In this document: positions 1-64,000 of the stretch, piece after piece
How positions within the stretch are numbered: position 1 is the stretch's first letter
How the letters are laid out: each line of letters begins with the position of its first letter
DNA from: Candidatus Woesearchaeota archaeon
GTDB taxonomy: Archaea; Nanobdellota; Nanobdellia; Woesearchaeales; JAGLXL01
Direction of reading: 5' to 3'
DNA: 64,000 bases
Assembly (NCBI GenBank): GCA_030640025.1
Contig: DAOWKC010000002.1
Location: 4,029 to 68,028, forward strand
Notes under the pieces: model-generated
The model's database searches: none
What the model was told of the DNA's origin: nothing
Seen by the model: only the letters and a program-made list of their open reading frames with translations
Translations under genes and position numbers: made by a program

Positions 1-754
1 TCGAAATTGAGTGGGATGAGATAAAGGCTTTCAATATCAGGAGCGCTGATGACGTATTCGCTGCCAATATTGGCGTAGGTTTCAATTTTCTTTTTTCTAG
101 GTGCATCCAAGGACTCCTTGGCGCGGCAAAGGATTAAATCAGGAAAGATAGTATTTTCAGAAAGCATTTTAATGGCTTGTTGGGTGGGTTTGGTTTTGGC
201 TTCATTAATGTGGGAGGGAACAGGGAGATAAGAGACAAGGATGTAGAGAACATTTTCCTTACCCAAATCTTTTTCTAAACTTTTGGCAGCAAAAAGAAAA
301 GGAATGTTTTCATAGTCACCAATAGTGCCGCCAATTTCGATGGTGACAATATCAAAACCCTTGCCAGCTTCAATGATCCTTCTTTTGACTTCTTCTGGAA
401 CATGGGGTATGAATTGAACTGTCTGGCCGAGGTATTGTCCAGAACGTTCTTTTTTGATGATAGTATCATAAATTTGGCCAGTGGTGATGTTGTTGAGCTT
501 AGGAATATCCAATCCGAGGAAGCGTTCATAATTGCCTAAATCCTGGTCGATTTCACCGCCATCATCAGTGACCCAGACTTCTCCATGTTCAGTTGGTCTT
601 AAGGTACCGGCATCAAAGTTGATGTAGGGGTCTATCTTAACAGCAGTGACTTTAAAACCATATTCCTGGAGTATTTTTCCTATAGAAGCAGTAGCCACGC
701 CTTTGCCCACACCAGAGATAACACCACCAACAACAAAAATATATTTGGTTTGCA
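1..754 (-). CDS. pyrG: CTP synthase (N-terminal part; gene runs off the window start)
   Basis: Reverse-strand translation starting at the ATG ending at 754 gives MQTKYIFVVGGVISGVGKGVATASIGKILQEYGFKVTAVKIDPYINFDAGT..., the canonical CTP synthase N-terminus, followed by the ...EIGGTIGD... region. It is truncated at position 1. Confidence 0.85.
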
Positions 755-816
755 TATTAAAGAGAATTTTGGCCTATTTAAAAAGATTGTTATAAAGAAA
801 ACTATATTTCTTACTT

Positions 817-1209
817 GTGATAAATTATAAAAATACGGGGGTTCTTAGAGTTCTTATGACAGACTTAATTGCTTGTCTTTCGACTGGAAAAGGGACTTGG
901 GCTCATGTCTCTCAGTTGATTGCTCAGGAAGATTGGAACAATGTTTTTTTGGTGACTAATGATTTTGGCCTGAGGTTTGATACCCGGGGAAAGGGAGAGT
1001 TTGTGGTGACTAATTTTGACAAAGGAATTGATTCTATGGTTGAAGATATTGTTAAGCAGTTGCAAGGAAAGTTAAAGGGTTTTGAAGTTGCTTTGAATTT
1101 AGCTTCTGGTTCAGGTAAGGAACATATGGCTATTATTTCTGCTTTGATTAAGATGGGGGTGGGTTTTAGGTTAGTGGTATTAACAAAAGAAGGAATTAAA
1201 GAAATCTAA
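817..1209 (+). CDS. hypothetical protein (130 aa; start may be the internal Met at about 856)
   Basis: Intact ORF filling the intergenic space, with no recognisable motif. Confidence 0.4.
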   Translation: MINYKNTGVLRVLMTDLIACLSTGKGTWAHVSQLIAQEDWNNVFLVTNDFGLRFDTRGKGEFVVTNFDKGIDSMVEDIVKQLQGKLKGFEVALNLASGSGKEHMAIISALIKMGVGFRLVVLTKEGIKEI

Positions 1210-2003
1210 TCCATGATTTTATACCATTGAAGGATAGCTCGATCAGTGGCTTTGAGAAGATCGTATTCTTTGCCTTTGAGGACGAGGCAATTGCCTTTTA
1301 ATTCAACGGCTGGGCCATCATCATAATTAAAGTAGACAACTGGTTTTTTAGTGTTGGTGCAGTTAATGATGGGTCGGTCTCGGCAGGCATCAGTTTCATT
1401 GATGGTACAAGCGCCAACTGGTTTTCTTTGGATGATAACAGCAAGGTTTTGGGTTAATTCTCCGATTGAGGTTGAGATGTAGTCGCTAGTTATTAAAGGG
1501 TCAAAAGTGATGTAAATATCTCCATATTGAAAGGTGGGATGGAGTTCTCCAGTAACTTCAACATCTTCGAGGTCTTTTGGTCCGAAGTGGAGCGGGATTT
1601 GGAAGATTTTGTTGTCCTGCTGAACTTCAGTATACCAAAGGCCTTGGTACAAGATGAAAGAATAGCCGTTGTAGATGTAACCTTCTTCTTCTGGCAGTTC
1701 TCCTTGAAGGTTTTGTTGGAAAAGGTCAGTGATGGTGATAACTTGACCAGTTGGTGGAAAGAAATAATTTTTAATTGGGACAAAAGCAATGATGGCGAGG
1801 AAGATGATGGCAATAGCTGCAACCATAATAATAAATTTTTTAGGAATAGTTGATTTGACTTCTTCTTCTGTGGTAACCTTTTCTATTTGAGGTTCTGTTG
1901 TTTCTGGAGGAACCTCTGGATTCTCCTTCTCAGTTCCGATCTGGGGTTCTTCTTCTGGTTCTTTATCAAGCGGTTCTATTTTGATTTCATCCATTGATAA
2001 CAC
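1206..2003 (-). CDS. membrane-anchored secreted protein, paralog A (acidic Pro/Glu-rich N-terminus, one TM helix)
   Basis: ORF with a PEEEPQ-rich N-terminus, a hydrophobic stretch IIMVAAIAIIFLAIIAFV, and a C-terminal domain sharing YITFDP / VYFNYDDGPAVELKGNC-type blocks with the downstream neighbour. Confidence 0.55.
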   Translation of the reverse strand: MLSMDEIKIEPLDKEPEEEPQIGTEKENPEVPPETTEPQIEKVTTEEEVKSTIPKKFIIMVAAIAIIFLAIIAFVPIKNYFFPPTGQVITITDLFQQNLQGELPEEEGYIYNGYSFILYQGLWYTEVQQDNKIFQIPLHFGPKDLEDVEVTGELHPTFQYGDIYITFDPLITSDYISTSIGELTQNLAVIIQRKPVGACTINETDACRDRPIINCTNTKKPVVYFNYDDGPAVELKGNCLVLKGKEYDLLKATDRAILQWYKIMD

Positions 2004-2562
2004 CCGTAAGATGATAGATAATTCTTTCAGTTAATCTAAGATAATCAATATTTGATTGGGCGTTGAGTATATAACAATTATTGTTGTAGTCTATATAAGT
2101 TTCATTTGATTCTTGGTATTTAATAACTGGAATGTAAGCAGAGGCGTTTTGGCAAGTGGTGATGGGAAGGTCGTATTCTTCTGAAGTATCTAAGATACCG
2201 TGAGAGAAATAAATATTAGTCAATTGGCTGGTGAGGTCTAATTTTAAACGGGACAAAGCAATATATTCGTTTGTGGCGTTAGGGTCGAAAGTGACGTAGA
2301 TTAAAGGTGAATTAAGATTTTCTGGATTAGGGACTTCTATATCTTCTAATTCTGCTGGATGACTGTAAAAGTTCATGGCGTAGTTATTGATGGTGGTGGT
2401 CCACTGACCATTTTGGAACTGAAATCTGAAATCATTGTATTTTGATGGAGTGGCTTCATCGCTATCCATACCGATTAAAACAGAACTAAAAATCATAGAA
2501 AGAATAGCTACAACAGCGACAATGAGTAAGAGTATTTTAGCATAATTTTTTCTTTTTTTCAT
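1987..2562 (-). CDS. membrane-anchored secreted protein, paralog B
   Basis: N-terminal MKKRK plus the hydrophobic anchor ILLLIVAVVAILSMIF. The VTFDP...EYIALS..LT block is similar to the ITFDP...DYISTS..LT block of ORF 1206..2003, so this is a tandem paralog. Confidence 0.55.
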   Translation of the reverse strand: MKKRKNYAKILLLIVAVVAILSMIFSSVLIGMDSDEATPSKYNDFRFQFQNGQWTTTINNYAMNFYSHPAELEDIEVPNPENLNSPLIYVTFDPNATNEYIALSRLKLDLTSQLTNIYFSHGILDTSEEYDLPITTCQNASAYIPVIKYQESNETYIDYNNNCYILNAQSNIDYLRLTERIIYHLTGVING

Positions 2563-2667
2563 GAATTTTCACTCCATTCAAATTCACTTACTGGTGCTCA
2601 CTTTGTTCAGCAAGTTTTGGAAAACTAAGTTTTCCAAACCGTTGAAAACCAGAGGTTTTCATAAGTT

Positions 2668-3603
2668 TCATTTTTGCATCTTTTTGAGATAATTGTTTAA
2701 TGAGACTTTGACTTGGTCTTTTAAATCTTTTTCTATATTCAATTGGTCTATTTGTTTCTGCCAGTTGATTTTGGGTAATTTGGTTAAGGTTGAGGTGAAT
2801 TTTCGATTAGCTTTTTTAACTTCATTTTCAATTTGATGGGAAAATTTAGTATTAAATAATTTAATGGAAGGGAATTTAGTGATGGAATCTGCGCCAGCTT
2901 CAAGAAGTTGGTGGATTTCATTGAGGCGGTTGACCCAAGAACCAGCGATGATTTGGAGTTGAGGGAAGGTTTTTCTGGTTTGTTTGATCCATTTAATATA
3001 ATAATTTGTTTTGGGGCCTTTTTTGAAAGGTGTTCCTGGGTGGGGGTTTAAGGCGTATAAAGTGATTCTATCTATTTTGTGTTTTTTGATGAAGTTTTTT
3101 AGCAGGGGGAAGTCGTTTAAGGTTTCTCCTAAACCAATGATTAAGGTCATTGATTTTTTGAGTTTGAGTTTGTTGCATAAATTGAACATGTTCTCAATTG
3201 GTTTGATTGGTTTAGAAGGGCAGATTTTTTTATGGAGTCGGGGGTTGATGACTTCAATGGCGCCAGTAATGCCTTGGATGTAAGGTTTGAATTTTTTTAG
3301 TTCTGATTCTTTTAAAACGCCGATGTTTAACCAGAGTTTTTTCTTGTTGATTTGTTTGATGATTTTGGTGATATTGACAAGTTCTTCTAGGGTATGAGAT
3401 TCATAGCCGCCTGACAAAAATTCGATTTCCCAACCGCAGGCTTTGCAGATTAAAGCTTCGGCGATGATTGAGGCGAGTTTTCTTCTGGCTAATCTGGGAT
3501 TTTTAATTTTATTTTTTTGAGTTGACATGTAGCAGAATTTGCAATCGCCTTTAGCGCAATACCAAGAAAGGAAAATGGCACGTTCGAAGTGAGTTGGTTT
3601 CAT
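2668..3603 (-). CDS. radical SAM domain protein (BioB/ThiH-like fold; unusual Cx4Cx2C cysteine spacing)
   Basis: N-terminal YCAKGDCKFCYMS cysteine triad, followed by a glycine-rich SAM motif (FLSGGYES) and a TIM-barrel-like length of 311 aa. Confidence 0.6.
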   Translation of the reverse strand: MKPTHFERAIFLSWYCAKGDCKFCYMSTQKNKIKNPRLARRKLASIIAEALICKACGWEIEFLSGGYESHTLEELVNITKIIKQINKKKLWLNIGVLKESELKKFKPYIQGITGAIEVINPRLHKKICPSKPIKPIENMFNLCNKLKLKKSMTLIIGLGETLNDFPLLKNFIKKHKIDRITLYALNPHPGTPFKKGPKTNYYIKWIKQTRKTFPQLQIIAGSWVNRLNEIHQLLEAGADSITKFPSIKLFNTKFSHQIENEVKKANRKFTSTLTKLPKINWQKQIDQLNIEKDLKDQVKVSLNNYLKKMQK

Positions 3604-3605
3604 GG

Positions 3606-3683
3606 TGGAAGCCCCCGAGGAGATTTGAACTCCCGACCCTCAGTTTACGAGACTGATGCTCTGCCGGACTGAGCTACAGGGGC
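3606..3683 (-). tRNA. tRNA-Thr(CGT)
   Basis: The reverse complement folds as a cloverleaf: acceptor GCCCCUG/CGGGGGC, D-arm GUAGCUCAGUCCGGCAGAGC, anticodon stem UCAGU/ACUGA with loop CUCGUAA (anticodon CGU), and T-arm GGGAGUUCAAAUCUCC. CCA is not encoded separately, because the start codon of the radical SAM gene abuts it. Confidence 0.8.
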
Positions 3684-3688
3684 GAGGT

Positions 3689-3847
3689 TTAGATTTTTTC
3701 TAAGAGCTCTTCCTTTTTTGGGTGTTTCTTTTGGCAGTCTGGGCAGAGATAGTGTGGTTTACTGCTGCCGGGTTTTTTGATGATGGTGCCTTTGATTTTA
3801 CTGAGGAAGATTTCTTCGATTTTGTTTTTGCAAATTTCGCATTTCAT
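3689..3847 (-). CDS. small zinc-ribbon protein (CxxC...CxxC)
   Basis: MKCEICKNK...YLCPDCQKKH, with two CxxC pairs. The start is placed at the internal Met of the 77-aa ORF. Confidence 0.45.
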   Translation of the reverse strand: MKCEICKNKIEEIFLSKIKGTIIKKPGSSKPHYLCPDCQKKHPKKEELLEKI

Positions 3848-3920
3848 ATCAGGGTTTTGAGGTTGAGAGTTTATATAAGTTTTGTTAAAGTTTATAAAAA
3901 GAAAAAGAATTCTAAAGTTC

Positions 3921-4382
3921 ATGTACCCACAAACTCATTTTTTAACAGCGCTGTTCTTGGCCTTGATTTTAGTAAAGTTAGAAGTTTTGGGTTATTACGG
4001 AGCTTTGGTTTGTGCGATATTGGCAGTTTTGATGGATTTAGACCATTGGATTGCTTTTGTATTTAAGAAGCACAAAGTTAGTTTTTTGAAAGCCTGGAAT
4101 GCAGCAACAGTAAAGCATGCAGATTGGGAAAGAACTTTTGTCCATCATAAACTAGGGTTTGGGATTGTGTCAGTTATTCTTTTGATATTCTTGTTGTTTA
4201 ACAGATTGGTTTTTTGGGTAGTGGGAATTGCTTATTATTCGCATATGTTTTTAGATTATGTCCATGGAGTTGAAAGGAAAAAATATAGATTCAGAGAACT
4301 GGGATTTTTCTTTGAGATAACTTGGTTTGAATTGGCTTTGGATGTTGTTTTATTGATTGGGATTGTTCTGATTTTGGTATAA
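3921..4382 (+). CDS. membrane-bound metal-dependent hydrolase-like protein (DUF457/YdjM-like)
   Basis: Multi-TM ORF with an LMDLDHW / HMFLDYVHG histidine-aspartate pattern typical of membrane-embedded hydrolase folds. Start inferred at MYPQTHFL. Confidence 0.4.
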   Translation: MYPQTHFLTALFLALILVKLEVLGYYGALVCAILAVLMDLDHWIAFVFKKHKVSFLKAWNAATVKHADWERTFVHHKLGFGIVSVILLIFLLFNRLVFWVVGIAYYSHMFLDYVHGVERKKYRFRELGFFFEITWFELALDVVLLIGIVLILV

Positions 4383-4415
4383 ATATTTAAATATGTTGAA
4401 GTAAAGCTTAGACTT

Positions 4416-6179
4416 ATGGCTAAAAGGATTTGTGTAGTAGAAAGAGAAAAATGTCATCCGACTAAATGTGGTGATTATTTGTGTAAAAAGCTGTGTCCAG
4501 TGAATCGGACTGGCAAAGATTGCATTACAGTTAATGAGGATGACAAAAAGGTCAGGATAGATGAATCCCTATGCACTGGCTGCGGCATTTGTCCAAAGAG
4601 GTGTCCTTTTGGTGCATTGCATATTGTAAATTTGCCTGAAGCACTTGAGAAAGACCCAATTCATAGGTATGGAGAGAATCAATTTGAATTGTTTTCTTTG
4701 CCAACACCGGTTTTTGGCAAGGTGGTTGGTATTGTTGGCCGTAATGCGGTGGGTAAGTCGACAGCGATAAAAATATTAGCTGGTGTTTTGAAACCGAATT
4801 TAGGTCAGGTAGGTGGTGAGGCTGATTTTAAGGATTTGATTGATTATTTCAAGGGTTCTGAGATTCAAACTTTTTTGGAGAAAGTCAGGGACGGTGAAAT
4901 CAGGATCTCTTACAAGCCGCAGCAAGTTGATTTGATTCCGAAAAAGTTTGCAGGAAAAGTTGGAGATTTGCTTCGTGGTGTGAATGAAACAGGTGAGATG
5001 GACAAGATTGTTTCAGAATTGGATTTAGGGAATATTTTGGATAGGAAATTGCGTGAGATTTCTGGCGGTGAACTGCAGAGAGTGGCGATTGCGGCAACTG
5101 TTCTTAAGAAGGCTAATCTGTATATTTTTGATGAGCCAACTTCTTATATGGATATTAAACAAAGACTGAAAGTTAGCAAATTCATCCGTGGGTTGGCAAA
5201 AGCTGATACTGCTGTTTTAGTAATTGAACACGATTTGATTATTTTAGATTACATGACAGATTTAGTCCATATTATGTATGGTCGGGAAGGAGTTTATGGG
5301 ATTGTATCTGGATTGAAAAGCACTCGAGAAGGCATTAATACTTTTTTAGAAGGATATTTGCGGGAAGAGAATATCAGATTTAGGGATCATACAATCAAGT
5401 TTGAAAGAGTGCCGACTGTTGATCGAGGCGGGTCAATGGTTTTATGTTCTTGGAAGGATGTGGAGAAAAGATTAGATAGTTTTAGTTTGAAGGCTAAAGG
5501 GGGAGAGATTTTCAAGAATGATGTGATTGGGGTTTTAGGCGAAAATGGAATTGGGAAGACGTCTTTTGTGAAAATATTGGCCGGGGTTTTGGAAGCTGAT
5601 AAAGGTTCGGTGGGGTATGAAGTAACAGTGGCTTACAAGCCACAATATTTAGAAGCTGAAAGTGAGGCCACGGTGTTAGAAGTTTTGCAAGAGGCGATTT
5701 CGAAATATAATAATCAAATCATCAAACCTTTGAATATTCCACGATTGTTTATGAAAAAATTAAATCAGTTATCTGGTGGTGAGCTGCAGAGAGTGGCAAT
5801 TGCCAAGACTTTGGCTGAAGAGGCTGGTTTGTTTTTGCTGGATGAGCCGTCTGCTTATTTAGATGTTGAGCAGAGATTGTTGATTTCTAAGATTATTAAG
5901 CAAGTGGCTGAGGAACGGGAGGTAACGGTTTTAGTGGTTGACCATGATTTATTGTTTTTAGATTATTTATCAAACAAATTAATGGTGTTTGATGGTGAGC
6001 CAGCGATTTCTGGAGAGGCGAAGGGGCCTTTTAAGATGGAAGAGGGCATGAATATGTTTTTGAAAGATTTGGGGATTACTTTTAGACGGGATGTTAATTC
6101 TAACCGGCCTCGGGCAAATAAGGTTAATTCTGTTAAAGATCGTGAGCAGAAGAAAGAAGGGAAGTATTATTATTCTTGA
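4416..6179 (+). CDS. abcE1: ABCE1 / RNase L inhibitor-type ribosome recycling ATPase
   Basis: N-terminal 4Fe-4S ferredoxin cysteine clusters (CHPTKCGDYLCKKLCP ... CTGCGICPKRCPF), followed by two ABC cassettes with Walker A GRNAVGKST and GENGIGKTS and the signature LSGGELQRVAIA twice. Confidence 0.9.
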   Translation: MAKRICVVEREKCHPTKCGDYLCKKLCPVNRTGKDCITVNEDDKKVRIDESLCTGCGICPKRCPFGALHIVNLPEALEKDPIHRYGENQFELFSLPTPVFGKVVGIVGRNAVGKSTAIKILAGVLKPNLGQVGGEADFKDLIDYFKGSEIQTFLEKVRDGEIRISYKPQQVDLIPKKFAGKVGDLLRGVNETGEMDKIVSELDLGNILDRKLREISGGELQRVAIAATVLKKANLYIFDEPTSYMDIKQRLKVSKFIRGLAKADTAVLVIEHDLIILDYMTDLVHIMYGREGVYGIVSGLKSTREGINTFLEGYLREENIRFRDHTIKFERVPTVDRGGSMVLCSWKDVEKRLDSFSLKAKGGEIFKNDVIGVLGENGIGKTSFVKILAGVLEADKGSVGYEVTVAYKPQYLEAESEATVLEVLQEAISKYNNQIIKPLNIPRLFMKKLNQLSGGELQRVAIAKTLAEEAGLFLLDEPSAYLDVEQRLLISKIIKQVAEEREVTVLVVDHDLLFLDYLSNKLMVFDGEPAISGEAKGPFKMEEGMNMFLKDLGITFRRDVNSNRPRANKVNSVKDREQKKEGKYYYS

Positions 6180-6310
6180 ATAAACTGAGAGAACTTAATT
6201 TCTTAAAAATTAAGTTCTTTGGTATACAAAAGTATGGAATAAAAATTCCATACTTTAAGTAAAATTTAGTTTAGTAACGCTTATATATGCTAATTTTTTG
6301 ATTTTAAGAT

Positions 6311-8074
6311 ATGTGTGGTATTATTGGTTATAAAGGGGGCAAGAACGCTGTTAAAGTTGTTTTGAATGGTTTGAAGCGGCTTGAGTACAGAGGTTATGAC
6401 AGCTGGGGAATTGCGGTAAAAGATGGGAATATTAGAACAGTTAAAGATATAGGTAAAATTGGAGCTGTTTCTGAAGAAGATTTGAAATTGGGTTCGGCTC
6501 AGATGGCAATTGCGCACACTCGTTGGAGCACGCATGGAGAAGTTAATCAGATCAATGCTCATCCTCATCTTTCCAATAATAAAAGAATTGCAGTAGTGCA
6601 CAATGGGATTGTAGAAAATTATGTCAAGCTGCGTGAGTTTTTGAAAGAAAATAATTTTGAGTTTTATTCCGGGACTGATACAGAAGTGATTCCAAATTTA
6701 ATTGAGTTTTTTATGGAAGAAGGAGTTAGTTTTAAGGGAGGTGTTTCTAAGGCTTTGGCAATGTTAGAAGGGAGTTTTGCAATTGTAGCAATGCATCAAG
6801 ATTATCCTGAAATAATTGGGGCTCGAAATGGAAGTCCATTAGTGGTAGGCAGAAACAATGGTGGATTTTTTATTGCTTCTGATGTACCAGCTTTTTTAGA
6901 TTTGACCAATGAGGTTTGTTATTTAGATGACAAGGAAATGGTAATTGTTGGTGAAGGAATTGATTTTTTTGATTTGAGTGGAGTTAAGAAGGAAAAAGAA
7001 TTTCAGTTTATTGACTGGACACTTGAGCAAGCTGAGAAAGGAAATTATGATCATTTTATGCTGAAAGAGATTATGGAGCAGAAAGAAACTATCAAGAAAT
7101 CAATTGAACAAGATGATAAAAAAATTTTAGAGATGGCTGATTTGATTAAAGAAGGTTATGGGGTTTTTTTTGTGGCTTGTGGAACTGCTTCGTATGCGAC
7201 CCGCATTGGCGGTTATTTATTTTCTAAGATTGCCAAGAAGCACGTCAATGTAGTTTGTGGTTCGGAGTTTCCTTATTACAAAGATTTTTTGACAGATAAA
7301 ACTTTGATGATAGTTGTTTCACAGAGCGGTGAGACAGCTGATACAATTGGAGCGGTCAAAGTGGCCAAAGAAAAAGGTGTTAAAGTTCTTTCGATAGTTA
7401 ATGTGATGGGTTCGACTTTGATGAGAATGGCTGATTATTCTTTTTTAACGAATGCTGGTCCTGAGATTGGGGTGGCTTCGACAAAAGCGACCACAGCTCA
7501 AATTGCACTTTTGACTTTGCTGGCTTATGCTTGTAATGGCGGTCTTGAGGAGGGCAAAGAAGTTTTGAAGAAGTGTGTTGAAGAGTCACAAGAATTGTTT
7601 GATTCTAAATTTGTTGACAAGATTGAGGGGCTGGCAGATAAGATTGTGAATTATAATGACATTTATGTAATTGGCCGCGGCACTAATTTTCCTGTGGCTT
7701 TAGAAGCAGCGCACAAAATCAAAGAGGTTTCTTATATTCATGCTGAGGGTATGGCTGGCGGTGAATTAAAGCATGGAACAATTGCTTTGATTGATAAGGG
7801 AACACCATGTATTTGTATGGTTTCTAATGATGAAGCTAAAAATGACATTATTTCAAATGCCATGGAGATAAAGTCTCGAGGTGGATTTATTATTGGTATT
7901 TCTCCAGAAGACAATGAGATCTTTGATTTTCATGTTAAAGTACCAGATGTAGGCGAGGCATCAGCCATTGTTAATTTAATTCCAGCGCAGATGCTGGCTT
8001 ATTATTTGGCGGTAAAGAAAGGTTTTAATCCAGACTTTCCTAAAAACCTTGCAAAATGCGTAACAGTCAAATGA
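6311..8074 (+). CDS. glmS: glutamine--fructose-6-phosphate aminotransferase (isomerizing)
   Basis: MCGIIGY N-terminal nucleophile, a GATase class II domain, and two SIS domains. 587 aa. Confidence 0.9.
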   Translation: MCGIIGYKGGKNAVKVVLNGLKRLEYRGYDSWGIAVKDGNIRTVKDIGKIGAVSEEDLKLGSAQMAIAHTRWSTHGEVNQINAHPHLSNNKRIAVVHNGIVENYVKLREFLKENNFEFYSGTDTEVIPNLIEFFMEEGVSFKGGVSKALAMLEGSFAIVAMHQDYPEIIGARNGSPLVVGRNNGGFFIASDVPAFLDLTNEVCYLDDKEMVIVGEGIDFFDLSGVKKEKEFQFIDWTLEQAEKGNYDHFMLKEIMEQKETIKKSIEQDDKKILEMADLIKEGYGVFFVACGTASYATRIGGYLFSKIAKKHVNVVCGSEFPYYKDFLTDKTLMIVVSQSGETADTIGAVKVAKEKGVKVLSIVNVMGSTLMRMADYSFLTNAGPEIGVASTKATTAQIALLTLLAYACNGGLEEGKEVLKKCVEESQELFDSKFVDKIEGLADKIVNYNDIYVIGRGTNFPVALEAAHKIKEVSYIHAEGMAGGELKHGTIALIDKGTPCICMVSNDEAKNDIISNAMEIKSRGGFIIGISPEDNEIFDFHVKVPDVGEASAIVNLIPAQMLAYYLAVKKGFNPDFPKNLAKCVTVK

Positions 8075-8703
8075 AAATTAAAGCGGTTATTTTTGATAAA
8101 GATGGTGTTTTGATTGACACTGTAAAATTTAATATTGAGGCTGCAGTTAGAACTTTTAGGGAAAGTGGGATTGAATTGGATGAAGATGATAAAAAGACTG
8201 TCATTGGCAGACATCCGGCTGATTTCTATAAAATTTTAGAAAAAAAATACAAATTTGATTATGAAAAATCAAGAGAAAGACAAAGATTTCATTATTTTCA
8301 ACTTTATGAAAAAATTAAGTTATATGATGGAGCAAAAGAATTAATTTTGGCTTTGAAGAAAAAAGAATTGAAATTGGCTTTAGCAACTTCGTCTGGAGAA
8401 AAGGGGGTTAATATATTTTTTGATAAATTTGGTTTGAAGAAATTTTTTGATGAAGTGGTTACTTTTAAAGATTGTAAAGAGAGGAAGCCAGCTCCAGATA
8501 TTTATTTGGTAACAGCTGAAAGATTGGACATTTTACCAGAAGAGTGTTTGGTTTTTGAAGATTCTCCAGTAGGTGTGAAGGCGGCGAAAAGAGCGGGGAT
8601 GAAATGTGTAGCTGTGACATATTCTTCTTCTAAAGATGAATTAAAAGAAGCAGATTATATCATAAGTAATTTAAATGAATTTAAGTATGAATGGTTAGAA
8701 TGA
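8071..8703 (+). CDS. HAD-IA family hydrolase (beta-phosphoglucomutase/phosphatase-like)
   Basis: The AVIFDKDGVLIDT motif I plus SSG and ..FEDSPVGVKAAKRAGM (motifs III/IV). The gene sits between glmS and glmM. Confidence 0.7.
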   Translation: MKIKAVIFDKDGVLIDTVKFNIEAAVRTFRESGIELDEDDKKTVIGRHPADFYKILEKKYKFDYEKSRERQRFHYFQLYEKIKLYDGAKELILALKKKELKLALATSSGEKGVNIFFDKFGLKKFFDEVVTFKDCKERKPAPDIYLVTAERLDILPEECLVFEDSPVGVKAAKRAGMKCVAVTYSSSKDELKEADYIISNLNEFKYEWLE

Positions 8704-10073
8704 GCAGAGATTTATTTGGAACAGATGGTATTCGGGGAAAAGCAAATGTTCATCCAATGACGGTAGATATAGCGATGCTGATTGGCAAGGCAGCTGGTCT
8801 GGTTTTTAAGAATGGTGGTAGGAAGAGCAAGATTATTATTGGGAAAGATACGCGGTTGAGTGGTTATATGATTGAATCAGCTCTGGCTGCTGGTTTATTG
8901 TCGACTGGGGTTGAGGTTTATTTTGTAGGGCCAATGCCAACTCCAGCAATTGCCCATATTACCAAATCTTTTGCAGCTGATGCTGGAATTGTGATTTCTG
9001 CTTCTCATAATCCTTATGAAGATAATGGCATTAAGTTTTTTGATGGGAAGGGTTTTAAATTGCCAGATGAGATGGAGGCGCGGATGGAAGATTTAGTTCG
9101 GAGTGAGATTGATACAAAAGAGATTACTGGTGAGATGGTGGGCAAGGCCCACAGAATTGGTGATGCTCGCGGTCGTTATATAGAATTTGCTAAAAATTCT
9201 ATTAGTAATATGAGTTTGAAAGGCTTGAAGATTATTTTGGACTGTGCTAATGGAGCAACTTATCATGTAACCAAGTATATTTTGAATGAATTAGGAGCTG
9301 AGGTAGTTTTAAAGAATGTTAAGCCAGACGGGAAAAATATTAATGAAAAATGCGGAGCAATGCATCCGGAATTATTGAAAAATGATGTTTTGATTGAGAA
9401 AGCTGATTTGGCAATTGCCTTAGATGGTGATGGTGACAGAGTGATCATGTTAGATGAAACTGGTGAAGTTGTTTGTGGTGATAGGATTATGGCAATTGCT
9501 GCTACTGAAATGCTAAAATCAGGGAAATTGAAAGGCAATACCTTAGTAGTTACTAATTATAGTAATGTGGGTTTGGTAAAATGTGTTGAAGAAGCTGGCG
9601 GCCAGGTTGTTCGAGTTAAGAATGGTGACAGATATGTGGTTGAAGAGATGCGGCGCAAGGGTTATAATTTGGGCGGCGAGCAATCGGGACATATTATATT
9701 TTTAGATCATACAACAACTGGTGATGGAACCATTTCTGCATTACAGATTTTGAGGATGATGAAGAAGACTGGAAAAAGGTTGTCAGAGTTGGGTTCATGT
9801 ATGAATAAATTTCCTCAAATTAATTTGGGAGTTGAAGTTGCTGAGAAAAAGCCACTTGAGGAGATGGCTGGTTTACAGATATTAGTTAAAGAGATTAATG
9901 GAAAACTGTCTGGTCGAGGTCGGTTGTTAATTCGTTATTCTGGGACGCAAAATATATTAAGGATAATGGTTGAAGGTGAGAATGAAGAGGAAATAGGAAA
10001 CTATGCTGAAGAGATTGCTACTGAAGTTAAAAAGGAAATCGAAAATGCAAGCGGTAATTCTAGCGGCTGGTAA
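8691..10073 (+). CDS. glmM: phosphoglucosamine mutase / phosphohexomutase family
   Basis: LFGTDGIRG start, the active-site phosphoserine loop SASHNPYEDNGIKFF, and a Mg-binding DGDGDR motif. Confidence 0.85.
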   Translation: MVRMSRDLFGTDGIRGKANVHPMTVDIAMLIGKAAGLVFKNGGRKSKIIIGKDTRLSGYMIESALAAGLLSTGVEVYFVGPMPTPAIAHITKSFAADAGIVISASHNPYEDNGIKFFDGKGFKLPDEMEARMEDLVRSEIDTKEITGEMVGKAHRIGDARGRYIEFAKNSISNMSLKGLKIILDCANGATYHVTKYILNELGAEVVLKNVKPDGKNINEKCGAMHPELLKNDVLIEKADLAIALDGDGDRVIMLDETGEVVCGDRIMAIAATEMLKSGKLKGNTLVVTNYSNVGLVKCVEEAGGQVVRVKNGDRYVVEEMRRKGYNLGGEQSGHIIFLDHTTTGDGTISALQILRMMKKTGKRLSELGSCMNKFPQINLGVEVAEKKPLEEMAGLQILVKEINGKLSGRGRLLIRYSGTQNILRIMVEGENEEEIGNYAEEIATEVKKEIENASGNSSGW

Positions 10074-11229
10074 AGGCACACGGATGGAGCCCTTGACTTT
10101 AACTAGACCGAAAGTTCTTTTGAAAGTTGCTGGCAAGACGATGATTGAGCATAATCTAGAGCAGTTAGTTGGTTTGGTTAATGAAGTAATTATTGTTATT
10201 GGTTATAAGGGTGAGATGATTCGCCGGGAGATTGGTGATTCTTTTAAAGGTATTAAAGTTAAGTATGTTTGGCAACGAAATCAGAATGGTCCGGGCGGGG
10301 CGTTGATGTTGTGTGCTAAACAGTTGAAAGATAGATTTATTGTTTTAAATGGCGATGATTTTTATTCTAAAAAAGATATTAAAAAATGTTTGAAGTTTAA
10401 TTATTGTGTAATGGGAGCTAAGGTTAAATCACCAGAGAAATGGGGAATTTTTACTGTTCGAAATGGAAAAGTAGTTGATTTTATTGAAAAATCTCGGAGT
10501 GTTAAGTCAAGGTGGGCAAATGTGGGGATTTATGTTTTTGATACTAAGATTTTTAATTATAAGTTAAAAAAATCTAAAAGAAATGAATATGAAATAACTG
10601 ATTATGTTCTACATTTGATTAAGACTTCAGAAGTTAATTTTGAGAAAGTAAGTGGTTATTGGATGCCGATTGGCTATCCTTGGCATATTCTGGAAGCAAA
10701 TGAGTTTTTTTTGAAGAAAGTTAGAAGGAATGTTAAAGGCAAGATTGAGAAAGGTGCTCAAGTTAAGGGTGCGGTTGTTGTTGGCAAAGGAACTATTGTT
10801 CGAAGTGGTTCTTATATTGAAGGTCCAGCAGTGATTGGTTCTAATTGTAAAATTGGGCCGAACTGTTATATCCGTCCTTCAACGACTCTTGGTGATGATT
10901 GTAAGGTGGGCAATGCAGTTGAAGTTAAGAATTGTGTTTTGTTTGACGGAGTTTCTGTTGGGCATTTATCTTATATTGGTGATTCTGTGATTGGTTCTGG
11001 AGTTAATTTAGCTGGCGGGACAATTGTGGCTAATTTAAGGCATGACAATAAAAATGTCAAGATGATGATTCGGAAGAAATTAATTGATAGTGGTAGACGT
11101 AAATTAGGGACAATTATTGGTGATGGAGTTAAGACTGGAATTAATACCCAGATTTATCCTGGTAGGAAGTTGTGGCCTAAGGTTCAGACAGTGCCTAGTG
11201 AGATTGTGAAGAAGGACAAGGTTAAGTAA
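10045..11229 (+). CDS. glmU: bifunctional sugar-1-phosphate nucleotidyltransferase / acetyltransferase (archaeal GlmU-like)
   Basis: N-terminal NTP-transferase motif MQAVILAAGKGTRM, and a C-terminal left-handed beta-helix hexapeptide-repeat region (VGHLSYIGDSVIGSGVNLAGG...). Confidence 0.8.
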   Translation: MQAVILAAGKGTRMEPLTLTRPKVLLKVAGKTMIEHNLEQLVGLVNEVIIVIGYKGEMIRREIGDSFKGIKVKYVWQRNQNGPGGALMLCAKQLKDRFIVLNGDDFYSKKDIKKCLKFNYCVMGAKVKSPEKWGIFTVRNGKVVDFIEKSRSVKSRWANVGIYVFDTKIFNYKLKKSKRNEYEITDYVLHLIKTSEVNFEKVSGYWMPIGYPWHILEANEFFLKKVRRNVKGKIEKGAQVKGAVVVGKGTIVRSGSYIEGPAVIGSNCKIGPNCYIRPSTTLGDDCKVGNAVEVKNCVLFDGVSVGHLSYIGDSVIGSGVNLAGGTIVANLRHDNKNVKMMIRKKLIDSGRRKLGTIIGDGVKTGINTQIYPGRKLWPKVQTVPSEIVKKDKVK

Positions 11230-11272
11230 AATTTTTAAAGCAATCAAGTTTTAAGTTGCTTGTTGAGATGAA

Positions 11273-11587
11273 ATGACTCATACATATAATCCTTTACTAA
11301 AAGAAATTAAAAGAGCGATTGAAAAAGCTCAGGCAATTTATATAAGGGCTAAAGTTAAACACACATTCAATAAGCTTGCTTTTATGCAAAATCCAAGATT
11401 TTTTAGGTTGTTTATGGGCCAAGAATTGTTTGAAAGAGTTCAGAAAAAACGAAAAAAACTTTTGAATACATCTATTTCTGAAAGCGACAAAGAGTTGGCT
11501 GGTGCACGCTATTTCTTAGCAGAAGAATTAAGGAGTTTTGCTACAAAGTTAGAATTGGAGGCACAAGTTCTAGAAAAGAAAAAATGA
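11273..11587 (+). CDS. hypothetical protein (104 aa, basic/helical)
   Basis: Intact ORF with no recognisable motif. Confidence 0.35.
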   Translation: MTHTYNPLLKEIKRAIEKAQAIYIRAKVKHTFNKLAFMQNPRFFRLFMGQELFERVQKKRKKLLNTSISESDKELAGARYFLAEELRSFATKLELEAQVLEKKK

Positions 11588-11667
11588 AAACTAAATCCGA
11601 TTCTATCTTTTGTGAAGAAAGATAAAGTTAAGTAAAGTCAGTGAAAACAAGTTGCTCAAAATCAAGA

Positions 11668-11715
11668 TTTTGGCACCAACTATGTTGGTTTCTGGGGTTT
11701 GTTAGCACAAACCTT
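11668..11715 (+). repeat. double-hairpin repeat element, copy 1 (TTTTGGCACCAACTATGTTGGTTTCTGGGGTTTGTTAGCACAAACCTT)
   Basis: Near-identical to 26716..26763. It contains two hairpins, CCAAC-N3-GTTGG and GGGGTTTGT-N5-ACAAACC, and lies about 80 nt downstream of a + strand stop codon. Confidence 0.6.
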
Positions 11716-11816
11716 TTTAAATACTAATTGTTTCTTTTTATTTGAAAAATGAGGTTGAAAGTAAAGGATACAAAGAAACAAAGTTTCTTGTATCTTTCAC
11801 ACCGAGGTGGATGTAA

Positions 11817-13286
11817 ATGAGACTTCGTGTGAAAGATATGGACATAGCATCTGGTGGGATTCTAGTTGCAGTTGTTAATCAAAAGGATGCTGAAAAATTA
11901 GATTTACATCATGATGATCGTATTCGGTTAAAGAAAGGAAAAAGGCAATTAACTGCCAACATCAATATTTCTGAAAGTGAAAAAGCAGTGCCTGAAGGAA
12001 AGGTGGGTTTGTTTGAAGAAGTTTTGGATAAGTTAAAGGTAGAACATGATGATACAATTGACGTTGATTTAACTGCCAAACCAAAATCAGTTTCGTATAT
12101 TCGAGATAAATTACATGGTAAGGAGTTGGGTTATAAGGAATTATACCGGATTGTAGATGATATTGTTCATGATCGCTTGACAGCAATTGAAAAAACTTAT
12201 TTTGTAGCTGCTGGATTTGCAGAAGGTTTTACCATCAAAGAAATTGTTTCTTTAACCAAGGCGATGGTAGATACTGGAATCAAATTAAATTTTAGAAGCA
12301 AGGCTTATGACAAGCATTCGATTGGTGGAGTAGCTGGTAATAGGACGACGATGTTAGTTGTGCCAATATGTGCAGCTGCTGGTTTGAAATTTCCAAAAAC
12401 ATCTTCCAGGTCAATAACTTCTCCGGCTGGAACAGCTGATACAATGGAGACTCTCTGTAAAGTCAGCTTGAATGCAAAAAGAATGAAAGAAGTTATTCAT
12501 AAAACTGGAGCTTGTATTATTTGGGGAGGAGCAATTAATCTAGCGCCAGCTGATGACAAAATTATTCATGTGGAATCACCATTATCTATTGATGCTGAAG
12601 GGCAATTATTGGCTTCGGTCATGGCCAAAAAAGCTTCGGTTGGTGCTGATCGGGTTTTGATTGATATTCCTAAAGGCAAATCAGCTAAGGTAAAGACACA
12701 GCAAAATGCGGTTCATCTAAAGGAGATGTTTGAATTGTTGGGTAAGGAAATGGATATGGAAGTTGAAGTGATTATTACAGATGGCAACCAGCCGATTGGA
12801 AAGGGCATTGGACCTTTTTTAGAGGCTCGTGATGTGATGTGGATTTTAGAGAATGATAAACAAGGACCAGCTGATTTAAAGGATAAATCTTTGATGATGT
12901 CGGGAATACTTTTGGGAATGGCTGGTCATAAGAATGGTTATGTAATGGCTAAGAAGATTTTAGAAAGCGGGAAAGCGCTGAAGAAGATGAAAGAAATTAT
13001 TAAAGCACAAGGTGCAGTTAAGAAAAAATGTGTTTTATGCAAACTACATCATGATGTTAAAGCTCGTAAAAGTGGTTTAATTAATGAGATTAATAATGGA
13101 GCAATTTCTAAAGTGGCTAGAATTGCTGGGGCACCAAGTGACAAAGAAGCTGGTGTTTATCTGCATAAGAAAGCTGGGCAACGGGTTAAGAAAGGAGATG
13201 TTCTGTATACAATTTATTCTAAGAGCAAGTTTAAGTTGGGAATGGCTAAGAAGCTGGATAAAGAGATGAAGCCTTATTCTATTTGA
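11817..13286 (+). CDS. deoA: AMP phosphorylase / thymidine phosphorylase family (archaeal DeoA-type with N-terminal extension)
   Basis: 489 aa. The glycosyltransferase family 3 core (SIGGVAGNRTT, TSSRSITSPAGTADT) carries the N-terminal extra domain typical of archaeal AMP phosphorylases. Confidence 0.8.
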   Translation: MRLRVKDMDIASGGILVAVVNQKDAEKLDLHHDDRIRLKKGKRQLTANINISESEKAVPEGKVGLFEEVLDKLKVEHDDTIDVDLTAKPKSVSYIRDKLHGKELGYKELYRIVDDIVHDRLTAIEKTYFVAAGFAEGFTIKEIVSLTKAMVDTGIKLNFRSKAYDKHSIGGVAGNRTTMLVVPICAAAGLKFPKTSSRSITSPAGTADTMETLCKVSLNAKRMKEVIHKTGACIIWGGAINLAPADDKIIHVESPLSIDAEGQLLASVMAKKASVGADRVLIDIPKGKSAKVKTQQNAVHLKEMFELLGKEMDMEVEVIITDGNQPIGKGIGPFLEARDVMWILENDKQGPADLKDKSLMMSGILLGMAGHKNGYVMAKKILESGKALKKMKEIIKAQGAVKKKCVLCKLHHDVKARKSGLINEINNGAISKVARIAGAPSDKEAGVYLHKKAGQRVKKGDVLYTIYSKSKFKLGMAKKLDKEMKPYSI

Positions 13287-14592
13287 TTTTTTTGACAATG
13301 CCTTTTTCTGCATCGACTTCAATTAAATCTCCATCTTTGAAGATTCTTGAAGCAATTTTAGTTCCGATGATGCAAGGTTTTTGCATTTCCCTGGCAATGA
13401 TAGCGGCATGGCAAGTGATGCCACCTTCATCTGTAACAAAAGCAGCGGCTCTGTCCAGGGCAACAGTCATTTCAGGGGTGGTCATAGAGGTGACGAGGAC
13501 TGAGCCGGGTTTGACTTTATTTAAATCTTCAATTTGTTTGACTAAAACAACTGGACCTTGAACTTTGCCGATAAAAGCTGCTCGGCCTTGGACTTGGTTG
13601 ATAGCGGTGTCTACTTGAAGATATTTTTCAATCATTTCTTGATTTTCTTTGCCAATGAGAACTTTTGGTTGATTTCCGAGGGCAGTGTAAATAGCATGTC
13701 CTTTTTTTCTTTTCTCGATAATGTCTGGACGGGGAAAGTCTTGGTTAATAATTTCTTGATAAGTGCAATAAAGGAAATCATCGTAAGTAAAGCCGTGTTG
13801 ATGGGCTTCTTGAGCAATTAAATTCCAAGCTAAGAAAATGGCTTGGTTAAGGATATCTGTTCTTTGAGTTCGGTAATAGATAAAGAATTGCATCAAGTCG
13901 ATTAAAAAAGCATTTTCTTGGAGTAATTGTTTTGCTTCTTCGGTAGCTTTTTTGATTTTTTGTTTTTCTTCGTGATATTCTTTTAAGTAGTTTTTTTTGA
14001 TTAATTCTTTTTTGAATTCTTCTGCGTCTTTAAGAGTATATTCAACAACTTGGCCGTATCTTGATTTAATCCAAGCAAATTCTTTAAGATGCGTTTGGAG
14101 GTCGTCTTTTAATAGGTTTAGTTTTTCTAGTTTGTAAAAATTGTCTTCTAGAGGAATGGCCAACTCTTCCATAATTTTGTTGACATTTTCCTTGGAAGTT
14201 TTTTGGGCTAAAAGAGAACGGATTTTTTCTTCTATTAAATCGTCAATGATGAAATAAATCACGATGGTGATAACGTGTTTTTTATAAGCAGAGCAAAAAG
14301 TATGGAAATCAGTTTTAACTGCTTGGATCAAAAGTTTCTCGTTTTTCAAAGATTCAGCTTTAAGTTTTTCAAAGGCTGCTTGGTTGTTAAAAAGATGTTG
14401 AGCTAGTTTCTGAGCAAAATCTTTCATATGAGATTCTGGGTAAAACCAGCAATGGTCTACTTTGAGAGCGCCGTCCATGGTGTATTCGAAGTCCAAATAA
14501 GGAAGCCAAAGTTTCTTATCTAACCAAGCCTCATGCATTAAAGAAGAAAAAAGAGGCGGATAAGGCCTCCTAACAGTTTTTATCCACTTCAT
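13279..14592 (-). CDS. PEP-utilizing enzyme mobile (phospho-histidine swivel) domain protein with an uncharacterised N-terminal region
   Basis: The C-terminus GSVLVTSMTTPEMTVALDRAAAFVTDEGGITCHAAIIAREMQKPCIIG is the PEP synthase / PPDK phospho-His swivel domain. The N-terminal 330 aa match no ATP-grasp or PEP-binding barrel. Confidence 0.6.
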   Translation of the reverse strand: MKWIKTVRRPYPPLFSSLMHEAWLDKKLWLPYLDFEYTMDGALKVDHCWFYPESHMKDFAQKLAQHLFNNQAAFEKLKAESLKNEKLLIQAVKTDFHTFCSAYKKHVITIVIYFIIDDLIEEKIRSLLAQKTSKENVNKIMEELAIPLEDNFYKLEKLNLLKDDLQTHLKEFAWIKSRYGQVVEYTLKDAEEFKKELIKKNYLKEYHEEKQKIKKATEEAKQLLQENAFLIDLMQFFIYYRTQRTDILNQAIFLAWNLIAQEAHQHGFTYDDFLYCTYQEIINQDFPRPDIIEKRKKGHAIYTALGNQPKVLIGKENQEMIEKYLQVDTAINQVQGRAAFIGKVQGPVVLVKQIEDLNKVKPGSVLVTSMTTPEMTVALDRAAAFVTDEGGITCHAAIIAREMQKPCIIGTKIASRIFKDGDLIEVDAEKGIVKKIK

Positions 14593-14594
14593 TT

Positions 14595-15314
14595 TTAAGC
14601 CTCGGCTTTTTGTTCTCCAGTTGGTTTATTGTCTTTTTGAAGAGTGTCATCAGCAACTTGATGGTAATTGTTGATGATATGGTAGCCGTCTTTTGGACCT
14701 AGTTCCTTGGCTTTTCTGTCAATAAAGTAGACTTTTCCAGCACCTGCCTCAACAGCTGCCTGGGCTTCTTTGACATCATCTGTGACGTAAACCATGTTAG
14801 AGGCATCAATGTTTTCTTGTTGAGCAATTTCTTTGTAAGCCTTAGTTTTGAATTTACTGCCGATTTCTGGTTGAGATGAAGAATAGTAATTATCAACTAA
14901 GCGGTCTAAACCATTGCTTTCCATTCCTAATTTAGTTGTTTCAACAGCGCCGCTTGAATAAATAGCAATTTTACCACCAGAATCATGGATTCTTTCTAAA
15001 GCGCCCTCAACATCATCTTCTAAGGACATGGCAAATTCGCCAGTTCGATAAGCAATTTGAGCGCCAATATCCCAGACCTTAAGGTATTCTTTAAATTCAG
15101 GATGATCTTTTTGGCCTTTTTTGTTTCTTTCTAGGCCTTTGTTGATAACATCTTCAATATTTTCTTGGCCGGTTTTTTGACTGATTTGTTCTTGAACTTG
15201 TTTGTTAGCTAAAATATAATCAGTGACTTTGGTGATTTCACTTTTAGGGGTAGTTGTGCCCATAACGTCTGTTAAGTATAATTCATAAACAGCTTGTTCT
15301 TGGATTGGATTCAT
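14595..15314 (-). CDS. mtnC: enolase-phosphatase E1-like HAD hydrolase (MtnC family)
   Basis: DVMGTTTP (the DIEGTTT motif of E1) and KIAIYSSGAVETTKL (compare the E1 IYSSGSVEAQKL), then a ..VTDDVKEA.AA motif IV. Confidence 0.7.
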   Translation of the reverse strand: MNPIQEQAVYELYLTDVMGTTTPKSEITKVTDYILANKQVQEQISQKTGQENIEDVINKGLERNKKGQKDHPEFKEYLKVWDIGAQIAYRTGEFAMSLEDDVEGALERIHDSGGKIAIYSSGAVETTKLGMESNGLDRLVDNYYSSSQPEIGSKFKTKAYKEIAQQENIDASNMVYVTDDVKEAQAAVEAGAGKVYFIDRKAKELGPKDGYHIINNYHQVADDTLQKDNKPTGEQKAEA

Positions 15315-15493
15315 TTTGATTCTCCGCCTCTTTTGAGCCTGAGGTATTGGCTTTAATCACGATATAGTAGTAATAGATGAAAGAGTATTTAAATATTTGT
15401 TCTCCATTAATGGATACTAACTTTGCTGTATTTTAGCTTAAAATTTTATTTTTTAGATAAAATTTAAATATAATACTCCATTAGTGGATTATA

Positions 15494-16222
15494 ATGGACA
15501 CATCTGTCTTAGAGGAATTGGGCTTTACAAATGCTGAAATTAAAGTTTATTTAGCTTTGCTGGAATTAGGCAGTTCGACTGCCGGGCCAGTGATTGAGAA
15601 GACTGGTTTGCAGAATTCTGTAGTACATATGACCTTACATAAATTAGTTGAAAAGGGTTTTGTTTCTTTTGTGAAAAAGGGAAAAGTTCGCCATTATCAG
15701 GCTGCTGATCCAAGAAATATAATCAGATTTATTGAAGAAAAAAGGGAAAGATATGAAAAATTGCTGCCAGAATTGCTGGTGAGGCAGAAAAAACAAGAAA
15801 AACAAGAAGCAGAAATCTTTGAAGGTTTTAAAGGTTTTAAAACAATGCAGTATGAAGCAGTGAGAGATGCTAAGCCAGGAGATGAATATTTGTTTTTTTC
15901 TTTTAAGACTAAAAATCCAAAAGATTTTGCTTATGTTTACAAGTTCTATCAAGATTTTGAAAAATACAGAAGGAGGAGAGGGATAGTTGTCAGAGGCATA
16001 ATTTCTCCAGATCCTGATATTTTGGAAATGCTAAAGGGAAGAGATCCTCGAGGTTTATTAGTAGTTGATATTCCTACGCCACAAAATGTTTCGGTGATTA
16101 ATGATAAAGTGTTGATGACACCTTGGGAAGAAAAGAAAATTTCTTTTTTGATACATTCTCGTCAATTAGCAGAAACTTTTAGAACATATTTTTATTCTAT
16201 TTGGGATAAGTATAAGAAGTGA
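15494..16222 (+). CDS. TrmB family transcriptional regulator
   Basis: N-terminal LGFTNAEIKVYLALLELGSSTAGPVIEKTGLQNSVVHMTLHKLVEKGFV is a TrmB-type wHTH. The C-terminal domain is typical of the family. Confidence 0.75.
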   Translation: MDTSVLEELGFTNAEIKVYLALLELGSSTAGPVIEKTGLQNSVVHMTLHKLVEKGFVSFVKKGKVRHYQAADPRNIIRFIEEKRERYEKLLPELLVRQKKQEKQEAEIFEGFKGFKTMQYEAVRDAKPGDEYLFFSFKTKNPKDFAYVYKFYQDFEKYRRRRGIVVRGIISPDPDILEMLKGRDPRGLLVVDIPTPQNVSVINDKVLMTPWEEKKISFLIHSRQLAETFRTYFYSIWDKYKK

Positions 16223-16957
16223 TTACTTTAGAACTTTTCTGGTGATGATTATAAATCCTGTATGTCCAAGCATTTGAAAGTCTGGTCTGACTATTTTGTT
16301 ATTAATGATCCAGTTTCGTTGGATGTTTTCTAGGGTTTTGAGGTAGAAAAGTTTTTTTGAAGATTTAATTTGTTCTACGAATTGAGTGACTTGGGTGATG
16401 GTTGGTAAGTAAGTTATTAGGAAAGCTCCTGGTTTTAATGATTTTTCTGCGTGTTTGATGACATGCCATGGTTCTGGTAAATCTAGAGTGATAAGGTCAA
16501 GATTTTTTTCAGTGATGCCCTTGGTGATATCTTTGTTTTTGATTGTCAGATTTTTTAATTCGAAAAGTTTTTGGTTTTCTTTGATGATTTTGATGAAATC
16601 TTTTCTGATTTCATAGCAATAAACTTTTTTGGCTATGTTGGCTAGGAAGCATGAGAGGGAGCCGGAGCCACCACCGGCGTCTAGGACGACTGAGTTTTTG
16701 TTGATGCCAGTTTCAGTGATGATAGTGCCAATGTCTTTGGGTGTGATGATTTGCGGACCACGCTTTATTTTTTTGAATTTGTCTGTGAAAGAGGGTTCTA
16801 AGATATACATCTCTGTTTTTTTATTGGTTTTGATGATGGTGTTTGATTTTTTTAAATCTGATTTTTTGATAAAGCCGAATTTAGTGTGATAGTCCTGGTC
16901 TAAGTTTTTGACAAAGAATTCTTGGCCAGTTTTGGTTAAAAGTATTTTTTGGATCAT
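16223..16957 (-). CDS. trmI: tRNA (adenine-N1)-methyltransferase TrmI/Gcd14 family
   Basis: SAM-binding VLDAGGGSGSLSCFLA motif, about 244 aa, with the overall TrmI layout. Confidence 0.7.
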   Translation of the reverse strand: MIQKILLTKTGQEFFVKNLDQDYHTKFGFIKKSDLKKSNTIIKTNKKTEMYILEPSFTDKFKKIKRGPQIITPKDIGTIITETGINKNSVVLDAGGGSGSLSCFLANIAKKVYCYEIRKDFIKIIKENQKLFELKNLTIKNKDITKGITEKNLDLITLDLPEPWHVIKHAEKSLKPGAFLITYLPTITQVTQFVEQIKSSKKLFYLKTLENIQRNWIINNKIVRPDFQMLGHTGFIIITRKVLK

Positions 16958-17739
16958 TTTTCAATCAGTCTGATTATGGGTTTGTAGACGATAACGACAG
17001 CAATAACTGAAATTAAATAAGATAAAATCGTTCCCATAATTAAACCTAACGGTGGATAAAGGAAGTAAACTAAAATCCCATATAAAACTATGCCTAAAGT
17101 GCCGATAGGCATGGTTTTGCCAACAGCACTGGAAAAATCTGCTTTGTGCAGGATTGATAAGGTGATGAAGGTTGATAAAAAGATAGCTGGGAAAACAGAG
17201 AAAACTCCTCCCCACAAAGGCCCTAAGATTTTGCTTAAGAGGACAGATAATAAGACAACAAAACCAGTTAAAATTATTTTTAGACTAAGACTAAAGTAAG
17301 AAAACTTAAATGTTATTTTCTTTGATTTAATGTTTCTTAAGAAGAATAAAACCAAAATCCAAACAAATACAAAGATGATGCTGAATAGAAACATATAACT
17401 AACATTATAGATGGCTAAGGGCAAAGCTAGGATAAACCAAACTGCTAAGGAAATAATAGGAGCCAAAATTCTATTAAATTTAAGTAACTGCGCGTAGATT
17501 AAAACAAAGATAATGCTGACGATTTCGATGACCGGGACTATGGTTGAGGCTTCAACTGAAGCGTTAATTCCCTGACTCCAGCCGATGAAAAAAAGGCTGA
17601 TGACAATAGTTGAAGGTAAGCCCGTGATTAAGCCACCAATTTTAGAACCAAATTTTTCAGCAATAGTTGTGGAAAGAGCTACGTATAAGCCACCGACTAT
17701 AAAGGATAGAATTAATTTGAAGATGAATGGGTCTATCAT
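16954..17739 (-). CDS. polytopic membrane protein (unknown function)
   Basis: About 8 predicted TM helices. Start trimmed to the Met MIDPFIF so that it does not overlap tRNA-Cys. Confidence 0.5.
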   Translation of the reverse strand: MIDPFIFKLILSFIVGGLYVALSTTIAEKFGSKIGGLITGLPSTIVISLFFIGWSQGINASVEASTIVPVIEIVSIIFVLIYAQLLKFNRILAPIISLAVWFILALPLAIYNVSYMFLFSIIFVFVWILVLFFLRNIKSKKITFKFSYFSLSLKIILTGFVVLLSVLLSKILGPLWGGVFSVFPAIFLSTFITLSILHKADFSSAVGKTMPIGTLGIVLYGILVYFLYPPLGLIMGTILSYLISVIAVVIVYKPIIRLIEK

Positions 17740-17752
17740 TTTTGGGAAAAAA

Positions 17753-17867
17753 AGCACGGGATGGGATTCGAACCCATGAATAACCGGGATCTGCATATCA
17801 CAGCCCAAAAGCTCAACATCCCAGATTGATTGCAGCCGGTCCCTTTAGACCACTTAGGCACCCGTGC
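17753..17867 (-). tRNA. tRNA-Cys(GCA) with a 41-nt intron at the canonical 37/38 position
   Basis: Reverse-complement features: acceptor GCACGGG/CCCGUGC, anticodon stem ACCGG/CCGGU, loop CUGCAA[intron]C (anticodon GCA), T-arm AUGGGUUCGAAUCCCAU, discriminator U. Confidence 0.75.
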
Positions 17868-17876
17868 TTGAAAAAC

Positions 17877-18013
17877 GGACCCGAGGGGACTGTCAAGCTG
17901 GCGCTTTCGGTCGTTGTCGACCTTGTCGCCAACTATTTGAACCCCCGATCTACAGCTTAGAAGGCTTTAGCGGGATTTTTCCTGTCGCCTTATCCAGACT
18001 AGGCTACGGGTCC
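17877..18013 (-). tRNA. tRNA-Arg(TCT) interrupted by two non-canonical introns (about 17 nt in the anticodon stem near 30/31, about 46 nt in the T-loop near 59/60)
   Basis: The reverse complement starts GGACCCGUAGCCUAGUCUGGAUAAGGC and ends GGGGGUUCAAAU[46 nt]CCCCUCGGGUCC. Removing GAAAAAUCCCGCUAAAG gives anticodon arm ACAGC-CUUCUAA-GCUGU (anticodon UCU). The spliced length is 74 nt with a perfect cloverleaf. Confidence 0.6.
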
Positions 18014-18057
18014 TTAACGAGAAAAAATTAGAATGCAGTTTAAATATGTTTCGGGAA

Positions 18058-19137
18058 TTAAGGCAGCCAAGTCTTTTGATTCTTTAGTTTTTGGGGGAGA
18101 TATTTTTCAATAACATAATTTAATCCCCATTTTGCCAAGGCTTGTTGTTCTGCACGGACTTTCATTCCTACTAACTGCTTTATTGCTCTCTGCCATTCTT
18201 TATGGTACTGTACAAAAGGATCGTTTTTAACTGCATCTTTTGCCCTTTTTATATCAACATCCTTTAAAGTATGGGTTGGGAGCTTATAATCAACAATGTC
18301 TTGAGGCGTTATACCTATAAATTTAGCTCTTGGAACACAAAAATATTGATTAATATGGGCTGCCCTCCCTGAACCAACTTTTAAAGTCCTGTAGATATTA
18401 AAATATCCATATGGATCACCGTCAGTAAAAACATAAACAGGTAATTTCTTAGCATCTGATAATCTTCTAATAAACCTTCTTAATGCTCTTGTTGGAACTC
18501 CACCCATGGAAACTAAAATGCAATTAGCTTTTTTCCAGTATTTGTGTTTGACTAATCTTTGAAACATACCAGCTGTTTCAATAGCTAAGATAAATTTAGC
18601 ATTGGTTTCAAATTTAAGGTGTTCAACTGAACTGGGAATAGAATAAGCGCCAGAGCCGAATTTGGTACAATCAATCCTGATTTCTTTTTTGGTGTCCGGA
18701 TCCTGATCAATCACAATTAATTTCCCGGCAACCTCACCGCCTTTCTCTTCAGGAATAAAGCCTAATTGTTCCCGGTTGACCATCATCATCCCTTCTACAT
18801 CATCCATGATGCCATCCGATTCCGGCTGTTCCTTAAACCGAGCCTCTCCCCAGTTCTTACTTACATAATAAGCTTCTCTCTTGGTAGCCATGTCATCTTT
18901 TTCAATTAAGTCCTTAGATAAAGCCATCATTTTCAGAGTCTGGGCAAAAGTCTTCACCATAGAAGCAGTTAAAGCCCGAACCTTCATCTTTCCAAGTAAT
19001 TCAAAATAGCCGTCTTTAGGATCATATTTGACATTGCTCAGGCTTCTAAGAGGCATCTTAAGTTCAGGCTGTTTTTTCTTTAGGATAGTCTTGTAGACTT
19101 TTTCTCCAATTTCCTTGATTTTTTTTCCGACATTCAT
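18058..19137 (-). CDS. top6A: DNA topoisomerase VI subunit A (Spo11-like)
   Basis: Toprim motif FTDGDPYG, the catalytic Tyr region, and 359 aa. Confidence 0.85.
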   Translation of the reverse strand: MNVGKKIKEIGEKVYKTILKKKQPELKMPLRSLSNVKYDPKDGYFELLGKMKVRALTASMVKTFAQTLKMMALSKDLIEKDDMATKREAYYVSKNWGEARFKEQPESDGIMDDVEGMMMVNREQLGFIPEEKGGEVAGKLIVIDQDPDTKKEIRIDCTKFGSGAYSIPSSVEHLKFETNAKFILAIETAGMFQRLVKHKYWKKANCILVSMGGVPTRALRRFIRRLSDAKKLPVYVFTDGDPYGYFNIYRTLKVGSGRAAHINQYFCVPRAKFIGITPQDIVDYKLPTHTLKDVDIKRAKDAVKNDPFVQYHKEWQRAIKQLVGMKVRAEQQALAKWGLNYVIEKYLPQKLKNQKTWLP

Positions 19138-19622
19138 ATTCTCATTCTCAGGGTTTTATGATATTCTTTAAACCCGTATTTTTGATAAAACTTTAATGCA
19201 CGGTCATTATTGTGATTTAATTGAAGTTCTAAAAATTTAATTTTTTGTTTTTTGTAAAATTTCTTAACTTCTTCCATAAATTTTTTGCCAATACCTTGTT
19301 TCCTATATTTTTCATCGACATAAATGTCACTGATATAAACATATTTTTCTATTTTGTAGATTGGAATATTTCTTTTAATCAAAGATAAACAATAACCAAT
19401 TGGTTTTTCTCCATAATAAGCGATTAATGCCAAATTTTTTTTATTTTTAATGATGGAAAGGGCATGTTTTTTCCAAATTGAACTGGAATTTTTCTTTTTT
19501 TGATTATAAAACCGATCATCTTTGGTGTAAAGATTTTTTGAGTGGTGGCTAACCAATTCATCGCCTAATTTATCAATAATTGGAATTTCATTATCCTTTG
19601 CTTTTCTGATTATAATTCTCAT
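19134..19622 (-). CDS. GNAT family N-acetyltransferase
   Basis: Acetyl-CoA binding motif [12 protein letters not shown] (Q/RxxGxG/A) and 162 aa. It is inserted between top6B and top6A with 4-nt overlaps. Confidence 0.7.
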
Positions 19623-21331
19623 TCTTTTAATTTAGTTTGTTTATCTTCTTTTTTAGGTTTCTCGGAAACCTTTGGTTTCTGAGACACAGAAGGCTTCTTG
19701 CCTTCTCGTGTTTCTTCTTTACCAATCTTAGCGATTTCTTCATCGTAGTCAGGATTGTCCATTTCTATTTTTTCCAGTTTGCCGCGGTGTTTTTCAAGTA
19801 TTTGAAAAAGTAATTTTTCAACTTTTTCTTTTTCTGTTTTTTTGATGCCAATTAATTCGTGTAAGGCTTCTGAAATGTGTGGGATATAGGTTTCGATGTA
19901 AGAACGCTTTTTGGATTCAGCATGGATTCGGCGTTTTTTATTGATGAAAATGCCTAATTGACGGCCGCATTCCCTGACTGCTAATTTAATGTCTTTAATG
20001 ATTTCTGGATAATGGGCAATGGCTTCTTTTGATTCAGAAGTAAAAGGCACCCAGACAGAAGCCATGTGAACAACTAAAGTTAAAGGACCAACTGGCAAGG
20101 ATCGTTTTGATTGGGATAAGCCATAAGGATTCCAGGCAATCTGCTGGACAGCTTGGGTAATGGCGCAAGCACCGGGCTGGTAGATTAAAGGAACGCGGTT
20201 GGCATACCTTAAAAGACGGATAGTGCCTTCTTTATCTTGCTCTCCGCCATAAGCAAGTCCAACTTCAATGAGAAAGGGGTTGCCTCTGTAAACAGATGGC
20301 GACCGGGTGACAGAACAATAAAATTCAGCATTGATTTCTTTTCTCAAACCTTTTTCAAGTAATTCGGCGCCAATTGGTGAGAGGCAGTTTGTTGGTGGTG
20401 AAATTATTTTGGTGGCTTGAATGCCTTTGTACAGTTGTTCAGTCATATCTCTGGAGATGGTTTTTGGCCTAGACTTAGGAAGGAGTTTAGCATTTTGGCA
20501 AATTTCTTTGGCTGTGCCAGGACCAACTCGGGAAAAATCTGTTTGAAGAAAAGACTGTAAGGTGCGGGCCTTAGTGGATTGAAGCATCTTGATGAGTATG
20601 CCTAATTCCACACCATAAGGATGGGGTTTGATTTCTTTTGGTTCAACAGGAAGTTCTTCTGTGGCTCGGGCAAAAATAATTTGTTCTGCTAAAGGATTAG
20701 TATAGATAATAGTGGTGTGGGGATTGGTGATGGCTGTTTCTTTGATATATTCATCAACAGACTGTTTGCCTTTGAAATAAGCACCTTCTAATTCCATTTC
20801 GATTTTAATGCCATGGTCTTTGTTTTTCCATTCGATTTGATCATCTTTGATAATTTGAGGTTCATTAGTTTTGGTATTGATTTTTAAGGTGAATTGGTGA
20901 GCTTTCTTTTTGGGATCAGTTTTAGAAGTGATGAGGGTTGGTTTGCCAGTGGTTAATTGTGAGTAGAGAACTGCAGCTGAAATACCAATTCCCTGCTGGC
21001 CTCGTGATTGTGATAATTTGTGGAATTTTGAGCCATAAAGAAGTTTAGCAAAAATTTTTGGAATTTGGGCTCTGACAATACCTGGACCATTGTCTTCGAT
21101 AGTGATTTTGAAACGGGTTTCTGAAAGTTCAACAATTTCAACACTAATTTCTGGTAAAACTCTGGCTTCTTCGGCTGCATCTAAAGAATTGTCAACAGCT
21201 TCTTTGATGGTGGTAAGAAGGGATTTTCTAGGATTATCAAATCCTAATAAATGGCGGTTTTTTTCAAAGAATTCTGCAACAGAAATTTCTCTTTGTTTTT
21301 TGGCTAATTCTTTAGCATGGACTTTAAGCAT
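19619..21331 (-). CDS. top6B: DNA topoisomerase VI subunit B (GHKL ATPase) with a Lys-rich C-terminal tail
   Basis: Bergerat fold motifs EAVDNSLDA and DNGPGI, plus a transducer domain. The C-terminus [26 protein letters not shown] is low-complexity. Confidence 0.85.
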
Positions 21332-21400
21332 GATTTTGGAGAAAAAGCGGGAATTTATAAAGATTTTGATTAAGTTTTGTTGTTACTTTTAAGTGATTAA

Positions 21401-21420
21401 AAACCGAAAGGTTTATAAAG
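21401..21420 (+). promoter_or_regulatory. archaeal BRE/TATA promoter (AAACCGAAAGGTTTATAAAG) for a leaderless mRNA
   Basis: A purine-rich BRE followed by the TTTATAAA TATA box, about 25-30 nt upstream of the ATGs at 21442/21454. The same AAAAACCGAAANNTTTATA motif recurs at 24939..24960. Confidence 0.55.
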
Positions 21421-21453
21421 GATTAATTCAAATTAAGTTTATTGAGGTTTAAA

Positions 21454-22368
21454 ATGCAAGAATTAAACATAGGTATTGTGACAGATTCTCATTCAGGCAG
21501 ATTTGATAAGAAAATAGTTGAAGCTTTGAAAGGACATGATTTAGATTCTGTAGCTTATTTAGGAGATGTACCAAGTAATATAAGGGCTCCATTTAGAAAT
21601 CAACTTCGAGAGATAACTAGAAGTTTGCTGACTTTTGATGAGATTGGGGTGCCTGTTTTTTGGATACCTGGCGATTATGAAGATTGTCAGGCTTATAAAA
21701 TTGCTTTTGATGAGTTGGATGATGAATTAAATTTTGTTCATGATATAACACAAAAAGGTTGGAAAGGTGTTGTCCAGTTTGAGGATTATGATTTTGTTTT
21801 TATTCCTGGTTCAGCTGTGCCTGAATTTACCCGAGGATTTCATATAAAGTATGATACAAAAACTGGCATCTATGAAACTAATAAAGGGCCACTTTATTTT
21901 TTTAATCCAAATGATTTGAGAGAGATAGTAAAAAATCCTGAGAAAACAGTTGTTTTTGCGCATCAACCGTGTTATATTGACGGGGAGAGGACTATAGACT
22001 TAGCAATCCATGCTGCTGGAATTGTTGGTCCTGGGGCACATGAATTGATTAGAATGAAACGAGCAAGACCAGTGCCAAGTCATCAAGGTGATAAGAGATT
22101 AACAGAATTGTTGAAAGAGTTAGGAATTGAGAAGGGTTGTTTCGGGGATGTTCATGAAGGTGTGGTAATTAATGATCTTGATGGCAGAATAATTGAAGAA
22201 GGGCAATATTCTGACCAATTATTTGGAAATCCTGGTCCGGCTAAAGAAGGAGATTATGGTATTTTGAAATTAAGAGGTGACGGCAAAGCAGCCATGAATA
22301 GGTATAATGTAACTGGAGAGAAAAGAGATTATTTACATGAGTTGACAAGTCCGATTATTCGTCTATAA
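21454..22368 (+). CDS. metallophosphoesterase (calcineurin-like phosphoesterase family)
   Basis: IGIVTDSHSG ... YLGDV ... GDYEDC ... FAHQP ... GDVHEG metal-ligand motifs of the MPP family. Confidence 0.65.
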   Translation: MQELNIGIVTDSHSGRFDKKIVEALKGHDLDSVAYLGDVPSNIRAPFRNQLREITRSLLTFDEIGVPVFWIPGDYEDCQAYKIAFDELDDELNFVHDITQKGWKGVVQFEDYDFVFIPGSAVPEFTRGFHIKYDTKTGIYETNKGPLYFFNPNDLREIVKNPEKTVVFAHQPCYIDGERTIDLAIHAAGIVGPGAHELIRMKRARPVPSHQGDKRLTELLKELGIEKGCFGDVHEGVVINDLDGRIIEEGQYSDQLFGNPGPAKEGDYGILKLRGDGKAAMNRYNVTGEKRDYLHELTSPIIRL

Positions 22369-22393
22369 AAATTTGGTTTGTAGAAATCAAATC

Positions 22394-22999
22394 TTATCTT
22401 CCGATTTTTAAAGATAAACCGTCTCGGACAATGTTTTTAATTAATGGATTTTGCTTCTTTCTAACTGCAGGAATAAATTCATTAATAGTAAAAATATGAA
22501 ATTGAATTTCATTAGAATAGTTATTCTCGAATGAAAGAGATTTTATTTTTTGTTCGATTCGGGGATTGTGTTTTTCTATTAAAACGCATAAATCAATATC
22601 TGATTTAGGGGTGTCTCGCCCTTTTGATATACTTCCAAACAAAAAAATATCAACTAAATTTTTTCCAGCAATTTTGATTATTTTTAATTCTATCTCTGAA
22701 AGAATCTTGTAAAACTTAGTTGTTTTCAAGGGTAATCTTTTTCTTTCTTCTTTAAATAATTCAGCAATTGAACGGGTAATAGGAGAATCAATAATAAATT
22801 TATAATACATTTTATCGGTGGCGGTTTTTCTTGTGAGAGTACCTTCATAATGAAGTATCTTTAAAGAATCGTAAACATTTTTTAGGCCGGCCCCTATCTC
22901 TTTAGCAATTTCTTCTATAGAAAAAAATTGATTATCAAATTTTGTCAGAAATCTTAGAATCCTAATATTTGTTTTATTACTAAAAATGTGGTCAAGCAT
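22394..22999 (-). CDS. wHTH-fused minimal nucleotidyltransferase (MNT / Pol-beta superfamily)
   Basis: The C-terminal half carries the NTase signature LFGSISKGRDTPKSDIDLCVL (GS...D.D). The N-terminal half (IRILRFLTK...FSIEEIAKEIG) looks like a MarR/ArsR-type winged helix. Confidence 0.65.
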   Translation of the reverse strand: MLDHIFSNKTNIRILRFLTKFDNQFFSIEEIAKEIGAGLKNVYDSLKILHYEGTLTRKTATDKMYYKFIIDSPITRSIAELFKEERKRLPLKTTKFYKILSEIELKIIKIAGKNLVDIFLFGSISKGRDTPKSDIDLCVLIEKHNPRIEQKIKSLSFENNYSNEIQFHIFTINEFIPAVRKKQNPLIKNIVRDGLSLKIGR

Positions 23000-23555
23000 T
23001 TGTCAATTCCTCTAATATAAAAAGAAAGGGTTCCACAATTTTTTCAATAAAGGTTTTAGCATCGTCGGGCGTTAGTTGAAGGGGGTCTTTTCTTCCAGGA
23101 GCAACGTCTGAATAATAAGTGATTTTTTTACCTTGATAAAAACCCTCATCAATTAAATCTTTTACAACCTTTCTGGCAAAATGACTTTTATCGTTGTACT
23201 GATAAAGAAGAAATTGAAACTTGTCAACTGCTGCTTCGTATAATTCAATTAATTTTGTGTGGTGCTCAGAACCCTGTGTATAAAAATCAAGAACTGTCCT
23301 CATGTTTTTATGAGTGCTTCCAAAAGTTTCATCGAGTTTTATTTTATACTTTTTAACCAAGAATAAAGCTGCTGCGGCATACATTGCATTATAGCCTTGG
23401 ATAAATATTTGCCTAGGTACTTTTTTTTGTTCAAGAAACATTTCATAAGCTATGATTGATTCGTCTCTAGCTAGTTCATTAAAATCGATAGCTCTATCTA
23501 CATCTGGTGGTGATAAGTCTTTACAAAAATTTTTAATTTCTTCAATGGTTGTCAT
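22992..23555 (-). CDS. HEPN-like all-helical protein, putative partner of the adjacent MNT
   Basis: 187 aa, all-helical, immediately upstream of and 8-nt overlapping the MNT gene. This is the canonical HEPN-MNT gene order. No clean Rx4-6H motif was found (only ...GSTHKNMRTV...), so the assignment is tentative. Confidence 0.4.
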   Translation of the reverse strand: MTTIEEIKNFCKDLSPPDVDRAIDFNELARDESIIAYEMFLEQKKVPRQIFIQGYNAMYAAAALFLVKKYKIKLDETFGSTHKNMRTVLDFYTQGSEHHTKLIELYEAAVDKFQFLLYQYNDKSHFARKVVKDLIDEGFYQGKKITYYSDVAPGRKDPLQLTPDDAKTFIEKIVEPFLFILEELTNA

Positions 23556-23564
23556 TTTGTGCGT

Positions 23565-23634
23565 TTACATAATATATTTTGTGTAAAAACACAATACTAT
23601 AAAAGCTTTTCTCAAATTTTGTGTAAACCCACAA
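23565..23634 (-). promoter_or_regulatory. promoter region of the HEPN/MNT operon with two palindromic operator-like sites (TTGTGTAAAnnCACAA)
   Basis: TTTTGTGTAAAAACACAA and TTTTGTGTAAACCCACAA direct copies (each an internal TTGTG/CACAA inverted repeat), plus a TATA-like CTTTTATAGTA on the coding strand. Confidence 0.45.
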
Positions 23635-23640
23635 AGCTTG

Positions 23641-24183
23641 TTATTGCGCTAATTTATTGGCGTATCCCTGTCGTTTCATTTTTTCTAAGAACTTAAAGAC
23701 AGAAGCATGAGTGGCGCCTTGCAATAAGTTTTCAATGGCCTTTCTAGCATTGGGAACGTCTTCGACTCGGCCAATAACAGCAATGGTTTTGCCGTAGACA
23801 GAGATTTCTGAATCTGTCAAGGTTTCGATTTCTCTTTTTGATTTGCCGTCACGTCCAATAACACGTCCTCTGAGGCGGATAAGAGCTTGTTTGTTTTTGC
23901 CGGCAAAGTCTCTTAAATCAACAACTTCTAAGATGTAATCTGATTTTAAAAGCTGCAAAGCTGTTTCTGGATTAAAACCGCGGGCAATAGCACGGATAAT
24001 TTCTTTGGCATCGTAAAGTTTGAGGCCATCGTCAGCAGAGATAGTGATGTCGCCTTCTTGAGAATTAACATTGATTTGGGTGTCTGTGGAATCTTCGATT
24101 TGTTTTTTGATATCTCCTTCAGTACCTATTAAAACTCCAATACGGTCTTTGGGAATCTTTAAAGTGAAGTTGAATTCATTCAT
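23641..24183 (-). CDS. KH-domain RNA-binding protein (Dim2/Pno1-like, two KH domains)
   Basis: KIPKDRIGVLIGTEGDIKKQIE and RVIGRDGKSKREIE are GXXG KH loops. This is a conserved archaeal pair with the upstream Rio kinase. Confidence 0.7.
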   Translation of the reverse strand: MNEFNFTLKIPKDRIGVLIGTEGDIKKQIEDSTDTQINVNSQEGDITISADDGLKLYDAKEIIRAIARGFNPETALQLLKSDYILEVVDLRDFAGKNKQALIRLRGRVIGRDGKSKREIETLTDSEISVYGKTIAVIGRVEDVPNARKAIENLLQGATHASVFKFLEKMKRQGYANKLAQ

Positions 24184-24875
24184 TTTTTTATTTCTTTAAG
24201 CAGGTTTTCATAGGTTATTTTTAAACCTTTTTTCTTAAAGTAGTTAAAAATAGTTTTTAAATCTCTTTCAAATAATTCTCGGAAGCGAGGATTATCTTTA
24301 GTAGTGGTATGAGAGAAGTCGATGAAAACAGGTTTTTCATTGTGGTTTAGTATGTTGAAGGCTGAGAGATCGCCATGAGTTAAGTTGTGTTGGTAGAGGT
24401 TTTTAATGATTTTAATGACTTGGTTGAGGAATTCTTTTGGTTTTTGAGGATATTGGTCTTTTAATTTGGGAGCTGGGTTTTGATTACCAATGAATTCTTC
24501 AATCAGGACGTTGTTTTTAAAGGCAATTGGGATAGGGGCTGGGACATTGGCGTCACGAACGTTTAAAAGGTTGCGGTATTCTCTTTGGCACCAAGCAAAA
24601 ATAACCTTTCTTCTATTTTTTTTTAAGCCAAGAAAGCGGGGATCAGTCTGGATGTATTCATATAAGCGGTTAAAATCACATGTTTCTAATCTGTAAATTT
24701 TGATAATAAGACGTTTGCCTTGTTTGGTTAGAGCAGTGAAGATATTGCTTTCCTTGCCGATAGAAATAGGACTTTCTAAATCCTCAAAATGGCCTTTTGA
24801 AGATAGTTCGAAAAGAGTTCTGAGGGTAAAGTTATCGAAAACTCCTTCATAAGTTTTAAATTTCTCTTTGGTCAT
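24180..24875 (-). CDS. rio1: RIO-type serine/threonine protein kinase (Rio1-like)
   Basis: Catalytic motifs THGDLSAFNIL and FIDFSH, with the atypical RIO fold lacking an activation loop. 231 aa. Confidence 0.75.
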   Translation of the reverse strand: MTKEKFKTYEGVFDNFTLRTLFELSSKGHFEDLESPISIGKESNIFTALTKQGKRLIIKIYRLETCDFNRLYEYIQTDPRFLGLKKNRRKVIFAWCQREYRNLLNVRDANVPAPIPIAFKNNVLIEEFIGNQNPAPKLKDQYPQKPKEFLNQVIKIIKNLYQHNLTHGDLSAFNILNHNEKPVFIDFSHTTTKDNPRFRELFERDLKTIFNYFKKKGLKITYENLLKEIKK

Positions 24876-24938
24876 TAAGTAGTATAAAAAGGGGCTCTTT
24901 ATAAAAGTTTTTAGGTAGTTTTACTCTTTAATAGTGGT

Positions 24939-24960
24939 AAAAACCGAAACCTTTATATAT
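24939..24960 (+). promoter_or_regulatory. second copy of the BRE/TATA motif (AAAAACCGAAACCTTTATATAT) with no protein gene downstream
   Basis: Same motif as at 21401. The next 400 nt have no credible ORF, since the 90-aa ORF 24934..25206 is low-complexity. Confidence 0.5.
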
Positions 24961-24984
24961 AAGCACTACTCACTGATAGTTAAT

Positions 24985-25260
24985 CGTTTAAACACCTCCG
25001 ATTTTACCTCAGTAAACTCTGTTTACTGGGGTTTAATCACCTTTATATTCAATCACCTCTTTTTCCCCAGTAAGAGGGTTTCGGCCCTCTTGCTAGGGTT
25101 TACTTCAATATTGAAAAGAAATAGCTTGAGCTCTGGTTTTGGAATGATAAAGTTTATATATAACCCATGTATATTTTATTTAAACGCCCGCAACAGAGTT
25201 ACTTAATGGAGTTGCGCTAATCTAGCAGGCAATGAAATTGAGGGTTAGTTTCGGGCTTCA
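24985..25260 (+). ncRNA. candidate structured non-coding RNA (unknown class)
   Basis: Downstream of the promoter motif there is an 8-bp hairpin CAGTAAAC-UCU-GUUUACUG, a 14-bp imperfect hairpin CCCCAGTAAGAGGG-TTTCGG-CCCTCTTGCTAGGG, and a tandem AATCACCT direct repeat. The intergenic region is 527 nt in a genome with typically 30-100 nt spacers. Confidence 0.35.
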
Positions 25261-25417
25261 TATCACAATTATTTGATACAAAAAGTAAACAAAAAATATA
25301 GAACAAGATTATAATCATCACAAATTCATTCACATATAAAATGGTAAGTTTCAGAGAAGCAAAATAAATGAATTAAAATCAAGATAGCTTGTTCTATTGT
25401 AAATGTGGGGGATTAAA

Positions 25418-26647
25418 ATGGGTAAAATAAGCCCAGTCTCATCAAAATATATTATTCACGCTAATATTGGCATTGAAGGAGTGGTTGATAGACCTGACGT
25501 CATTGGCGCTATTTTTGGCCAAACAGAAGGTTTACTTGGCTCTGATTTAGAGTTAAGAGAACTACAAAGAAGCGGAAGAATTGGCAGAATTGAAGTTAAT
25601 GTCAATACTAGTTCTGGCAAGACACAAGGGGAAATTACAATACCAAGTTCTCTAGATAAGGCTGAAACAGCGATTGTGGGAGCAGCTTTAGAAGTTATCC
25701 AAAGAATTGGACCATGTAATGCTAAAATCGAAGTTAAGAAGGTTGAAGACGTGCGTATTTCAAAGAGAAACTTTGTAATTGAAAGAGCTAAGCAATTACT
25801 TCGTGATCTAACTGAAAATTCTTTGCCAGATTCACAAGAATTAGCTGATGAAGTAGCTCAAAGTGTTAGAGTTATGGAAATCCAAGAATACGGCAAGGAA
25901 AGACTGCCTGCAGGTCCAAATGTAGAGGATTCTGATGAAATTATTGTTGTAGAAGGCAGAGCTGATGTCTTGAATTTATTGAAACACGGCATCAAAAACT
26001 GTATCTCAATTAATGGAACATCTGTACCTTATACTATCAAAGAATTAAGCAAGAAAAAGATCTTGACTGTTTTTGTTGATGGTGACAGAGGCGGTGACTT
26101 GATTATCAAGGAATTATTGGGCGTGGCTGAAATTGACTTTGTCTGCAAAGCACCAGACGGCAAAGAAGTTGAAGAAATCACCAAAAAGGAAATCCATAAG
26201 GCTTTACGGGGCAAAATTGCTGCTGAACAAGCTAAAATGGATTTAAGTTCAGCTCCTGAAAAGCCACATTTTAGAGAAAATAATTTCAGGAAAAGGCCAA
26301 TCTTAAAGAAGATTGAACCTCGACCAATCAAAAGAGTAGAGAAAACCTTGAAAAGTGACGAGAAAGAGAAGTTCAAAGGTATTTTAGACGACTTAACAGG
26401 CACCAGAGGAGCTTATATTCTTGACAATAATTTAGAAGTAATGGGCAAAGTGCCAACAAGTGAGTTGAATACCACAATCCAAAATGTGGGGACTGGAATT
26501 TATGCCATTATTTTAGATGGTGCTGTTGACAAGGATTTAGTCAGAGCAGCAGAAAGAGCTCGAGTCCAGCATGTTGTAGGTATGGATACCAAAGCAGTTA
26601 AAGGTGTTGATACCAGAGTCAATATTGTGACTGATGAAAATCTTTAA
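25418..26647 (+). CDS. dnaG: archaeal DnaG-type primase (Toprim; exosome-associated)
   Basis: N-terminal [32 protein letters not shown] (the archaeal DnaG signature) and Toprim [27 protein letters not shown] ... FVDGDRGGD. Confidence 0.85.
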
Positions 26648-26715
26648 TTTTTTCTTTTAATTTTACTTTCTTTGAAAACACAGCGAAAATATTTATACTC
26701 AGAAGCAAAAACTTC

Positions 26716-26763
26716 TGGCACCAACTACATTGGTTTTCTGGGGTTTGTGTAAACACAAACCTT
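26716..26763 (+). repeat. double-hairpin repeat element, copy 2 (CTTCTGGCACCAACTACATTGGTTTTCTGGGGTTTGTGTAAACACAAACCTT)
   Basis: Same two-hairpin architecture as 11668..11715 (CCAAC..GTTGG-like, then GGGGTTTGT..ACAAACC), again about 70 nt downstream of a + strand stop (dnaG). Confidence 0.6.
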
Positions 26764-26831
26764 ACGAAAATCTGAGATTTTCTAAGTTTTGCGTGCAAAA
26801 CTTTTTATATTGAATAGATTTAATTCTAGTT

Positions 26832-28154
26832 ATGGCTTTTGAGATTATTATAGGCAGAAGTAAAAAGGGTGTAGAGAAGTATAATAGAAGGGGAACGATT
26901 TTTCTCGGCAAGCAGTATATTCAAATGGGGGCAGTCCGTACTTTGGCAAATGAAGTTTATTTAGATGTAGCCAGTTCCCATGTTGTTTTTGTCTGTGGTA
27001 AACGTGGCGGTGGTAAATCTTATACCATGGGTGTGATTGCAGAAGGAGTAGCTAATTTAGAACCAGAAATTAAACAAAATTTAAGTGTGATTATGCTGGA
27101 TACCATGGGAGTTTATTGGACCATGAAGTATCCTAATAACAAAGATTTAGAATTGTTGAAGGAATGGGGTTTGGAGCCTAAGGGTTTGGATGTCAAGATT
27201 TTTACACCAGCGGGTTTTTATGACTCATATAAGAAAAAAGGCATTCCGACTGATGCGCCCTTTGCCATCCAGCCAGCTGATTTAAATCCAGATGACTGGT
27301 GCTTGACTTTTGGAATTGATCATGATTCACCAGCTGGTGTTTTGATTTCCCAGGCAGTTCATGGTGTTCGTGACAAGCAAGGAAATTTTTCTTTGGGTGA
27401 GATAATTGAATGGGTTAAAGGTTTTGACAAAGCAGACGAGCACACTAAAAATATTGTGATTGGGCATTTTCATAAAACAGAAGATTGGGGAATTTTTTCA
27501 AAGGAAGGGACGCCACTTAAGGATTTGGCTCAAGGAGGGCAAGTGACGATCATGGATGTCAGTGCTTATGCAACTTTGCCTAATGGTTGGACAATCAAAT
27601 CCCTGGTGATTGGTCTGATTGCCAAGAAATTGTTTAATGAAAGGATGATTGCCCGGAAAGAAGAAGAGTTTTCTTCGATTGACACTTCAATGCATTATTT
27701 TACTAAGGAGACTAAGGAGAAATTAAAAGAACCATTGGTTTGGCTGGTGATTGATGAAGCCCATGAGATGCTGCCCAGGGAGGGGAAGACAACTGCTTCT
27801 GATGCTTTAATTACGATATTGCGGGAAGGACGTCAGCCAGGGATTTCGTTGATTTTGGCTTCGCAACAGCCTGGGAAGATTCATACAGATGTCATGACAC
27901 AAAGTGATACTGTTATTTCCCATCGGCTGACAGCGAAGATTGATGTGGATGCTTTGGAGCAAATATCACAGACCTATGCTAAAGGCGGGATTTCTGATAA
28001 ATTAAATATTTTACCTCGGGTGAAGGGTTCGGCGGTTGTATTTGATGATATGAATGAAAAAGTTTTTCCAATCCAAGTTCGTCCTCGGGTTACTTGGCAC
28101 GGCGGAGCTGCGCCAACAGCCATGATAGAAAAGATTAAAGGTTTTGGAAAGTAG
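26832..28154 (+). CDS. HerA-like / DUF87 P-loop ATPase (HAS-barrel N-terminus)
   Basis: Walker A VCGKRGGGKSYTMGV and Walker B LVWLVIDEAHEM. N-terminal IIIGRSKKG...IFLGKQYIQMG resembles a HAS barrel. No NurA/Mre11/Rad50 neighbours. Confidence 0.6.
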   Translation: MAFEIIIGRSKKGVEKYNRRGTIFLGKQYIQMGAVRTLANEVYLDVASSHVVFVCGKRGGGKSYTMGVIAEGVANLEPEIKQNLSVIMLDTMGVYWTMKYPNNKDLELLKEWGLEPKGLDVKIFTPAGFYDSYKKKGIPTDAPFAIQPADLNPDDWCLTFGIDHDSPAGVLISQAVHGVRDKQGNFSLGEIIEWVKGFDKADEHTKNIVIGHFHKTEDWGIFSKEGTPLKDLAQGGQVTIMDVSAYATLPNGWTIKSLVIGLIAKKLFNERMIARKEEEFSSIDTSMHYFTKETKEKLKEPLVWLVIDEAHEMLPREGKTTASDALITILREGRQPGISLILASQQPGKIHTDVMTQSDTVISHRLTAKIDVDALEQISQTYAKGGISDKLNILPRVKGSAVVFDDMNEKVFPIQVRPRVTWHGGAAPTAMIEKIKGFGK

Positions 28155-28197
28155 TTTTTTGAGAATAATAAAATATTTAAAGATTGGTTTCTAGATT

Positions 28198-28500
28198 ATG
28201 ATTATGTCATTTTCAAAGAATTTTCCTAGGACTATTGAAGGAAGTAATTATCCGCGGTGGGAAGAGGTGTTTTTGACAGAGCTGGAGGAGAAGGAAGTTG
28301 AGGAGAAATCAAAGCAGGAAAATCTGGCTTTGATGAAAGAGTGTATTGAAGATGCTCGCCAGATCATGAAGGAGAAAGGATTGAAGGAATACCAAAGCGA
28401 TTTAGTTGCTTTGGCAATTTCTTTGTTTGAGAAAAGATCTTCTCATGTAGTTTATCATAAAGAAAGTAAAGCAAAAGAAAAATTTGATGCGCAGCGCTGA
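28198..28500 (+). CDS. hypothetical acidic helical protein (100 aa)
   Basis: Intact ORF with no motif. Confidence 0.35.
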   Translation: MIMSFSKNFPRTIEGSNYPRWEEVFLTELEEKEVEEKSKQENLALMKECIEDARQIMKEKGLKEYQSDLVALAISLFEKRSSHVVYHKESKAKEKFDAQR

Positions 28501-28731
28501 TTATTTTTTATACTTAGGCAGAGGCGGAGCCCGGGTCATGTTAATAACAGCAGTAATAAACATGAGGCTGAAAAAGATCAGGAAAGTTAGGCCCCAATTA
28601 TAACTGAGCGGAAAAACCCAGAGAGCAGAAATAATAAAACCAAGGATGGCAGTGAGCATAAAGGATGCTGGTAAAGGAGCAGGAATCCATTTTTTGCTGA
28701 TTTTTATTTTTTTAACTTTTCTTTTGGCCAT
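28501..28731 (-). CDS. small membrane protein (2 TM)
   Basis: 76-aa ORF with two hydrophobic helices. Confidence 0.35.
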   Translation of the reverse strand: MAKRKVKKIKISKKWIPAPLPASFMLTAILGFIISALWVFPLSYNWGLTFLIFFSLMFITAVINMTRAPPLPKYKK

Positions 28732-28763
28732 TTTAAAACACCTCTCTTTTAAATAGGAATGAT

Positions 28764-29879
28764 TTAATGATTTAAAAATTTATTGACAAGTTTTTTGGCT
28801 TTTTCTCTATTTTTTTGATGTTCTTTGAGGAATTGCTGGAGTTTTTTGATCAGGATTTGTTTTAGTTCTCCGGTTAAGAGCTGGCCTGATTTGTAGTCGT
28901 TGTAGATTTTCTTTATTTTTTTGTCGTCTGGTTCGAAATAATTAGCAAGATATTGGAAGGAAACATCGATATCAGGATTGCCGCCTTTTTTTCTGTGTTC
29001 TTCTAAAGTTGGCTGGCCGCCTGAGAAAGCATATTTTTTGATTTTTCTTTCGGCTTCTTCTGGTGTATCTGTTAAGGCAATATAAGAAGTTGGTTCTGAA
29101 GAAGACATTTTGCCTCCTCCTAAACCAGGCATGAATTTATGATAAGTTGAAGAGAGTTGAGTGAATTTGTAAGTTTTGAATCTTTTGGTGATATCGCGGG
29201 CTAGTCTTAAGTGCGGGTCTTGATCAATGCCAACAGGGACGACGACTGGAATGGGTCCTTCGAATTCTGGCAATTGGGCATGAAGCATGTCTGAAGCTTG
29301 GAGTAGGGATGATATCATTTTGCCAGGAGTTATTTCTCCATAAACAGCTCTGAATTCATTGAAAGTAGCGTGTTTAGCCAAAATGTTTTGCAAGCGGTAG
29401 AAGGCATTGGCTTTTTTTGCGTCTTGGGAGCGGTTGCTTTGGAAATAAATTTCACAATTTTTTGGTTTTAAGCCTAAGGCAATGTAATTAGTGATGTATT
29501 CTTCTGTAGCAATTTTTTTGCTTTCTTCCAGGCTTTGGCCTCGGGTGTTGTAAGATTCTATGTCGGCAACGGCGATGTAAAGTTTGGCACCCATTTTTTG
29601 GTGGAAGATGATTTGTTGAGCCAGCACCATATGGCCAATATGAAATTTGCCGCTAGGCATAAGGCCAGTCATCATGACATAAGGCTGCTTGTCTTTAATG
29701 GCGTTCATAATTCGGCCAATATCCCGGTGAGCATAAACAACTTTTCTTCTAAAAAGAACATTATCATTGAAAACTTTAGGAAGTTCTTTGAGAGGTTCAA
29801 CTCCAAATTCCTTGGCTAATTTTTCGTAATCAATATCCCCTTTAATTTCCCAAGGTGTGACAACTGCTTTTTTTGACAT
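28764..29879 (-). CDS. trpS: tryptophanyl-tRNA synthetase (archaeal/eukaryotic type class I aaRS)
   Basis: HIGH-type motif PSGKFHIGHMV and a KMSSS signature loop. 371 aa. A TyrRS assignment cannot be fully excluded without alignment. Confidence 0.7.
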   Translation of the reverse strand: MSKKAVVTPWEIKGDIDYEKLAKEFGVEPLKELPKVFNDNVLFRRKVVYAHRDIGRIMNAIKDKQPYVMMTGLMPSGKFHIGHMVLAQQIIFHQKMGAKLYIAVADIESYNTRGQSLEESKKIATEEYITNYIALGLKPKNCEIYFQSNRSQDAKKANAFYRLQNILAKHATFNEFRAVYGEITPGKMISSLLQASDMLHAQLPEFEGPIPVVVPVGIDQDPHLRLARDITKRFKTYKFTQLSSTYHKFMPGLGGGKMSSSEPTSYIALTDTPEEAERKIKKYAFSGGQPTLEEHRKKGGNPDIDVSFQYLANYFEPDDKKIKKIYNDYKSGQLLTGELKQILIKKLQQFLKEHQKNREKAKKLVNKFLNH

Positions 29880-29958
29880 AGTCTTAGAAAGAGCTGTTTT
29901 GTTTATATATTTTACTTAAATGGTTAAATTAATAAATGATGCTGAATTTATTTTAATT

Positions 29959-30855
29959 ATGAAACATTCCTTGAAAATTACTCTGCTCTTAGTTTTGGTT
30001 TTTTTAGGAGCGCAGATAATCGGTCTGGCAATTACAAATTCTTATATTGATGTTGAAAAAACAACTGAGACTGGTGAAGCAGTGTTTGAGGATTTGCCAA
30101 TTGGTTTAGAAAGGCCAGAGGTTGAGGAGACGACTTCATTTATCTGGATTTTGATAGCCGTAGTGATTGGAACGATTATGTTGTTATTAATGATTAAATT
30201 TAAAGTTGGTTTTTTATGGAAATTGTGGTTTTTTGGAGCGATTTGGCTGACTTTATTGGTGGCTTTTGGAGCTTTTATGCCGATGATGATTGCAATTGTT
30301 TTAGCATTGGGTCTAGCCTTATGGAAGATAATTAGACCAAATGTTTATGTCCAGAATCTGACTGAGTTGTTTGTTTATGGCGGGCTGGCAGCAATATTTG
30401 TACCAATTATGAATATCTTTGCAGCGGTAATGATGTTATTATTGATTTCTGTTTATGATATGTATGCAGTCTGGAAAAGCAAACACATGGTCAAATTGGC
30501 AAAGTTCCAATCCAAACAGAAAATTTTTGCTGGTTTGCTAATTCCTTATGCACTGCCTAAAAGGGAAATCAAGAAAAAAGGAAGGAAAGTTAAAGAAAAA
30601 TTAGTTAAAATCAAGACCGCGGTTTTAGGCGGCGGAGATATTGGTTTTCCTTTGATTTTTACCGGAGTTATTTTAAAAGAATTGATTGAAAAGGGAGCAA
30701 GTTTTCCTTTTTTAAAATCATTAATTGTGACTGTTTGTGTGACGGGTGCTTTACTGCTTTTATTTTTGAAAAGTGAGAAAGATAAATTTTATCCAGCCAT
30801 GCCTTTTATTACGATTGGGTGTCTGGTGGGTTATGCGATTGTTCTTCTTTTGTAA
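29959..30855 (+). CDS. presenilin / signal-peptide-peptidase family intramembrane aspartyl protease (A22)
   Basis: YD motif (ISVYDMYAVW) and GxGD motif (AVLGGGDIGFPL) in separate TM helices, plus a PAL-like YPAMPF near the C-terminus. Confidence 0.75.
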   Translation: MKHSLKITLLLVLVFLGAQIIGLAITNSYIDVEKTTETGEAVFEDLPIGLERPEVEETTSFIWILIAVVIGTIMLLLMIKFKVGFLWKLWFFGAIWLTLLVAFGAFMPMMIAIVLALGLALWKIIRPNVYVQNLTELFVYGGLAAIFVPIMNIFAAVMMLLLISVYDMYAVWKSKHMVKLAKFQSKQKIFAGLLIPYALPKREIKKKGRKVKEKLVKIKTAVLGGGDIGFPLIFTGVILKELIEKGASFPFLKSLIVTVCVTGALLLLFLKSEKDKFYPAMPFITIGCLVGYAIVLLL

Positions 30856-31660
30856 AAAGATTTAATCTTTGTTGTTTAGAGCGGGCATCATAAGAGGCAG
30901 GAGTAATGATGAAGCCGTCTTTAGCAGCAATAGTTTGGATGCCGGTTTGTCTTTGGATGTCTCGGGATTCTAATAAAGGGTCGGCTTTAAGGACATCAAA
31001 ACCAAAATGCTGGATAATGGCAAGTCGAGGTTTTGTTTTTTGCAAAAGCTTGATGACAGATTCTTTGTTGAGATGGTTGTCGGTCTTGGTATCTCCAGGA
31101 TAAACCATGTTGAGGATGAGGATGTCGGTATTTTCAAAGGCTTCGGCCAGTTCTTTAGTATAAGCAGTATCAGAAGTGTAGCCAAGGATAAATCTAGGGG
31201 TGACAATCTTGAAACCAATGGTGTTGGGGTCGTGATGTTGGGCAGGTGTGGCATGGATTTCGATATCTTCGATGCCGACCTTTTGTCCTGGTTTCAAGGC
31301 AATGGTTTTTTCCAAGCAATTTTTGTGGAAATTAGTTAAAGTAGGGGTCATGCTTTCATGGCCATTGATAACAGTTTCATTGGCGATTAAGACTCCTTTT
31401 TTATCTAATCCAGAAAGGGTCATGGCATCAATAACAGCATTGACATCATTGCAGTGTCCGACGTGATTATGTGTAACTAAAAGAGCAGTGTTGGCTCTGA
31501 GGTTAATGCCAAATTCTTTGGCCTTGACTAAAGAACCTGGACCAGGATCAATGTGAAATTGGAGGTTATTATCCTGGAGAATGATGCCTCCTGAAGCGCG
31601 GATTTGTCTGCCAATAACTGATTTATCACCGCCAGTACCAAGAAAGATGATTTTTGCCAT
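30809..31660 (-). CDS. MBL-fold metallo-hydrolase
   Basis: HxHxDH motif (THNHVGHCND) with downstream His/Asp ligands. 283 aa. Confidence 0.65.
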   Translation of the reverse strand: MAKIIFLGTGGDKSVIGRQIRASGGIILQDNNLQFHIDPGPGSLVKAKEFGINLRANTALLVTHNHVGHCNDVNAVIDAMTLSGLDKKGVLIANETVINGHESMTPTLTNFHKNCLEKTIALKPGQKVGIEDIEIHATPAQHHDPNTIGFKIVTPRFILGYTSDTAYTKELAEAFENTDILILNMVYPGDTKTDNHLNKESVIKLLQKTKPRLAIIQHFGFDVLKADPLLESRDIQRQTGIQTIAAKDGFIITPASYDARSKQQRLNLFTKEEQSHNPPDTQS

Positions 31661-31827
31661 TTAAACTAAGTCCCCCATGGTTTTTCAGGGGTAATGGGGG
31701 TTAATAAATTTTGTTGTGATTAAGTATAACGAAAATCGCACAACTGTGTGCGATTTTTGGAATTGAAAATTGAATCCAATTTTCAATAATTTAGCGCAAA
31801 TTTTATAAAGGGTAAATTTTGAAATGG

Positions 31828-32148
31828 TTATGGGTAGGCTAGACATAGCTTATCTGGTTTGGAAAGGCTAGGCTGGATCGTTAGCCGTGATCTATAACCA
31901 CAAATTGGCTATATGGTGGAGCTGAAATCCAAGAGGCGGTATATTTTACTGGCTATTGGCCTTGACCTTACCGTCGAAGCCCTGTCCTATAGGATTGTGG
32001 CTATGTGAATCGCATCAGGCCAGGAATGGAGCAGTGCTTAGCGTAGTTCTCAATGTTTATAGGGTCGCAGAGTGGAGGTGGGTTTAAGGATTAACCAATA
32101 GTTGGTTAATGTATCCACTTTTGGATGTGCCCCATAATACCATGAACA
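31828..32148 (+). ncRNA. ffs: signal recognition particle RNA (7S / SRP RNA)
   Basis: TATA box TTTTATAAAGGG at 31801, about 25 nt upstream. Conserved helix-8 apex CAGG-CCA-GGAA-UGG-AGCAG (compare the E. coli 4.5S CAGGUCCGGAAGGAAGCAGC): a GGAA tetraloop on a 3-bp stem flanked by the symmetric loop. The 5' GGUUAUGGG pairs with the 3' CCCCAUAAUACC (helix 1/5 closure). Length about 320 nt. Confidence 0.6.
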
Positions 32149-32236
32149 AACAAATTTACCTGACGTCTTGTGGAGCACAACCCACTGGACAAGTCCTCAC
32201 GCAGGATATTTAAAAGATAAATTCTTATTAAATTTC

Positions 32237-32974
32237 ATGAATAAAATTAAGTATGAGAGATTTGAAAATATTATTATAGAAAATGGATTAATGAGAGTAG
32301 CAAGGTCTCCTCATAAATTAAAAATCCCTGTTTTAGATTCTGATTTGGCTTATTTGACTGGATATCATTTGGGTGATGGCTATCTGGAGGATATTGAAAA
32401 AACATATGGGAGAGGAGAACAAAATTATGAAATTACTTATGGTGATTTTGATTTGGAACAAATCAAGTTAGTTAGTTTGATTATCAAAGATAAATTTGAT
32501 TTTAATTTAAGAGTTTTCAAAAGGAAAAATACTAATATGTGGGTTGGCAAGGCTGGTTCATGTAAAGTTCTTCATTGGTTTTTGAATAAACAGTTAAAAA
32601 TTCCAATGGGGAAAAAGAACATAATTTCTATTCCTGGTTGGATCTTGTCTGATAGATATTTTATGAGTAATTTTTTAAGTGGTTTTTTTGATGCTGAGGC
32701 TGATATAAGTAAAACTATCAATCGTGTTGTTAATGATAAAAGGTATTTTAAAATTAGATTTCAATTAACACAGAAAGATAGAACTATTCTAGAGGAAATT
32801 AAAGAAATTTTGAAAGGAAGATATAGTATTAAATCAGATATCCAAAGAAAATGGAATCAAGATGTATTCATTCTTAGATTTGTTGGGAAAAAATCCTCAT
32901 TAATTTTTCAAAAGAAAATAAATTTTAGAAATCCTACGAAAAGAAAGAAACTTGATTTATTGTTAAGAGACTGA
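32237..32974 (+). CDS. free-standing LAGLIDADG homing endonuclease-like protein
   Basis: Two LAGLIDADG motifs: LAYLTGYHLGDGY and FLSGFFDAEADI. Start placed at MNKIKYERF, because the upstream extension of the ORF overlaps the SRP RNA 3' end. Confidence 0.7.
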   Translation: MNKIKYERFENIIIENGLMRVARSPHKLKIPVLDSDLAYLTGYHLGDGYLEDIEKTYGRGEQNYEITYGDFDLEQIKLVSLIIKDKFDFNLRVFKRKNTNMWVGKAGSCKVLHWFLNKQLKIPMGKKNIISIPGWILSDRYFMSNFLSGFFDAEADISKTINRVVNDKRYFKIRFQLTQKDRTILEEIKEILKGRYSIKSDIQRKWNQDVFILRFVGKKSSLIFQKKINFRNPTKRKKLDLLLRD

Positions 32975-32991
32975 TGGCGTGCCTACCTACT

Positions 32992-33681
32992 TTATTTTTC
33001 TGGTCTTTTTAGAATTAATTCTTCCTTAAGATTTTCTTTCTTAAGATTTTCAACGATCTTTTCAGCTACGAACATAGGGTCCATAAAATTTTTGAAATCT
33101 GCTGGTTTTTCCTCATCAAAAAGGTGTGTTTTCATGCCGCCTGGATAAATCCCAATTACTTGAATTCCACTTGGTTTTGCTTCTAAACTTAATGATTTTG
33201 TAAATCCTGCTGTAGCATACTTGCTGGTACAATATCCGGATGAACCAGCTCTGCCTTCCAATGCACTAGTGGATAAGATATTGATAATTGTTCCAGATTT
33301 TTGCTTCTTCATTTGTACTAATGCAAATTTAGAACCGTAAATTGTCCCAAATAAATTCACTTCAATCATCTCATGAACTCTTTTCCAATCGGTTTCTTCA
33401 ATTAGCGCATGAGGGAGCCAAATTCCAGCATTATTAATCCAAATATCAATCCGACCAAATTTTTCCAAGGTTTTATCTGCAAGATTTGCGACTTGTTTTT
33501 CATTGGTTACATCAGCCATAATAGATATGGCACCGATAGTTGTAGATAATTCTTCTAAATCTTCTTTTGAACGTCCACTTAGAACTAAATTACATCCTTC
33601 TTTTGCTAAGATAAGAGCCAGCTCTCGACCTAGACCTTTACTTGCCCCGGTTATAACAACAATTTTATCTTTTAATTTCAT
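32992..33681 (-). CDS. short-chain dehydrogenase/reductase (SDR)
   Basis: TGASKGLGRELAL Rossmann motif and a catalytic YxxxK (YCTSK). Confidence 0.75.
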   Translation of the reverse strand: MKLKDKIVVITGASKGLGRELALILAKEGCNLVLSGRSKEDLEELSTTIGAISIMADVTNEKQVANLADKTLEKFGRIDIWINNAGIWLPHALIEETDWKRVHEMIEVNLFGTIYGSKFALVQMKKQKSGTIINILSTSALEGRAGSSGYCTSKYATAGFTKSLSLEAKPSGIQVIGIYPGGMKTHLFDEEKPADFKNFMDPMFVAEKIVENLKKENLKEELILKRPEK

Positions 33682-36596
33682 TTCACTAATATAGCTGGTT
33701 TATTTGGCAGGGCTTGGCTGGCTTTTGATTCTTGGGAGTTTTCAGCATTAGTGATTTCTATTTGGGCATGGCTGTATCTTTTTGACAGGAAATCTTGAGC
33801 ATGTTCAATGGCTTGGTTTTCTAAGGCTTGACTGGTGACATCTGGTACTGAGCCTAATTTAACATATCTTGGAAGTATCTTAGTGATGTCTTTGCCGTAT
33901 TGTTTTAAATCATCGGTCATGGCTCTTTTGAGGATTTCTTTGAAGTCATGGGTTTCATTGAAGATTTGTTTTAAGTTTTTGAAAAGCAGGTATTTCCATT
34001 GCGGTGAAATGATGAGAGTGATGGTTTTTGGTTTTTCAATCTTAGCTAGTTTAAGAACAGTGTTGATATCAGTCATAACTTGGCTAATCAATTCTTCGCC
34101 ACGTTCAAAATCTTGGTTGATTTTGGTTGGGTCAAATTTTGGCCAGAGTTCTTGAGAGACATAAGCTTTTTTGCCAATGGCTGACCACATTTCTTCGCAA
34201 AAGTGGGGTGTGAAGGGGGTGAGGAGTTTGATCTGGGCTTCAATGTATTGATTGATTAAATCTTTGTGGTAATTGATATTGGTTCTTTTACTGTACCATT
34301 TGAGGTGTCGTTGAAGGTCGAGGAAACCTTTAAGGATAGCTGATTTGAATTCAATGTTTTCCATGTGCTGAGTAGATTCTTTGACAGCATTGTTGAGAAT
34401 GGATTCAAACCAATCATCAATTGGCAGTCGTTCTGTTCGGCCTTGGTTGTAATTTTCTTTGATGAAGGTGTGGAGTTCATTAAGTTTTTTGGGAGCTGTT
34501 TCTAAAAAGGTCATGTCGAAGTTGGCATCATCAATACCTTCACCAGCATTAGCTGCTGTGAGACGGACGATATCAGCGCCATGTTTTTGGTAGAGTTCTC
34601 TAGCAGTGAAAAAGTTGCCTTTGGATTTTGACATTTTCTGATTGTCAACCATGATGCGGCCGTTGATAGCATAGGCCTGCGGCCAATGTTTTTTTGGAAA
34701 AATAGCGGTATGATTGAAAATGCAGAAAGCCAGGTGATTTTGGATTAAATCTTTGGCGCTGTTACGGAAATCAAAAGGATACCAATATTCAAAATCTTTT
34801 TTCATGGTTTCAATTATTTTTTTTGGAATTTGTGTTGATTTTTCAACTGCATCTGCTTTGCCTTTGTTGAGATAGATGTAATCAAAAAATTCGTCGTTTA
34901 ATTTATCTATTTTGAAACCATAATCTTCTGGGTGCTGTAGATATTTTGAAATAGTGCCATAAGCCATTTGAATGGTTGAATCTGATAATGATTCAATGAC
35001 CCAATTTTGATCCCAAGGCAATTTAGTGCCAAGGCCAAATTCTCTGGTACAGGCCCAATGATGCAGCCAGTCTATAACATAGTCGAATTGTTTTCTGACC
35101 TGTTCTGGGTAAAGTTTCATGCTGTCGAGGCATTGGTGGGCTAGTTTTTTCCATTTTAAATCATTGTATTCAAGGAACCATTGGTCGCTGACAACTTTGA
35201 CAATGCATTTAGTTAAACAGCGGCAAGTGACTGGGCCGGTGAGTTCATAGAAAGTATCGATGAGGCCCTGTTCAAGAAGTTCTTTTTTGATGATTTTCTG
35301 GCCTTCTGGAATTGGCATGCCGGCTAAGCTTTTGGAAAAGCCTTTTTTGTAGAGAGGGCCAAAAGTTGATTGGGTAAAAGTAAGTTTGTAAAGTTCTTTT
35401 TTTATTTTTTCAAGTTTGTCGCGTTCATTTTGTGATTTGACCTTGTATTTGTCTAAGAAATATTGAGCTGAGTTGGCGCCGATTTCCGGGGTATTGAAGA
35501 TTTCAATTGGTTTAATGGCTTTGACTTCTGCCGGGTCGAGATTGTATTTTTTGATTAAGGCGTCATTTTTTTGAAGTTCTTGAAGGGCAATTAAGTCGTC
35601 AGCTGAATCTGAAGGAACAGAATGAACCATACCAGTGCCATAATTTGGGTCAAGGAAAGTAGCAGGCAGGACGAGAAGTTCTTTATCACCAAAAGATTCT
35701 ACTTTTTGTCCGATTAATGTTTCTCCTTTGACTTGGCCGATGATCTTGACTTGGAAATCCTGGTCTTGGAGTTTTTTAATCATGGGCTCGCCAACAATCC
35801 AATGTTCGCCTCTAGTTTCAATTTCAGTGTATTCAATTTCAGGATTAGCATAGACATTAGTAATGCCCCAAACAGTATCGTGTCTGAGAGTGGCAGTGAG
35901 GATATAACGGTTGTCAGGCAATTTAAATTTGAAAAGAATAAATTCTTGCGGTGTTTCACCTTCTCCTTCAGCCCGGTCGTGGTCGCCAACAGGAAGATTG
36001 TCTTTAGGACACCAGACAACTGGGTGTTTGCCTTTTTTGACATAACCTTTTTCTTTTAATTTATTGAATTGCCAGGTGATGAAAGCATCGTAAGGCGGAT
36101 TTAAGTAAGTTGTTTTGAATGCATAACATTCGTCGATGGAGAAGCCCAAGGCTTTGGCGTCTTTGAGAGTTTCCTTGGGAAAGTATTCTGTCCAGTATTC
36201 TGGGTCAGAGAATTTAGGAATTTCTTTATCTGAGATGCCCATTTTTTTCAGAGTTTGGATTTGCTGGGGTTCGTTTTCTTTGACTCTTTGGGCAGCAGCA
36301 ATAATGGGGGTGCCAGTGCAGTGGAAGCCAAATTTAGCTAAAGTGTTGTAGTTTTGCATGCGTTTGTATCTTAATTGGATTTCAGAAGTCATGTAAGTGA
36401 ATAAATGTCCTAAGTGAAGAAGGCCACTCATATAAGGATAAACAATGGCAACATAGAATTTTTTCCTATTATCTACTTCGGCGTGGAAGACTTTATCTTG
36501 ATCCCACTTTTCCTGCCATTTTTTTTCTATTTCTTTGAATGTCAGAATTCCCTTGGAATTCTGAGCATGATCAAAAACTACTGGTTCTTTTTTCAT
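33678..36596 (-). CDS. leuS: leucyl-tRNA synthetase (archaeal type)
   Basis: HIGH-type HLGHLFTY, a CP1 editing domain, KMSKSKGN, and about 970 aa. The start is ambiguous between 36620 and 36596. Confidence 0.85.
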   Translation of the reverse strand: MKKEPVVFDHAQNSKGILTFKEIEKKWQEKWDQDKVFHAEVDNRKKFYVAIVYPYMSGLLHLGHLFTYMTSEIQLRYKRMQNYNTLAKFGFHCTGTPIIAAAQRVKENEPQQIQTLKKMGISDKEIPKFSDPEYWTEYFPKETLKDAKALGFSIDECYAFKTTYLNPPYDAFITWQFNKLKEKGYVKKGKHPVVWCPKDNLPVGDHDRAEGEGETPQEFILFKFKLPDNRYILTATLRHDTVWGITNVYANPEIEYTEIETRGEHWIVGEPMIKKLQDQDFQVKIIGQVKGETLIGQKVESFGDKELLVLPATFLDPNYGTGMVHSVPSDSADDLIALQELQKNDALIKKYNLDPAEVKAIKPIEIFNTPEIGANSAQYFLDKYKVKSQNERDKLEKIKKELYKLTFTQSTFGPLYKKGFSKSLAGMPIPEGQKIIKKELLEQGLIDTFYELTGPVTCRCLTKCIVKVVSDQWFLEYNDLKWKKLAHQCLDSMKLYPEQVRKQFDYVIDWLHHWACTREFGLGTKLPWDQNWVIESLSDSTIQMAYGTISKYLQHPEDYGFKIDKLNDEFFDYIYLNKGKADAVEKSTQIPKKIIETMKKDFEYWYPFDFRNSAKDLIQNHLAFCIFNHTAIFPKKHWPQAYAINGRIMVDNQKMSKSKGNFFTARELYQKHGADIVRLTAANAGEGIDDANFDMTFLETAPKKLNELHTFIKENYNQGRTERLPIDDWFESILNNAVKESTQHMENIEFKSAILKGFLDLQRHLKWYSKRTNINYHKDLINQYIEAQIKLLTPFTPHFCEEMWSAIGKKAYVSQELWPKFDPTKINQDFERGEELISQVMTDINTVLKLAKIEKPKTITLIISPQWKYLLFKNLKQIFNETHDFKEILKRAMTDDLKQYGKDITKILPRYVKLGSVPDVTSQALENQAIEHAQDFLSKRYSHAQIEITNAENSQESKASQALPNKPAILVK

Positions 36597-36689
36597 GATT
36601 TTCGCTTTGCTCCAAACCACCTTTTTGTGAAGGTAGTTTTTGACAGTTCATAATAATAAAAGAATAAAGAATGGTTTTTAAATTTAGTG

Positions 36690-36887
36690 TTAAAATTTCT
36701 TAAATTCAGCGACCATGTCAATCAAATCAACGTGACCCATGAATAAAGCCCGGCAGCAGTATCTTTCTAAACCTAAGTTATCTAAGACTTTTTTGGTCTC
36801 TTCGCCTTTTTCAGTCCGTTCCTTAAAGGATTCCCATAAATGGCCTACTGGTTTGCCGCAACTGAAACATCTAATTGGAATCATCAT
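36690..36887 (-). CDS. rpoN: DNA-directed RNA polymerase subunit N (Rpb10)
   Basis: MMIPIRCFSCGKPVG...CCR zinc bundle. 65 aa. Confidence 0.85.
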   Translation of the reverse strand: MMIPIRCFSCGKPVGHLWESFKERTEKGEETKKVLDNLGLERYCCRALFMGHVDLIDMVAEFKKF

Positions 36888-36893
36888 TTTTGA

Positions 36894-37295
36894 TCACCTA
36901 TAACTCTTCTGGCTCTTAGCCCTTGCTTTGCTGTGGCGGCCTGGTTTTCTGGTTTCTTTTCTTCTGACGTCAGCAACAATTAATCTTCGGTCATAATTTT
37001 CAAATTCTTTTTCCAGTTTTTTATCATATTGGGCTAAGGCACGGCCGATAGCTAAACGAGCAGCTTCTGCCTGACCATTAATTCCGCCACCAGTAACTTT
37101 GACATTGATGTCTATTTCTTTTAAAATATCTCCAGCGAGAATAATAGGCTCCTGGATTTTGAGTTTAAGAATAGTATTGTTATAATTATCTAAAAAAGTA
37201 TTGTTAATTCTGACTTTGCCTTTGCCTGGCTTTAAAGTAGCTCGGGCAATAGCTGATTTTCTTTTTCCACTAGTATTAATTATTTTTGTTGCCAT
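36894..37295 (-). CDS. rps9: 30S ribosomal protein S9 (uS9)
   Basis: C-terminal RRKETRKPGRHSKARAKSQKSYR. Confidence 0.85.
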   Translation of the reverse strand: MATKIINTSGKRKSAIARATLKPGKGKVRINNTFLDNYNNTILKLKIQEPIILAGDILKEIDINVKVTGGGINGQAEAARLAIGRALAQYDKKLEKEFENYDRRLIVADVRRKETRKPGRHSKARAKSQKSYR

Positions 37296-37708
37296 TTTCC
37301 ACCTAAGATTTTACAAATATCTCCAACTGTGACGTATTTGAGATTAGGAATCTTTTGAACATTGATTTTTTCTAAAGTTTCTAGTTGAGCATCTTTGAAT
37401 TCGTTGGGAACGCCAACATAACATTTTATTTTTTTAAGAGCGTCTCGGCCTCTGGTCTTTTTTCTTGGGACCATGCCCCTAATGCTTCTTTTGACAAAGG
37501 AATCTGGTCTTCGTGGTGTGAAAGGACCCCAGCGTGGATGACCTCTTTGCTGTTTTTGCTTGTGTTTGGCAAAAATCTGTTTTTTATCTCCACTGACCAT
37601 AATTTTTTCGCAGTTGACTAAGGTGATTTCTTCACCTAACAAAACCTGCTTGGCTATGTATGAAGCCAATCTTCCTAAGATGAGATTTTCGCCGTTGATT
37701 ACTTTCAT
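37280..37708 (-). CDS. rpl13: 50S ribosomal protein L13 (uL13)
   Basis: MKVINGENLILGRLASYIAKQVLLGEEITLVNCEK pattern of uL13. Confidence 0.8.
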   Translation of the reverse strand: MKVINGENLILGRLASYIAKQVLLGEEITLVNCEKIMVSGDKKQIFAKHKQKQQRGHPRWGPFTPRRPDSFVKRSIRGMVPRKKTRGRDALKKIKCYVGVPNEFKDAQLETLEKINVQKIPNLKYVTVGDICKILGGKWQQK

Positions 37709-38067
37709 CCTATGATTCTCACGTTCTTTCCTTTTGGATTTTCTTTGATTAATTGTTGGATAGTTAAGAGTTTTCCTGATTTAGTGATTTTTTCTTGTGC
37801 TTCTTTGGAAACAGTGTAAGCAGCAACATTAAGTTTTTTAGTCAATTGTCCAACACTTAAGATTTTGCCTGGGACAACAACTGTTTCGCCATCTTTGGCA
37901 AACTGGTCGATTTTGTAAATATTAACAGCTCTTCTTTGGCGTGAAGGTTTTTCCAGGTCATGGGCGATTCTTTTCCAAAGCTTGACTCCTTCGGCTAATG
38001 ATTTCTCTTTCAGCTCTTGAATGAGCTTTTTCAAGTTTTGGTTTGTTGGACCTGTTCTTTTTGACAT
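37705..38067 (-). CDS. rpl18e: 50S ribosomal protein L18e (eL18)
   Basis: N-terminal MSKRTGPTNQNLKKLIQELKEKS, 120 aa, in the operon context L18e-L13-S9-rpoN. Confidence 0.75.
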   Translation of the reverse strand: MSKRTGPTNQNLKKLIQELKEKSLAEGVKLWKRIAHDLEKPSRQRRAVNIYKIDQFAKDGETVVVPGKILSVGQLTKKLNVAAYTVSKEAQEKITKSGKLLTIQQLIKENPKGKNVRIIG

Positions 38068-38134
38068 TTTTCTTCGAAAATGCGGGCATGTAAAAATCCG
38101 TTCCGGATTTTTGAGCCCCCATTCACTTCGTGAA

Positions 38135-38233
38135 TGCGGGAGACGGGGTTTGAACCCGCGCAGGCACTAAGCCACTAGGCTTTTGCTGATGACATCCTCA
38201 ACCTAGCCCGTTTGACCACTCCGGCACCCCCGC
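38135..38233 (-). tRNA. tRNA-Leu(GAG), class II, with a 15-nt canonical intron
   Basis: Reverse-complement features: acceptor GCGGGGG/CUCCCGC, 3-bp D-stem, anticodon stem CUAGG/CCUAG with loop UUGAGG[intron AUGUCAUCAGCAAAA]G (anticodon GAG), long variable arm UGGCUUAGUGCCUGC, T-arm GCGGGUUCAAACCCCGU. Confidence 0.75.
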
Positions 38234-38284
38234 GAATATAATGAGTGGGGACCAGGAAAACTTGTTTTTCGCTGCCCCGTGTGT

Positions 38285-39079
38285 TTACTTGAGGAGTTTA
38301 GCCAACTCGTCAAGACGGTTGATGAGCATGTCAGCAGCAGTATCCAGGATTTGTTTTGGGTCAAGTTGACCCCAACTTTCAACGTGAAAAACAAAATTAT
38401 TGATATTTTCGATTTGAGCGCCTAATTTTTCCAAAGATTCGATGCAAGCTTCATAATTAAGACTTTGGAGCAAAGCTTCATGATTAATTTTAATTTTGTT
38501 GCCAGCTAATTGGAAAACATTTTTATCAATCCTAACCAAAGCTTGCTTGTCTTCGTTTTTTAATTTGGAAGCATCGAATTTAATTGATGGTTCGTGTTTG
38601 TAAAAAACTAAACCAGGCGAGTATTTAGCATGATTCTTGCCTTGGCCTAAAACAGCTGTAGCAACTAGTTCTAATTTTTGTTTAGCTAAGAGCTTGACAA
38701 CAGGCATGTCTGGATAAACAAACTTACATTTAGGGTCTTTACTCTGAGCATCTGAAGCAGTGACAATGCCTCTCTTGCCTGTTTTGAGGATAATTTTTAA
38801 TTGGCATTTAGCACAGCCAGCACCTTTGCATGAGCATTCTTCTGGTAAATCATAGCTTTTGAGATCGGTTTTGATTGGCATTAATCCTAAACGGTGAGCT
38901 ACAATTTCGTCATATAAAGCTGAGCTGTTATCATGGAATTCAACTTCTTCGATGGCTAAAACAGGGACTTCGTCCATGGCAAAACACCTAATAACATTAG
39001 CAAAGGCTTCGGTGGAATCTTTTAAAATAAAAGACAATTTATTGTTCTTTTTATCCAAATTTAAATTTTCAATCTTCAT
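38285..39079 (-). CDS. rpoD: DNA-directed RNA polymerase subunit D (Rpb3)
   Basis: Dimerisation domain plus the Cys-rich insertion [12 protein letters not shown]. 264 aa. Conserved position between S11 and L18e. Confidence 0.85.
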
Positions 39080-39546
39080 ACTCTTCTACCTCTGCGTCCG
39101 CCTTTAACACGGCAACCGTCATGGGCTTCTGGAGTAACATCTTCGATTCTGCCTATCTTTAGGCCCATTCTTGAAAGAGCTCTGATAGCAGCTTGAGCAC
39201 CAGGACCGGGATTAGATGGACCTTGATGTCCGCCTGGAGCTCTGACTTTTACATGCAAACCATTGATACCTTTATCTTTAATCAAATCAGCTATTTTCTT
39301 GGCAGCAGTCATAGCAGCAGTTGGTGAGCTTTCCAACCGGTCGGCTTTGACAACCTGTCCGCCGCTGGTTCGGGCAATGGTTTCTGTTCCAGTAATATCA
39401 GTAACGTGAATAATAGTATTATTGTAACTAGAATAAATGTGAGCAACAGCCCATCTTATTTTTCGGTCAAATCTATAATCTGATCTTGGGGCTCTTGGAG
39501 TTCTTGGCGGCCTTGAAGATTTTTGATATCGAGGATTTGGTCTCAT
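39076..39546 (-). CDS. rps11: 30S ribosomal protein S11 (uS11)
   Basis: [29 protein letters not shown]... Confidence 0.85.
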
Positions 39547-40268
39547 TTTTTATCCTCCTTTTTCTCTTCTTTAGGAGCTTCTTTTTTCTCTGTTTTCTTT
39601 GGTTCTTTTTTCTTTTCTGTCTTAGTTTCTTTCTTTTTAGCTGGTTTTTTCTTGGTTTCTTTTTTAACTGGTTTTTTTGCTTCTTTCTTTTTCTCTGTTT
39701 TTCCAGCTTGCTTTTTTTCTTCCTCAGTCGGAGCTGGTCTGACCGGCATTTTTTCTTCAATGCTTCTTTCTGGATGATCTTGATTAGCTAATTTTGATTT
39801 AGGTGTGAATTGAATAGAATCTTCTTCTGCTCTAGTGACAAGATAATTAGGAGCAGTTACTTTTTTACCCTTAATCATGATATGTTGATGAACAATAAAT
39901 TGTCTGGCTTGAGCTTGGGTTCGGGCCAAAGCTTTTTTGGTGACCATGTTTTGGAGACGCCGGTCCATGATATCTTTGAGATTGAGGCTTAAAACATCGT
40001 CCAAGGCAGCTTCGGGTGAGACTAGGCCAAGTTTATGAAGACGCTGCAATAATTGCTTTTTTTCTTTTTCGCCTTGTTTAGTAGTGGCTGAGATAAGGTT
40101 TTTAGCCCGGTCCTTGAATTTTTTAAGAACAGAATCGATTTTGTAAATTTCTTTTTTGTTTTTAAGAGCAAACTCTCTGGTTAATTCTTTTTCCTGATCA
40201 ATTCTTTCTTTAACCCAAGGATGTCTTGGAGTAAAGTATTTTTTCTTTGGTTTTTTTGGATCTCCCAT
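39543..40268 (-). CDS. rps4: 30S ribosomal protein S4 (uS4) with a roughly 60-aa Lys/Glu-rich C-terminal extension
   Basis: N-terminal [18 protein letters not shown] and an S4 RNA-binding domain. The tail is [57 protein letters not shown]. Confidence 0.8.
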
Positions 40269-40270
40269 TT

Positions 40271-40774
40271 TTATTTCTTACCGCTGACCTTTTTTCTTTG
40301 GACGCCTAAAGTTACTTTACCCTTATTTTTTCTGAAATTGGAACGAGTTCTTTGTCCTCTGACTGGTTTGCCAGCGGAATGTCTAACTCCTCTATAACAT
40401 TTGATTTTTCTTAATCTTTTGACATCATTTTCTTGAGTGAAATCTAAATCATTGGTTAAAAGATGTTTATCTGTATTTGATTCAAAATCTCTTTGCCGGT
40501 TAAAGACCCAAGAAGGAATGTTATGCTGGATTGGATTTTCAATGATGTTATTTAATTTAGAAACTTCGTCGTCTGTCAAGACACCGGCTTTTTTGGTTTT
40601 GTCAACATCAGCTAAGTTGCAGGCCAAGCAAGCAAAAGTATAACCGACACCTTTGATTTTAGTTAAAGCATAAGCTATGGCTTTTTCTCCTTTGAGGTCG
40701 GTTTTAGCAATACGAACTAGGTATTTGATTTCTTGTGGTGGTTGTTTTTGCTCTGTTTTTGGTTTTTGTTCCAT
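40271..40774 (-). CDS. rps13: 30S ribosomal protein S13 (uS13)
   Basis: LVRIAKTDLKGEKAIAYALTKIKGVG core and a basic C-terminus. Start placed at the internal Met. Confidence 0.8.
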   Translation of the reverse strand: MEQKPKTEQKQPPQEIKYLVRIAKTDLKGEKAIAYALTKIKGVGYTFACLACNLADVDKTKKAGVLTDDEVSKLNNIIENPIQHNIPSWVFNRQRDFESNTDKHLLTNDLDFTQENDVKRLRKIKCYRGVRHSAGKPVRGQRTRSNFRKNKGKVTLGVQRKKVSGKK

Positions 40775-40936
40775 TTTATATTTGACTGAGAAGTTAGTTC
40801 CCAGCCCTATTGGAACCAATAAATTGGTTCTAATATGCCAGAAAAACTTTTTTTCTGAGCATATACGCTAACCACTCGGGCTAATTTATGTTTGTTTTGA
40901 GAGGGGGTTTATAAAGGTTTTGGTGAAAATTAATAT

Positions 40937-41773
40937 ATGTATTTTAACTTGCAAAATAAGATGAGATATATTATTATTTTATTATTGGTTTTAGTGGTAT
41001 TGACTGGGTGTCAAGGAAATGAAGTTGTTTCTGAATTAGAAAGCAAGTCATTAATGATGAATTTCACTGCTGATAACCCAATTAGAAAGTATAATGTGTT
41101 AGTTTATTCAAATAAAGATTATTCTTGGTCATTGTCTAATCATTATGAAGTGATTGGTTCTGACGAGGGAAAGCTTTCAGAAGAGTCATTTAATCAAGTT
41201 ACTATGGAGTTGGAAAAATCTGGTTTTTTTTCTGAGTTTAATGAATGTAAGGAAATGGTTTTTAAAATAACTGGAGGAGAGAGTTACTGGATTTATTTTA
41301 AAGATGGAACTAGGGAAAAACAAATAGATCCTGGTGATTACACAAATTATGATAATGAGGCAGAAAGATACTGTATCCAGTGGGAGCCAACAAATAAGAT
41401 GTTGAGACTTTTAGATCCAGACAAAGTTATTTTTGAAACTAGGTATGATCCTGAAGAGAAAGAAGAGGAGGAAGAGGAAGAAGAGATGCCTGAATTTGAG
41501 ATTACTGAAGGGATTACAGTCAAGTTAGTGGAAATTTCTGGCGGTGGTTTTGTTGAGGCTGCAGGATATTATGAAGGAACTTTAAAGTTAAGGGGTGTTG
41601 GGGATGACGAAGAGTATACTATATTTGCTTGTTCAAAAAGCTGGGATTGGGTTAAACAAGATGGTTGTTATAAATTTGATAAAAGTGAAGTAGATAAGAA
41701 TGTAGACAACCATAAATTTTCTGCTGAGCTGAGCGGCTGTTTTGTTGGGCGTCTGGCAGAAACTAGTTGTTGA
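40937..41773 (+). CDS. putative lipoprotein / secreted protein with an acidic (EEKEEEEEEEE) linker
   Basis: Signal peptide with a lipobox-like LTGC, and no catalytic motifs. Confidence 0.45.
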   Translation: MYFNLQNKMRYIIILLLVLVVLTGCQGNEVVSELESKSLMMNFTADNPIRKYNVLVYSNKDYSWSLSNHYEVIGSDEGKLSEESFNQVTMELEKSGFFSEFNECKEMVFKITGGESYWIYFKDGTREKQIDPGDYTNYDNEAERYCIQWEPTNKMLRLLDPDKVIFETRYDPEEKEEEEEEEEMPEFEITEGITVKLVEISGGGFVEAAGYYEGTLKLRGVGDDEEYTIFACSKSWDWVKQDGCYKFDKSEVDKNVDNHKFSAELSGCFVGRLAETSC

Positions 41774-44395
41774 TTATTCTTTTTTGAACCTTGATTTAAT
41801 CAAAGCAAAATTAACCGGGTTCTTAATCTTCTTGCATAAAGGTTCAGGATGGCAGACATTGAAGGATTTGTAGTAGTCTGGGTGGCTGCAGTTTGGCGGG
41901 AGGATGGGTTTTTTGTTTTTGGCGCTGTTAAGCTGGCCAAGGAGAATATTTTCTCTGAGAGATTCAGGTTGATTTCTTTTGTTCCAGTCCAAGAGAAATG
42001 ATTTGATTTCTTCATGACCCCAACCGCATTTTTTTAAGAAATTAATGAGGATGAAAGTGGAACGTTTTTTGCCGTCTTCGAGTCCTTTGAGGATTCGATG
42101 AATGCAAGGAGGAAAGCAATTTTCTGGAATGGCATTTTCTGGTAAAGGCATTTCTCGTCTTTGGATTTGTATTTCTTCTTCTGGCATTTTGAAATCAAAG
42201 GCTTGAACTAGCAAGGATTTGGCTTCATTAGGTTGGGCTTTTTTGTCAAGGAAAACAAACTCTGAAACTGGGCAGCCTGGTTTGGCCTGGTTTTTGGTGA
42301 ATTCTAATATTTTTTTGGGGTTGATGGGTATGGAGACAAGACCTGATTTTTCATGTAAAGAATAAGGAGCACGGTAAAGGTGTCTCGATGAAATTAATAA
42401 GGTGTCGATTTCTAAAAAAGGTTCAACATCTAAAGCAGGGATTTGTTCACCAAATTCATTTCTTTGGTAGCGGATAATATTTTTGGTTTCCAGGCCGGTT
42501 TTTTCCTTGATTTTGTTGAAATCACTATTTTCTAATTTGAGGATTTGCCGGCTGAGCGGGTTTTTGATTTTTTCAGTAATGTAGAAAGCGATCCTTCGGG
42601 GTGCTTCGGGAAAAAGGTCTTTTATTTCTTGGTTATTGATTTTTTCTGGAAAGGCTTCAAAAGGAACAGCAATATGGAAGCCTTTGTTGCCAGAATTGTG
42701 CAGTAAAACAGGATAAACGCCACCAAAAAAAGCCTCAGTGTCTGATACTGAAACATCATAAACATTTTCTTTTTTACTTTTTACCATTTTTTTAATTTTA
42801 ACAGTAGCGATGTCATTATTGAACAATTTTTTGTAGTTTGAAATGATTTTCTTTGATTGATAATCATAATCAATAGATTTAGTTTTATCAAACCAGTCTA
42901 AGATTTTTTTTATTCTCTTTAGATTAGCTGATTTTTTCTTGAGACTCATCTGTTCTGTCCTGTGGTGGTTGAATTTTTTTGGTTTGATCTGATGATAGAC
43001 CTGCCTCAAGCCATCGACAGGGAAAACTTTGTCATGAGGATGTGGAGAAAATTTATTTCTTTCCCTGAAAAACTCATTTGAATTTAGTTCTGATTTAGGG
43101 ATATTCATAGTATAAACATGACTGCCTTTGAAGATGTTTCCTTGAGGTAATTCATGCTCCCTGCAAAATTCTTGATTGACAGAACACGAAATTCCATTCA
43201 ATTTAGATAGCCATACCAATTGAGTGATCAATTGATGAGAAACAGATTTTATTGTAATTGAATATTGGCCACGTTTATAACCATCTCCTCTGATGTAACT
43301 TTTTAACATCTCTTCGAAATACTCCTTAGGCAACTCCCAAGAAAACTCAGGAACATGCTTATTTTTTGCTCCCTTACCACAGCTTTTTTCAAAAAAATGA
43401 TACCATTCTTTTGAATGAATTAAGATTTGTGTCGTTTTGGGATTTGGATGTCTGATTGAAATAAATCTTTTGGTAAATCTTTTCAATAAATTAACACAAT
43501 CAGAAATATAATCTTTTTCGTCGATGTGAAAAGAAAAACCTATTTGATATATTGTTTTAGTGATATGGCCTTCAGCCAGATAGTAGCCCAATAATCTCAT
43601 TAAATCCCTGTTTATTTTAATTTCCCTTTTAGTTGGCTTTTTATTATAATCAAATTCCCAACTAAAATATTCTGGTTCTTTTGTTAGATTATTTGAACTA
43701 TTAAAAGTAATCAATTCATCAGAATCTTTTAATTCATTTACTTTTTTTTGGATAATAAAACCCCTGTTCCAGACAAAAACTGAATGGTGTTTGGTGGCTT
43801 TGATAGGTATTGTGCTATGGGCATGGTGGATTTCATAAATTTTCTCTTTATGGGTCAAATAGTCGTATACTTTAGAAAAACAAACTTTTCTTCTTTTATT
43901 TAAAGATAAAACTTGGATTTTTTTACCCGATTTATGGAGTTCGATTACTTTGGCAATCGGAACAAGACTAATAGTTTTATCTGTTTTTATTAGTAAGGGT
44001 GTGTCTCCAGTAACACTAAATTTGATAGAATAAGATTTGATTTTGTTGTAGTCAAGGAATTTGATGATTAAGTGAGCAGCTATTTTGGAATATTCAATGA
44101 ATTTACAGTCAATATCAAGGACAAGGTCCCAGCCAATTCTTAAGTTGTCGAGTTCTCTTTTTTTGAGGTCGGGGTTGAGTTGGAGGGGATTAAGCCAGCG
44201 TTCTTCTGAAGTATGAAAAGAAGTAGCGCCTTTTTTAGCTAATTCAAGAATATCATTAGGGTATTGTAAGATGTCAGGGCGTTTGCCGAATTTGTCTTCG
44301 TATCGAACGGTTGTTTCCCTACTTTCGACATGTTCAATCATGGCTTTTTGAATATCTTTTCTCTTGTAATGCTTGAGAAGGGTTGAGATATGCAT
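41774..44395 (-). CDS. priSL: fused archaeo-eukaryotic primase PriS-PriL (small catalytic subunit plus large-subunit Fe-S C-terminal domain), interrupted by an intein
   Basis: N-extein carries AEP motif I LVLDIDC. The C-extein starts with motif II SGNKGFHIAVP and ends with a PriL-CTD-like region CFPPCIHRILKGL...CGW...C...C (compare FPPCM of eukaryotic PriL). Extein total 432 aa. Confidence 0.8.
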   Translation of the reverse strand: MHISTLLKHYKRKDIQKAMIEHVESRETTVRYEDKFGKRPDILQYPNDILELAKKGATSFHTSEERWLNPLQLNPDLKKRELDNLRIGWDLVLDIDCKFIEYSKIAAHLIIKFLDYNKIKSYSIKFSVTGDTPLLIKTDKTISLVPIAKVIELHKSGKKIQVLSLNKRRKVCFSKVYDYLTHKEKIYEIHHAHSTIPIKATKHHSVFVWNRGFIIQKKVNELKDSDELITFNSSNNLTKEPEYFSWEFDYNKKPTKREIKINRDLMRLLGYYLAEGHITKTIYQIGFSFHIDEKDYISDCVNLLKRFTKRFISIRHPNPKTTQILIHSKEWYHFFEKSCGKGAKNKHVPEFSWELPKEYFEEMLKSYIRGDGYKRGQYSITIKSVSHQLITQLVWLSKLNGISCSVNQEFCREHELPQGNIFKGSHVYTMNIPKSELNSNEFFRERNKFSPHPHDKVFPVDGLRQVYHQIKPKKFNHHRTEQMSLKKKSANLKRIKKILDWFDKTKSIDYDYQSKKIISNYKKLFNNDIATVKIKKMVKSKKENVYDVSVSDTEAFFGGVYPVLLHNSGNKGFHIAVPFEAFPEKINNQEIKDLFPEAPRRIAFYITEKIKNPLSRQILKLENSDFNKIKEKTGLETKNIIRYQRNEFGEQIPALDVEPFLEIDTLLISSRHLYRAPYSLHEKSGLVSIPINPKKILEFTKNQAKPGCPVSEFVFLDKKAQPNEAKSLLVQAFDFKMPEEEIQIQRREMPLPENAIPENCFPPCIHRILKGLEDGKKRSTFILINFLKKCGWGHEEIKSFLLDWNKRNQPESLRENILLGQLNSAKNKKPILPPNCSHPDYYKSFNVCHPEPLCKKIKNPVNFALIKSRFKKE
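42695..44017 (-). mobile_element. 441-aa intein with LAGLIDADG homing endonuclease domain, inserted between F126 and S of the primase SGxxGxH motif
   Basis: Block A SVTGDTPLL (Ser1), block G VYDVSVSDTEAFFGGVYPVLLHN followed by +1 Ser, and LAGLIDADG motifs LLGYYLAEGHI and YIRGDGYKRG inside. Confidence 0.8.
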
Positions 44396-44596
44396 TTTTT
44401 TTGACAGAAACCCTGTCGTTCGCCATGCTTCATATCGTTGTAAATCTAATGAAGCACTATTGCTGTCTGACGATTAGTAAAGTAAGGCGCCATAAATTGC
44501 TACGCAATTTAAAGGTGGCTCACTTGCCCTTTGGCCAGGGTTTCTGTAAAAGCGTAAAGGACAAGGTTTAAAATGTTTTGTGGTTTTAGAGTGGGT

Positions 44597-44947
44597 ATGA
44601 AAGATGTTTATGATGAAATCATGGGATTTTTGAAGAGGATAAAAGAGGAAGATAAGTTAGTGATAGTGGAAGGGGTGAATGACAAAAGGGCATTGGCAAG
44701 TTTTGGGGTGAAGAGGGTTAAAACACTTTCCCGCCGGGCTTTGTATAAAGTAGTTGAGGAAGTGAGGGATAAGGATGTTGTTCTTTTGGTTGATTTGGAC
44801 AGGGCTGGTAAAAAATTGTATGCTTATCTAAATTCTGAGTTTTCCCAACGCGGGGTTAGGGTGGATAATAAATTCCGTGAGTTTTTGTTTCGGAAAACCA
44901 AGCTGAGGCAGATTGAAGGACTGAAAAGGTATATGGAGAGATTATAA
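44597..44947 (+). CDS. small Toprim-domain protein
   Basis: LVIVEGVNDKRAL (conserved Glu) ... LLVDLDRAGKK (DxD) is a Toprim fold. 117 aa. Transcribed divergently from the primase gene. Confidence 0.6.
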   Translation: MKDVYDEIMGFLKRIKEEDKLVIVEGVNDKRALASFGVKRVKTLSRRALYKVVEEVRDKDVVLLVDLDRAGKKLYAYLNSEFSQRGVRVDNKFREFLFRKTKLRQIEGLKRYMERL

Positions 44948-45232
44948 AAATTTAAAGCCGCAAGTTTCTTGAGTAAGATGTTCTTTTTGTGTTCGGGGGT
45001 ATTTTCTACAGTTTAATGGTCTAATCGGATGGATAGTACAATAAGAAGTGTTGTCTTTTCTGTATTTTAAAAAAAAGCATTTTTGGGGCAAGCGGCAGCA
45101 TTGGCCGCAATTTAAGCACTGACCAGTTCTACTTTTTGAAATAGGAAGAACAGAAGTTAGGGTTCTTATTATTTTTGACCAGTAATTATTCTTCATATTC
45201 TTTTTCAAAGACTTCTTTGAGTCTTTGGGCAA
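44942..45232 (-). CDS. YkgJ/UPF0153-like Cys-rich zinc/iron-binding protein
   Basis: CLNCGQCC...C motif. It overlaps the 3' end of hef by about 47 nt on the same strand. Confidence 0.4.
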   Translation of the reverse strand: MPKDSKKSLKKNMKNNYWSKIIRTLTSVLPISKSRTGQCLNCGQCCRLPQKCFFLKYRKDNTSYCTIHPIRPLNCRKYPRTQKEHLTQETCGFKFL

Positions 45233-47375
45233 TGGTGGGACCGACTTTAGGGACTTTTTTTAATTGTTCTTCATTGGCGTTGATAAGGTTTTTAATGGTT
45301 TTGAAATGTTTGAGGAGGTCTTGGGCAAGGCTGGGGCCGATTGACGGGAAAGAAGAGACAAGATATTCCTGCTGTTCTTTGAGGGTTAAAGGTTTTCTGG
45401 AATGCAAGGAGAATTCACGGTCTTTGTCTTGTTCTCTTTTGGTGATGATGGCTAAGAGGGCGGCGGTTTCTTTGAAGTTTTTAGTTTGAATGAGGGGGAT
45501 GCCATAACTAATGGTGATGGCAGCAAGCATGCCGCGGATAGCATTGGGGTGGATTTTTCTGACTGAATAAATATCTTCTTCGCCTTCGATAATGACTAGA
45601 GGCCGGGTGTAGTTTCTTTTCATTGATCTTAACTGGTCTAATAAACGGCCGTCAATAATAGAATTGACAAAATCTGGGACAGTTTTAAATTCAACTGCGC
45701 AGTCTGGTGAACAAAGATAGTCAGCTGAGTCAAGCTGTTCTAGTTTGAGGTTGAGGCCGAGGTTGATTAGTTCTTTAATAACACCAGAGCCTTTTTCTCT
45801 ATGATCAACTAAGATTTGGATTTTTTGTTCTTCAGGAATGAATTGAGAAAGAACTGGCTGGGCTTTAAGGGAAAATTCTTTTTTAATTTGGTTTAAGGTG
45901 CGGAACATGCGTTTTTCTTTGTGATAAGCTGACCAGCGGTAGCCTGAGTCTCGGGTTTGGTCGGTTTGGAGGATGATGACACGGCCTTGTTCTTGTCTTC
46001 CGGTGCGGCCTCTTCTTTGGATATGACGGATGGCAGAAGGAATGGGTTCATAGAAAATGACAAGGTCGACAGCAGGGATATCAAGGCCTTCTTCACCGAC
46101 TGAAGTGGCGACTAAAGTATTGAATTCTTGATTGCGAAATTGGTCGAGAATTTCTTTTTGCTTTTTTTGTGATAATCCTGTTTCACCTTTTTTAGTCTGG
46201 CCGACAAAAGTCTTGGCTTGTGTTTGAGTGAGCTGGTTGAGTTGTTCTGTTATTTCAGAAGCTGAATCTCGGTATTGGGTGAAGATGGTGATTTTGGTTT
46301 TAGGATTGTTTTCTGTCTCTTCTTTGACAAGTTCCTTGAGTTTTGTGAGTTTAGGATGTTTGACGTTCATGTCTGAGAGCTGCTGGGTTTTGAGATAAGC
46401 TGATTTGAAATTAATGTCCTGGACAAGGTTTTTGGCAGCTTTGGTTTTACCTGTCCTAGATTCGTCTTGAAGTTTTTCTAAGTAGTTTTTAAGAGGAGTG
46501 ATGCCCTGAGTTTCAACAAGTTCTAAGGCGTGCTGGACTTTCATGGCTTCGGCTAAAAGGGAAACTGATTTTAAAAGTTGGAAATCTTTTTGTCCCCTGG
46601 AGAGCTGGCCATGAAGCTGTGATTGAAGTTTGAGAATTTCAATTTTATTGATGAAAGTGGAATTGAGGTAGCCTAATTTTTTTACTTCTTGGAGTTTTTC
46701 CTGGTAACAATCTTTGAGAAATTTTTGAATTACTTTGAATTGCGGCGGAAGTTCAACTTTAATCCATTCTGTTTTGATTGGTTTGATATAAGGTTTGACA
46801 TCAGGATCATCTGGGGTGCGGACTTCAACTGCTTCAAGGTGAAGATTTTGACAGACTTCTCTGATTTTTTCCAAGTCTGAACCTGGTGAAGCAGTTAAGG
46901 CGAGAATTCTAGGGAAGTCAGCTTTTTTCTGGTATTGTTTGGTTACGAAGACATAAGCATAATCACCAACTGCACGGTGGGCTTCGTCAACCCCTAATAA
47001 GGTGATGTTTTTGAGATTTAATCTGTTGCAGATGATGTCATTTTCAATGACTTGGGGTGTGGAGAAAATAATTTGAGTTTGGTTGTAGAGTTCGATGCGT
47101 TTTTCTGGAGCAGTTTGACCAGTAAAAACAGCAAGTTTTTCTTTTTCTATATCGAAGTATTTTTTGAAGGTTTCAAAATGCTGTTCAACTAAGGGTTTGG
47201 TTGGGGCGAGGAAGAGGATTTTGGATTGAGGATATTGTTTTAATCTTTGAGCAGCGAGCATGAGGAAAATATTAGTTTTGCCTAAGCCAGTGGGGAGAAC
47301 GACTAAGGTGTTTTTTTTAACGGTGGTGGCGAGAATAGTTTCTTGGTAGAGCCTTGGTTGGAAGTTCTTAATCAT
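45186..47375 (-). CDS. hef: Hef / FANCM-like helicase-nuclease (SF2 helicase plus ERCC4 nuclease plus HhH2)
   Basis: Walker A VLPTGLGKT, DEAH-box GVDEAHRA, helicase C (QRRGRTGR), ERCC4 motif ...VERK/IEGEED-like region, and C-terminal HhH (PSIGPSLAQDLLKHF..VPKVGPTIAQRL). Confidence 0.8.
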   Translation of the reverse strand: MIKNFQPRLYQETILATTVKKNTLVVLPTGLGKTNIFLMLAAQRLKQYPQSKILFLAPTKPLVEQHFETFKKYFDIEKEKLAVFTGQTAPEKRIELYNQTQIIFSTPQVIENDIICNRLNLKNITLLGVDEAHRAVGDYAYVFVTKQYQKKADFPRILALTASPGSDLEKIREVCQNLHLEAVEVRTPDDPDVKPYIKPIKTEWIKVELPPQFKVIQKFLKDCYQEKLQEVKKLGYLNSTFINKIEILKLQSQLHGQLSRGQKDFQLLKSVSLLAEAMKVQHALELVETQGITPLKNYLEKLQDESRTGKTKAAKNLVQDINFKSAYLKTQQLSDMNVKHPKLTKLKELVKEETENNPKTKITIFTQYRDSASEITEQLNQLTQTQAKTFVGQTKKGETGLSQKKQKEILDQFRNQEFNTLVATSVGEEGLDIPAVDLVIFYEPIPSAIRHIQRRGRTGRQEQGRVIILQTDQTRDSGYRWSAYHKEKRMFRTLNQIKKEFSLKAQPVLSQFIPEEQKIQILVDHREKGSGVIKELINLGLNLKLEQLDSADYLCSPDCAVEFKTVPDFVNSIIDGRLLDQLRSMKRNYTRPLVIIEGEEDIYSVRKIHPNAIRGMLAAITISYGIPLIQTKNFKETAALLAIITKREQDKDREFSLHSRKPLTLKEQQEYLVSSFPSIGPSLAQDLLKHFKTIKNLINANEEQLKKVPKVGPTIAQRLKEVFEKEYEE

Positions 47376-47431
47376 AGAATATTTTGAGAATTGGTGATTT
47401 ATATAGTTTTGGTGGGGTTGTCCAGTGCTAT

Positions 47432-48283
47432 TTAAACTGGTTGGGGTTTTTCTCTTTTTAATAAAACAGTTGAAAGGATGATTAAAGCTCCACCTACGAC
47501 CATGTTCCAGGTCAAAACTTCTTTGAAGAGAATTATTCCAAATAAGATTGCACTAATAACTTCTATATAACATAAGGATGAGGCAGTTGATAATTTGATT
47601 TTTTTTAAGGCAGAGAAAAATAAACCAAATCCAATAATACCGATTAAAATTACATAGAAAGAAGTCATTCCGGCTTGTGCTGGAGTAGGGAGTGGTTTAT
47701 TGATGAATAAAAAGGGAATGAAGATTACAGCGCCAACTAGATTTTGATAAAAAACTGATTGAAATTTAGTGTATTTTAATGATTCTTTTTTAAAGATAGT
47801 AACAACAAAAGAATATATTAAAGTTGAGCCGATCATAGCAGTCATGCCAAGAAAGTCTTTGTTAGCAAAAGATATCTCTTTGTTAAGATAGACAAAAATG
47901 ATACCTAAGAAAGCTAAAGCAAATAAACCAAGATTTCTTTTTTCAACTTTTTCTTTGAGAAAAATCATGCTGGAAATAGTGGCAAAGATAGGCCAAGTAT
48001 AGAGAATGATGGCAGCATTACTGATAGAAGTGAAAGTAAAGGCAATATAATAAAGTAATACTCTGATGGCATTGAGTGAAGAGGCGAGATACATTAATTT
48101 GTTGTTGCCCTTGAACAAAGGTGTTTTTTTGAAACGAAAGAAGATGATGAGGATAATAGTAGGGATGGCTAATCTAAAAAATGAGAATGTGGTTGGGGGA
48201 AGATTAATATATTTGACAAATGCTCCAGTAGAACCCCAAATGATGGCGGCGATGATGACTTCTAAATAAGGATTAAATTTCAT
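47432..48283 (-). CDS. EamA/DMT superfamily transporter
   Basis: 10 TM helices arranged as two duplicated 5-TM EamA-like halves. Confidence 0.6.
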   Translation of the reverse strand: MKFNPYLEVIIAAIIWGSTGAFVKYINLPPTTFSFFRLAIPTIILIIFFRFKKTPLFKGNNKLMYLASSLNAIRVLLYYIAFTFTSISNAAIILYTWPIFATISSMIFLKEKVEKRNLGLFALAFLGIIFVYLNKEISFANKDFLGMTAMIGSTLIYSFVVTIFKKESLKYTKFQSVFYQNLVGAVIFIPFLFINKPLPTPAQAGMTSFYVILIGIIGFGLFFSALKKIKLSTASSLCYIEVISAILFGIILFKEVLTWNMVVGGALIILSTVLLKREKPQPV

Positions 48284-48325
48284 GGTTTAAGAAAGATTAA
48301 TTTTTTATTTAAATGTTTTTAAGAA

Positions 48326-48511
48326 TTAACCTAATCTCTTTTGATTCTGGTCAATATTAATTTTATTTTCTTTGATTTGGTCTCTCAAGTCCTCGATTTC
48401 TTCTCTGAGTTTTTCCATTTCCTGCCTTAACTGAGCCATGGCATCGAGAATGGTGTCGCGGAAACCTTCGTATTCTGCAATCAAGCTGCCAAATTCTTCT
48501 TGAGTAACCAT
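48326..48511 (-). CDS. small coiled-coil protein (61 aa)
   Basis: Heptad-rich EEFGSLIAEYEGFRDTILDAMAQLRQEMEKLREEIEDLRDQIKE. Confidence 0.35.
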   Translation of the reverse strand: MVTQEEFGSLIAEYEGFRDTILDAMAQLRQEMEKLREEIEDLRDQIKENKINIDQNQKRLG

Positions 48512-48532
48512 TTTTAAATATTCAGAGCAGAA

Positions 48533-48883
48533 CTATCTTATAAATCCAGCGGTTTTGAAATATTCAAAATAGCCTTTTTTATGGAGATAATAAGAGCCAA
48601 CAGTGCCGATAATAAAAAGGACGACAATGGCAAATTTATTAGCTCGGATAGCTCCAATCATAAAGCCAAGAAGAAACCCAATCATGATTAATATGAAGGG
48701 GAAAATAGGCTGGGCAATCCTTCTTTTAAAGAAAAATCGGCCGGCAATAACACCAGCAAGAACAACGACAATATAGGAGAGGGCAGCTGAGTTTATTAAA
48801 AGGGCAATGAAAAAACCAATCAAAACTAAGGCAATGAAAAAGGTTTCTGCCCAGTTTTTGAGGATAAAGGTTCCGGAAGTCAT
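48533..48883 (-). CDS. small membrane protein (3-4 TM)
   Basis: Hydrophobic 116-aa ORF. Confidence 0.4.
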   Translation of the reverse strand: MTSGTFILKNWAETFFIALVLIGFFIALLINSAALSYIVVVLAGVIAGRFFFKRRIAQPIFPFILIMIGFLLGFMIGAIRANKFAIVVLFIIGTVGSYYLHKKGYFEYFKTAGFIR

Positions 48884-48886
48884 TTT

Positions 48887-49663
48887 TTACATGGTTTCAT
48901 AGCCTGAACCCTTGGGTTCAAAAAAAGCAAAATACAAAGCCCAGATAGCCAAGCCAATGATGATACCACCAATAAGAGTAAGCCAAAAGTTGGCCCAATA
49001 AATCAAAAGGCAGACGCCAAGGATAATGCCAAAGGAAACTGAATACAAGGCACGGCCAGCAAAAAAAATGTTGATGCCGTCCAAAGGCGGGATAGGCAGC
49101 ATACTACAAATAGCATAGATTAAATTGATTAATAAAGCTTTCTGCAGGAACCAACTATGGGGAAAGATGATTAAAAGTATTTTGAAAAAAAGAGCGAGGA
49201 TGACAGTGGCAATAGGGCCCCAGAGGGCAATAATACCATTTTCCCAGTAATTAACACCATAACGAAATTCTCCTAAACGATGACGGACTAACATAGCAAT
49301 CATCATGCCGCCTGGAAGGATAATAGTAAAAGCGCGGCCAAATAAGGAAGCGGTGACAAAGACAAAAATAATACTCAGGACAAGACCAGCCCACCAAAGC
49401 TTGAATTCAGCTTTAAAACCAATGGCTAAGGCAGCAATACGCTGGCCAGTTAAATGAACGAAAAAGGCAATTAAAGTGAGGAGGGAGACAAGCAAAAGAT
49501 TCTTGAGGCCGATAACAAAATCAAAACCAGTAGCAGAGCCCCAATCATTGAATGAGAAAATGAATCCGGCGACGAGAGCGCAAATAAGAATATCTCGAAC
49601 TTCCTTCATGGAAAAGGCGTAGTAAAGCCTTAACCGGCTTGCTAATTCGTGCCAAAACCCCAT
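48887..49663 (-). CDS. polytopic membrane protein, site-2-protease-like (PPLDG motif; HExxH not evident)
   Basis: LPIPPLDGINIFF resembles the S2P LDG motif. No canonical HExxH is present (only VHLTGQ). Confidence 0.35.
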   Translation of the reverse strand: MGFWHELASRLRLYYAFSMKEVRDILICALVAGFIFSFNDWGSATGFDFVIGLKNLLLVSLLTLIAFFVHLTGQRIAALAIGFKAEFKLWWAGLVLSIIFVFVTASLFGRAFTIILPGGMMIAMLVRHRLGEFRYGVNYWENGIIALWGPIATVILALFFKILLIIFPHSWFLQKALLINLIYAICSMLPIPPLDGINIFFAGRALYSVSFGIILGVCLLIYWANFWLTLIGGIIIGLAIWALYFAFFEPKGSGYETM

Positions 49664-49806
49664 TTTTAGAAGAAATAATTATTTTTGTTTTTAAATACTT
49701 TTGCTTTTATATTAATTATATAAGAGTTTAATAACAGATGGACACAGAGGCATCAATCAGAAAACACTAGGCTCATTTATGAATTAAGTGGTCTGAGGAG
49801 ACGTCA

Positions 49807-49994
49807 TGGTTGGTTGGCCATAGCCTCCTCAAAGCTTCTTGACAATCCGTTTGAAATAGAAGCCGTTGATCTTAAGCTCAACTGACCACCCTCATATATG
49901 GGATAGGAAATTAGAAATCTTTCTTTCTTTTTAAACATTTACCCTCTAGAATATATAGTTTTCTTTCGTTAGAAAAAGACTATGGCCAACCAAC
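49807..49994. mobile_element. MITE-like 188-bp element bounded by perfect 17-bp terminal inverted repeats (TGGTTGGTTGGCCATAG ... CTATGGCCAACCAACCA)
   Basis: Exact inverted repeats at 49807..49823 and 49979..49995 with no ORF between them. The element sits in a 494-nt intergenic region that also holds two copies of CTCTAGAATATATA (49943, 50090). Confidence 0.4.
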
Positions 49995-50157
49995 CACACC
50001 TATACCCATATATCACCATCGAGCTTTTTTGTCAAATCCTCTTTTGCTTTATGACATAGAAAAAATGTTGAAGTTTATAAATTTTCTTAATCTCTAGAAT
50101 ATATAAATTTAACCCCAAATTAGTGAAGTTGGGGTAAATAATCTTTTTTGGCCCCAT

Positions 50158-50814
50158 CTATTTAAATGCTTTTTTAACAGCATCTTCATGGCCAGCGCCG
50201 ATGATAGTGAGAATGGTTTTATCTGGGTTTTCTTTGAGGAGATAGGTGAGATTACGGATCATGACTTTATTGCGTTCTTCGACTAGGACCTGGTAGATGT
50301 TGGGATAGCGCTGCTTGAGCTCTTTGATAAGTTTTTTTATCAATGTTTTAGGAGGGACTTTAGTGAGGTCAAATTTTTCAAATTGTTTTTTTCTGGAGAA
50401 AATTCCTTTGAAAAGATCGATGATAAAGCGGAAGCGTTCTTTCCAAGTCAAGGTTTGGGAAAATCTTTGAAGGGTGATGGTGATATCCTGGTCGATTAAA
50501 GCAAGAGGAGTTTTGGTTTTTTTAGCTAATTTGATGGCGTGGAGCATTTCAGCGCCAGGAGCAGTACCGACCATTTTGCCGAGTTTTTTTTGGATATAAG
50601 CGCCGATAAGGGCAAAAAGAAAACCTTTAAAGCCGATTTTTTTGATATCAGCCAGCTGGATTCTTGATTTTTGATTGCTTAAGAGAGCTTGGAAGCGTTT
50701 GGGGTCTAATTCCAAGGCAATGATGTCTGGTTTTTTTTCAAGGATAGTATGTTCTATTTCTTTGATACTCTGTTGAGCGATATGAGACGTTCCAATTAAG
50801 ATAATATTAGCCAT
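50158..50814 (-). CDS. TraB/GumN family protein
   Basis: NIILIGTSHIAQQS N-terminal motif and a GAGHEDAV-type C-terminal motif of the TraB family. Confidence 0.6.
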   Translation of the reverse strand: MANIILIGTSHIAQQSIKEIEHTILEKKPDIIALELDPKRFQALLSNQKSRIQLADIKKIGFKGFLFALIGAYIQKKLGKMVGTAPGAEMLHAIKLAKKTKTPLALIDQDITITLQRFSQTLTWKERFRFIIDLFKGIFSRKKQFEKFDLTKVPPKTLIKKLIKELKQRYPNIYQVLVEERNKVMIRNLTYLLKENPDKTILTIIGAGHEDAVKKAFK

Positions 50815-50874
50815 GAGTACAGAAAAATATATAAAGTTTAAAAGTTTTTTGAAATTGTACGTGAGGTGTTATAA

Positions 50875-51150
50875 ATGCTACAAATGAAGAAGATACGGGA
50901 AACCTATGATATGAAGGTGTTTACTGATCAAGGAGACTATTTTGGTGATGTTGAAGATTCTATTTTAACTGCGACTAAGGTTTTTGGCTGGAAAATTAAA
51001 GCAACAAAAGGTTCGTTTTTGACCAAGGTTTTGGGTTCAGCCAAAGGAGTAATTGTGCCACACCAATTAGTTAAGGCGGTGAGTGATATCATTATTATCT
51101 CCAAGACAGCAGTGCCAAATTATCCAGCTGAAGAAGGAGCTGAAGAATAA
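50875..51150 (+). CDS. PRC-barrel domain protein
   Basis: 91 aa, with the FTDQGDYFGDVEDSILTATKVFGWKI beta-barrel pattern. Confidence 0.45.
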   Translation: MLQMKKIRETYDMKVFTDQGDYFGDVEDSILTATKVFGWKIKATKGSFLTKVLGSAKGVIVPHQLVKAVSDIIIISKTAVPNYPAEEGAEE

Positions 51151-51177
51151 ATTTATTTTTTGATTTCTTTTTGAATA

Positions 51178-51759
51178 ATGAAAGGGGAAACTGAACTCAA
51201 ACTGATGCTTTATTTTACCGTAGGTTACCTCTTATTTTTCACAATTATTTCTGTTTTAAAACAAAATTATGAATTTTTGTATTACGCAATGATTATGACA
51301 GTACTGATTTTGATAGCGATTTTTTATCATAAGAAGCTTCACTTGCCAAATTATATTTTAGGGGGATTGAGTTTAGTGGGTGTGTTGCATCTGATGGGGG
51401 GGTTTCTTTTTATCGGCAGTACAAGACTGTATGACTTCTGGCTGATTCCTGGAATTTTCAAGTATGATAACCTCGTGCATTTAGTTGGTATTTTTGTAGT
51501 GACTATTTTAGCATATAATTTGTTATATCCCCACCTTGACAAGAAGATTAAGCATAATAAATTCTTGTTATCGCTGCTGTTGGTTTTGATTGCTTTGGGT
51601 GTGGGGGCCTTTAATGAAATTCTTGAATTAGTGGTGGTTGTTTTTTTACCGGCAGCACATGGTATTGGCGGTTATTTTAATAATGTTCTAGATTTGTTAT
51701 TTGGCTTGCTCGGCTCTATTTTCGCTGCTCTTTTAATTGTATACTGGAAGAAAAAATGA
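51178..51759 (+). CDS. membrane protein (5-6 TM)
   Basis: Hydrophobic ORF, 4-nt overlap with the next gene. Confidence 0.45.
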   Translation: MKGETELKLMLYFTVGYLLFFTIISVLKQNYEFLYYAMIMTVLILIAIFYHKKLHLPNYILGGLSLVGVLHLMGGFLFIGSTRLYDFWLIPGIFKYDNLVHLVGIFVVTILAYNLLYPHLDKKIKHNKFLLSLLLVLIALGVGAFNEILELVVVVFLPAAHGIGGYFNNVLDLLFGLLGSIFAALLIVYWKKK

Positions 51760-52397
51760 ATTCATTAAGAAATTTTTTATTCAATATTTTAGATAAACCA
51801 GGTTCATGGTTTACGACAAAAGGATACTTAAAATACTACAAACTAAAAGAAGGTGATGTAATTATAGACTGCGGAGCATATTTAGGATATTTTACTGTGT
51901 TTGCTGCCAAGAAAGTTGGGAAAAAAGGAAAAGTAATTGCCTTTGAACCAGAAACCAAGAATTATAATTTTTTAAAAAAAATAATTGATTCAGAAAAATT
52001 AGAAAATGTTATTGTTATAAAAAAAGCATTATATAACGAAAAAAAAGAACTGTGTTTCAAAAGTAGATTTATGTTTTCTTCTATTTCAAATAAAAAAAAT
52101 GTGTCTAAAGGAAAAAAAATTATTTCTACGACCTTAGACTATGAATTAGAAAGATTAGGCATCAAAAAAGTGGATTTTATAAAAATGGATATAGAAGGTG
52201 CTGAATTAGAAGCACTTGAAGGCGCTAAAAACACACTTAAAAATACATCACATTTAGCCATTGCCTGTTATCATATAAGAAATGGCAAAATAACAGGCAA
52301 AACCCTAAAACCTTTACTGGATGATATCGGCTTCAAGACTAAAATTGGTTTTATTTCACACTTAACCCTCTATGCTTCTAAAATACAAAAGCCTTAG
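51756..52397 (+). CDS. FkbM family SAM-dependent methyltransferase
   Basis: VIIDCGAYLGYFTVFAA...VIAFEPETKNY (the FkbM MT domain signature). Confidence 0.65.
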   Translation: MNSLRNFLFNILDKPGSWFTTKGYLKYYKLKEGDVIIDCGAYLGYFTVFAAKKVGKKGKVIAFEPETKNYNFLKKIIDSEKLENVIVIKKALYNEKKELCFKSRFMFSSISNKKNVSKGKKIISTTLDYELERLGIKKVDFIKMDIEGAELEALEGAKNTLKNTSHLAIACYHIRNGKITGKTLKPLLDDIGFKTKIGFISHLTLYASKIQKP

Positions 52398-52399
52398 AA

Positions 52400-53164
52400 A
52401 TGACAAAAGTAATATCTAACCCCTCGATTTTAAACAACAAGGAATTAAATTTTGTGGATATGCACCATCATTCGATTTTTTCTGACGGCAATAAAACACC
52501 AAAATACATTGCGAAATATTTTATCAAGAAAAAGAGAGGGGTGTGTATTGCAGACCACAATCAAATCAAAGGGGCTGTTTATTTAGCCAAGCAAAAAGAA
52601 TTATTTTCGATACCAGCCATAGAAATCACATCAAAAGAAGCAAAAGATATCTTAGGTTATTTTTATAATATTAGAGACCTGCAATCTTTTTGGGAAAAAG
52701 AGATTCAGAAAAAAATAAGGAATAATGCTTTATTTAATTTGAACAGAACAACACTGAGCATACATGATATTGTTGAAAAAATAAAACAATATAGTGGGAT
52801 TCCCATACTGGCGCATCCCTTTACATTTAAACCAAAAAACGCAGAGAAATTTTTGTTTGATAAAGATTTCATGAGGAAAATAAAAGGAACAGAGATATTT
52901 GCTTGTGGAAGAGCTAAAAATAATCAAATCAAGCTGATAACACAACTCAACAAACCAATAGTGGCAGGCAGCGACAGCCACTTAGTGTCTTCGCTGAATA
53001 CCTTGACAGGAAGTTATTTTTTTGACAAAGATAGTTTTTTAGATTCTATATTAAAAAAAGAGAATATAATCTATTACCAAAAAGAAAATTACTTTTTCAA
53101 AACATTTCATAATCTGATTGTTTTAAAGAATAATATACATCTAAAAGCACCGAAGAATTTTTAA
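52400..53164 (+). CDS. PHP-domain phosphoesterase
   Basis: VDMHHHSIFSDG N-terminal His triad and downstream His/Asp ligands (AHPF, GSDSH). Confidence 0.65.
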   Translation: MTKVISNPSILNNKELNFVDMHHHSIFSDGNKTPKYIAKYFIKKKRGVCIADHNQIKGAVYLAKQKELFSIPAIEITSKEAKDILGYFYNIRDLQSFWEKEIQKKIRNNALFNLNRTTLSIHDIVEKIKQYSGIPILAHPFTFKPKNAEKFLFDKDFMRKIKGTEIFACGRAKNNQIKLITQLNKPIVAGSDSHLVSSLNTLTGSYFFDKDSFLDSILKKENIIYYQKENYFFKTFHNLIVLKNNIHLKAPKNF

Positions 53165-53901
53165 TCGTTTTCTACTCTGGGTGCTAAGATAAAAGAAAGC
53201 ATGACTTTGTCGACAGCAAGATAATCTAATCTCAAAGGATAATCACTGTTGAATTGGATGTTGACTCTGTCAGCTAGTTTAGCTCCATCAATCATTTTCT
53301 TGAGATATTCAATGCTGTATTTGGCTTTGACTTTGTCATCAGAGGCTTTGATCTGGGTTTCGGTGCCGGCACTGATTTCGATCTTGGCTTTGGATAAGTC
53401 ACCTTCAGCAGAAACAACTAGTTTATTTGGGTCTCCTAAAAAGGTGACTGATTCAGCGACAACATCAACATCACTAATAGCTTCGCTTAAAACACTGGCG
53501 GGGGTGGTGACATTAATCGGAAATTTTAACTCAGGTATTCTTTGTTCTTTTTCTTCTAATTCAATTAAAGGGATGGAGAAAGTTCTGGTGGTATCGGATT
53601 TAAATTCAATTTTTAACTTGCCTTCAGCTGTTTCTAAAGTAACAACATCATTTGATTTAGAACGTCTGAGGACTTGTTTTAAGTTGCTTAAATTGATGGC
53701 AAGCTGTTCGTCTTTGTCAACATTAAATTCAGTAAAGGTTGAGGCAAGAAGTTTGAAAATAACCATGGCAACATTAGCTGGATCCATGGCCACAAGTTCA
53801 AAACCCTCTTTGGTGATATTAAATTTAGCTTCATTAACAAGCTCTGAAATAATAGAAATGCTATCTTTGAGATATTTAGGTTCGGCGAGAGTTAACTTCA
53901 T
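53161..53901 (-). CDS. pcn: DNA polymerase sliding clamp PCNA
   Basis: 246 aa, N-terminal MKLTLAEPKYLKDSISIISELVNEAKFNITKEGFELVAMDPANVAMV, with a two-domain PCNA pattern. Confidence 0.8.
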   Translation of the reverse strand: MKLTLAEPKYLKDSISIISELVNEAKFNITKEGFELVAMDPANVAMVIFKLLASTFTEFNVDKDEQLAINLSNLKQVLRRSKSNDVVTLETAEGKLKIEFKSDTTRTFSIPLIELEEKEQRIPELKFPINVTTPASVLSEAISDVDVVAESVTFLGDPNKLVVSAEGDLSKAKIEISAGTETQIKASDDKVKAKYSIEYLKKMIDGAKLADRVNIQFNSDYPLRLDYLAVDKVMLSFILAPRVEND

Positions 53902-53953
53902 TATTCCACCCCTGTTTGATAATAAATTTAAGAAGTGTACTGATTTATATGTT

Positions 53954-55297
53954 TTATGGTGATAAAGTTAAACTTTGGCCATTGAAGATTTTATGGACGG
54001 TTTGCTGTTTTTTATAGCCCATTTCTTCGGCCAGATTAAGAAATTCATTGATTTGGGGCTTTTCAGAATGGACAGGGATGAGATGTTGAGCTTGGATTAA
54101 ATTGATGAAATCTCTTAAGTCTTCTCTGGCACCGTGGCCTGAGACATGGATATCTTTGAAGAGTCTGATGCCTTTTTCAATGAGATTTTTTTCTAGTTCT
54201 GCTCTTTGTTTTCGGTTGATGTCAGTTGGGATGATGATTGAAGAGAAGATTAAATGGTCTTGAGATTTGAATTTGAAGGGGAGGTCACCATTAGCAATTC
54301 TTGAGAGGATGGATTTAGGTTCACCTTGGTGGCCGGTGACGACCATGAGATATTTTTCTGGTCCTCGTTTTTGTATCTCTTGAAGTTTTTTTCTGACTTG
54401 CTTGCCGTAATGGCAAATAGTGACGTCTTTGGTGAAATTGATTAAGTTAACTTGTTCTGCGGCTCTAGAATATTTTGACAAGGAGCGGCCCATAAAGACA
54501 ATTTTTCTTTTGAGTTGTTTGCCAAATTCAACTATGGATTTTAGTCTGGCGATGTGTGAGGAGAAAGTTGTGACTAGTAAGGCAGAGCCTTTGGAATTAA
54601 CACCAAGCATAACGTCTCTAAGCATTTCTTTGGCAGTTGATTCGCAGGGAGTTTTTTTGTAAGCGTCTGCATAGAGGGTGTCGATGAAAGAGACTAAAAT
54701 GCCTTTTTGTTGTAAACGTTTAAGAGCTTCGTAATTTGGCGGTTTGCCTAAGACTGGATGGTCATCCATTTTGAAGTCGGTGGCGTAGAGGACAACTCCG
54801 TAAGGTGTGTGTAAGGCGATGGCCACGGCCTGGGGTGTGGAGTGGGTGATGTTGACGAATTCTATTTTTAATTTGTCGGTTAATTTTATTTGGCCGTTGG
54901 GCGGGAGAACTTTGATTTTGTTGGGGAGGTCAATTTTTTCATCCTTGAGAATGGTTTTAAGAACTGCGGCAGTAAAAGGTGCGCAGATAACCGGTGCATT
55001 GTATTTTTTAGCTAAGTAAGGAATGGCGCCGATATGATCTAAGTGGGCATGAGAAGGGATGATAGCTTGGACTTGATCTCGCCAATCGTTGATTAAAGAA
55101 TCGTCTGGAATGGCTTGGACTTTTTGCAAAGCCTTGGCTGAGTGTTTAGTGACGTTTTCGCCTTCTTCTTCGGTATATTTGATGTAATGAGGGAGATGAA
55201 GGCCCATGTCGAAAATGATGACTTCGTCATCGACTTTGACTGCAGTCATGTTTTTGCCGACTTCTCCGTAACCGCCAATAGCTCTGATTTCAATCAT
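53954..55297 (-). CDS. rnj: archaeal RNase J (beta-CASP metallo-beta-lactamase RNase)
   Basis: MBL motif HAHLDHIGAIP, beta-CASP motifs, and 447 aa. Confidence 0.75.
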   Translation of the reverse strand: MIEIRAIGGYGEVGKNMTAVKVDDEVIIFDMGLHLPHYIKYTEEEGENVTKHSAKALQKVQAIPDDSLINDWRDQVQAIIPSHAHLDHIGAIPYLAKKYNAPVICAPFTAAVLKTILKDEKIDLPNKIKVLPPNGQIKLTDKLKIEFVNITHSTPQAVAIALHTPYGVVLYATDFKMDDHPVLGKPPNYEALKRLQQKGILVSFIDTLYADAYKKTPCESTAKEMLRDVMLGVNSKGSALLVTTFSSHIARLKSIVEFGKQLKRKIVFMGRSLSKYSRAAEQVNLINFTKDVTICHYGKQVRKKLQEIQKRGPEKYLMVVTGHQGEPKSILSRIANGDLPFKFKSQDHLIFSSIIIPTDINRKQRAELEKNLIEKGIRLFKDIHVSGHGAREDLRDFINLIQAQHLIPVHSEKPQINEFLNLAEEMGYKKQQTVHKIFNGQSLTLSP

Positions 55298-55345
55298 GAA
55301 TTTTAGAAGTTTTTTAGAATATAAAAATGTTTGGAATTGAGATTA

Positions 55346-55723
55346 TTAATACCAATCATGACCTTTTATTCCAAGAAGGATATTCAATGCACTACCTCTT
55401 ACCCGTGCTTCTGCACTTTCTCTTTCATGCCCTCTTCTTATCATTGATTCTGGTTTCCAGTAATTTTCCTTTGCTTTTTCATAAGCCTCGTTAGAATCGT
55501 AATGTTCGCGACGAGGAGGGTCAAATCCAAATATTTCAGCAACCCGGGACATTCCTGCCTTATGAGCAGCCACTGCCTTTGGATTCGAACTAATTAAAAG
55601 AAGAAAATCAAGATCATGAAGTTTATTAAAACTTTTCTTTCTTTCTTCTAGATCGACTGCTTTAGCTAGTCTATCATCAAGGATTCCGAGGATTGGATTG
55701 TTTATTCTAGTCATTTTAATCAT
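55346..55723 (-). CDS. hypothetical protein (125 aa), co-operonic with the Nudix hydrolase
   Basis: Intact ORF with an 8-nt overlap with the upstream Nudix gene. Confidence 0.35.
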   Translation of the reverse strand: MIKMTRINNPILGILDDRLAKAVDLEERKKSFNKLHDLDFLLLISSNPKAVAAHKAGMSRVAEIFGFDPPRREHYDSNEAYEKAKENYWKPESMIRRGHERESAEARVRGSALNILLGIKGHDWY

Positions 55724-56384
55724 TCAAAACATGGACTCTTTTATCTGGGGCTGGTTTGAAAAGATGTTGGAATTTTTTAACAATATACCTAACGTCGTTA
55801 GTGAAATCCTGGGGATTCTTTTTAATTTGTTTTTCAAGATCTTTTAATTCAAAAACCTGAATACCACAAGCTTCATCATCTCTGAATTTAATTGAGCCGT
55901 CATAATAGCCAATGTAAAACTGAGTCATGCTTGGTTCAACCCATTCTTTGCCTGAGCTTTCTTTTCTGGTTGATTGATAGTTATCTAAATGGATGATGGG
56001 AGTGAGGATGCCTAAAACATGGAGGTCGGCAACAGAAACACTATGTTTAAACTCGGTTGGATTGACGATAGTAGCTGGAATACCTAATTCTTCAGCGCAT
56101 TCTTTAAGTAAGGTTAAATCATAGGAATCTTTAGTGGAAACGTGACCGCCAATGGTTTTATCCCACATGTTGGAATTATCGCCTTTCCATTTTGATCTTT
56201 TTTGTAAAATAATCCTGCCGTTTGAAGTCATTAAAATAAGCCTGACGTGTTTGTGTCGGACAGAAACTTTGCCTCGCTTAGAAAATTCATGGCGCATCTT
56301 TTCATGGAGCTTCTTTTTTTCCATACTGCCGAGTAATTCGCCTTCGTAAGAATAGTAATCAATCATTTCCCGGTTAAATTTCAT
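55716..56384 (-). CDS. Nudix hydrolase
   Basis: Nudix box GGHVSTKDSYDLTLLKECAEELGI (Gx5Ex7[R/K]ExxEExGU, with Lys in place of Arg). Confidence 0.6.
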   Translation of the reverse strand: MKFNREMIDYYSYEGELLGSMEKKKLHEKMRHEFSKRGKVSVRHKHVRLILMTSNGRIILQKRSKWKGDNSNMWDKTIGGHVSTKDSYDLTLLKECAEELGIPATIVNPTEFKHSVSVADLHVLGILTPIIHLDNYQSTRKESSGKEWVEPSMTQFYIGYYDGSIKFRDDEACGIQVFELKDLEKQIKKNPQDFTNDVRYIVKKFQHLFKPAPDKRVHVLND

Positions 56385-56603
56385 TTTGATTTTCCTCTAT
56401 TTTTGATAAAATTTAAAGCAGCTAATTCAAAAAAATGAGATTTATTTCTGTAAGTTTTTGACTTCATTTCATCACGGACTTTAGTTAGAGTATCTTCGCC
56501 TACAGTTATGCTTATTTTTTGTCTCATATCATAGTATTTTATACTACTAGTATATAAATGTTTCTATTTTTAACTACTTTTGAGTGGTAAATTAAAAGAA
56601 TAA

Positions 56604-58277
56604 TCACTTAAGAAGTTCTCTTGACCTTTTGTTCAAATCAGCAAAATAACCACGGATTAACTGAGTCATCTGATGAAAATAATTGAGGGCGGTGAGGGTT
56701 TCGTCTTGTTGTTGATAAGATAAATTAATAACTTTTTTGAAGAATTCTTGAGGTTCGCCTTCGGCTAATATCCCTGGGTCGCTTTGAAACCATTTGTATT
56801 TGACAACATCTTTTTCTCCGATTTCTTTCATAGTTGTTCTGACTGAATTACCAAGAGGGATTCCTAAAATAACATTTTTACCAAATAATTTTCTGGGGGA
56901 TTTATGATGTTGGATGTCATATTCTGGTTCTTTGGTAAAGGAAAATTGGAGCTCATAGTCTGTACTACCATACGTAAACCGATGCAATTTAATTTGAAAA
57001 TATTTGTTCTCGGCTTGAAGTATAAGGGTGGCCCAACACTCATTACCTTTTCGACTTTTGAGAGAAAAATCATAAGGGGGCTTGGAATTATCTGGACGGT
57101 AAACTTTAAATTCTCTTTTCAAAATGGCGAGTTGCGATAATTCACTGTGCAAAGTTAAAAATATTTCGTGGAGACCTTTTTCACCTAAACAACGTTCCTG
57201 CAGGGCTTGATAAGTCCCTTCATTTAAGATGGTAAGTGAGGATTGGTCACGGCCGAGATTAGGTAAATCGTTTCTAATTCTGATTAATTCCTTGTATAAT
57301 TGCTCTGTGTTTTGAAGTTGTTCTGATTCTTTTTGGGAAATACATTTTCTAAAAACTTGGTTGATTTCTTCAGGGATTTTGGAGTTGATATCTGAAGGGT
57401 CGTCTTTGAAGAGACTTTCCATTGGTAATTGATTAGTAAACATTTTATAAAGAAGTGTACCAAAAGCAAAAAGGTCGTCTTGAGAAACAGGTTTGCCACC
57501 TTTTCTTTGATTAGGTGACATATATTCAAAAGTTCCGACAGCTTCTGGATTGGTTTGGGAAAGAGAAGCAACAAGGGTATGAGTTAAACTAGATGATTTA
57601 ACTGTACTCAAACCAAAATCTGTAATTTTAACTTGATCGCCAGGAGTGATGAGAACATTGCCTGGTTTTAAATCCCGGTGAATAATTGTATGGTCATGAC
57701 AGTATTTCAAAGCATCGGCAATTTGGATAAGAATATCAAGACCGTAGGCAGTTGAAATAAATTCGCCGGCCTGAGATTTTTCTTCTAAGAGGCTGTCTAA
57801 ATCTTGGCCGTCAATATATTCCCTGACAAGCCAAGGTTTTTTTTCGTGGATACCGGCATCCAGAACTTGGACAAGATGTGGGTGTTGGAATTCTTGCTTT
57901 GATCCAAGAAGAATAGCAACCTCTCTTTGAAATTGACCAACATTATTATCGATTGTATCGTTTGAAATCTTAAAGGCAAAAGTTTCTCCTGGTTTGGTTG
58001 TATCGCTGGCTTTGTAAACAGCGCCAACAGCTCCTTCGCCAATTTTTTTACCGAGAACATATTTATCAATAGTGATTAGAGTTGGTTCTTCTTGAGGGGT
58101 TTCTACTGTTGGTGGTGATTCTTCAGAAGGTTCTCCTTCTGGAAGAGGTTGGTCTTCTTCAGTTGGAGCTGGGTCTTGAGATTCTTCTGGAGAGCTTTCT
58201 TCTTCTGGAGCTTCTCCTGCCGGTGTTTCTCTTTCAGGTTCTCCTTCTCTGGGAAGCAATGTTTCTCCTTCTGGCAT
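56604..58277 (-). CDS. Hanks-type (eukaryotic-like) Ser/Thr protein kinase with an acidic Pro/Glu-rich N-terminal region
   Basis: GEGAVGAVYKA glycine loop, catalytic HRDLKPGNVLI, DFG (ITDFGLS) and APE-like motif, plus about 230 aa of C-terminal non-kinase domain. Confidence 0.8.
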   Translation of the reverse strand: MPEGETLLPREGEPERETPAGEAPEEESSPEESQDPAPTEEDQPLPEGEPSEESPPTVETPQEEPTLITIDKYVLGKKIGEGAVGAVYKASDTTKPGETFAFKISNDTIDNNVGQFQREVAILLGSKQEFQHPHLVQVLDAGIHEKKPWLVREYIDGQDLDSLLEEKSQAGEFISTAYGLDILIQIADALKYCHDHTIIHRDLKPGNVLITPGDQVKITDFGLSTVKSSSLTHTLVASLSQTNPEAVGTFEYMSPNQRKGGKPVSQDDLFAFGTLLYKMFTNQLPMESLFKDDPSDINSKIPEEINQVFRKCISQKESEQLQNTEQLYKELIRIRNDLPNLGRDQSSLTILNEGTYQALQERCLGEKGLHEIFLTLHSELSQLAILKREFKVYRPDNSKPPYDFSLKSRKGNECWATLILQAENKYFQIKLHRFTYGSTDYELQFSFTKEPEYDIQHHKSPRKLFGKNVILGIPLGNSVRTTMKEIGEKDVVKYKWFQSDPGILAEGEPQEFFKKVINLSYQQQDETLTALNYFHQMTQLIRGYFADLNKRSRELLK

Positions 58278-58352
58278 TTTTCAATTATGTTTAGAACACG
58301 CTCCGATTATGAGGTTGGCGAAGATTTAACTTATAAATCTTTCGTAATATTA

Positions 58353-58375
58353 AATGCGGGCGGCAGGGTTCCCAC
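58353..58375 (-). repeat. duplicated fragment of the 3' end of the adjacent class II tRNA (AACCCTGCCGCCCGCATTTAA)
   Basis: A 22-nt exact direct repeat of 58424..58445, placed about 50 nt beyond the tRNA 3' end. Confidence 0.6.
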
Positions 58376-58426
58376 GTCAGAACCCTTGGTTCCGACACCT
58401 CCCCTCGCTCCGCTCGGAAATTTAAA

Positions 58427-58595
58427 TGCGGGCGGCAGGGTTCGAACCTGCGTAGGCACTAAGCCAACAGATGACTTACGAATGGTTCTTCATCGCACTG
58501 CGATTGCAGCACTCTGCACTCAAATGCCTTGAGTTAAGACGACACACAGTTCAACTGTGAGTTACTGTCCCGTTTGGCCACTCCGGCACGCCCGC
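58427..58595 (-). tRNA. class II tRNA (Leu-like D- and variable arms) carrying about 84 nt of intervening sequence; anticodon unresolved
   Basis: The reverse complement has a perfect acceptor GCGGGCG/CGCCCGC, a D-arm identical to tRNA-Leu(GAG) (UGCCGGAGUGGCCAAACGGG), variable arm UGGCUUAGUGCCUAC and T-arm GCAGGUUCGAACCCUGC. An insert begins right after GACAG, at the same place as the intron in the tRNA-Arg at 17877. Confidence 0.55.
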
Positions 58596-58704
58596 ATGAA
58601 CGTAGTGAATGTGGGCACCAGGAAATCTCTGATTTCCGCTGCGCCCGCAGATAGAGTTTGAAAATTAGAAGTGGTATTTAAATTTAATTATAAAAAAAAG
58701 AAAT

Positions 58705-59220
58705 TTATTCAAGTCTGCCGAGTTTGTTTTCGATGTCAGCTAATTCTGATTCGAGTTTTTCAATGTCAGTCATGGGTTTTGGTTTTTCCATGACTGGCGG
58801 CGCTAACTTGGCTTGAGTTTCTTTAGCCACTGGTTTTTTAGCTGCTTTTTTGATGACTTTTACTTTCTTTTTCTTACTGTGTAATTTGTGGTGTTTAGTC
58901 AAGCTTTGCCTTGATTTGAATTCTTTGTCGCAGCGATCGCATTTGAAGATTTTGTGCTCTTGGTGCAGATGAATCCTTAATTTGGTTTTAGGCAAAGCTT
59001 TGCGTAATTTATTGATATAAAGTTTGAGCTGGCGAACATCTTCTCTCAAACGCTTAATGGCTTCTTGTTTTTCATTGCGAAGGGTTTTAAGTTTTTCATG
59101 CTGCTGCAAGAACTGAACCATTTCCTTTGAAGTTTCTAAAATATTTCTTCTAACTTCAAGAGGATCCTGGACACCAACGAAAAAGACTTCTTCTTTTTCC
59201 TGAGTTTTTTTCTTAGCCAT
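58705..59220 (-). CDS. coiled-coil protein with a C-terminal C2H2-like zinc finger
   Basis: FKCDRCDKEFKSRQSLTKHHKLH (C-x2-C-x12-H-x3-H). The N-terminal VFFVGVQDPLEVRRNILETSKEMVQFL domain is shared with the two upstream genes. Confidence 0.55.
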   Translation of the reverse strand: MAKKKTQEKEEVFFVGVQDPLEVRRNILETSKEMVQFLQQHEKLKTLRNEKQEAIKRLREDVRQLKLYINKLRKALPKTKLRIHLHQEHKIFKCDRCDKEFKSRQSLTKHHKLHSKKKKVKVIKKAAKKPVAKETQAKLAPPVMEKPKPMTDIEKLESELADIENKLGRLE

Positions 59221-59221
59221 T

Positions 59222-59497
59222 TTACAAAGTTTCTGGTTCAAATAAGGTCTTATCAATAAAATCAACTTTTCTGTCCATTTCTTCTAGGGTATTGCTCCAA
59301 ACTTCTAATTCAGCATCTTCATCATTTTTAAGTTGATTAATTTTTTCCAATGTTTTTCTAGCATCAACAATTTTGTTTTTGATGACATTAACAACATCGA
59401 GAACGTCCTTATAATCTTCAATTTTAACAAAAACAGGCATTTCTGGCATTTTTTCACCTCTTAAATAAGACTTCATCAACATAGATGAGTTTTCCAT
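59222..59497 (-). CDS. small coiled-coil protein, paralog of 59454..59888
   Basis: PVFVKIEDYKDVLDVVNVIKNKIVDARKTLEK...VDFIDKTLF is collinear with the downstream-encoded PIFIHAPTYKALIDEVSQMKAQLVEADDIVETLE...LIYVDEVLF. Confidence 0.5.
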   Translation of the reverse strand: MENSSMLMKSYLRGEKMPEMPVFVKIEDYKDVLDVVNVIKNKIVDARKTLEKINQLKNDEDAELEVWSNTLEEMDRKVDFIDKTLFEPETL

Positions 59498-59888
59498 GAA
59501 TATCTTTTATATTTGACTGCCAACTTCGATAGGCTTTATCCTGATCTTCTTTGAAATTTTCCAAGGTTTCGACAATGTCATCAGCTTCGACAAGCTGAGC
59601 TTTCATTTGGCTAACCTCATCGATAAGTGCTTTGTAAGTTGGAGCATGAATAAAAATTGGTTTGACAACATGATGTTCCCGAATTTCAGAAAGTCCTAAT
59701 TTTTCTTTTTCAATAACCCTCTGCTTTTGTTTTTGTAAAGGTGTTTGAGCTTGAGATCCAACAGCTTCTTGGATTTCTGCTTCAGATGGTTTTTCTAAAT
59801 CCTTTGGAGAAGGAAAACTGGGAAGATTTGTATCTGAAGGAGGAGTCGGGATTTTAAGCTCTTTCTTTTTCTTTAAAAAATTAAACAT
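59454..59888 (-). CDS. coiled-coil protein with a Pro-rich N-terminus, paralog of 59222..59497
   Basis: 144 aa. The start/stop overlap with neighbours implies translational coupling. Confidence 0.5.
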   Translation of the reverse strand: MFNFLKKKKELKIPTPPSDTNLPSFPSPKDLEKPSEAEIQEAVGSQAQTPLQKQKQRVIEKEKLGLSEIREHHVVKPIFIHAPTYKALIDEVSQMKAQLVEADDIVETLENFKEDQDKAYRSWQSNIKDIHGKLIYVDEVLFKR

Positions 59889-60002
59889 TCTACCACCTCC
59901 AGCCTTTTTAAATTGACTTGGTTATTAAAAGTTTTGTGAGCATTTTATAAGAGTTATTTGGTGTTATTGTTTTTGAGTAGTCAAAATATTTTAGTTTAAA
60001 TT

Positions 60003-60037
60003 TTACTTACAGTGTAAGTATTACTTACAATGTAAGT
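60003..60037. promoter_or_regulatory. tandem palindromic sites TACTTACAGTGTAAGTA and TACTTACAATGTAAGTA upstream of the LTD protein gene
   Basis: Two adjacent 17-bp perfect palindromes. The same site recurs at 63771..63787 (and degenerate at 63828..63844). Confidence 0.55.
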
Positions 60038-60084
60038 ATTTATTTTAGGGAAAAAATAAATAGGTTTAGGACATTACTAAGGAA

Positions 60085-62235
60085 ATGAAAAAATTGGTGT
60101 GGTTACTGGTCTTAGTTGTTTTCTCTCAGCTAGTTTTAGCTGAAGTAAGAATTAATGAGGTGATGTATGCTCCGACTAGTGATTGGGGCGGACAATATAA
60201 TGAATGGATTGAGTTATATAGTGAAAATGAAATTAATTTAAGTAATTGGAAAATTGATGGAAATGATTTTGATGATATTATAATTGGCAGTGGTGGTTAT
60301 GTAGTAATAGCTAGGAATGCAGTTGCTTTTCAAAATACTTATGGTTTTCAAGTAGCTGATGGTAATTTTGTTTTAAGTAATGATGGTGATGTGATTGAGC
60401 TGTCTAATGGAACTAAAAGTTGGTTGTTCCCTTATGACAATAATAAAGCAAATAATAATGGAAAAACTTTGGAGTGTGCTGGTGGTGAGTGTACTGGCGG
60501 TAATTGGGAAGATAGTTTAGTTTTAGGCGGAACTCCTTGTGAGATCAACAGCAAAGCTGGATTTATCCAAGATTATAGCCAGGTAAAAATAAATGAATTT
60601 TTGCCTGATCCAATTGGAAATGATGATGCAGATAAACCATTGGGTGAATGGGTGGAACTATATAATACAGGCAAGGCGCCAATTGATCTGCGAGGATTAG
60701 TTCTTTATGATAAAGATGATAGTCATGAGTTGTATATTAGTGATGTAACTACTACTGCTGGAACAGTAATTCCAGCTGGGAGTTATCTAGTTGTTTATCG
60801 AAACGGAGATACTGATTTTGCTTTGAATAATGATGGTTTTGAAGAAGTTCGTTTTTATGATGGTTATCCAGTAAATAACAGTAATTTGATTGATTCAATG
60901 AGTTACAGTGGAGGTGTGGAGGGGATGAGCTGGAGCAAAGTTAAGGAAGGATGGTATAAATCAACGGCAACTCTTGGAGGGGAGAATGTGAGGGTTGATG
61001 GTTGTGATTGGAGCGTTAAGGTTTTGCCTCGGAATTCAATTTTTAATTCTGGCCAAGGTTTGGTTTGGGATGTGGTTGTTGAGAGGAATTATGGTGAAAC
61101 AGGAAATTTGACAGTTGAGGGTCGAGTAGAAGATGTTTTTGGGAAAGTGGTGAAAACTTACAAGCCGTGGACAGATAAGGTGATTACAACAACTCGGACA
61201 AAAACTTATACTCCAAATTTACCCGAAGATATTTACAAAATATTTTTTGAAATTAAGGAAATTGACTGTCAGGACAATGACTTGAGTAATAATGTGGATT
61301 TTGATTTGGTGGTGATTAATCCTCAGTACAAGGTTTTTGATTCTAATTTAGAAATTGAGGAGATTTATCTAGGCAATGATGACGAAGCTGAATGGGGAGA
61401 TAGAGTAAGGGTGAAGGTTCATATTTACAAAGGTGATGAAACCAAATATAATGTTGAACTGTACGCTGAAAAAGATGGTCGAATTGTGAGTAAACGGACT
61501 AAGACGAGTGTTTTTGACAAGTTTAAGGATTATACTTTGACTTTACCAGTACAGTTAGAACCTAATTGCAACCAATATTATTTAGATGGTGATTATGAAA
61601 TGGTTTTGAAAGGTTTGGAAAAAGAAGTGAGAGAGGGTTTTAGGATTAAGGGGATTGACAAAGAATTATGTCAAGAAGTTAGTGGAAGTGTTTCTGGTTC
61701 TAGTCAAAAGTTTGGTTATAAATTAGTAGAAAGCCCAGATGAAGTTCAAGCAGGGGGAGATTTTGATGTCAAAGTTGAATTAACAGGTGATGATGAGGAG
61801 CATGATATTAAAGTCAAGAGTTATATTTATCGAGGTCCAAAACATTACAGTGAAGAGGTGATTGAAGAACTTAAATTAGAGGTGAACGAGATCAGGGTTA
61901 TTGATTTGAATTTAGAGGTTGATGAAGATGTTAAAGAAGGTGAATATAAGTTGAAGATTAAAATAAATAAAGATAATCAAAAAACTGATAAGGAAATAAC
62001 TGAGGAGATTAAAGTTCGAGAGACAGATGAAGATGAGGAATGCATGGTAGTGGGTGAGGAGTTGTCTGTTAGGAATATTAGTATAAATGAAAAATTAAGT
62101 TTGTTAAGGAGATTAAATGAAGACGGGAAGATTGTTTATCTTTCTAAATCAAAACAAAGTTTTGAATGGGTGCCGATGATGATTATTGGAGTTTTGGTTT
62201 TGCTTTTGGTGATACTTATCTGTAAAAAACTGTAA
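60085..62235 (+). CDS. cell-surface protein with two lamin-tail domains (LTD), signal peptide and C-terminal TM anchor
   Basis: Signal peptide MKKLVWLLVLVVFSQLVLA. LTD signatures INEVMYAPTSDWGGQYNEWIELYSEN and KINEFLPDPIGNDDADKPLGEWVELYNTG. C-terminal VPMMIIGVLVLLLVILICKKL. Confidence 0.75.
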   Translation: MKKLVWLLVLVVFSQLVLAEVRINEVMYAPTSDWGGQYNEWIELYSENEINLSNWKIDGNDFDDIIIGSGGYVVIARNAVAFQNTYGFQVADGNFVLSNDGDVIELSNGTKSWLFPYDNNKANNNGKTLECAGGECTGGNWEDSLVLGGTPCEINSKAGFIQDYSQVKINEFLPDPIGNDDADKPLGEWVELYNTGKAPIDLRGLVLYDKDDSHELYISDVTTTAGTVIPAGSYLVVYRNGDTDFALNNDGFEEVRFYDGYPVNNSNLIDSMSYSGGVEGMSWSKVKEGWYKSTATLGGENVRVDGCDWSVKVLPRNSIFNSGQGLVWDVVVERNYGETGNLTVEGRVEDVFGKVVKTYKPWTDKVITTTRTKTYTPNLPEDIYKIFFEIKEIDCQDNDLSNNVDFDLVVINPQYKVFDSNLEIEEIYLGNDDEAEWGDRVRVKVHIYKGDETKYNVELYAEKDGRIVSKRTKTSVFDKFKDYTLTLPVQLEPNCNQYYLDGDYEMVLKGLEKEVREGFRIKGIDKELCQEVSGSVSGSSQKFGYKLVESPDEVQAGGDFDVKVELTGDDEEHDIKVKSYIYRGPKHYSEEVIEELKLEVNEIRVIDLNLEVDEDVKEGEYKLKIKINKDNQKTDKEITEEIKVRETDEDEECMVVGEELSVRNISINEKLSLLRRLNEDGKIVYLSKSKQSFEWVPMMIIGVLVLLLVILICKKL

Positions 62236-62359
62236 GCGGTTTTTGACACACTAGGAAATTTTTAATTTCCTGTGTCCCAGAAATTTACTTTGTAAATTTC
62301 TCAGGATACTAGGAATTCCTCAGTATTTAAAAAAGTTTAAAAAGAAGTTATTGTTTTGA

Positions 62360-63001
62360 TTGGATATGACAAGTGTTAAGCAAAGATTGGAAGAAGGGTG
62401 GATTCAAGCAAGAATTGTTCTAGAGATAATTGGAAAACCAAAAGGGCATGTTGAAAAGACAATGCAAGATTATGTTGAGAAGATAAAAAAAGAGAAGGAT
62501 TTGGAAGTTCTGCATGTGGATATCAATGAAGTCCAGAAACAAGAGACCGGGGCTAAAGATGAGAAAATGGTCAAAGAGATGTGGGCAACTTTTGCTGAGC
62601 TGGAAATTTTGTTTAAGAATTTACCTCGAGTGACTTATTTTTGTTTTGAGTATATGCCTTCGTCAATTGAAATTATTGAACCGCAAAATTTGCAGGTAAA
62701 TGGAAATGATTTAACTAGTTTTTTTACTGATTTACAGATGAGGCTGCATGAAATTGATATGATTGCCAAACAACAAAAAAGCCAGACCATGTTCTGGGAA
62801 AGCCAAATCAAAGGATTGTTGAGGAATTTTGTAATGGTGGCTTTATCGAGCAGAGAACTGACAGCTGATGAGTTGTCAAAAATTACTGGTGTTCAAAAAA
62901 ATACTCTGGAAGATTTTTTAGATGAATTAGTTGATAAAAATGAAGTGAAAATGGTGGGTGAAAAATACCGGAAGGTGTTAGATGGAAAGAAACAAAGTTG
63001 A
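62360..63001 (+). CDS. hypothetical protein, possible ScpA-like kleisin (C-terminal winged helix)
   Basis: Immediately upstream of and overlapping scpB, the usual scpA-scpB arrangement. C-terminal wHTH-like ELTADELSKITGVQKNTLEDFLDELVDKNEV. No strong ScpA motif recognised. Confidence 0.35.
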   Translation: MDMTSVKQRLEEGWIQARIVLEIIGKPKGHVEKTMQDYVEKIKKEKDLEVLHVDINEVQKQETGAKDEKMVKEMWATFAELEILFKNLPRVTYFCFEYMPSSIEIIEPQNLQVNGNDLTSFFTDLQMRLHEIDMIAKQQKSQTMFWESQIKGLLRNFVMVALSSRELTADELSKITGVQKNTLEDFLDELVDKNEVKMVGEKYRKVLDGKKQS

Positions 63002-63722
63002 GGCGATCATGTTTGCCTTGGGGAAGGATGTAGCAGTTTCTGAAGTAGCGCGATTAAGTAATTTATCTGAGGAAAAAGTTAAGTCAATTCTTCAGGAGAT
63101 GAAGGAAGAGTATGATAAGGATTCTGGTGCTTTGAAATTAGTTGATAAAGGAGATTTTTGGAAATTTACAATTAAGGATAAATATTTGCCCTTGGTTTCT
63201 AATTTGATTTCTGAGACTGAGTTGGATAAGTCGACCATGGAGACTTTGGCGGTGATTGCTTGGAAATATCCGATTTTACAATCAGAGGTGATTAAGATTC
63301 GCCATAATAAGGCTTATGACCATATGCGCCGGTTGAAAGAATTGGGTTTTGTGGCGAAGGAGAAATGTGGCCGGACTTTTAAGATTCATCTGACTGAGAA
63401 GTTTTTTAGTTATTTTGATCTGCCGACGCAAGATGCCAAGGCAGCTTTTAAGAAAGTTATTCCTGAAGATATACAGAAAGAGATTATTGGAAAAGAGAAA
63501 GAGATTGCCGAGAAAGAAAAGGAGATTGAAGATATTAAGAAAAAGGAGGATGAAAAGATGAAAAAAGCACAAGAAGAACCGCAGCCTGAACCAGAACCAA
63601 CACCACCAGTTCCTGATCCAGAGCCGTTACCAGAGCCTGAACCAGAACCAATTCCTGAACCTGGCCCAACACCTGAGCCAGAACCGACACCGGAACCGTT
63701 GACACCGGATAAGGAAGAATAA
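62982..63722 (+). CDS. scpB: segregation and condensation protein B (ScpB) with a Pro/Glu-rich C-terminal tail
   Basis: Tandem winged helices: EAIMFALGKDVAVSEVARLS...EEKVKSILQEMKEEY and TLAVIAWKYPILQSEVIKIRHNKAYDHMRRLKELGFV...GRTFKIHLTEKFFSYFDL. The tail is PQPEPEPTPPVPDPEPLPEPEPEP... Confidence 0.75.
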   Translation: MERNKVEAIMFALGKDVAVSEVARLSNLSEEKVKSILQEMKEEYDKDSGALKLVDKGDFWKFTIKDKYLPLVSNLISETELDKSTMETLAVIAWKYPILQSEVIKIRHNKAYDHMRRLKELGFVAKEKCGRTFKIHLTEKFFSYFDLPTQDAKAAFKKVIPEDIQKEIIGKEKEIAEKEKEIEDIKKKEDEKMKKAQEEPQPEPEPTPPVPDPEPLPEPEPEPIPEPGPTPEPEPTPEPLTPDKEE

Positions 63723-63770
63723 GATTTCTTTTCTTGTTTTGATTTGTTATTTTATTTTAGGCTAAAATAA

Positions 63771-63787
63771 TACTTACAATGTAAGTA
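63771..63787. promoter_or_regulatory. third copy of the palindromic site TACTTACAATGTAAGTA (a degenerate fourth copy lies at 63828..63844)
   Basis: Identical to the site at 60021..60037. It lies between scpB and the next + strand ORF, which starts at about 63929. Confidence 0.5.
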
Positions 63788-63928
63788 CTTTAGTTTTTAA
63801 AAAGTAATAAAAATTATAACAATATAATACTTACATTGTGGGTAGAATAAACGGGGATTTGTTGTAAGTTCTCGACGATAAATCGACCAAAACATTAATA
63901 AACATAGCCAAATTCTGGTTTTATAGAC

Positions 63929-64000
63929 GATGGAAGAAAATCAAGGAACACGGGTGATTCCTCAAGTTATTGAAGAAGAAATGAAGCAGGCATATGTAGA
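63929..64000 (+). CDS. start of an unidentified ORF (MEENQGTRVIPQVIEEEMKQAYV...), truncated by the window end
   Basis: An ATG with an open frame to the window edge; too short to classify. Confidence 0.25.

Follow-up and report, generated by a model that had tools for sequence, protein, structure and literature searches.

The DNA analyzed here, hereafter the window, is a 64,000-nucleotide stretch of the Candidatus Woesearchaeota contig DAOWKC010000002.1 (GCA_030640025.1). At positions 58705-59888 it harbors three small genes, which we designate A, B, and C, all on the minus strand. An earlier note on this DNA had described them as three translationally coupled small genes. They are real and co-oriented, with conserved homologs for each:

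59454..59888, minus strand: gene A, 144 aa, with a putative membrane peptide, a linker, and a coiled-coil domain; an ORF with 12 close homologs
59222..59449, minus strand: gene B, 75 aa, a bare A/B domain; 112 homologs, 52-95% identity
58705..59220, minus strand: gene C, 171 aa, with a basic core, a finger-bearing linker, and an acidic C-terminal helix; 30 homologs
59893..59900, minus strand: Shine-Dalgarno-like sequence GGAGGTGG, 4 nt before the A ATG, read directly from the sequence

The overlap of start and stop codons that the earlier note had described between these ORFs is refuted. The B ORF listed there, 59222-59497, is the longest one with an ATG; conservation instead places the start of B at the ATG at 59449 (MPEMPVFVK...), which has a GAGGTG Shine-Dalgarno sequence 5-11 nt upstream, corresponds to the start used by most aligned homologs (length 75-84 aa), and yields the shorter, 75-aa protein. 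With B starting at 59449, a 4-nt spacer follows the A TGA and a 1-nt spacer precedes the C ATG. Across 74 loci, the median A-B and B-C spacers are 6 and 5 nt.

Comparison of the three proteins shows that two of them are related, and the paralogy claimed in the earlier note for a pair of coiled-coil proteins survives alignment for A and B. BLASTP aligned A with B over 66 ungapped residues at 27% identity (E 2e-11), and a family-versus-family hhalign comparison of the C-terminal 70 residues of A with B returned a probability of 96.9% (E 1.7e-10, 70 columns). On these alignments, the C-terminal domain of A and B are true paralogs. In A, the domain occupies the following region:

59457..59663, minus strand: A residues 76-144, the A/B-type domain, with a beta-strand (PIFIH), a long helix, and the end LIYVDEVLFKR

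The A/B domain family comprises 3,249 cluster representatives (50% identity, E<=1e-3). Exhaustive searching revealed just two architectures, the bare domain and an N-extended form, and in every long member the domain lies at the extreme C terminus. The AF2 monomer of B contains a predicted helix at residues 10-70 (~61 residues; mean pLDDT 87.4). B proteins are acidic, with a family mean net charge of -6.9±1.8, and A proteins are close to neutral (-0.1±3.4).

The central region of C is similarly built around one long helix:

58975..59187, minus strand: C residues 12-82, the core, with a beta-strand (VFFVGV), helix 20-75, and an LPKTKLR motif

The C core has a fixed length of 71-72 aa and a net charge of +6.0±2.2, and in the AF2 monomer the helix spans residues 20-75, with pLDDT 88-98 over residues 21-70. 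Homology of C to the A/B family was not demonstrable: hhalign probabilities were 8.9%, 0.5%, and 15% with full and enlarged profiles, none significant, and core-only profiles gave an E value of 0.03 at a probability of 1-2%. The C-terminal helix was the only stretch of C to align, and it recurrently gave a weak match (E 0.002-0.004) to the latter half of the B domain. What C has in common with A and B is its layout, a short beta-strand and a ~60-residue heptad helix of equal length and phase; B and C are collinear at a constant offset of +7 through the beta-strand, an unbroken a/d seam, a polar pair, and a terminal Leu. Thus, the N-terminal module that the earlier note had assigned to all three proteins stands, significantly, for A and B, although in A it is C-terminal, and is reduced in C to a resemblance of layout and phase.

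The polar pair lies at heptad a/d positions. B carries K41/E44 there (KE in 74/76 loci), and R48/K51 of C occupy the matching positions (RK in most loci, QK in 16/76). This layer covaries across the 76 loci in that A EE occurs with C QK, but the switch is confined to one clade and therefore counts as a single event, not as independent evidence.

The earlier note had recognized no known family, and our searches bear this out. In Pfam, NCBIfam, PHROGs, and PADLOC, A, B, and C returned only sub-threshold C2H2 and generic coiled-coil matches, and PDB sequence-profile searches with four alignments returned designed or viral coiled coils only (E>0.01). Relaxed-E Pfam searches of 68 diverse C and 48 diverse A proteins gave no consistent family, the best being DUF4200 (10/68). 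The generic coiled-coil matches, to KxDL, BLOC1_2, Syntaxin N, and prefoldin, fell at E 0.01-1, none significant, and the SNARE signal consisted of sub-threshold Syntaxin N-terminal matches in 5-6/68 C proteins. Neither Snf7 (PF03357) nor PspA was matched by the window proteins (E<=10), the 68 C proteins (E<=1), or the 48 A proteins (E<=10); ZapA gave no signal in Pfam scans of the same three sets, and SepF (PF04472) gave neither a Pfam match nor a PDB profile match to solved SepF structures. No long hydrophobic, transmembrane-like segment was found in A, B, or C in the AF2 models and family alignments. A Foldseek search of the C model against the PDB yielded a local match to its zinc finger (described below) and nothing else; single-helix models are not meaningfully fold-searchable, and the AF2 models are of monomers, which can mislead for coiled-coil subunits. 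The trio is also undescribed in the titles and abstracts retrieved from the Woesearchaeota literature on ESCRT, SepF, coiled-coil, or protein families. Judged by sequence, the trio is an undescribed module.

We surveyed related genomes for the three-gene cassette, as the earlier note had proposed. About 220 GTDB species have a B relative, and the survey covered 81 species loci. B is preceded by an A-type gene in 79/81 loci and followed by a C-type gene in 79, and the A-B-C order on one strand is found in 79/81 loci, each from a different GTDB species (Woesearchaeota/Nanoarchaeota). The trio is part of a conserved block, gyrA-scpB-scpA-like-LTD and, across a divergent intergenic region, A-B-C-RNase J-PCNA; in six loci it is kept amid entirely different neighbors. 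Conserved order beside chromosome-biology genes is synteny and does not prove a functional link. In the window, tRNA gene(s) and a kinase directly adjoin the trio downstream, and the tRNA-like region was recovered by ARAGORN when introns were allowed, with no matches in Rfam or default ARAGORN. This tRNA/kinase/NUDIX stretch was inserted in a lineage-specific manner, as loci L002 and L003 lack it at the corresponding position, and the tie that the earlier note drew between the trio and this neighborhood is not borne out, since the trio itself sits in the conserved core block.

The C protein of the window also carries a zinc finger:

58879..58947, minus strand: classical C2H2 zinc finger FKCDRCDKEFKSRQSLTKHHKLH, C residues 92-114, a lineage-specific insertion

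The C2H2-type finger noticed earlier is well founded. Its spacing, (F/Y)-x-C-x2-C-x3-F-x5-L-x2-H-x3-H, is exactly classical; its Pfam scores fall just below the cut-offs (zf-C2H2_6, 21.5 vs 25 bits; zf-C2H2, 20.1 vs 25.2), and close C homologs (P0014-17 and P0023) have precomputed PF00096/PF13912 matches. The AF2 model adopts a beta-beta-alpha fold (strands 92-93 and 100-101, helix 104-116), which Foldseek superimposed on human C2H2 fingers with a local rmsd of 0.6-0.7 Å over 25 residues. However, the finger is present in just 1/79 representative C proteins and 11/30 close homologs, all in one clade, where it is inserted into the variable linker of C, which is Lys-rich in the window's lineage. 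The finger is a late, accessory addition in this lineage and not the core of the system. The earlier note had suggested that the trio, with its zinc finger, may be a DNA-binding or regulatory module, or else the relic of a mobile element (virus, plasmid, or tRNA-adjacent island), a reading that can point to the canonical finger and to the tRNA gene(s) and kinase directly downstream. It is largely refuted by the rarity of the finger, by the conservation of the core block in 79 species, by the lack of the tRNA/kinase segment in L002 and L003, and by the absence of relatives in IMG/VR and in phage and plasmid collections (0 found) and of any PHROG or PADLOC family, and we consider it scarcely tenable. 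The best reading is that the trio is a housekeeping system, neither a mobile element nor primarily a zinc-finger regulator. Recruitment of a C2H2 finger into the disordered arm of a structural protein also means that a finger alone is a poor basis for annotating a transcription factor or viral remnant.

The intergenic region upstream of A contains a further feature:

60004..60038, no strand assigned: two tandem 17-bp palindromes TACTTACANTGTAAGTA, inverted repeats in the divergent LTD/A intergenic region

This palindrome occurs four times in the window, where 0.03 occurrences would be expected; the remaining two copies are upstream of gyrA, and locus L006 has three exact sites upstream of A. 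The palindromes are possibly an operator, with uncertain action on A-B-C.

Outside the helical domains, A and C bear conserved terminal elements:

59859..59888, minus strand: A residues 1-10, MFNFLKKKKE, a hydrophobic cluster and then a polybasic run
59835..59858, minus strand: A residues 11-18, LKIPTPPS, with the conserved Pro motif L-[DE]-[IV]-P-x-x-P-P, and then a Pro/acidic variable linker
58771..58872, minus strand: C residues 117-150, a disordered Lys-rich linker, pLDDT <50 over residues 121-133
58711..58767, minus strand: C residues 152-170, an acidic heptad helix at the extreme C terminus, E-[LI]-x-x-L-E-x-x-L-x-x-I-E-x-[KRQ]-L-x-x-L

The family logo of the A N terminus, M-G-[FWL]-L-x-[FL]-x-K-K-K, was matched as a regular expression by 72/79 A proteins, and by ~77/79 when judged by eye with GTG and TTG starts allowed. 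It is position-specific and has been kept despite highly divergent linkers. P14 and P16 of A are near-invariant in a 48-sequence alignment, and the strict Pro-motif expression matches 47/79. As the helical hydrophobic moment of the A N terminus is not above that of shuffled sequences (0.36 vs 0.33), we term it a hydrophobic-plus-polybasic peptide, not an amphipathic helix; its composition, and analogy to other proteins, suggest that it would bind the membrane. In C, the linker varies from 18 to 68 aa across the family, and the N-terminal tail plus linker has a net charge of at least +5 in 43/68 members. The tail and linker charges are anticorrelated (r = -0.49) and thus compensate for each other. 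Rather than DNA, the ligands of these polybasic arms could be RNA, acidic lipids, or acidic proteins, and arm charge is low (<+3) in 15/68 members. The terminal helix mostly measures 20-21 aa, never more than 25, and averages a net charge of about -3; it is predicted at residues 152-170 with pLDDT about 85. Among 68 sequences, L156, E157, L160, I163, E164, and L167 show conservation of at least 90%, up to full invariance.

These termini bear on two alternative readings. If the trio were a soluble coiled-coil adaptor or chaperone, akin to prefoldin or the small subunits of BLOC-1, and acted neither at the membrane nor on DNA, its basic and hydrophobic ends would be incidental features. The unremarkable hydrophobic moment agrees with that, as does the fact that the only matches are generic coiled-coil ones; but those matches are all non-significant, the A N-terminal logo is conserved across highly divergent linkers, and C maintains compensating polybasic arms, making such an adaptor quite unlikely. 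The same termini might instead denote ESCRT-III-like membrane remodeling, with MG-x-LFGKKK of A acting as a CHMP-like insertion motif and I-E-x-[KR]-L-x-x-L of the C terminal helix as a MIM1-like element recruiting an MIT-domain ATPase. The likeness to CHMP3/CHMP6 N termini and MIM1 we take to be a lead, and the basic core and acidic tail of C have the charge polarity of ESCRT-III. We nonetheless hold this very unlikely, because the profile searches lack Snf7 and PspA matches, the elements are spread across three genes, the neighborhoods examined revealed no MIT/Vps4 gene, and the AF2 models are single uninterrupted long helices rather than alpha1-alpha2 hairpins, with the proviso that monomer models can mislead.

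Collectively, we favor the view that A, B, and C form one housekeeping complex, a membrane-anchored heteromeric coiled-coil tether or scaffold, to which we assign a rough probability of 0.45. A, B, and C would be co-translated subunits of a single complex in Woesearchaeota-type DPANN archaea, each contributing a short beta-strand and one ~60-residue heptad-repeat helix. Lying parallel to one another and in register, the three helices would form a heteromeric coiled-coil rod of about 8-9 nm. Its cohesion would come from the complementary charges of the subunits (about -7 for B, +6 for the C core, and 0 for A) and from a conserved polar a/d layer in mid-rod (B K41/E44, C R48/K51, A K113/Q116). 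The rod would be attached to the cytoplasmic membrane by A, through its hydrophobic-plus-polybasic N-terminal peptide and flexible Pro/acidic linker. The disordered arms of C, polybasic in most members, would bind a polyanion, most plausibly DNA, and in the window's lineage would be reinforced by the inserted C2H2 finger. The acidic C-terminal heptad helix of C, on its flexible leash, may dock a partner or cross-link complexes. Overall, the complex, anchored at the membrane, would tether or scaffold either the nucleoid or a division/segregation factor.

The same complex could serve more specifically as a membrane tether or bundler of the FtsZ ring, similar to SepF, ZipA, or ZapA, with the terminal helix of C or the beta-strands binding FtsZ or SepF. 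The anchor layout of A, in which a flexible linker joins an N-terminal membrane peptide to an interaction domain at the C terminus, would suit this role, as would the housekeeping distribution of the trio, and Woesearchaeota express and use FtsZ (PMC11606122). Against it, ftsZ and sepF occur in 0/81 neighborhoods, SepF and ZapA HMM signal is absent, and the polybasic arms and inserted finger of C suggest a polyanion rather than FtsZ as ligand, so that we regard an FtsZ-ring role as unlikely. A bolder form of the tether/scaffold reading is that the trio is a lineage-wide Woesearchaeota/Nanoarchaeota machine, a heterotrimeric in-register rod with a central ionic layer, joined through A to the membrane and through C to the nucleoid or a partner; this we view as conceivable although doubtful. 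If true, archaea would have a new component of the cytoskeleton, of chromosome tethering, or of division, one without a homolog in characterized organisms and possibly a counterpart of ESCRT-III or SNARE logic that arose independently.

Woesearchaeota and their DPANN relatives have tiny genomes and have not been cultivated, and many of the genes that they retain lack an assigned function. With genomes this small, genes retained by all are likely essential. The order, spacing, and motif architecture of the trio are strictly conserved in 79/81 loci, chromosome-maintenance genes surround it, and none of the described families matches it. Should it prove to tether the membrane to the nucleoid or to a division factor, DPANN cell biology, of which little is known, would gain a new component, and structure prediction and heterologous expression would have a defined target of three proteins.

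Comparison with known systems reveals partial likenesses. The finger at C residues 92-114 has the exact spacing and predicted beta-beta-alpha fold of classical C2H2 fingers (PF00096/PF13912), but is single, embedded in the disordered linker of a coiled-coil protein, and missing in most orthologs. With ESCRT-III proteins (Snf7/CHMP), the trio has in common an M-G-x-L-F-G-K-K-K N terminus, a basic-core/acidic-tail polarity, and the MIM1-like spacing of the terminal helix; in contrast, the Snf7 HMM matches 0/119 members, no hairpin is predicted, three genes replace one, and the neighborhoods examined contain no Vps4/MIT partner. In SNARE and BLOC-1/BORC bundles, ~60-residue heptad helices from different small proteins lie in register around a mid-core polar layer, an assembly that we infer for the trio as well. 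The trio differs from both in its N-terminal beta-strands and in being prokaryotic and operon-encoded, and from SNAREs also in that it matches no SNARE HMM and lacks a transmembrane anchor at the C terminus. The trio resembles SepF and ZipA in consisting of small housekeeping proteins, and A resembles them in its short N-terminal peptide, predicted to bind membrane, its flexible Pro/acidic linker, and its small C-terminal interaction domain. However, SepF is matched neither as an HMM nor as a PDB sequence, the interaction domain of A is a ~60-residue heptad helix rather than the alpha/beta dimer of SepF, and A has two obligatory partner genes. Finally, Noc, the nucleoid-occlusion protein of Bacillus, and archaeal CdvA bind both membrane and DNA. 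The trio has no ParB, PRC-barrel, or other domain in common with them and distributes its presumed functions, including a putative DNA binding, over three coiled-coil-joined polypeptides. The logic proposed is nevertheless the same: a hydrophobic/basic membrane peptide combined with a DNA-contacting basic part would bring the nucleoid to the membrane, and CdvA bears a C-terminal partner-docking peptide on a linker, as we propose for C.

Three small consecutive genes, A, B, and C (the trio), lie on the minus strand of the window:

59454-59888, minus strand: gene A, 144 aa
59222-59449, minus strand: gene B, 75 aa (best supported extent)
58705-59220, minus strand: gene C, 171 aa

The earlier note had taken B as 59222-59497, its longest ATG ORF, and had described ORFs overlapping by their start and stop codons. 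Homologs and a Shine-Dalgarno motif favor the shorter B, as the start of most aligned B homologs (75-84 aa) corresponds to MPEMPVFVK and a GAGGTG motif lies 5-11 nt upstream of this ATG. With this start no genes overlap, the spacers being 4 nt (A-B) and 1 nt (B-C); a Shine-Dalgarno-like site, GGAGGTGG, precedes A. In 74 related loci, the spacers have medians of 6 nt (A-B) and 5 nt (B-C) and stay at or below 20 nt in 63 (A-B) and 69 (B-C) of these loci. Thus, A, B, and C form a tightly coupled operon.

The C-terminal domain of A and the whole of B belong to one large family. An exhaustive HMMER search with an A+B profile gave, counted as 50%-identity cluster representatives, 3,249 hits (E ≤ 1e-3), of which 1,063 reach E ≤ 1e-10. 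In the GTDB species-representative genomes, confirmed hits came from 220 species. The domain occurs in just two architectures, bare (72-84 aa) or at the extreme C terminus of a 100-340-aa protein. Every trio homolog derives from a Woesearchaeota/Nanoarchaeota (Nanobdellota) metagenome bin and is annotated as hypothetical; "Methanosarcinales" titles among them seem to be placeholders given to third-party assemblies. A contig labeled SAR324 cluster bacterium (NVSR01000018.1) carries a B-type gene with 62% identity at its end and is probably a mis-binned archaeal contig. A survey of related genomes, suggested in the earlier note, recovered the cassette in the same order on one strand in 79 of the 81 loci examined, both exceptions being contig ends.

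Neighbor clustering over these 81 loci identified an LTD (lamin-tail-domain) surface protein (63 loci), RNase J (48), PCNA (44), an MJ0538/ScpA-like protein (44), ScpB (41), and GyrA (26). The commonest order, gyrA-scpB-scpA-like-LTD divergent from A-B-C-RNase J-PCNA, is seen both in the window and in the distant locus L002. Six loci keep the trio alone amid unrelated neighbors, and the trio itself is therefore the conserved unit. The remainder of the window is core chromosome, encoding ribosomal proteins, RNA polymerase subunits, topoisomerase VI, and primase. No relatives of the trio were found in IMG/VR, GenBank phages, or plasmids, which, with the order kept in 79/81 loci, argues against the mobile-element remnant envisaged in the earlier note. 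Other features of the window are as follows:

60085-62235, plus strand: LTD gene
62360-63001, plus strand: gene upstream of scpB, matching the recent Pfam family PF27325 (MJ0538)
60004-60038: two tandem copies of the 17-bp palindrome TACTTACANTGTAAGTA, in the divergent LTD/A intergenic region
63771-63787 and 63828-63844: TACTTACANTGTAAGTA, between scpB and gyrA
58426-58596, minus strand: intron-bearing class-II-like tRNA (ARAGORN with introns allowed; 87-nt intron)
58278-58426, minus strand: second candidate tRNA, Ala(CGC) (ARAGORN, relaxed threshold)
56604-58277: Ser/Thr kinase
55716-56384: NUDIX
41774-44395, minus strand: 873-aa ORF with intein-splicing and faint LAGLIDADG and DNA primase large-subunit Pfam hits

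The LTD gene, the trio's most often conserved neighbor and usually divergent from it, encodes in 63/81 loci a protein of 600-720 aa that carries lamin-tail domains (PF00932) as well as a signal peptide and, at its C terminus, a transmembrane helix. The PF27325 gene occupies the expected place of the kleisin (ScpA), adjoining ScpB in 44 loci. The four TACTTACANTGTAAGTA sites in the window compare with 0.03 expected, and the related genome L006 has three exact copies upstream of A (5424-5473); the palindrome looks like a candidate operator common to the LTD/A and scpB/gyrA intergenic promoters. The tandem pair adjoins an AT-rich, TATA-like stretch preceding the LTD start. The 873-aa ORF possibly encodes a primase subunit that contains an intein; close to it is a free-standing LAGLIDADG gene (locus L085, 21422-22159).

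Between C and RNase J (~55300-58700) the window holds the tRNA(s), the kinase, a 48-aa ORF, the NUDIX gene, and a 125-aa ORF. The "anomalous tRNA locus", directly downstream of C, holds at least one class-II-like tRNA with an intron; default ARAGORN and Rfam gave no match in 58278-58596. The tRNA at 58426-58596 is 84 nt with a long variable arm and an intron at position 33/34; ARAGORN calls it Asp(GTC), an identity that is doubtful. In the related loci L002 and L003 the tRNA(s), kinase, and NUDIX are missing and RNase J directly follows C. The block is a lineage-specific local insertion into an otherwise conserved region, outside the system, and a tie between the trio and a tRNA-adjacent island, as had been considered, is not supported.

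The C2H2-type finger noted earlier in C is genuine: FKCDRCDKEFKSRQSLTKHHKLH has exact classical spacing, and its model superposes on human fingers at 0.6-0.7 Å over 25 residues, with Pfam scores just under threshold (21.5 vs. 25; 20.1 vs. 25.2). It lies in a variable linker, immediately after a conserved LPKTKLR motif, in 11 of the 30 closest C homologs and in just one of 79 C proteins from representative genomes (that of L008), and is an accessory feature. This rarity argues against the zinc-finger regulatory module that had been proposed and, with the distribution and genomic context, makes a zinc-finger regulator or mobile-element remnant extremely improbable.

The paralogy claimed in the earlier note holds for the last ~70 residues of A and B (BLASTP, 27% identity over 66 ungapped residues, E = 2e-11; family against family by hhalign, probability 96.9%, E = 1.7e-10) but is not demonstrable for C, for which hhalign gave probabilities of 8.9%, 0.5%, and 15%. 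The sole piece aligned there was the C-terminal helix of C, paired with the latter half of the B domain, and comparison of the C core only gave E = 0.03 and a probability of 1-2%. C nonetheless shares the build of A and B: a β-strand of 5-6 residues (VFFVGV, compare PVFVKI) leads into a single long helix, and the core keeps a constant length of 71-72 aa. Column statistics show an unbroken a/d heptad seam in both B and C, with matching phase and an offset that stays at +7 throughout; at this offset the strand, the central conserved charged pair at a/d, and the final Leu coincide. The central pair is K41/E44 in B (95% and 100% conserved), R48/K51 in C (76% and 95%), and K113/Q116 in A of the window. 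AlphaFold2 (AF2) monomer models are consistent with this: B is a single helix (residues 10-70; mean pLDDT 87.4), and C has a helix at 20-75 (pLDDT 88-98 across residues 21-70), a β-β-α finger (92-116), then a Lys-rich disordered segment and a helix spanning 152-170. In one clade of 16 loci (L044, L055, and a subset of L059-L084), the central pair of A is E/E (G/N in L070), its conserved Trp is Leu, and R48 of C is Q; there C combines a strongly basic N-tail with an acidic or neutral linker. This coordinated switch is a single clade-level event and therefore weak evidence for A-C contact.

Each protein also has its own conserved features. The N terminus of A follows M-G-[F/W/L]-L-x-[F/L]-x-K-K-K (MFNFLKKKKE in the window), matching by regex in 72/79 proteins and in ~77 once GTG/TTG starts are admitted. 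The helical hydrophobic moment of this peptide is on a par with that of shuffled versions (0.36 vs. 0.33); it combines a hydrophobic cluster with a polybasic run and is not a clear amphipathic helix. After it come an L-[D/E]-[I/V]-P-x-x-P-P motif, a Pro/acidic linker whose length varies greatly, and the domain, which ends in LI(Y/F)xDKTLFK. B, the bare domain, is strongly acidic (net -6.9 ± 1.8), and the C core is basic (+6.0 ± 2.2). The disordered N-tail (3-40 aa) and linker (18-68 aa) of C together carry a charge of +5 or more in 43 of 68 members. Their individual charges vary inversely (r = -0.49), as though C needed a polybasic arm whose place is free. C ends in a nearly invariant helix, 20-21 aa in most members, with heptad spacing, a mean net charge of approximately -3, and the consensus E-[L/I]-x-x-L-E-x-x-L-x-x-I-E-x-[K/R/Q]-L-x-x-L. 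The N terminus of A is reminiscent of those of CHMP3/CHMP6, and the C tail of a MIM1; an ESCRT-III-like set is nevertheless very unlikely, given no Snf7 or PspA profile match in 119 proteins, no hairpin in the AF2 monomer predictions, and no MIT protein in the neighborhoods examined.

Cotranslation, equal helix length and phase, complementary charge, a buried polar layer, and matching strands suggest that A, B, and C would assemble as a stoichiometric hetero-oligomer. Its three long helices would run parallel and in register, acidic B complementing basic C, with the conserved polar layer buried among them. SepF, ZipA, and Noc tether to membranes through short terminal peptides; likewise, the N-terminal peptide and flexible linker of A may tether the rod to the membrane. 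The polybasic arms of C would bind a polyanion, with nucleic acid favored because a C2H2 finger was recruited into the arm in one clade, and its leashed acidic terminal helix might dock a partner or cross-link complexes. Together, these elements point most plausibly to a membrane-anchored tether or scaffold linking the membrane to the nucleoid or to a segregation/division factor. We put the probability of a complex with a membrane anchor at roughly 0.45, and that of any specific cargo lower; a soluble adaptor or chaperone seems quite unlikely. The conserved gene order beside gyrA, scpAB, and PCNA fits the tether/scaffold reading without proving it. An accessory role at the FtsZ ring would fit the architecture, and Woesearchaeota express FtsZ (PMC11606122), but this role is unlikely: the trio shows no genomic association with ftsZ or sepF, and HMMs give no signal.

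The A-B-C operon is strongly conserved, widespread, and wholly uncharacterized, its function being read here from sequence features alone. As the earlier note had stated, no known family is recognizable: neither sequence nor profile comparisons related the trio to a described family, PHROG and PADLOC gave no family match, and we found no description in the literature at title and abstract level. That the trio represents a truly novel cellular machine of DPANN archaea is possible, though doubtful. We rate it as a non-homologous, three-gene realization of a coiled-coil membrane tether, closest in logic to the membrane anchors SepF and ZipA, the DNA-membrane tethers Noc and CdvA, and the heteromeric small-helix bundles of SNAREs and BLOC-1, while being a member of none of them.
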